Source of the DNA: Rozella allomycis CSF55
Taxonomy: Eukaryota
Reading direction: 5' to 3'
DNA length: 50,535 bases
NCBI GenBank assembly: GCA_000442015.1
Contig: KE561190.1
Location: forward strand, 1 to 50,535
Shown here: in pieces, positions 1 to 50,535 of the stretch
How the letters are laid out: each line of letters starts with the position of its first letter
Numbering within the stretch: the first letter of the stretch is position 1
The notes under the pieces: model-generated
The model's input: only the letters and a program-made list of their open reading frames with translations
Databases searched by the model: none
Told to the model about the DNA's origin: nothing
Made by a program: the position numbers and the translations under genes

Positions 1-12399: not shown

Positions 12400-14084
12400 T
12401 TAACCTAATCGAATGATTCCAGCATCAATTAATTTTTGAATCTTGTCAGCAATCATGGGGTTCTTTAAATGATCTTTCAAGGCTTTTGGATCGCTTTGCA
12501 TTTGTTGTAAAATATTTTGCATGATTGGATCAGTCATAATTCTTTGAACTTCTGGATCTTTCATTGCGTTTTGAACTATTTCTTCTTGAGAGCCTGCTGA
12601 CTGAGTAGCCAATCTACATTGATTCATTTGCTGTTGAATTTCATGAGTGTGTTTGCCTTCTTTATCTCTATCCATAGCTTCTCTGCAAGTGCTCATGCAT
12701 TTGGAATATTCTCTCATGAAGAATTCAACGTTGGCTTTTCTAATGTAAGCTTTGATGAAATTGGGATCCAATTCCAAACATTTTTCACAATCTTTCAAAG
12801 CTTCAGGGAAGGCAGCCAACTTGTTGTAACAAGCTGCTCGGTTGGAATAACCTTTTGGCTCGGATGGGTTTCTTTTAATTGATTCAGTATAATGTTTCAT
12901 AGCTTCAACGTAGTTTCCTGCCTTGAATAATTCATTTCCCTTTTCTCTTTCTTTTTCTGAAATTTCGGGATTGATGTAGTCTCTCATTTCTTTTTCTTTC
13001 AACAACTTTTCAGCTTCTTTCAATTTATTTAAAACATCGGCATTTCTTCTTTCAGTTAAAGATTTATTGAAATATTTAATTGCTTCAGGATAGTTTTCCA
13101 ATTTCATATAACAATTTCCAACCCTAGCAAATGCTTTAGCAATCAAATTGTAGTCAGCTCTAATTTCTCTGCCTTTATCAACTGTTTCTAAGGCTTGTTT
13201 GATTGACTCTTCAAAGTTCCCTTGTTCAAAATAAACAGCAGATTTATTCAACAAAACTGCAACGTTTGTTTCATCCTTTTGAAAGGCTGCGTCATAATGC
13301 TTTAAAGCTTCCTCAAATTCTTTCTTTTTATAGAATTCATTTCCTAAAGCTTTTTCTTTGTCACTTTCCATTCTTTCAGTCGCGATTGGTTCTTCTTCTT
13401 TAGTCTCCTGCTTCACTGGCTCCTCCTTTTTAGGTTCCTCCTTTACCTCTTCCTTTGGAACGTCTGCCTCATTGTTATCTCCAGATCTAGACAATCCAGA
13501 CAAAACAGAAATAGCTTCCATAACTTTTTTATCATTCAAGTATTTCATGATATTTTTAGGATTGGATTGAAAGTCAATAATCTTTGCCATAAGTTCAGGA
13601 TCATTCATAAATTCCCTTGCCTTTGGATTATTAAACAATCCTGACATATCAAATCCCTTTTGACTTTCTAATTGATTTCCAGTCAAAACACTTACTCTTG
13701 CTTTCAGCTTCTTGCTTTCCTTTAATCAATACTTGGTTGTTCGGTTCAATAGAAAGACCTTCATCAAAGGCTTTTATGGCATCATCAATTCTGCCTAGAC
13801 CAATAAGAGCTGCTCCTTTTCTACTGTAGCCTTTTGCCCAATCCTTTTTCAACAATACAGTCTTTTCAGCATCAATCAACGCATTGTTGTAATCTTTTAA
13901 AAGAGAATACGCGGCAGATCGGTTCGAATACAACACATGGTTCGTTTCGTCAAGTTCAATAGCTTGTGAAAAAAATTTAACAGCAGTAGCACCGTCTCCA
14001 GATGAAAATGCTTTGTTTCCTTGGCTTTTTAATTCTTCAATCTATCTTTAACGGTAAACAAATTATTACCGATTGAGTAGTCAT
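12400..14084 (-). CDS. STI1: Hsp70/Hsp90 co-chaperone STI1/Hop (3 exons)
   Basis: TPR1 (LYSNRSAAY...WAKGYSRKGAAL), DP1, TPR2A/2B (EKALGNEFYKKK; EREKGNELFKAG) and DP2 (AMKDPEVQRIMTDP...KLIDAGIIRLG). Confidence 0.96.
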
Positions 14085-14099
14085 TTTCCAGAACTTTCG
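14085..14099 (-). promoter_or_regulatory. Perfect three-unit heat-shock element (nGAAnnTTCnnGAAn) directly before the STI1 ATG
   Basis: Minus strand reads cGAAagTTCtgGAAa-ATG. STI1 orthologues are known Hsf1 targets. Confidence 0.45.
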
Positions 14100-14697
14100 A
14101 TGGCGCAGTCATCAAGGCGAGTAATTTCAGTAAACAGACCTTACAATTGAAAGTATAAATTGTTTAATGTAAAATTATTTATTCGTAAAAAACTAAATTT
14201 TAAGTAGAATTTTTAACAAACTCTCGTCAACGGAATAAAACTCAGAAGTGAATACCAATCACCAGAATTCTACGACTCCAGAGCATCATATTATTTCCAA
14301 TTCTATTAAAAATTGAGATCATCCAACTATTAGATCGTTGCCATTGCTATTAATTCAAAACTCACTTGTTCCAGGTAATAAAAGATTTCCGAAATTTCAG
14401 AATCCCAGGAATAAATTCTACAATTTTTCTTATAACCCCTGCACAAAAAAGTAAGAAACTTTTCAACATAATCTTTTTATCGTGATGATTGAATTGTCAA
14501 GGTCCGTGTTTCTGAACCACTCTGATTATTCATTGACATCTGATACTTATTGCATATATTCTTTTTGTATTTTACAGTTTCTAACCTTAGGATTCTATCA
14601 TTCTCATTTGTGAACTTAACGTACTTGACATAAAATCGAAATAATAAACATTTTTTCACATTTAAGCTTTCACAAAATAAGCTTTCTTTACAATTTT

Positions 14698-15332
14698 ATG
14701 CGCTTCCCTCTTGCATTTCAAAAAAGAGACATCAGCAAAACTGCTGAACAATCAGAAGGTCGGGCGGTAGGAAACCAAGTTGTTACCAAAATCTTGGAAA
14801 ATGTTGATAGAGAAATTGAAAATATTGAATCAACATTGAATCGCCCGTCGTCATCAAAGAGCCAAAACAAGCGCAGCTCCAGTCGCGAAAGCTTTTCGGG
14901 ATCTTTTGAATGGGTAGGTGAAAGTAACCAGGATTCTCCCGTGATAATTCAAAGCGAGGGAGGTGTCAGTAGGATGGAAGATGTTAGATCAATCGAGGGC
15001 GACGTTGCGTCACAAGATTCATTGCAGTGCTCATTTAAAGATCTATCATTGATCAAAAATGCAGAATCTCAAACAGAAGGAAAGGTACATTACGTTCCTC
15101 TTGCCAAGGACTATTCAAAATGGAAACGAAAAAATGAAATTATGAAATTGAAGGCGAGTCCTTTTGGCGGGGAAAGTTATCGACATGGTGTTTCGTGTTT
15201 GCTTTCGGGTAAAAATTATTCAATTTATTTGTAAGAGTTATGGTGGGGTGTGGACTAATGTGGTGGTATTTAAATGAACTGAAAGGTGGTTACAAAAAGT
15301 CAAATTGTATTTTCTTTTCATACTGCTATTAA
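14698..15332 (+). CDS. Hypothetical low-complexity protein, possibly with a C-terminal transmembrane anchor
   Basis: 178-aa ORF. A 29-nt GT-AG intron near 15209 would continue it into ...GVSCLLSVMVGCGLMWWYLNELK. The 3' end is uncertain. Confidence 0.45.
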
Positions 15333-15375
15333 ATTTGTTTATTCAATTTTCAAATGCATTCTTCATTAGGCGATT

Positions 15376-16337
15376 CTATTTTACTGGGTCAACTTTATCC
15401 TTTGAGATAGCAAACGATGGTACAATCCATTCGCCACACGAGCATGTAGTACCGCTCCATGAGAAAGATCCAAGCTTATTTTTGCATTTCTTGCAATATA
15501 TCTATAAATGACTTATAAAGAATCATACCTTGCCACTTGGCTGCTGTAGTTCAGTTTCTGTCATAAAAGTCAATGGCTCCGTAAAATATATTCTACACTA
15601 TTTATTAATTATTAAAAATGTCTTACTTCGTTCTTAACTGAATGATCTAGCACATGATTAGATTCCACAACCATACTTCTATGGTCACACGCGCCATAAA
15701 TAAATTACCGGCACTTCCCACACCTTAAGTACGAAAATCTTGAATTTTCTTTGCTTGTATTTTCAATTCTTTCTGTCAAAAATGATGTGATCAAAGGTAG
15801 GTTTTTTGTGTCCAGAACAGATTGAATACCTTTACATTTGCCATCGTTTACATTAAACGAGCATGAAAAGGAGTCGTAAATTTTTAATTGTAGAGTAAAA
15901 CCGCTATTGGGACTATAAAGTTTATAGAAAATGCGTACTGTGCAACAACGTGATTCCTTTTTAGAACCTCGAATGCTTCATCGAACTTCATGGTTTTGTA
16001 CCTCATCAAGTATGCAATAACAATGGTAGCACTTCTAGAAATCCCAGCTGAGCAATGGACAACCAATCTGTTTCTTGGGTTAGCAAGTACAGAATGCATC
16101 TTTTCAGTAATTTCATCGAAAAGAACAAGAAAGTTAAATTCCGGTATATCCTGAATATTATAATTTATGGTTTCAACTCCATTAACTAGACCATCTTGGT
16201 TTAAATGCGCAACGTTGAGTATATGAGTAACCTTGTTTTTCTCAAGTAGCTTTAGATCTCTGGCAGCTGCATAACTAAGTCAATGTATTTTTTGCCTCGT
16301 ACTCAGATATGAATAAGTTTTCTAAAACTACGTCCAT
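15376..16337 (-). CDS. YVH1: Dual-specificity phosphatase YVH1/DUSP12 family
   Basis: Catalytic VHCSAGISRSATIVIAYLM and C-terminal zinc domain (RCGKCR...YCKKCKNKLGSFSWSGTTCSCGEWIVPSFAISKDKVD). Five GT-AG introns. Confidence 0.9.
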
Positions 16338-16380
16338 GAAACTCAGCCTCTTATCTTCGCTTGGCACACACATATATGTA

Positions 16381-16544
16381 CCAGCGGTTGTACTCGCTTC
16401 GCTTGCATTAAAAAATGATAAAACCAACTACCAAAGATCGCATGATTTTACAAATTGATAGGCATCTCCGCATCTGTACTCTATGCTTGCGCAGTGCGCT
16501 AACAAAAAACTTCACGTTGAAAAATCATTTTTGATTTATATAGA
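16381..16544 (-). mobile_element. Miniature non-autonomous Helitron-like element (164 bp)
   Basis: Minus strand reads A|TCTATATAAATC...GCGAAGCGAGTACAACCGCTGG|T: TC start, CTRR end, insertion between A and T, no TSD. The 3' ~90 bp recur at ~25487-25584. Confidence 0.55.
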
Positions 16545-16876
16545 TTGCCTTGAAACTAACAATTAACAAAACAACATATTTACCCACCATTTTACTCACA
16601 CCTTTTTTACTCACACCCAAAACACTTGAAGGGTAGTTTTGGGCCTTTGGCTCAGACGACAACGGTTAAGCATTAAAAATAAAAAATAACACTCATTATT
16701 AGTTAGAATATTAGTTCATATGACGCGCAGCGTCTTTAGATTCTTCTAATAGTGAATGCGCATCAGAGTTATGGGCCCAGCTCATACAAGATGGTAATAA
16801 TCTCGGAGTCTGAAAAAAGTAATGCGATCATGGGCAGCGTTGATTAGGGTTAATACTTAGAGACGCAATTGTAACA

Positions 16877-16948
16877 TCTTCGTTAGTATAGCGGTTAGTA
16901 TCTCCGCCTGTCACGCGGAAGACCGGGGTTCGATTCCCCGACGAAGAG
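16877..16948 (+). tRNA. tRNA-Asp(GTC)
   Basis: 72-nt cloverleaf: acceptor TCTTCGT/ACGAAGA, anticodon loop CTGTCAC, T arm GGGG-TTCGATT-CCCC, followed by TTTT. Confidence 0.97.
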
Positions 16949-17021
16949 TTTTGCATTTTAGATTTACATTAGGCCATTAAATCAGATTATAAAATTATTA
17001 GACTGGAATTTTCACAATCTA

Positions 17022-18518
17022 ATGACCTCACTGGCTTTCTTTTTGCTTATTATGTTGCAGGCCACTTTGTTAAAGACTTTGACCATTTGTGGTATTTGTA
17101 ACAGTGCAATAATGGAAGAAAGTCGTACTCAAACGTACACATTATCATACGATAGAAAATTTTACTACAAAATACAAGCGTGCAATCATGAATCAAAGTT
17201 CCATAATAATTGTATAGAAAGGTATATTTCGAGTGCCACTGCCGTTGTACATGACGAAGAAGAAACTGCAATTCCATCTCCGACATGCAACCATAGTATA
17301 AGTGTTCTTTCGTATGGGAAGGTTTTAGACCGTCAATTAAAGGAAATTTCTTGGGTATCATATTTGTTATTCTCTGTCTTGCAGAGCCCTGCACGGGTCG
17401 GATTTCAAGACCCGCGACCCGCAACCAGCCAGAAGCGGTAACTTGCGACCCACCCCACTAAATTTCAACTTCCAAAATCTCGACCCGCGACCCAACCCGC
17501 AGATTATACCCTGGTTTAGGTGGCTGGCATCTGAACCATTTCGTTTCATGTTTTATGCCAAATTTTATGAATATCATTATAGCAGTAAATCATTTTGCAT
17601 TGACTATTACTATATATATTTTATAACAACCTAGTACATTCCAATGATAAATGATCATACGTTACTCTTTTGAGTTTGGCATATCGTGGGCCCGTGGCTA
17701 GATCTGTAGGGCTATGTTATATGTATAACAGGAAATGTTATCATCCTAGTCTAATTAGTCTTTGTCTATTTTCAAATTTCTTTCATGAATAAATGGTCTA
17801 AAAAAATAATATATTAATGATTAACAGCACTTATCGACCAAAATGTAGTTATGACAAATTTTGACGCATAATGTCCCGCGCCAATATTTTAAACGGTTGC
17901 TTAAATCAAGATATTATATTAAATAAGCACAGTTTGGCCACTCAGTAAGGCAGGCATAGTTCAGTTGAATATAGAGTTGGCCATGAGCCAGCCGGCAACC
18001 GTTCGAGCCCTGACGTTTTGCTATTTTTTCATAAATAGCCCAACCAACTTCGACCCGCAACCCACCCATCATAAAAAATGTAGACCCGCAACCCAACCCA
18101 TTTGGCTATTTGCGGGTCGTGGGTTGGGTTTTTTGCGGGTCTGACCTGCAGACCCAAACCCGTGCAGGGTTCTGCTGTCTTGACAAGTCATGGCACAAAG
18201 GAGATTGCCGTGCACGCCGTGTCTTCATTTGTTTTAGAGCGATTGGATTTACTATCTACGGAAAAAGAATATTTTACTATGTCTGAAAGTCCTCAAAGTA
18301 GAATAACTATTGAGAGTTCAAGAATTGCACTATTTGAATCGATGATTATTCCACTGTTAATAAGTGCTTCATACTCCTATTGGGTCAATCCTCTTTTCCC
18401 ATTTTCTTTGCTCCGCCAGGAAGATTTGCGTCAACTGCTTAGATTGTTTTCTGCACAGTATTTTGTCATATTATTCAATGTTGTTTTATTGAAACTCTTC
18501 CATAGAGATAGACGATAG
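17022..18518 (+). pseudogene. Signal-peptide/RING/transmembrane gene disrupted by a hAT insertion
   Basis: Removing 17382-18182 fuses ...LLFSVL to TSHGTKE... in frame (231 aa). RING ligands are CGIC...CNH...H..C...SPTC, with the 7th Cys replaced by Ser (TCT). Confidence 0.8.
17382..18174. mobile_element. Non-autonomous hAT-superfamily DNA transposon (793 bp)
   Basis: 17-bp TIRs CAGAGCCCTGCACGGGT / ACCCGTGCAGGGTTCTG (1 mismatch); perfect 8-bp TSD CTGTCTTG at 17374-17381 and 18175-18182; subterminal ACCCGC repeats; no transposase. Confidence 0.92.
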
Positions 18519-18642
18519 TATTTAAATAAATACTTTAACTCATCAAAATTTTAATGACGCTGACACTTGATGTCCTAAATAGATCTTTCATATGATGTTT
18601 CCACGAGGCATGCATAACCTTACGCCACATTTTTTTCGCCTA

Positions 18643-19272
18643 ATGATCTTTCGACTTGGACTCCTCATCCTAGCTTTACTTAGCGTTGTCAAAGCTTCGG
18701 ATGATCATGACTGCACTATTTGCCTAGATGTTGTCCGGGATTCCCATAGATTTTCCAAGGTTATGCTTTCAAGTTCTGATAGAAGCGTTATTCGTATTTC
18801 TCTATGTCCTCATGTATTTCACGAAAAATGTATTGACAAATGGTTATCCTCGCCCACAGGATCACAACAGCCCTCTTGCCCTAACTGCCGACGAAAAATT
18901 TTTACCTTCAAGCTATCAGAGATCTTTATAGGTATTAATCTCTCCTTATTGTTATTTCTAATGAACAGTATTTTTAGATGGGACGTTTCTTACCTAAAAC
19001 TGAGCTTGCACTCTCTTCCACTAATCTTTGGCTATCTAAAGACCAATGCTTACAATGACTCTGGTGAAAATGTAAAAGTTTCAAATCTTGCATTGATTTT
19101 GATGACATTTATTACAGTCTGTGATTTTCTTCAATGGGGTTTAGCGAATACAATGGTTACCAATGTTTCAAATGGCCTAAATTCAACACAAATAGATCCA
19201 ATAGCGTTCAAAGTGTTGTATTTGATACTGCTTAAAGCATGGTCCATTAATAATATTCAAGAAGAAAATTAG
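18643..19272 (+). CDS. RING-H2 E3 ligase-like protein with an N-terminal signal peptide and C-terminal transmembrane segments
   Basis: MIFRLGLLILALLSVVKA|SDDHD followed by CTIC...CPHVFHEKCIDKW...CPNC (C3H2C3), then 3-4 hydrophobic segments. The in-frame ATG at 18592 is an alternative start. Confidence 0.85.
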   Translation: MIFRLGLLILALLSVVKASDDHDCTICLDVVRDSHRFSKVMLSSSDRSVIRISLCPHVFHEKCIDKWLSSPTGSQQPSCPNCRRKIFTFKLSEIFIGINLSLLLFLMNSIFRWDVSYLKLSLHSLPLIFGYLKTNAYNDSGENVKVSNLALILMTFITVCDFLQWGLANTMVTNVSNGLNSTQIDPIAFKVLYLILLKAWSINNIQEEN

Positions 19273-19298
19273 AATAAAAGAGTTTGAAATCGATGATT

Positions 19299-20636
19299 TT
19301 ATATAAGGTTGTATCGATATACATGGTTTCTTCTATTTTGAAACAAGCTAGTCCAGTATCGCTTAGCATTCTTTCGAAAACCAATAAGCCCAGCACAAAA
19401 AACCAATGAACAAAGTAGTAGTGGTTTCGGTTGAAAAAATGGGCTTTCAATTTTTTCAAAAGATATTTTTCCGCCGTTCAAGATATAATATGCCGCCCCT
19501 GGAGTCCACGAAAGGTTAATAATTTCCACTGTTGAATCATCGTGCTTTGAAAATTCGAATCCTTCAAAAAGTACATTTAATTCCCATGTTGCTTTGAAAC
19601 AAAGTTGTTCAATTTTCTCCTTGGATAATTTGGGATGTTTATTTTTAAGGACTACATAAGGTGTTTCACAAACTTCCTTTCCGAGGGCTTTGAATTCTGA
19701 ATAGCTTAGTCTACTTCTATTGAAAGAAAGATCACGCAAAGAATAATAAAAATCAGATAGCCCAACAAATTTAATATCTTCTAAACATCAAGTCTGTGAA
19801 CATATCTTACTCAAATCTTTTAAAGGAGCATGAACACCGTTAAAATAACAAGGTTCGTCCAGGCATTTTTTGGATTTATTAAGCAACTTTTTTACATGAT
19901 CAGAACATGTTTCAAAACTAGTTCCCTCTTTACAAACATTCTGACTTTCACTCTCCAAAAATTTCTTTCTCGCTTCGTTTGCTCCAAATCCTAGAAAAGT
20001 TTTAGCAAATACGTAAAATGAGTCATTGTTGACTTCTACGTGAACCAAATCTTCTATATGGTTTTCAACAGTATTTTCATCAGCCTTGAATGCTATTTGC
20101 ATGCTAGCGCCTCCCATCTCTACAATCCCAAATATTTCAGACAATGCTACGTTTGGGTATTTATCATTTAATTCCAAATTTACAGATAAGAAAGAAAAGA
20201 CCGCTTCTTCATAACCAGTTATGATTCTAACGTTCGCTTCATTTACAAACAGGCCAAAGGAAAGCAAACTTTCATAAGATAGTCTCAAAATTTCTTGCGC
20301 TTTACTCTCGCTTAATAATCTTAAGCCAGCCGTCGCGAACATTGACACTTCTACTTTTTCTTTCTCTTCACCAACTTCTTGCAGTATAGGACTCAACATA
20401 TTGTGCAGGTATTCTTTTATTTCACCAGTACTATCTTTTAATGATGAAATTCCTGGGTTAACATCATTATTTTTTAATAGTATAGGTCGATTTGTCACCG
20501 GCGAAAATTTGTATAGATAAGCCCTCGTGCCTGAAGATCCAGCATCTATCAAGAGTGCGTATTTTTCATCAGAAGGATTTACTGGCAAGCTAACCACTAT
20601 AAGTAGCAGGAAAGCGAAAACCTGCCAGAACAACAT
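19299..20636 (-). CDS. GDA1/CD39 family nucleoside phosphatase (apyrase), 2 exons
   Basis: Apyrase conserved regions IDAGSSGTR, ATAGLRLL, ITGYEEA, VEMGGASMQI and SWTPGAA; hydrophobic N- and C-terminal segments. Confidence 0.92.
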
Positions 20637-21089
20637 TATTGCACTAAGCCACAAACATCGGAGCTTATCAATTAAACAGAATCATTATGATATCTGATAA
20701 ATGTGAAAATTGATACTCAATAGTCAATAGGTGATAAAAATTCTAGAATTGTAGGCTTATATTGTAGATGCTAGTTAATGCTATTTTTCATTTGGAATCA
20801 GAGATAGAATCACAATTCCCAAACGTCACCTAAACAATGTCCATACCAGTCATCTGTGACTTGTTTTAAAGCTTACCAACATCCAAGAATTTTGGTATTC
20901 ACAGCCCGCGGCAGTGTAACATTGCACTTAACACTTATGGCTTCAAACTTTGGTTTTCACCAATGCCAATCAAAGATTAACTAGTTTTGTGACTTTAAAC
21001 TAAAACTTAGTAGTTAATGATTTGAATTCGATTCTATTTTATACTTAATGTGATTTCCAATAAAAGTTCCTAATTGATTCGAGCAAAAA

Positions 21090-21152
21090 CTCTTCGTCGG
21101 GGAAGGTCTTCCGCGTGACAGGCGGAGATACTCACCTCTGTACTAACGAAGA
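21090..21152 (-). pseudogene. tRNA-Asp(GTC) copy lacking 9 nt of the T arm (B box)
   Basis: Matches 16877-16948 except for 3 D-arm substitutions and deletion of GGGGTTCGA; followed by TTTTT. Confidence 0.85.
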
Positions 21153-21327
21153 TGTGCTCAGAAGTTTGCTGACCTTAACAAAAGTCAAATAGCAATTTGA
21201 AGACAACTTAATTAATCATTCTCATCTATGTTATTATGAGTGTTAATTGTAATAGTAGAACATTGAATGTCGAGTATTTGACTCTTGGCATATCCCTAAT
21301 TATCGATTGATAGTACCCTTGTTAAAT

Positions 21328-23623
21328 ATGACATTTGAGGATTTGGACTGGCGTTGTATCAACACCATACGTACTTTATCAGCTGACACTGTCCAAAAAG
21401 CGAATTCCGGACACCCAGGAGCTCCTATGGGTAAAAGTATTCTAAAGCAGCAAAGTAGGGTGTGCACCAATGGCGCATGTATTATTCTCTCGTTTCATGA
21501 ATTTCTCACCAGGGAATCCCCATTGGGTAAGTTTATCTGTTTTATTTTGACCAGTGGAACAGGGACCGATTTGTGTTATCGAATGGTCATGGCTGTGCGC
21601 TGCAGTATGTGATGCTCCATCTTCTGGGGTATAATTTGAGCATGGAAGATTTGAAGGCGTTTAGACAGTTGGATAGCAAGACGCCTGGACATCCTGAGGT
21701 GCATATGACTGATGGAATTGAGGTAACTACTGGACCGCTTGGCCAGGGGATAGCGCAGGCTGTTGGATTGGCGATTGCTGAGGCGCATCTGGCTGAGAGG
21801 TTTAACAAGGATGGATTCGAGTTGTTTGACAACTATACGTTTGTTGTGCTTGGCGATGGGTGTATGCAAGAGGGGGTTGCATCTGAAGCGTGTTCGTTGG
21901 CAGGACATTTGGGATTGGGAAAGTTGATATTGCTGTATGATGATAACAATATACAAATTGATGGATCTACTGATTTGGCGTTTACTGAGGATGTGATGAA
22001 GAGATATGAATCGTATGGATTTCATGTGTTGAGTGTTGAGAATGGGGATAGTGATTTGGAGTCACTTGAAAGAGCGATTGAAGAGGCGAAACGTGTGAAG
22101 GATAAGCCAAGTATGATTAAAGTGAGAACAACGATTGGATTTGGATCTAAATTGCAGGGGACCGAAAAGGTTCATGGAAATCCACTTGGAAAGGAAGGGT
22201 TGGCTGAAGCTAAGAAGAAACTAGGGTTTGATGAAAATGAATTCTTTCACGTGCCAAAGGATGTTCAATCATATTTTGAAACATTGAAACGCAAGGGGGC
22301 TGAAAAGGAAGGAAAGTGGAATGAAATGTTTGAAAGATATGCAAAAGANGACATTGAAACGCAAGGGAGCTGAAAAGGAAGGAAAATGGAATGAAATGCT
22401 TGAAAGATATGCAAAAGAATATCCAGAATTGGCGAAAGAATTGAAGAGAAGATTTGAGGGAAAGTTGCCTGAAGGATGGAAAGATTTGTTGCCCGTTTAT
22501 TCACCAGAAGATGCCGCAGTGGCAACTAGAAAGCTTTCAGAGATTGTTTTGAATAAAATAGCTGATAAAGTTCCAGAGTTGGTTGGAGGNAGCAGTTGCG
22601 ACTAGAAAGCTGTCTGAGATTGTTTTGAATAAAATAGCTGATAAAGTTCCAGAGTTGGTTGGAGGGTCGGCTGATTTGACTCATTCTAATTTAACAAAGT
22701 GGAAAACATCTGTAGATTTCCAGAAAAAGGTAATAGAAAGAGATAAAGATGAAAGGGATCAAAGAATGGAAACCCAGAAGGGAGATATTTTAGATTTGGA
22801 GTGAGAGAACATGCAATGGCAGCTATTGTGAATGGATTAGCAGCGTATGGAGGTTTAATTCCATTTGGCGCGACGTTTCTAAATTTTATAACTTATGCTT
22901 GGGGAGCTGTTAGATTGTCAGCGTTGTCTCATTTGAAGACTATTTATATAATGACGCATGATTCCATTGGGCTTGGAGAAGATGGACCAACACATCAACC
23001 GATTGAAACTGTTGCAGCGTTGAGAGCGTTACCAAACATGTTAACAATTAGACCAGCCGATGGAAATGAAGTAAACAAATTGAATTAATCTTATAAAGAC
23101 ATCTGGAGCGTATGCCATTGCATTGGAATATAATGGACCATCAACACTTTGTTTAACAAGACAAAATGTTCCTCATTTGAAGAATAGTTCAATTGAAAAT
23201 ACAATGAAGGGGGGCTATATTTTAAATGATGTTGAAAACCCACAAGTGATTCTTGTAGGAACTGGATCTGAGGTTTCATTGTGTGTTGAAACAGCTGAAT
23301 ATTTAAAAGATAAATTGAACATCAAAGCGAGGGTAGTTTCAATGCCATGTGTAGAATTATTTGAGAAACAATCAAATGAATATAAAAAGAAAGTTTTTAG
23401 TGCTCAAGTTCCAGTTGTTTCAGTTGAGGCAATGTCCACATTAGGTTGGCATAAATATTCTCATTTTCCGATTGGAATTGATACATTTGGGGCTTCAGCG
23501 CCTTATCAGCAAGTTTATAAAAAGGTTGGATTGTCTGTTGAAGCCATAAGTGAGAAAGTTTCCAAAGTTGTTTCATTCTATAAAAACAATCCAATTGAAG
23601 ATTTAATCTCTCGTCCCTTTTAA
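21328..23623 (+). CDS. TKL1: Transketolase (apparent frameshifts at N 22349 and 22590 are assembly duplications)
   Basis: [38 protein letters not shown] and [16 protein letters not shown] motifs; four GT-AG introns. Confidence 0.97.
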
Positions 23624-23666
23624 ATCGTCCAATTTAATTTCTAAATTTTAATAAACTTTCTTTTAT

Positions 23667-25094
23667 TTAAATGAGTCCCAGTTGGTTCATTTGAAGGTGA
23701 GATTGGATTGCACTCATCGCTTGTTTCACTTGAAGTGTTTTTCTCGCTTCTTTAATCCATTCAAGCGCCATCAATCTTGGCCAGCCTTTCAAACTATTCA
23801 ATTCTCGCGTTGCCATTTCAAGATTACCTTTGGAAATCCAATTCTCACTTCTTGCCAAAATACAATCAACTTCCTTTCCTTCAACGTTCCCATGCAATTT
23901 AAAAACCAAACTAGAAAATAAAAATGAAAATGCGTGATTCTTCAACGATGAATTATTCTCTGGTATAAACGCTACCCTCCTCACCCTTGGAATTATCTCT
24001 CTGAATCCATCAATCAAACTTTGCTCTGACATTACCCCTGCATTAGACACTTCTTCGGGTATTTCTTTAACAATTTCTTTAACAAATTCTGTGCTACATT
24101 CATTCTTCAATCCATTCAATGGAACACTAAAATTAACTCTTGTGGGATTCTCAATTGCATTCAAAATAGAATTGGCAAACAATAGCTTCTTGGAACTCTC
24201 ATTCAAATGTTTCGTTAGGTCATTCTCTTCTTTAACTTTCATTTCCAAAACTTTCAATTCCAATTCCAGTTCACTTAATTTAGACAATTGTCCATTTCTC
24301 TCTTCTGCCACTTGTTTTCTCACTCTTCTTTTGAAATCAGCTTCCATTTCCTTCTTTTGCTTCTCCAATTGCTTTGTCATATTCTCTTGATACAAACTCG
24401 CTTGTTTTTTCAATTCATCCATCATCACTGTTTCAATTTCTGTTGCTAATTGAATCTTTTGGTTTTCATAATATTTCGTCAATTCAGACATTTCACCTTT
24501 CCTCGCTTGCTCAACAAGATTCATTTGATTCTTTATCAATTCCAAAAACTGTTTGCTCAATTCTTTAAACCCCTCATCAACAGCCCCATCCTTTACCAAT
24601 TCTTCAACACTCTTATCTACTTGCACCAATGACCCATTCAATCCCCCAACATCATTCAATTTAGCAATCTCTTTGATCATCACAACAAACTCTTGCATCT
24701 TCTTTTTCGCCGCCTCCCTCTCAATCTCCTCCTGTGTTTTAGAAGGGGCCGGCTCTGGCTTCTTCTCCAAAGTCTTCAACACACTCTCCTCACTAATCCT
24801 TCCCTCTTCAATCAAAACAATCCCATCCTTTTCCGTCAAATGCTCCTTTTCAATCCCCCTCACATAATCCACAAATCTGCCCAAATTATACGCAATCTCC
24901 TTGTGCGTCCTCAAACACACATCAGCACCTGGCACATTCTCGCGGAAAAATCTCTTGAATTCTCGATCAGATTGCGCATATATCGTCGCACCAATATACG
25001 TAGGGGCAACCATTATTGCTATTCCCTTGGCGATTCGCTTAGGCCATTTTAGTTTGCTTGGTGGTGTGCTGGAATACGCTCGGCGGATATTCAT
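23667..25094 (-). CDS. MIC60: MICOS subunit Mic60/mitofilin
   Basis: Presequence MNIRRAYSS, single TM followed by FKRFFRENVPGA, long coiled coil, and mitofilin domain (VDCILARSE...GNLEMATRELNSLKGWPRLMALEWIKEAR). Confidence 0.92.
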   Translation of the reverse strand: MNIRRAYSSTPPSKLKWPKRIAKGIAIMVAPTYIGATIYAQSDREFKRFFRENVPGADVCLRTHKEIAYNLGRFVDYVRGIEKEHLTEKDGIVLIEEGRISEESVLKTLEKKPEPAPSKTQEEIEREAAKKKMQEFVVMIKEIAKLNDVGGLNGSLVQVDKSVEELVKDGAVDEGFKELSKQFLELIKNQMNLVEQARKGEMSELTKYYENQKIQLATEIETVMMDELKKQASLYQENMTKQLEKQKKEMEADFKRRVRKQVAEERNGQLSKLSELELELKVLEMKVKEENDLTKHLNESSKKLLFANSILNAIENPTRVNFSVPLNGLKNECSTEFVKEIVKEIPEEVSNAGVMSEQSLIDGFREIIPRVRRVAFIPENNSSLKNHAFSFLFSSLVFKLHGNVEGKEVDCILARSENWISKGNLEMATRELNSLKGWPRLMALEWIKEARKTLQVKQAMSAIQSHLQMNQLGLI

Positions 25095-25406
25095 CTTTTA
25101 ATTTATGGAATATGGGGCTTACCAGCATCGTTGGTAATTGATTGTGATTGGTTACCAATTTGCAAGGGTAATTGGATGTGGTTGACACTAGCTTGGCTCG
25201 CGTTTAAATTCTTCATTAGAATTATAATGAATATATTTATACTGCTTGCTGTTGAAGGCGAAATAAATGGAATGTGCAAAAAATACAATATTCTCTCTGT
25301 CAGGCTCACCTTTGATTCAAGCAAATAGTCTATAATGAGCATTTTTGCAATATGAATGCGAGTGGAGATGGACAATGTCGTGGGAACCCGAACCCGAACA
25401 TGTAAA

Positions 25407-25584
25407 TCTATTAATGTGAGCGATGCGATGTCAACCGCCAGACACAAAATGCTTAATGCTTTTCGTAAAGCACAAATATGGAGTAAGATGCCTATCAAGT
25501 ATCAAATTGTAAAATCATACGATGCTTTGTGAAAAATCACGAACATATTTAATTTTTTAATGCCGAAGCGAGTACAGCCGCTAG
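25407..25584 (+). mobile_element. Second Helitron-like miniature (3' end clear, 5' end tentative)
   Basis: AGATGCCTATCAA...TGTAAAATCATACGAT...TTTTTTAATGCCGAAGCGAGTACAGCCGCTAG|T matches the 16381-16470 copy; candidate A|TC start at 25407. Confidence 0.45.
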
Positions 25585-25744
25585 TATATCTAAAAATTGT
25601 ACAAGGTGTTCTATAAAAGCGCCGAGGCAAAATTTGGACCTTATAAATAGCATGCCAAAATTTTATAAATTATAAGTCTCTTTATAAGAGCATTCGCCAA
25701 TAAAGCGGTCTTTCTTTAATAGATCGATTTTGTAATTTTCCTAA

Positions 25745-27411
25745 ATGTTTACACAAGTCGGCTTTCGATGTAAAACATGCGGCACTACAAAACACACACA
25801 GACTCAAGAAGGACTTTATATTTGTCAATATGGCCATCAAACTTTGGTAACCAGATACGATCAAAATATCCAAAGGACTATTTAAACGAAGAAATCGATC
25901 CAGATGCATTCGCTTCACAAAGCAGGATGGTCAAAACCAAAAAACTTACTGTCAGTCAGAAAACGGAAGAAAAAAAGACTGTGACTGTAAAGGGCCGGTA
26001 TCATGGCAAGAAATATCGGTTAATGAAGAGTTTTCAGAAGATATTGTTGTATCAAGTTGATTGGATGATTAAGAATTGGGAGTGCGATGCTGTAGTTAAA
26101 GTAATGGCTTTGATATTGGGAAACTAGGATGTCATGAAAAAACAATGGCTTTGTTATGCATCGGAGGCTGCGTCCATTTATTGCGTTGATAAGAAAGTGA
26201 ATGATGATGAAATATCAGAAATCAGCACTTCATCTGAATCTGAAGAAAACTATGTAAATCTTTCACACCTTCCGGAATTGAAACTTCATTTATCATTGTC
26301 ATTTTGTTATCTTTCACTGATATACTCTAATAATGCGGTTTGTTTGGCCGATATTCATAGGTAACTATTAGCTTTACTTTTGATAGATTGGCGTTACAAA
26401 GCAAATTCCCCTGTTTAAATATTCTTCAGACACTTAAAACGAAACCATTTAAAGAACTTAATGATAAACAGGTATAACAAAGCTTTTTCAATCAATAATA
26501 GTTAACACAAAATACAGCCAAAGTTTACAAACAGACAGAAAAGTTACTTTATTATTTGATAGAACGACATAATTTTCCACACCCAACATTTAATACCACC
26601 TTGTTTTTCTTCAAAGCTATAAGATCTTTATTAATTCCTTGTAATTTACTTTATTTGTATCTTATAGACTCTTTATATCCTTTCGCCATTGAATTGCTGA
26701 AACTTGGCGGTATGTTGACAAACAAGACAAAATATGTTACATTGCCTTGCTTAGTTTCTACTTGCTATTTGCTAATCACGATTAAGTTTGTGTATAATAT
26801 CGATGAAAATGGTCAAGCTGCCTACGACAAATTCGTGCAAGGGTTGCCTCAGTTATCACAACTTTTAGATATGTGGAAACATAANTATCACTATAAAATT
26901 TGTGTATAATATAGATGAAAATGGGCAAGCTGCCTATGATAAATTTGTGCAAGGGTTGCCTCAGTTATCACAACTTTTAGATATGTGGAAACATAAATTA
27001 TCCAACAAGTTTATTGAAAGTGTTAGAGATATGTCTATATCTGACTGTAAAGAATATCTTTCCGAAGTTTCCACGACTCTTCAGAAGCAATTGCCAAATC
27101 ACAATAAAAACACCATAATGTCCCAATTTTTAAAAGAATCTTTCATGGGTGATCAGCCTGAAGCTGAAGTGGGAAACACTCTGAGCAAACGTCAAGATCT
27201 TTCAACTCAATTGGATGAATCCACAGAGAGGCGAATATACAATTTCGATCCGTTTGATCAAGCTGAACATCCAAAGGAGCATTCTCAGTTGGTTAAATTC
27301 TTCTCAAGAATGCTCAATCTACCTGGATTCTGGATTGACAAAACTACATGCGAGTTGGAAAAGAGTATCAATAGGCAAATGCGCAGCGCCAAGAAGAAAA
27401 CAGAAAAGTAA
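25745..27411 (+). CDS. RRN7: RNA polymerase I core factor subunit RRN7/TAF1B
   Basis: Zinc ribbon in a frame missed by the ORF track (MFTQVGFRCKTCG...GLYICQYGH), then FQKILLYQVDWMI...KQWLCY and LSFCYLSL...LADIHR. GT-AG introns join the pieces; allele duplication at N 26885. Confidence 0.8.
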
Positions 27412-27549
27412 CTGGTGAATTATAGATATTGTAACTTAATGTACTATAGAGTATACTAAAATAAATAGAAGTCATTAGTTCTACTGTCTAAGAGAAAGTT
27501 ATTTATTGACGCTACCCACTTTGAAATATTTGTTAAAACAAAAAGCCAT

Positions 27550-27897
27550 TTATTCTTCGTCATCGTCATCGTCTCTATTTCTTTCTTCCCTTTGAGGTCT
27601 ATTAGAGGCCTCACAAGCATCAATCCAATCACTATATACATCGATAGGTTCACTCAAATCTAAAACACAAATCCACAATCTCTTTACAGTGAATAACTGA
27701 CTGATAATCTGCAGAACATACTCGGCAACTTATTATACCAACATTATGATCTCGGTCTCTAAAGAATACCTCTAAATATTTTCTTACAGCTTCACTTCAA
27801 CAGATTTATCATGATTGCAAAATGGACATGTAAAAGACTTTTCTAAAGTCACTTTTACTTTAGTTGGTGCCTTTCTTTTTGCTTTTCTTTTACCCAT
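27550..27897 (-). CDS. ELF1: Transcription elongation factor Elf1 (3 exons; absent from the ORF track)
   Basis: Spliced product MGKRKAKRK...[30 protein letters not shown]...[16 protein letters not shown] plus an acidic tail. Confidence 0.95.
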
Positions 27898-28175
27898 CCA
27901 GTTTTCTGATTTTTCCGAAAGATTACTTAAGTCTTACAAGAGTCTTGCAAAATGTAATGTATTAATATATTCTTCATTAAAGCATTAACAATGTTATTTG
28001 AGTCTTCGTGGAGTTTTAGGCTCAGTCACAAGAATCCATCGCTGTAAATAGCATTGTGTAGATTTACTAGAATAATATAAATATATAAAATAAACAAATT
28101 TCACTTTGAATTGCTTCAATTGTTTCGATATATTTTGGTTCACCTTCAGACCAAGCCACTGTATTTTTATTCATA

Positions 28176-29150
28176 ATGGTAAATCAAATACGCTTTAAAT
28201 ATATAGATTCGCAAACAAGCTCGCGAGAGGCGTGATTATTTATTCAGAAAATCCCTAGAAGTGCAAGAACGTCAGACATATGAACGAAAACAAAAGCTGA
28301 AACAAGCTATCCAAGGTAATCATCAACAAAGTCCAAGAAAGATGGAAAATATGTCCCAAAAAGTGCTGATTTAAAAGATTTAGATTTTGATCCAACTCAA
28401 GAAGTGAAAACCCATATAGATGATGAATATGCCAAAGCTGGAGTTCGAGATCCTAAAGTTTTAATTACGACTTCTAGAGACCCAAGCAGTCGTTTGCTAC
28501 AGTTTTCAAAAGAGATGAGATTGGTTATACCAAATTCACAAAGAATGAATAGAGGAAACTATGTTTTAAAAGATGTAAGATTAACTAGCTAGTTAAATGA
28601 AAGATTGTTGATGCATGTAGATCTAATGAAGTTACAGATTTAGTAATACTGCATGAACATCGTGGTGTACCAGGTATATTATATTTGTTGGGTATAAATA
28701 GATGGAATGATAGTTTGTCATTTTCCATATGGCCCCACCGCATACTTTTCATTGCACAATGTAGTTCTTAGACATGATTTGCCTGATCAGGGGAATGTTA
28801 GCGAGGCATATCCACATTTAATTTTTGATAAATTCACCTCAAATCTCGGGCAGCGCGTTAAGAATATTTTAAAGTTTCTTTTTCCAGTCCCCAAGGAAGA
28901 AAGCAAAAGAGTGATGACGTTTGCGAATAATCAGGACTTTATTTCATTCCGCCATCATGTTTATTTCAAGACTGGGAATCATGTAGAAATGGCTGAAGTT
29001 GGGCCGCGATTTGAAATGCGACGTAATTAATGGATTTAATTGTTTATAGCATATGAATTGAAGTTGGGAACTATTGATGTACCTGATGCTGATGTGGAAT
29101 GGGTATTGAGACCATTTATGAACACTGCAAAGAAGAGGGATTTTCTCTAA
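28176..29150 (+). CDS. IMP4: U3 snoRNP Brix-domain protein Imp4
   Basis: [22 protein letters not shown]...[30 protein letters not shown] and [17 protein letters not shown]; five short introns. Confidence 0.96.
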
Positions 29151-29180
29151 ACTTTTACTAATAAATATATGTTATTTATT

Positions 29181-32023
29181 TCAATGTTCAAATAGAGACT
29201 CTTTGAATGGAACTTCAAGAGCATTGAGAGCATTTAATACATCATCAACAGAATCTTCTTGTTCATTATATTCATCTAAAATTAAACAAATGGATTCCAT
29301 GTGTTCAAGAAGATTTGGGGGAATAGAAAGGATGGAGTAATTAAAGAATGCTTTCTGTCAATTAAATCGATTATTTGAGAGGCTAATTATTAACCAAAAA
29401 ATGGGATACCAGAGTCTAAAATGTGGTCTGGAATGCCCGCCAACTTTGCACAATAGAGACCCCAGCTATTTTCTGATTCACCATCAATAATTCTTTATTT
29501 TTTTATTTATTAATATACTTGTAAAGAAAAACGAGTGATTGTTCGTTACCTTCTTGAACAATTGTTTTGGTGGTTTTCCAACAAATTTTTGATTCATTTT
29601 CCAACAAGTTTAACTTTTTAATTTCTTTATTGAATTATTAAAGATATTATTTACCATGAAAGTGAGTTATGGCAATTGTTCTTGGAGTGCCTGGTGTAGA
29701 AGAGGAAAGGTATTCAATCAATCCACAGAACAAACTAATTCCATCTTTTAATACAAATATTTATAAAATTACCGTTGGAGTTTGTTCCTTTGCCAAATTC
29801 ATCTAACAACAATAAAGATTTTGGAGTTAATTGTTTCAAAGCATTAGAGACTTGATTAACGTCAATTAAGAATGTGCTTTGGTCCAAATATATAAAATAT
29901 TAAATTTATTACTCTTGCTGCAGAATCTTTTGTTTGTATTCTCGTCAGAATTNGGTCAATTAAGAATGTGCTTTGGTCCAAATAAATAAAAAATAGAATT
30001 TATTACTCTTGCTGCAGAATCTTTTGTTTGTATTCTCGTCAGAATTTTATCACATAAGCCGATTATTGACCCTGGCTTTGCTGGAATGAAGCTTCCTAAA
30101 TGGGCCATGTAAACAGTCAATCCAACTTGTTTTAAATAAACAGATTTTCCCGAACAATTCGCCCCTGTCAATATAATAATTTTTGAGTCATTGACTAGGA
30201 CACAGTCATTAGGCACAAAGACGTTTACAAATATTTGGGTGATTGGATGGCTACTTGAAGAATAATGAATCATTTACAATCCGTTTATTATTTGAAGATC
30301 ATCTGAATCGTTAATTATTGGGCAGCCCAAATTTAAATCAATTGAAGTTGCTGCAAACGCCATCAAACTGTAGTTAGATAAATTCCAATGTTTTTACCAA
30401 TCAAGTTCGTAAACTACATTTAGAAAATTCTCAATTTCATTTCCAAACGACAAAAGCCCCTCATTGAGTAATGTCAATATTTCCAATTCCTTGTCGATTA
30501 TAGCAGAATGAAGATCACCAAGATAACTATCAAGCTCTTTATTATTTTAAATGTTAAACTCACCGTGCATTCTTTGATGTTTAAAATAAATCGCATTCTC
30601 TGTTGAAAATTGAAACTCCAAGCCATACATACTGTAATCCATTAATGGATCAATGTGGGGTTCCAACTGAATACAAATTAAATAACAGAATTGTGGATAA
30701 TAAACGACATTCAAAGTTGTTGGAAACGAAAAATGTAAATCTTCTTGCAGGGCTGCTGCCACGTGGGACTATAAATGTAGATCTTGAAACTTACTAGGAA
30801 ATCTGGCAAATTATCAAAAGTTTGTCTCAAATGTGCCAATTCTTCATCAATCCCCACATTTATTACAACGCGATCTTCTATTTTGCTCAAGTCAAAATCA
30901 ATAGCAACTTCAACATGGGTAATAACATCTTGAAATATTTCTGGATTCATTTCCAAAAGAACATTCAAAGATTTCAACCCTTCAAGACCCTTGAACTCAC
31001 CCACTTGTTTTGAATAGATTAAATTATTCATCAATTTGCAAAACTTTATTATCAATTGATATTCCTTGTATGAACACTTTGCATTATCTTTCAATTTCTT
31101 CAACACGCCGCAAACCATTGAAAACAATTTAAGAAAATCTTTTATTCTTTGGAAAGATTGAATGTTTTCTCTAATAATTTTCACACTCTCCAATCTCTTG
31201 TTAATAATCCCTAGATCTGTCAAGGGTCGTTGCATCCATTTCTTTAACGTCTTTTTTCCTCCAGCCGTCACAATATGCTTAACAAACAATCCAAACAAAC
31301 TTATTCCCTCCTTTTGTCCTCCAATGTGAGACGCCGGGTGATATTCATTCTCAAATATCTGCAAATCTTCAAGTGTCTCTTTCGAAACGTACATGTATGT
31401 CGCCCTTTATCAAACAATTCAATGATATTACAGTTTAAAAATGCAAACATCAGAGAGCCAAGTATTGAAATCTATTTGGTTGCCTTCAAGATCTTCCAAT
31501 CTATAATTCTGACACACAAACGATGCGACACAGCAAAGTGTTTGGATCTATCATCAACCATCAAATATCCCCATACACATTTCTCATCTATATCACACAA
31601 TTTATCATGCCACTTTTCGTGCAAGTACTCGATCAGCTTCTCATTGCAAACAAAGTCACTCTCAGGCCTCACAAATATATTGAAAGAATTAAGATTATCT
31701 TTCGCACTAGTTCTGACGCACTGAAGATTCTTCCTCGATAGTTTCTCACTAACCAATATAATTGTTGGCCCTACAGTCATAATCACTAGTTTAGGCTTTG
31801 AAAGAGGTTTACACTTTGACACTACATTATCTATCCCTTCGCATACTGAAAATAGAGGCAACATATACGCTTGCTTTTCAAAAAGATCAATATAGGCGGC
31901 GGTTAGCCATTCTTCTGAAAAATATATACAAAGGACAATGTCTTCAAAGGTTTCCTTGAAAGTCTTTACATCAGCTTCTAGTGGTTGATTCTCTTCTATC
32001 AATTGTTCTTGATCTTCCTCCAT
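29181..32023 (-). CDS. MSH5: Meiotic MutS homologue 5
   Basis: LQIFENEYHP...KEGISLFGL, LTGANCSGKSVYLKQVGL, STFLIDVNQV and LLDEFGKGT (GKGT is typical of MSH5). Many short introns, one non-canonical; allele duplication at N 29953. Confidence 0.9.
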
Positions 32024-32413
32024 TGAAAATGATTTGCGCGGCAAAGTAAGCCACCAAATCTTGTATTTCACGTGTAACGGTTACTACAAGAATTTAATAA
32101 CCTTTTTTCATTTCCTAGAAGTCATCTCGTAGTGCATTCTCCACCATTGAAGATATATCTTTTAAAGTCCTAGTCGTAATCAAGAAATGATTATTTGATT
32201 GGCAGTTTCGACCCTTGCATTTGTCTTGGCAATATTTTTCCCATAATTTCGTTCAATAAAAACATGACCATTGGAAGAGCGTATTAGTGAGCACTGTAAC
32301 AGCTCACGTGGACTATACCCGTCTTTGAGAGCTTGGTTATGACAATAATATGCTGTGTGTCAATCAATGGTCGTTGTTGAAATTTTTTGAGTCACTTCAT
32401 CATGTTCATCTAA

Positions 32414-33804
32414 CTTAAATTTTAAGAATTTCGTATTGCTTTTAGACAGCACTTTGTTGAATAAAATTCTGAGCACTAGTTCATTTGGGGCTAGTGGTTA
32501 CCAAAGGTTTAAGGGTTTACGGCCGTTACCAAAAGATTGGCTCGTCGTTAATGTTTCGGTGCGAGAAATGGAAGCATTGAATATTACCAAAAACAATGAC
32601 TGCAGTATGAGAGACTTGAAGTGAAGAAGAAAAGTTACAATAGACGCTTTACTATTACAAATTAATAATTAAACAAAACCAGGTAAATAGAATCAATATT
32701 TGTTAAGTTAACTTTGAATTCATATTCCTAGTTTGTTAATTATAAAAAGACAGTTGGTTGGTAACTCGAAACAATTGTGACGAATGGCTCTTAGGAAATC
32801 GACTTGGTTGTTTGGGACATGCTCGTTTCTTCTACTTGAATAAGAATTAAATCTTAACGACTTAACAAATGTAAAATATTGATTTTATTTACAAGTAGAA
32901 GAAACAAGCATCACACATGTCAACTACTTTTCGGCTAATTCTAATAACCAACCAACTTTCTCCCACTGGATCCCTATGCTCTCCTCCTAAGACCAGTAGC
33001 ATCTGAGGTGTTGTTCCGAAACAACCAAGTCGATTTCCTAAGAGCCATTCCCGACATGTCTGAAGGTCTCCTAATAACTCAAAGTGAAAGCAGCATCCAC
33101 TGTTTTTTGGGTCTTTGCCTCCATGAGCTATAATATCTGTAATTATCATTTCCCGGGCAGTGGGACCCAGCATTTGAATTCGATTTTCATTCCAGTCAAT
33201 CACCAATAACGGGTCCCCGATAGGAATAGTTTCTAAGTACTCCAAGATGGTTTTCTGTGTTCTCTTGTCGAACTTTTCCAAAATTACTTCAAACGAGCTT
33301 TGAGTCATGATTTGTGGCTTATTAAAGTTTTAACCTACCTTCACCCCAAACCGTATGTAGGTCGGCGGTTGCATGTTGAAGGTGTTTCTAGAGCTAGAGT
33401 TAACTTGAGAGTTTAATGTGTTCAATGTGTTCAACTGATCAGTATGACGCATATTAAAGACTGAGATAAGTTATCGCCGGGGATCACTTATGTACCTTAA
33501 CCTTAATCAAGATCTAACTTTATTTAAATTTCAAGAATTTCCTAGACAGCAATAATCAATTGCAAGAGTCCATTTTGGCTACGTACACCGTGTTATTTGA
33601 AACGTTAAACCTAGGGAAGCCTTGGAAGGAAGAAATAGACATGCTCATGGCTCATTCCTACGCTCTTGAAGTTTTGAAGAAAAAATTTAATCATTAAATA
33701 AATTTCTTTAACTATTAAAAAAGTAGCACTTTAATCCCAGTTGAATTAAATTTTGAGCACTGGCTACCGAAGGTTTAAGGGTTTAGGGCCGTTAGCAAAG
33801 ATTG
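32414..33804. repeat. Two diverged direct copies of a repeat (~32414-32539 and ~33525-33804), probably a decayed transposon
   Basis: Shared blocks TTAAATTYAAGAATTTC..TAGACAGCA, GTTGAATWAAATTYTGAGCACT and GGYTACCRAAGGTTTAAGGGTTTASGGCCGTTA. Confidence 0.6.
32889..33308 (-). CDS. Hypothetical protein (139 aa) with an inverted partial copy at ~32782-32845
   Basis: ATG-initiated ORF. GAATGGCTCTTAGGAAATCGACTTGGTTGTTT and TTTCTTCTACTTG recur on the opposite strand just downstream. Confidence 0.4.
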   Translation of the reverse strand: MTQSSFEVILEKFDKRTQKTILEYLETIPIGDPLLVIDWNENRIQMLGPTAREMIITDIIAHGGKDPKNSGCCFHFELLGDLQTCREWLLGNRLGCFGTTPQMLLVLGGEHRDPVGESWLVIRISRKVVDMCDACFFYL

Positions 33805-34004
33805 TTGGCCAGTTCTTTTGCACAATATTTTTTGTTTTATACAGATTTATACATTGATTTATATCCATGACATTATATTTGAGTTCTTTTTTGTCACCGG
33901 CTTTCGGCTGAATTACAATTTTTGAAACAATCCCCATAAATTTCGAGTCTTCAAATCTGCTATTTGAAAATAGGCGGGACAACATTAGCTGCGCCATCCG
34001 CCGA

Positions 34005-37000
34005 ATGGTAATGCCCCAAACAAATTTTCATACATCATCTACTGATGTAGTGCCTAGCAGTAGTCCTCTAAGAAATGTGCTTGATGTATTTAACGAGCCA
34101 AGAGTCACTAGATGTCACATTTCCGAGCTGTCACAATTTGAAGGATTCTTTTCAGTGAGCGAGTCGCCAACGGACAAGGTTTCTGATTTGGAGATTGTAT
34201 TGAATCACTCTGCAAGCAGTGATTTGATGAGGCTGTGTGGTGGTGGAGATTTAGAGGAAAGTGTGAAAATGGCAATTTTGAATATATACAGGCCTGGAAT
34301 CGATGGGATAATGAATATGCCAAAGGAGGAAATGAATTTATGTTTGGTTAAGAATGCGTTGTATTTAAAGTCGATTGAAAGTTGGNGGTATTGAATCAAT
34401 CTACAAGCAGTGATTTGATGAGGCTGTGTGATGGAGATTTAGAAGAAAGTGTGAAACTGGCAATTTTGAACAGATATAGGCCTGGAATAGATGGGATAAT
34501 GAATATGCCAAAGGACGAAATGCATTTATGTTTGGTTAAGAATGCGTTGTATTTAAAGTCGATTGGAAGTTGGGATTTAAGGAGGCAATATGTGTTTGTA
34601 GATTCTTATTTGCAGATGATGCTTAATGAAAATGATTTTATCTATGACAAGAAAAATCAAATATGTTTGAGTTTGAATGAATACTTGAGAGTGTTTTGTG
34701 AAAGTTTGGTTAGAATTGAAATCTTTAGGGATGTTGTGAATGAATACATGAAAAATTTGGTTAAGCGATATAGAAATAGAGTGGCTGGACAATGGATTCT
34801 ATTTTTATTGATGATTTTTAAATATTCTATAATTGATTGTTTGAAAGTTAATGAGAATTTTCAACGATTGGTTGTTGAATACCTGAGTAGAGATTCTCAA
34901 GAAAATGAAGATTTGGTTATAGAAAGGATGCATAATGTTGTTTTTTTGAATGAAAATGTTATTGGAAATTTTATTTGGGAATCATTTAAGAGGCGGAATT
35001 TCAGGCCATTTAAAAGATCAATTGAAAACGCTTTAGATTTACATGAAAAATATTTAGAAAAGAATTCCAAACAGAAATCAATAATAAGTTCATTTTTGAG
35101 ACAAATCCCTGAAAGAATGGAAGAGTTTAACAATGAGAGCATTGAACAAGTTTTTAAGTTTATTTCAAAGGCTATAAAGTATGAAGATGAAAGCATTACA
35201 AGTATTTCTTGTAGAATTAAAATAAAATTTACATCAATCAAACTTGCTATTGAATTTTACTTCAATCTATTAAATTATTGGATTGAAAGGAAAGAAAAGC
35301 AGCCAAATCTAATTAAGAAAATTTTATCTTTTTATGAAAAAGTATTTAGAGATTTGGATGTTTCATTTGATATAAAGGAATTAATGTTGATTAAGATAAG
35401 ATCTGTTCTAAATTTAGAATGTGGCTGTTGCTATTTTATGACGCAACAACAAGAATTGATTCATCCAATATTGTTTAAAATAAATGAAAAAGATTTAGTT
35501 TTAGAAATTTGTTTAAATTTTCTTCAAAGTTTGATTTTGATGAAGAAAATAGTTGATGCTAAAAATAACTTTTCAATTGACAATCAAATTGAACAAGATT
35601 TAGAAGATGATTGGGATGACATTGAAATAGAAGATGAAAACAACAATTTTAATCAAGAAGATTTCAATAAATGTTATTCAGATTGTTTAAACATCTCCAA
35701 GGGTGAAATGTTGTCTTTTATTGAATCAAGCGTTTCTCTTCAAAGTAACAAAGCATGGGCGTGTCTTTTAAAGTTATTTGAACTCTTTGGTTCAGAGCAA
35801 GTAATTAAATCTTTCATTTATTATCTAGTTTATGAAAAATATTATTCAGAAACATTTGAATGCAAAATCTCTTTGTAATTCAACGTTGAATGAATGGAAC
35901 TCTGTTCTAGATCTTTTAAATAAATTCGAATATATTTTTCAGAGTCTAGACTGGCCAGATAGACTCTGTTTCTACATAATCTCTATAATGGAAAATCGGC
36001 CATTCAAAAATGCTAATTTAATGGTTGGTACCATTCCATTATTACATACAGATTCAATCAAAGATATCTTCCTTAAACTGAAACAAACAATTGACTCTGA
36101 AATGAACAATTACAATCTTTTTAACAGATTCAACCAAGCCTTGGTCCCAATAATTCATTTTCTAAATCTTAAAGATAATTCAATTTCAATAATTTCATTT
36201 CTACTTTCAAATTGTTTCTCCTTATTGTACAAACCAAATTCTATCAAAGCAATCCAAGTCATATTTCTTAAAAAGTAAGTTTCTATGTCTTCTTTTAGTT
36301 AGTAACACAAAATCATTATTCTACATCCCGCTACTTGAAGGAGTTGCCACTTGTTCAAATTCACCAGACCTTCAACTCTCCAACTACATTTCTGAATCTC
36401 TTGAATTTATTTTCACTCGGAAAAAATATGACATGCTTATTCCAATTCTTAAAAACAGTCAAACATTAAAGAAGTTTCTCATTTCTTATCTTTCCATTAA
36501 ACCCATCACCCCTGCTCATTTTGGTCTATTGTCATCAATTATAAAATCAGAATTCCAAGATTTCAATTTGATAATTGAATACTTTAACCAGATTATTAGG
36601 ATTTGTTACATCCATGCGTTACAGTCAAATAATGCTTTGATCAATTGTAAATCAATGTTCCTATTAGTAGCGGACACATTTGATTATCTGATTCCTTTCA
36701 TTTCAGATTTATTCTACGTCAAAAGTAATCCAACGCTAAGTCTTAACATAGAAATCCTTGTAACATTCAACGTTGAGATGTTGTTTGAATTGATATCAAA
36801 ATACATTTCCATCTGTCTTTATTCAACAGCAAGAGAATACAGAAAATACAATCATTTATCATTCAAGGTCACCGAGATTATCTCTCAACTAGAAAACTTC
36901 AACAGAAGAACAAACCAAACAACCCTTCCACCTAATTTCCCTCAAGTAATTCAACTAAATATCTAAAATAGTGTACAGTAGAAGATGCTCTAAACAGCTG

Positions 37001-37118
37001 CAACAAAATTCTCTCGAGGATAAGGGACAAGAATATTTGGAATCCAGATTTAATACACATCGCACACACTCTTCTCCCAATTATATCTTATTTTCATAAA
37101 ACAGATAAATTATTATAG
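34005..37118 (+). CDS. Large helical-solenoid-like hypothetical protein (allele duplication at N 34386)
   Basis: The ORFs at 34005/34382, 35832 and 36433 join via short GT-AG introns to TAG at 37116-37118. Leu/Ile/Phe-rich; no family recognised. Confidence 0.65.
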
Positions 37119-37184
37119 AATATACGTGGTTTTTTTAGAATATAGATTCGACTATTTATACACATTGTACAAGCCACATCGGCC

Positions 37185-37679
37185 ATGGCAGAGACGACTG
37201 CATTTTTGTTTTTAAACTCTGTAACATTGTTATCATGGACATGTTTTCTAATCCATTCCATTCATTTCAATATTTTCGATGCATACCAACATTATCTTTA
37301 TGAAGAACACACCCCAATCATGCTGTCAACGATACTTTTCTGCATGACTGTCCCCATAATCAACTTCATTGTACATTATTCAAAAAGACTGAATGTTTAT
37401 AGAGCCTCCATCACTTTTAATATCTTGATTCTCCTGCTGCACAACTTTTTTTGGAAGTACATCCACGATCTCGTGTTTTGGATCGGCACTGGAATGTGTC
37501 CGCTGCAAGATTTGGTAATTCCCGCTATTCTCTCTACGATATCTCTAATTTTTCACTGGTTTACGGTTTTCGCCATGTATGTCTGTTATAGGCGGAGGAA
37601 AATGCAAGCGTCGTTGGTTATACCGCTGTGCATGACTTTGGATACAGAAATTGAAAATGTATTGACAATTAAAGGTTGA
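37185..37679 (+). CDS. Small four-pass membrane protein, hypothetical
   Basis: 164-aa ORF with four hydrophobic segments and a basic stop-transfer (YRRRK). Confidence 0.65.
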   Translation: MAETTAFLFLNSVTLLSWTCFLIHSIHFNIFDAYQHYLYEEHTPIMLSTILFCMTVPIINFIVHYSKRLNVYRASITFNILILLLHNFFWKYIHDLVFWIGTGMCPLQDLVIPAILSTISLIFHWFTVFAMYVCYRRRKMQASLVIPLCMTLDTEIENVLTIKG

Positions 37680-38089
37680 GTTTCAAAGTGATTTTGAAAT
37701 AATCGAATGCTATGAATGTACTGTGTTGGTTCCTGTAGTCTCAAAGTAGGCATTAAATAAAAATATCATCAACAATTATATATTTTCGCGTGTTTAAATA
37801 TTTTCTTAACTTGGGAATACATCCTTTCTGAGAATAGTTTAACTACCTTTGTTTGCAACGCCGCCAACGCGAGTCGCGACATCTCATTGTTAAGCCCAGA
37901 GAGGGACCCGTCGGCCAATCATAGTTAGAGCAGTCGAGACATTACTCGGCTAGCTATTGATTCTAGTTAGTTTTCAGGGAATTCGGATTGATTCAAAGGA
38001 TAAAATCCAGACAAAAGGGTGATTGAAATAAAGAGCCCAGAGGTTAATCAATGATGTAGAAAATAATAAAATTGTAGTAGTTCTTCCAT

Positions 38090-41047
38090 TTATTCATTTA
38101 GTTCCTTTTTTATTGGTGGCAAATGTTGTTTTGGTGGTTTTTTACATGTGCTGGATGTGCTTGACGAGCTTTCACTTTTGCTGCTAGGTAGCTGAGAAGA
38201 TTTGATATGTCCGGCTTTGCCTGTTACATAGTTTGACGACGAAACCGCTGAAGAAGAAGGGCTCTTTACTAGGCGACTAGTGTTATCACTTGACTTTAGA
38301 TCTTCGTCACTTGTTTTTAGTTTCGATGTTTTCTCCTTCAATGGTTGCAAGTGACCTGTTGGGCCTGCACTTTTCCCCCTAGACTGCTTAGAACTCAATG
38401 GCACAGTCATGCTACTTGTTGTGTATGAATTGGCAGTGTTCAAACTTGTCAATGAATTTCTACTGCTTAGTTTTGTCGTCGAGGACGTTATTGTCGTCAA
38501 TTTGGTTTGAGAGTTATTCTTAGAGGATCGTCCTCCCTTTGATAATGGCTTTAAGTTTGATGTGCCGCTGGTTTTGGCTCCACTCCACTTGTCTTTTAAT
38601 TTCTTTGCAAAATCGCTTCTCGCGTCATCCGCTTCCTTTTTACGATGAGAATCTTCCTGTTCCATGTCATTCATTCGTTGTTTTTCTTCATACTCTTCCT
38701 TCTCCATGTCTTTCATTTCATCATCAGATAGATTGATATTCTCGTTATTTACAGACACTATACTCGATCGCGTTGAAGATATTGTTTCAATGCCAATACT
38801 TAGAAGATGCGAAGCTTTTATACGAATTTGTTGATCGTCATCTTGACTTAGTCTATGAAGGGCTTCATTCCATCGTGAGACCAAAGGGCTGTCTTTAGTA
38901 CATCCGTTTAAACATTTTTTAGACCCATCAGCAAGTTCCAAAAATTTCATTCGAACATTGTATACAGGATCTCGATGAAGTTCCAATAAATCAAGCATCA
39001 CATTATCCTTAAAGTATTTTCGAGAAAATGTTTCTTGCATTACGTGGACATATTCCAAATATAACATCCTATGGTAACTACTCTGAGATCTTCCAAGTTC
39101 TGGTTATAAAAATGAATCTAATTCACCTTGAGTAATTATCCTCATCAAAACATCTCTGTTATCAAAGCCTCTTAAAAATTTTATGTAGTATACAATTGTT
39201 TTTATACTTTCTTTTGCGAGGGGTCGTAGGGAATCCTAGTATGAAAGGTTTTCTATTGACATACTCTGGAAACGGCTATTGGAATCAAAACTTTGGCGCA
39301 AAACTCAAATACAATCTCGGAATCGAAGAAATGGACCAAAAATTTGACGCCTTTTAGAACTTCAACTTGCTTACGCCATTTTTCATCTTTGAATTTTATC
39401 GGCAAACTTGACACACATTTAAATAACTCCATCGGCAGGTCTTCATCGTCATTTTTCAACTTTTCAAACGTAATATAGCAATTGGCCAAAGCGCTGATAA
39501 CTACATCGATATCATTATCATCAAGCAACTTTAGAAACGCTTCCGTCAAATATCGAGGGGCTTGCCTAGCTAATATAATAGCTATCTTGCTATTAAGAAT
39601 ATTTTTATGATATTACGTCATGTATTGAAGAGGCTAGTGTCATTTTAACGCCCGAAGAATCGTCGTCACAAAATGATTGCAATATTTCATGCAAGTGGTT
39701 TTCTTCATATCGAAGACCTGCTACAGCAACAACAGCCTATTCTAAATTTGTTGATTTTTTACAGGGAAATTATACACGGCACTTAAACGAAGCGATTCGT
39801 CTTCACTTTTAGAATACTCCATGAACTTGCGCATAACCAGATCCATTTCTTCTGCATCTAAAATATCTACATGCAATGATAAAGTGCGTAGTACCTTTAA
39901 AGCTCCATAAATATTTTCCGAATTTCGCAGCAATGACTTGTTCAATGGAGTCGGAATGATGTTCTTCAATTACTTGTTTCCAATAGGGCCAAACAATATC
40001 TTCTTTAGTTTCTTGATCCAAAAATTCCAGTAATTCGGCAAAATTTGTTATTGCTGCTATTCTTACGTCTTCATATTCGTCGACAAGTAGTTCCATGTAG
40101 TCATCTATTAAATCTGACTTTGTTCCCATCAGACTTTATCAAATTTAGAGTCACTGTTTTACCCTATGCCCCTGGCTATGCTATTCATTTGAGCGCACAT
40201 GCACGATCGAACTTCATGATCTGTGTCTTGTGATAACGCGATAGCCTTCTTCAAAAAACCATCTTCAATTCTTATTGTTGTCAGAACATTATTTTACCGC
40301 TTCGATGGTAAAAGAGAAGCTAAACTTCCAATCGCCCTACAACACCATCTCCTAGATGCAACTGGCTGTGCGATTCCTCCAAATATCAAAGCTTCGGGCA
40401 AAACCATTTTGCATATTAATAGTAATCTTACTTCATTCTCTAGTGTGTCCGTTCCCAAATAAGGATAAACAGAGAGCATAATGTCTTGCCACTCTGCTTT
40501 GAAATATTCCATTCATTTACCTTCCGAATCTACCTGGAATATTTTCTTTAAACATGGAAATAATGAATGCTGGATAAATGACTTTGGAACGAGATTTGTT
40601 TTAATTAATTCTTGAATTGCTTTGCCAAATGCAAGTTGAAATTGCGGGCCTTCTATATAAACGTGTTTCTTGTAACGAGAATCTATCAGAATTACTATCG
40701 CCTCGGGGAAAAATCTTTGGATTGATTCTTGTGGATACTCTTCCAATAATTTTTCCATACTGTTAAGTATGCTTAATTTTTGAACATTGACACCCCGCCT
40801 GAATATTTTGAAATATAGTTGCTACTTTAATAAATGTAATGCACGATCAACATCATTCAATGATTCATCTACGAGAAATTTTTCTATTTCTTCCTTTGTC
40901 TAAATGTAATTTCTCCGTAATGTGTACTTTTTGTGTTTTCAAAGCTTTTGATTCATCAATACCTTTAATTTCGTCTTCCAGATCTTCTGTTGAAATATCG
41001 AGAGCATTTTCCCAGTCGCTAAATTCCCACGAGAAATCTGAACTCAT
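38090..41047 (-). CDS. PPP4R4: HEAT-repeat protein phosphatase 4 regulatory subunit 4-like
   Basis: Spliced N-terminus LKTQK-TKEEIEKFLVDESLNDVDRALHLL and QDTDHEVRSCMCAQM resemble PP4R4 as I recall it (LKTPEEIERLTVDEDLSDIERA; QDVEYEVRSCMCRQL). HEAT repeats, then a Ser/Lys-rich tail. Confidence 0.8.
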
Positions 41048-41178
41048 GGATTGGCCACAATTTTCTCCGTTTGTCTCACGTAACCAGGTTTATAAATGGC
41101 ACAATTATTGAGGCGTAAAATTTAATTTATATTAAATATACTAATACTATTATATTTAAGAATATATTTTCAAGCCTT

Positions 41179-41920
41179 TTATTTTGTTTTTGTTTTTGTA
41201 TCCGAGTTGGAAGATGAAAAAATGTTTGCTAAACTTTGCGAAATATCAATATTTAAGTTTTGAGTATCTTTTTGTTTTTTACGCATTTCCGCTAGATCTT
41301 CTGGATCTAAAATAATGAAATGACTATTTTTTTACCCAATGAATTCATTAGTTTCGGCATCAAGTACATTGCACCAACACTAAATAGAGTCATTAAGATC
41401 ATTGGATTCATTAAGAATGAAAGAAAGCCAAAAGAAGATTGTTGCTAATGATACTCTTAAAAAAGGTAAAATACCTCTTGATAAATTTTCTTAGATAAGG
41501 GTTTGATGGAATAATTCTCACTTCCAATTATATCGCAGGTAAAGGTGTCAAGATCAATGTCTAAACTCGGAAGTGGACATATAACAAAACTATTATTGTG
41601 ACTTTGAACATAATACTATAATACTGCAGAGAATTATTAATTACAGAGCTAAATTCGTAAAATCTGGAAAACACACCAAGAACAGAGGGATTTTGAATGT
41701 CTACATGTTTGATCTGAAATTTTCCTTTGTGATCAATGTAGGCAGATTTCTTTGATGTCCCGGACTTAATATAAACGTGGGCATCGCTTCCTAAATCCTT
41801 TGTATCTACTTAGCAGAGTTTTGTCTCATTACCTTTCAATAAATCTGATAGCTCTATTCGCCCATCAATATTCAAGGCATTGGCAAAAAATATCATTGGT
41901 AAGTATACAAAGATTTTCAT
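41179..41920 (-). CDS. EMC7: ER membrane protein complex subunit 7-like (absent from the ORF track)
   Basis: Signal peptide MKIFVYLPMIFFANA and C-terminal FLSFLMNPMILMTLFSVGAMYLMPKLMNSLDPEDLAEMR; four GT-AG introns. Confidence 0.75.
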
Positions 41921-42427
41921 ACGATTTAAGTTTTCTGAAAAGTAGGAAAGGAAAAGGTCAAAAGGAATGAAATTTATTTTTCAAAAAAGAATGTTAGCCT
42001 GAAACATTCGAGCAGACAATTGTCATCAAGATTATAAATATAAATATCAGCAGTTTTTTGTTCTAGCTCAGCAGAAACCTTTACGCGAAAACTAATGTAG
42101 GCGCTTTCATTTGGGCCTAAAGATACTTGCTGGGATTTAAATATTATAGTCTCCTTTAAGTCAGTGTTTAACGAAAGGTTTAGAAACTTCTCAGTCTTAT
42201 TGTGATAAATAACTTTCTAGCATGATTTTCAAACAAAGGTTTTNCCTCATTAGAGTTTTGTCTCATTACCTTTCAATAAATCTGATAGTTCTATTCGCCC
42301 ATTAATATTCAAGGCATTGGCAAAGAATATCATTGGTAAGTATACATAGAATTTCATACGATTTAAGATTTTTCTGAAAGTAGGAAAGGAAAAGGTCAAA
42401 AGGAATGAAATTTATTTTTCAAAAAAN

Positions 42428-43768
42428 GATAGCGTGTGTCTACATGTGCATATTTTATAGGAATACCTATGATGTTATATTTATTGATCAGATTTCTTAC
42501 AGTATTCCATTTTTCAAGCTGTTTTGTAAAACCAAGATTGNCATATCATGTATCTACATGTGCATATTTTATAGGAATACCTATGATATTATATTTATTG
42601 ATCAGATTTCTTACAGTATTCCAATTTTCAAGTTGTTTTGTAAAGCCAAGATTGTGTATTATTGCCATTTTCCTGATCAGCTTTTGACCAAAAGGGAAAC
42701 GTTCGTAAAGAAGATCTATCGTTTTGTTTTCGACTATTTAGAAGAAATGACGACTGGTAAAACGTCTGATTTTAATTTTCAGGGTGTGCTGATTTGATTT
42801 TGGTTAATAGCAAGTTTACACTTGATGTCTTTAAGAAAACCTTTACTAGAATAGAAAAGNGAAGAAGATCTATCGTTTTGTTTTCGACTATTTAGAAGAA
42901 TTGACGACTGGTAATACGTCTGATTTTAATTTTCTTTTCAGGGTGTGCTGATTTGATTTTGGTTAATAGCCAGTTTACACTTGATGTCTTTAAGAAAACC
43001 TTTACTAGGATAGAAAAGGAACCATTTATATTGTACCCTTCGATTGATATTCAATCTTACCCTTGCCATGAAGATTGTAAAATATTTAAGAATAGAAAAG
43101 TGGTCTTGTCGATAAACAGGTTTGAAAGGAAAAAGAACATTTCTTTAGCCATTGGTTCTTTTTCGATGATCGATGAAAAGTTATTAAATGACAAGAACCC
43201 GTTGCTTGTAATTGCTGGCGGGTATGATGAAAGACTTTGTGAGAATGTGGAATATTTTAGTGAGCTGTACGATAAATGCTCAAAGCATGGCCTTCATCCT
43301 GTGATATACTCGGAGCAAGAATTTAAAACACTCTCTACGTTTCAAAGAATCAATAAATTGGAGGCCATCGCACCCACAAATAGGGTGTTGCTCATTCCGT
43401 CATTTTCCAAAGAATGTCGAGATCTGTTGCTTCAAAACGCCACCGTTTTGATTTACACTCCTGAAAATGAACATTTTGGAATTGTTCCAATTGAAGCAAT
43501 GTGCTCTGAAATTCCCGTAATTGCATTAAATTCAGGTGGACCAAAAGAATCAATAGTAGACGGTATAACTGGGTTTTTGGCTCATCAAAATGAAAAGGCC
43601 ATTGCTGAAAAAATAAATCTTTTATTGTCGAATGAGAAATTGCAACGGGAAATGGGAAGAAAAGGACGTGAGAGAGTGAATAATTTGTTTTCTTTAAAGT
43701 CTTTTGCTAAAATGCTTGAATCATTCATTGAAGGATTAAATAACCACAATAAAGTTAAAAATAAATAA
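42428..43768 (+). CDS. ALG2: Alpha-1,3/1,6-mannosyltransferase ALG2, 5' part missing at the N join
   Basis: [42 protein letters not shown] and [16 protein letters not shown]; allele duplicates at N 42541 and 42860. Confidence 0.93.
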
Positions 43769-43781
43769 ATGAAAGATTTTA

Positions 43782-44620
43782 TTATCGTGATTCCTTGAAA
43801 TACCCGTATCGTCGCCTAAATTCGTCATAATTTGCCTTGTTCTCTCCATACGACATTTCCAACTCTTTTGTTATTCCTATTACGTAAAGCTAAACTTAAT
43901 TACTTCGCAGGAATGTTTCATTGCTTTTCAAATATTCGTACATATGTGGAACATCCTTCATTCTTGCAAATAATTCAAAATCTACCACTTGGTTTGTCAG
44001 CATTAAAGCGGCCCATGCAACATGTAATGGTTCATATTGCAAACAAAACAGGGTATTCAAGTATGAATCTGAAATGACACACCAAACTGTTTGAGCAACT
44101 AACTTTGGAGCTACACTAAAACAAACATTCTAATTTTACTTTCAAGTATTTTGCAAAAATTTATAGCAATCGGATATGGATGCTCAATAATTAGTTCAAA
44201 TTTAATAGATTTTAGGGCGCATGTCTCAAGTTGCAAAATTCTATCATGCACCTTGATAAACTCTTCTTTGTCAGGAGTAATATTTGTATCATTCTTTATA
44301 TTTCTATAATATATCATCATGATTTCTTTTAATTTTTTGGGTGTTTCTTCTATTTTGGCTGCCAAAAAGAAGCAAGTCATTGTCACATCTTCGATAGAGT
44401 GTTCTTGAATAGCATATTTTAAATGAAAACGTTGCATTATATATATTGCCGTAGCTATAACACTTTGTGGTAGGTGTAATAACACTCCCAACTTTTGTAT
44501 TGAAGATGCACGTTTTTGACGCTCTTCTAATTCATCGCCAAAACTTATAGGAGAAGAAGAGTGGAGAACAGATGGGGAAGCATCTTGTATCTCTTTAATA
44601 GTCTTTAAATTTTCTACCAT
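43782..44620 (-). CDS. Transcriptional cyclin (cyclin T/K/L family)
   Basis: ASPS..., LHLPQSVIATAIYIMQRF, FFLAAKIEETPKKLKEI and FELIIEHPY; two GT-AG introns. Confidence 0.88.
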
Positions 44621-44657
44621 TATTTTATGAATTTTCACAAAAGGCTCTAATAAGAAT

Positions 44658-47600
44658 ATGGAACAACAACTGCAAAAGCATCTGCTAGAATCTTTAAAAA
44701 AGGGAATAACGGATGTCAATGAAATTTATGCAAATTTTTGCGCGTACTTTTTTATATATAACGTAATAGAAATAAAGAAGCACCTGCCTCCCTACAAGAT
44801 ACCCAATCCCATCCATTCCAGAAGGATTTCGACAGAATGTTCCAACATGTGTTAATTGAAGAATTAAACGACATGAAACATATTTTTCAAGACGAATCTA
44901 AGGGCTCTGAGGTTTATAGATTGTTGAAAAATCAACGCATTTCATTCCTTTTGCAAAGCATTATTGATCCTATAAATATCAGTAGCGACGATCTTAAANA
45001 GAATCTAAGAGCACTGAGGTTTATAGATTGTTGAAAAATCAACGCATTTCTTTCCTTTTACAAAGCATTATTGATTCTAAAAATATCAGTAGCGACGATC
45101 TTAAAGGTCTGATTTTATCTAAACATTGGAATAAATTAATAAATTTCAATCCAGAGACAGAACTTGAATTGAGGGCGGTTGAATCTTTCAACAAAGTGGT
45201 TGAGATATTAAAACCAAGCTCATTTACTGACATCTATTTATTGAAAATATTGATTAATGCGGAGAACCTAGTGCGCGCCGCCATAAAGATCATATTACTA
45301 AATCCAGAATTGATAGACCGTTTAGATGAAAAATCTTTAAAAGTTATAAAAGACTATTTGAATAACAATGAAGAGTTTTGCGAACAACTGGAATTTCATG
45401 ATCGATGGATATTATATAATCTAAAGGTGCATCACGTCCCTTCTTATGATATTGGTGACTCATTTATTGATTACAATAGCTTTATTAACCATCATGGCGA
45501 TTCATTTCTTGAAAATAATGACAAGGTAAATTATTTTGGTTTCTTTCATTTTGACCACATTAAACCTAATGAAAGTATACTACTCATTTCTTCAGAACAT
45601 CAAAGATGCGCAATCAATGGGAATCGTGCCTCTGCTAAAAGAGATTGATTGTTGGAACGACGAATTATTACTGGATACAAATCTNTTACTACTCATTTCT
45701 TCAGAACATCAAAGATGCGCAATCAAAAGGAATCGTGCCTCTACTAAAAGAGATTGATTGTTGGAACGACGAATTATTACTGGATACAAATCTGGACGTA
45801 AAAACCTAATAGTATTTAGAAAGTCCGTTAGTTTTCAAACTCACTTTTCTCGCCATGATTGGCATGAATTCGACTGTACATTTTATCATCGCGACAAAGA
45901 TTTATTCAATTTGTTGAGACTCTTTAATTTTACTCCTTCCAAAGTAATTCAAAGCGGTCGCTACTAGTAAAGATTTTTGAAAAGCACCAAAAGGAAAACT
46001 TTTGTTTGATTCTAAGCCAAAGACTCTGTGATTACCTTAATTCTTCAAACCTAACGACTAATGAATTGTTCTCGATTTTGATCAGCTTTGTGACAATTTC
46101 AAAAGTGGATTTTATGAATCAAATTGATTCAGAAAAAGATGACTTCCAAGTTTTTGTTTTCGTTAAATGGCCACTTTCCATCAGGAGTAGCCCCAAGGTC
46201 ATGGAAGAACTGATTAAACAAAAATAAAGCCTTTCCTTTCCGCTTGATTTATATTAGCTATATATTTGATCGATAGGTTAGATGGGGTCTAAATTGTGAA
46301 ATTGTGGGGTCTATATGAGAATGGTTTGAATACTCGTGTCCCATAGAATTGAAAATATTTTATCACAATTCATAGAAAGTTTAATATTGCTTAAATTTTT
46401 TGTACCCCTTCTATGTTTGAACTTTGAAATGCGAGCGGCCAGTAATTTCATAAACAAATGGTTTCAATACCGCATGATGGAATTGCATGCTCGCTGTTGC
46501 GAATTAAACTTCCAAAGAAATATGAACTTGATAATTTAGTTTTACATTCAACAGTTTTTCAACCTGAATCTAAGGTTTTCCTCGGAGAAACCCATAGCAA
46601 GTTATTTAAAGAAAACAAAGATATGCTAGATGGCGAGAAATACAATGAATTACGTATTGTTGAATATAGAGAACCACCAGTACACAATACATGATAATTG
46701 AATAGACCTTATATGCGCATGGCCATGAGTTGAAAAACTTAGCAATTGTTTTTGAGTTATCCGTTTCTGGAAAAAGTATAGGTTGGACTGTATTATTATT
46801 TAAATACTCGCTAAATGTTCAACAAAAGTATGAAACGAAACCCATACTATTGAAGGTTGCAATTTTACAGAGGGTCACCGCGGCATTTGCTTAAACTTGA
46901 TACGGAATATGAAATGTCTTTATCGAAACTCCATAGAATTGGTTTATTAAAGAAAGTAGAAGGGTGCGAAATGGAATGTATCGTAGAAAGTGATGCGCAG
47001 TTTGCAGACATTTGCTTCACCTCCGTAAAAGAATACAGCCTAGTTTGCGATTATAACCGAGTTTTGGGAATTAGATGTATTAAAGATGGCTTTTGGGAAT
47101 ACTCAGAAGACGGCACAATAGTATCTAGTGATATGTCCCAGTTAATGATAAGCGATGTAATAGATGATAACCTAATTTTATAAAGATATACCTCATATTT
47201 CAAAAAGGAGTTGAAAGTTTTGAAAACAGAGTTTTGGAATACATTAATTCTTACTTTGATTACCAAGCGGAAATATGCTCCAAGAATTTGTCAAAGCGTA
47301 GAAGTTATAGTACTTGCAAAGATACCAAGATATTTGAAAGACGAATATCGTTTTCTCTTAATTACAATGGAAACACAATTAGCGGTCCAGATTCTATATC
47401 TCTTTCATCATCGTTAAATGATCCATCTACGTATTTTGTTGACGGATCAATGTTCTTACCATTCTTTCACGACGATATTGATTTACTAGACTTTGAGGTG
47501 TCATTCCAGTACAAAATATCTTACCAACGCGAAATCCTTCCAAAAGGCTTAATATTCCAAGAAGAAATGACAATCTGTGTTGGTCAAGCAACATTTTGTC

Positions 47601-47917
47601 TATCGAAGCAAAGTGATAATGGTAAGTGATATTGATTTCTTAAAAAGCTTTGGTTGGCAAATTGATAGCAAAAAAAGAAGATCAATCGCTTTCCTTGCCT
47701 ATGGATGATATGCCCGAGATTTCTTGTATTTTACATCATCCTTATTTGCCTTTTAATAAAAAATCATTGAAATGCCCCGAAAATATTGAAAAAGATCGGC
47801 CATGTTCGAATAATGAGGTCAGCCTTCAGTCAGATACATTATCCGACATTCAAAAGCAGTCTATTAATTATGAGACCAATGAAAGAGACTTGGCTAAATT
47901 TGAAGGATGGGAAAATT
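44658..47917 (+). pseudogene. Fragmented large hypothetical gene (stops and frameshifts beyond those explained by introns or N joins)
   Basis: Successive coding-like ORF pieces in changing frames, a few short GT-AG introns, and allele duplicates at N 44999 and 45685. Confidence 0.4.
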
Positions 47918-47918
47918 N

Positions 47919-50535
47919 CTTTTGAAATGATAGTGTCGGTTTTCTTTAAAGGCATGGAGAACTCTTTGCTTATTGGGGGTTCTTCAAACTGCAATTCAAG
48001 AATATATTTTCTTGTCTCATTTTTGTCTTAAACAATTAAGGATTGAAAATTACTTTGAATGCAAAATTTGCTTTCGTTTGCTTTTTNGTCGGTTTTCTTT
48101 AAAGCGATGGAAAACTCTTTGCTTATTGGGGGTTCTTCAAACTGTAAATCAAGAATATATTGTCTTGTCTCATTTTTGTCTTAAACAAATAAGGATTGAA
48201 AATTACTTTGAATGCAAAATTTGATTTCGTTTGCTTTTTTTGTAAGAACTTGAATTGTAAAACTGTTTAATTCATTGGAAAACACCTTTTGTCAAATCAT
48301 GGATGGCAAGTACTTTGATATTTTGATCAAAGTAAAATATTGAATCTTTGCAACATCCTTTCAAAGGGAATGAAAAGCAAGATGGGATTTTGTTCCTTGA
48401 AGTTTTTATTACAAGCCTTTCATATAGAATAGGCGTAATTAGTATTTTCCCTACTAGCTCATTTTGGCGGTATAAAAACACGTCATATTCATTTCTATTA
48501 AGATTTAGGGGATCTTTAAATATGACATCCAACCCCTTATTCTACAAGTGTCTTTTAACGTAACAATACCTTATTGGGAACTACGTCAATACCTTTTGTA
48601 GGACAATAGGCATTATCAAAGTTTTCTTCCATATAAACCGAATGTTTCAATTGTTTTTCATTGATTTCTATTTGAATTTTATGAATAGCCAGGACAGAAC
48701 AAGGATGCACTAGGAGGTTTATATCAATTGAAGCAAACAGCCAATTATTATTACAAAAAACGTCAATCTTTATAAGATATGATTTAGTTTAGCACCTTTT
48801 CTAATCTTTCTCTAAGGCTAATTTCATAAATGTTTAACAAAAGGGGAATGTGCTTTTTTTCAATTTTATCTAATTCAAATTTGTCAAACTCTAAATTTTT
48901 AAAGGTGTTTGATTTTATGAAAAAAGTATTTCTCTCATTTGAAAGATTTAACAACTCCAATTCATACTGAATTTTACTTCCTTGAATGTACTCCATTGAA
49001 TATGCCACTGTTTTATTGGCATTAATGGTCTTTTCTAAAAGATGAAAATATCTATCATGGCATTCTTTGGCAATCAAATTCTTCTCCAAAGTATTTGGAG
49101 GCTGATTGGGATCAATGCCATATTTTTCTATTTCGTGGGCNGAAATATCTATCATGGCATTCTTTGGCAATCAAATTTTTCTCCAACGTATTTGGAGGCT
49201 GATTGGGATCAATTCCATATTTTTCTATTTCGTGAGCGATTGAATCATCTCCGTTGTGAATTTTATTAATTAGATTGCTTAAAGTTTTGTTGCTTTTTAA
49301 AACCTATTGAGATACGGTTTAAATATTACATGGTTTGCCGAAACTGAAAGGAATGGTTGGTAGTTATCTTCAGAGATGATTGATGCAAATGTTTTTAATA
49401 AATTCGTCTCATTGTCTTTTAAAGGGTTACTATTAGAAGTGTGGTAACCAAAAGATAAAACCAAGGAGCTTTCTGTATTTTCTATCGGCACCTTCTCCAT
49501 GAACTGTAAATTTTCATATTCTTTAGTCAATGGGATATCCAGAACTGCCACNATGAAAGTTCGAGATAAAGGGTCATCTGTTGGCGAAATAGAAAATGGA
49601 TTAACAATACAAATATCAATTTTAGGTATTGAAAATTATTCATCTGAAAATTGCTTGAAAAACATACGTATTTCCTGTCCATTTAGTCCTACAAGGCAGT
49701 TAAACCTGGATATTAAAGATGTGAATAAACACTCTAATGCATTAATTCTTAACAGTGGTAAGAATATATATTACTATGGAAAGAAACGTTAAGTTTTGAA
49801 ATTAATGCATTCTGTATGAAAAAGATGAAAAGGTTACGCGCCACATTTGAAGTGATCGGACCTATTTTTAGCGAAGTGGCAGTTCTGGATATCCCATTGA
49901 CTAAAGAATATGAAAATTTACAGTTTATGGAGAAAGTGCTTATAGAAAATACAGAAAGCTTCCTGGTTGTATCTTTTGGTTACCACACTTTTAATAGTAA
50001 CCCTTTAAAAGACAATGAGACGAATTTATTAAAAACATTTGNTGCAATTAGTATTTTCCCTGTGAGCTCATTTTGGCGGTATAAAAACACGTCATATTCA
50101 TTTCTATTTAGATTTATGGGATCTTTAAATATGACATCGAACCCCTTATTCTACAAGTGTCTTTTAACGTAACAATACCTTATTGGGAACTACGTCAATA
50201 CCTTTTGTAGGACAATAGGCATTATCAAAGTTTTCTTCCATATAAACCGAATGTTTCAATTGTCTTTCATTGATTTCTATTTGAATTTTATGAATAGCCA
50301 GGACAGGACAAGGATGCACAAGGAGGTTTATATCAATTGAAGCAAACAGCCAATTATTATTACAAAAAACGTCAATCTTTATAAGATATGATTTAGTTTA
50401 GNGTTCGTTTAAAAATTTAGAGTTTGACAAATTTGAATTAGATAAAAATGAAAAAAAGCACATCCCCCTTTTGTTAAACATTTATGACATTGACGTTAGA
50501 GAAAGATTAGAAAAGGTGCTAAACTAAATCATATC
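47919..50535. other. Mosaic of short N-joined contigs carrying allelic copies of one hypothetical coding region in both orientations
   Basis: ~49388-49551 (-) matches ~49876-50041 (+); ~48436-48791 matches ~50045-50401; the reverse complement of ~48776-48905 matches ~50406-50535. Copies differ by scattered substitutions. Confidence 0.7.

Follow-up and report, generated by a model that had tools for sequence, protein, structure and literature searches.

Rozella allomycis is an endoparasite of the water mould Allomyces, it parasitises Allomyces species, and a host cisterna wraps it. Inside the host the parasite occupies a compartment, and it phagocytoses host cytoplasm (PMC6317583). The locus described here raises the question of whether such an organism encodes ubiquitin ligases that act on the proteins of its host. 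The original prediction, which assumed an intracellular parasite and was right in this, pointed to two adjacent genes of similar size in which a hydrophobic leader is followed directly by a RING, and proposed that they encode membrane-tethered ligases facing the host; the location of both genes and the order of leader and RING are as it described them. The window, that is the whole stretch of 50,535 nucleotides that was analysed, is a gene-dense eukaryotic contig (G000:C842 within an 11.86-Mb assembly) with a GC content of about 35%. Genes A and B are adjacent, both lie on the forward strand, and they encode 231 aa (as rebuilt) and 209 aa, respectively.

The pair is flanked by a tRNA-Asp gene and a GDA1/CD39 nucleoside phosphatase. 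The tRNA-Asp(GTC) occupies 16877-16948 (+), its end being 73 bp upstream of the gene A ATG. The apyrase-family gene at 19788-20636 (-) adjoins gene B downstream and has an N-terminal hydrophobic segment; such a neighbour is noteworthy, as Rozella takes ATP from its host. Elsewhere in the window there are two orphans without a Pfam match, one of 166 aa at 9922-10422 (+) with a leader-like start and several cysteines, possibly a secreted protein, and one of 164 aa at 37185-37679 (+) in which a basic stretch comes after three hydrophobic segments. A run of about 50 codons occurs twice at 34005-34394 and 34418-35878 (+), closing one frame and opening the following one; with N bases nearby, it is either a local duplication or an assembly artefact. 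A glycosyltransferase-like frame with N bases at 42405-42797 (+) contains some 35 codons twice over, where probably two alleles have been collapsed in tandem.

An intact and an interrupted RING gene

Gene B (18643-19272, +) is the intact member of the pair, its 209 aa comprising a leader, a RING-H2 recognised by Pfam and a helical hydrophobic tail. The frame is open for 226 codons (18592-19272) with in-frame ATGs at 18592, 18595, 18610 and 18643, and a start at the first of these would add a possible N-terminal extension of 17 codons (18592-18642, +) that has no counterpart in gene A. The ATG at 18643 is favoured because it aligns within one residue with the only start of gene A and because the codon score of the extension is poor. 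The RING-H2 (18712-18888, +) has all eight ligands in C3-H2-C3 order (C24, C27, C55, H57, H60, C63, C79, C82), a loop of 27 residues between ligands 2 and 3, a Trp after ligand 6 (W67), and also I26, L28, P80 and R83. Positions of this type make up the E2-contact surface of RINGs. The Trp is a conserved residue of RING-H2 domains in the available text of PMC3161093. With eight of eight ligands, W67 and scores above the Pfam cut-off in five RING families (14 families being listed), the prediction that gene B is intact and keeps the E2-contact Trp holds.

A model of the gene B RING built on a 26-row alignment (mean pLDDT 78.8) suggests that the domain adopts a RING fold: all of the Foldseek rows listed for it are RING domains or RING-containing complexes, the best at E 7.4e-3 and none at E<=0.001. 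In sequence it matches RNF38, APC11 and RNF13. The full-length single-sequence model was unusable at pLDDT 43.6. The GC and GC3 of gene B are 0.362 and 0.33, compared with 0.345-0.387 and 0.30-0.40 in neighbouring genes, and its codon score of -0.065 exceeds those of its own other two frames but lies below -0.036, the 5th percentile for a set of 66 coding windows.

Gene A (17022-18518, +, 231 codons as rebuilt) encloses a mobile element. Removal of the element and one copy of its target-site duplication brings two pieces into one frame, 120+111=231 codons: a 5' piece (17022-17381, +) with the leader, a degenerate RING and the start of the tail, and a 3' piece (18183-18518, +, 111 codons and the stop) whose hydrophobic segments lie around 18324-18380 and 18435-18491. 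The 3' piece is open over 111 codons in only 9 of 20,000 shuffles, and this is the best-scoring frame for both pieces. As present in the genome, the frame runs from 17022 to 17441 (+) and encodes 139 aa, ending 19 codons into the element; leader and degenerate RING are there and most of the tail is gone. A resemblance of the gene A tail to GtrA (21.1 bits against a cut-off of 26.1) was rejected and is taken as an effect of hydrophobicity.

The degenerate RING-H2 of gene A (17088-17288, +) retains C23, C26, C54, H56, H61, C64 and C89 together with the 27-residue loop between ligands 2 and 3, with S86 in place of the Cys of ligand 7 and Y68 in place of the Trp, positions at which Cys and Trp are found in the other 25 of the 26 aligned rows. 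It has two in-frame insertions, one of them of two residues between ligands 4 and 5, and lacks the full set of eight ligands and Trp that marks a RING-H2; its matches to five Pfam families are all below the cut-off. This damage is separate from the insertion of the element. Since a Cys-to-Ser change in the RING abolished the activity of RHA1B (PMC6461251) and of PbE3-2 (bioRxiv 10.1101/2022.10.26.513834), according to the available parts of both sources, gene A was by analogy probably ligase-dead before the insertion. Gene A had been described as inactivated, and the split by the element, the Ser at ligand 7 and the Tyr for Trp agree with this; we infer the inactivation from these features, and an uninterrupted allele is possible.

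The interrupting sequence (17382-18174, 793 bp) is a non-autonomous hAT-type element, or MITE. Its 17-nt terminal inverted repeats (17382-17398 and 18158-18174) start with CAG, it has subterminal GACCCGC repeats and no coding frame, and repeat comparison finds an 8-bp target-site duplication with its left copy at 17374-17381 and its right copy at 18175-18182, the length that is the rule for hAT elements. In all of these features it is like other non-autonomous hAT elements, and it differs from typical MITEs in its low copy number, with two full copies among 12 genome matches. The second full copy, in G000:C217, shares 94% identity with this one and is flanked by an 8-bp duplication of a different sequence. 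A rearranged copy with internal duplications is located in G000:C707 at 14484-16298 (L010, L018), and older partial copies are seen on contigs C29, C861, C199 and C119. The genome has hAT dimerisation domains at nine places, eight of them over the cut-off; the end pattern of the element has seven genome matches, none at these nine places, and one is on contig C217 but about 36 kb off. A perfect duplication and the absence of stops suggest that the insertion into gene A is recent, which would mean that hAT-type elements have moved recently in this compact parasite genome. No second copy of gene A or B was found in the assembly, and a collapsed heterozygous site at the insertion is possible. The element was also considered as an intron and rejected, the best short candidate scoring 1.8.

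Both genes had been called intronless. Short introns are common in the Rozella genome, 54 of 70 junction groups being 26-29 nt long (some groups come from overlapping loci), and candidates were scored by a matrix trained on those junctions against a background of 27,276 nt of long open frames. The best candidate in gene B scores 8.0, a level reached 107 times in the background. Gene A has a 26-nt GT-AG candidate at 17296-17321 (+) with a score of 12.9, reached five times, and this is what speaks against the claim. Splicing it would lead into an alternative hydrophobic stretch whose frame closes about 54 codons later, and the main frame scores +5.3 on the opening 34 codons of the 3' piece, compared with -5.9 for the alternative; the candidate is disfavoured by open-frame length and codon usage. 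Because its use would close the frame early, the sequence favours two intronless genes.

Kinship of the pair and the search for relatives

The leader and RING of genes A and B can be aligned over 70 residues at 27% (E 5.6e-8); none of 500 shuffles reaches the RING score. They have the 27-residue loop in common and the distance from leader to RING is equal within one residue, while their tails show no sequence similarity (z -0.14 and -1.38). The best match of the gene A RING is gene B, first of 98 (75, the next reaching 71) in a set whose other 97 members were picked for likeness to B, and 46 other Rozella RING loci score at most 54 against it. Because of the RING similarity, the adjacency and the common loop, the two are likely to be tandem duplicates.

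PF13639 has 47 matches in the genome and PF12678 has 29. A rule that requires a single frame to contain an ATG, a hydrophobic leader and a RING was applied to 52 loci (47 of PF13639, four RINGv and the gene A locus); it misses genes with an intron between leader and RING and RINGs too diverged for Pfam, and it returns A and B only. The family thus has two members and is not an expanded one, so that the proposed evolution by birth and death rests on one pair, 2 of 52 loci fitting the rule. Some other Rozella loci may be recorded here. G000:C691 (L031) and G000:C992 (L044) contain two diverged peroxin-like genes with C-terminal RINGs, apparently paralogs, and the internal repeat of L031 may be an assembly artefact. 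Two RING-H2 domains without leaders are found about 600 bp apart in G000:C878 at 48168-48902 (L027, L043), possibly one intron-split gene or a tandem pair. In G000:C806 a 337-aa open frame (L004:1950-2960, +) with seven hydrophobic peaks resembles an orphan seven-helix receptor.

Outside the genome, a word-index search found no relative of gene B among 178 candidates of 114-366 aa. A HMMER search over 1.84 billion representatives gave 97 hits, none reaching beyond the RING region, as all best stretches fall within query residues 5-121; none of the 81 hits with a pattern-locatable RING has the leader-RING-tail layout of B (the other 16 are without a locatable RING). One hit of 111 aa (P0067) has a leader-like start and a RING and is without the tail. 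A metagenome scan yielded eight loci from 63 candidate stretches, all RING-only, and a viral scan yielded one of three, covering query residues 55-112 only. Atlas look-alikes of the whole of B reach at most 0.86, are mostly giant-virus RING clusters and are rated as a lead only, and the B tail gave no usable atlas hit. For the 5' piece of gene A no relative was found among 252 longer proteins; the 3' piece was compared within its own genome, Pfam and NCBIfam, and the NCBIfam search returned nothing meaningful. No entry for gene B was seen in public sets of predicted proteins. In an exact look-up all six A and B forms were absent, which is weak evidence because three of four neighbour controls were absent too. 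The searches suggest that A and B are lineage-specific and without orthologues. Orthologues in free-living fungi, which the original prediction had named as an observation that would count against it, were not found among the 1.84 billion representatives.

Topology and the site of action

The leader calls for both genes rest on hydropathy and general charge rules. The signal-peptide-like leader of gene B (residues 1-18, 18643-18696, +) has a 12-residue hydrophobic core (residues 5-16) with one Arg before it, ends in V-K-A|S and is followed by acidic residues (S-D-D-H-D), and the charge difference between its flanks, C minus N, is -4 (-5 if counted from the first upstream ATG). According to the charge-difference rule, a negative value orients a leader N-in and C-out. 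The sequence therefore favours a RING that is luminal or external whether or not the leader is cleaved. As this would put the RING outside the parasite cytosol, an ATL-like reading with a cytosolic RING is disfavoured. The leader of gene A (residues 1-14, 17022-17063, +) has a 9-residue core and a flank charge difference of +1, which makes its orientation ambiguous; it is presumably cleaved after Ala14 by the -3/-1 rule.

The tail of gene B (18922-19248, +), for which no relatives were found, contains three helices, hydrophobic or amphipathic, near residues 94-111, 149-167 and 184-202. The 19-residue Kyte-Doolittle peaks are 1.83, 1.81 and 1.47 in the tail of B and 1.10, 1.41 and 1.92 in that of A, compared with 2.85 and 2.73 in two Rozella PA-TM-RING-like proteins and 3.28, 2.42 and 2.48 in the MARCH-like Rozella protein L096; the segments of one multi-pass Rozella control protein peak at 1.6-2.85. 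Of the multi-spanning, tethered architecture that had been predicted, the three hydrophobic tail segments are present, and their peaks of at most 1.92 are below the 2.4-3.3 of other Rozella RING-ligase segments. Segment 94-111 of gene B is flanked by a charge of +3 towards the RING and of +1 at its far end, a bias seen in ligases whose RING is cytosolic and one that suggests a cytosolic RING here. The expectation that a signal peptide would put the RING outside the cell's own cytosol is hence supported by the core, the V-K-A end and the flank charge of the B leader, and weakened by the ambiguous leader of A and the charge at segment 94-111.

The reading that we prefer, and to which we give an even chance, is that gene B encodes a RING-H2 ubiquitin ligase which is exported by Rozella and aimed at host proteins. 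Guided by the predicted leader, the chain would enter the ER and its RING would come to lie in the lumen. The ER lumen would offer no E1 or E2, and a RING that is kept intact for such a compartment would be best explained by action after export. The exported protein would borrow Allomyces E2~ubiquitin and tag host proteins at the parasite-host interface; more speculatively, its tail may be an anchor in the interface membrane that leaves the RING in the host cytosol, or a soluble helical domain that binds substrates. Gene A would be an old tandem duplicate, its RING having drifted to a probably ligase-dead state while the frame stayed open, and this copy would then have been cut recently by the hAT MITE. 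In favour of export, both genes are orphan, small, clustered and apparently fast-diverged, by analogy with the phylloxera SPRINGs as described in the available part of PMC6892190. Against it count the charge of segment 94-111, the ambiguity of the A leader, the upstream ATGs, the weak hydrophobicity of the tail, the compartment around Rozella, a family of two members, the low codon score of B and its absence from the public protein sets.

The charge of +3 between the RING and segment 94-111 fits a different arrangement, which we consider somewhat unlikely: B would be a MARCH/Doa10-like ligase in an ER, Golgi or phagosome membrane of the parasite itself, the leader being bypassed or forming a hairpin, the RING staying cytosolic and the tail helices spanning the membrane and picking substrates. 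The order of a RING and then hydrophobic segments is also that of the MARCH-like L096, an intact E2 surface is most easily maintained in a compartment that contains E2, and a parasite that phagocytoses host cytoplasm has membranes to regulate (PMC6317583). However, the B leader has its 12-residue core, the acidic residues after it and a charge difference of -4, and the six residues from leader to Cys1 leave no room for a second pass. The domain is a RING-H2 and not a RINGv (15.7 bits against a cut-off of 21.6), the tail is far less hydrophobic than that of L096, and housekeeping ligases usually have orthologues, of which none was found for B. If the RING were cytosolic, B would be an orphan own-cell ligase of little general interest.

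Export followed by insertion in the host-derived membrane around Rozella would reconcile the leader, which says out of the parasite, with the basic patch before segment 94-111, which says cytosol side. The RING would then lie in the Allomyces cytosol and A would be a retired decoy, an arrangement that we regard as unlikely. If true, B would be a fungus-on-fungus, eukaryotic counterpart of the viral K3/K5 ligases, and it would remodel the interface membrane or the host organelles that are recruited and engulfed by Rozella.

That A and B are secreted or surface proteins whose RING is only a zinc-binding or binding module, such as a decoy sequestering host E2 or another partner, with gene A as the end state of drift, seems improbable to us. 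Gene A did keep a 231-codon open frame despite the loss of Cys7 and Trp, and in the available parts of the sources an RHA1B mutant without ligase activity continued to block one immune pathway (PMC6461251) and the NemLGF2 RINGs are discussed as interaction modules (PMC4928854); yet B has the full ligand set together with the Trp and the Arg that follows ligand 8, which a decoy could dispense with. It is very improbable that both genes are unexpressed or decaying relics, for instance of an old giant-virus acquisition, with a layout that has no current function, since the interruption of gene A, the low codon score of B, its absence from public protein sets and the mostly giant-virus atlas look-alikes (at most 0.86, a lead only) are set against a frame of 226 open codons in which the RING is complete, GC and GC3 like those of neighbouring genes and a viral scan with one RING-only match.

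Comparison with known RING proteins

With export of B towards the host as the preferred reading, the pair can be placed among described systems. MARCH and the viral K3-K5 ligases have an N-terminal RING-CH (RINGv), basic residues between the RING and the hydrophobic segments, and no leader. B resembles them in that hydrophobic segments come after an N-terminal RING, separated from it by basic residues, and differs in its leader, its RING-H2 and the weaker hydrophobicity of the segments; its ligands 4 and 5 are both His, which departs from the C4-H-C3 pattern of RINGv, and PF12906 is under its cut-off. Plant ATL proteins, as described in the available text of PMC3161093, have a 42-residue RING-H2 spacing and a GLD motif of 12-16 residues between helix and RING. 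They resemble B in a hydrophobic segment ahead of a RING-H2 with the conserved Trp, whereas the B RING spans 59 residues (C24-C82) with its loop of 27, the seven residues from leader core to Cys1 contain no such motif, the leader is short and oppositely charged, and there is an extra hydrophobic tail. The ATL-like arrangement, which had been named beforehand as one that would overturn the host-facing idea, is in these respects not that of B.

Exported RING ligases are a known class, here described from the available parts of the sources cited. Among the microsporidia, the sister lineage of Rozella, the NemLGF2 proteins of Nematocida displodere form a large family averaging 467 aa with a C-terminal RING (PMC4928854), in contrast to the N-terminal RING, 209-231 aa and two members of the Rozella pair. 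The meronts of N. parisii touch the host cytoplasm directly (PMC5423893), whereas Rozella is in a compartment (PMC6317583); further microsporidian signal-peptide RING proteins may be listed in the supplements of PMC5423893 and PMC4928854. The phylloxera SPRINGs number 138, with a median of 252 aa, and are lineage-specific, clustered and fast-evolving proteins with a signal peptide and a RING (PMC6892190); they belong to an insect and are defined by the absence of a transmembrane domain, unlike the Rozella pair with its hydrophobic tail. A search of the literature for a Rozella effector with signal peptide and RING finger found no report, and the available portions of PMC3486916 and PMC3879972 yielded nothing on secreted RINGs.

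The nearest comparison is with secreted RING E3 effectors of known activity, RHA1B of Globodera pallida (PMC6461251) and PbE3-2 / PbRING1 of Plasmodiophora brassicae; PbE3-1 and PbE3-5 of the latter have a predicted signal peptide and a transmembrane domain (bioRxiv 10.1101/2022.10.26.513834). B is like RHA1B and PbE3-2 in combining a signal peptide, predicted in B, with a RING-H2 in a biotrophic parasite, and their secretion and activity were measured whereas B is known from its sequence alone. It is unlike them in the position of the RING six residues after the leader, in the 27-residue loop and in the hydrophobic tail, and neither the word-index nor the HMMER search gave a match to B that extends past the RING. 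The idea of a host-facing RING ligase is thus not new in kind, and genes A and B are a previously unlisted orphan pair. As a whole, the original prediction keeps its intracellular parasite, the leader of B and the lack of an orthologue, and gives way on the family, which is of two, on the tethering, which is uncertain, and on novelty; a host-facing B is plausible and testable and rests on one intact gene. That gene is a small, intact and assayable candidate seemingly missing from public protein sets. Should B ubiquitinate proteins of the host, the range of exported RING ligases would come to include the Rozella-microsporidia stem and a parasite of fungi, while the membrane tail would be an added architecture in a class that is mostly defined as soluble.
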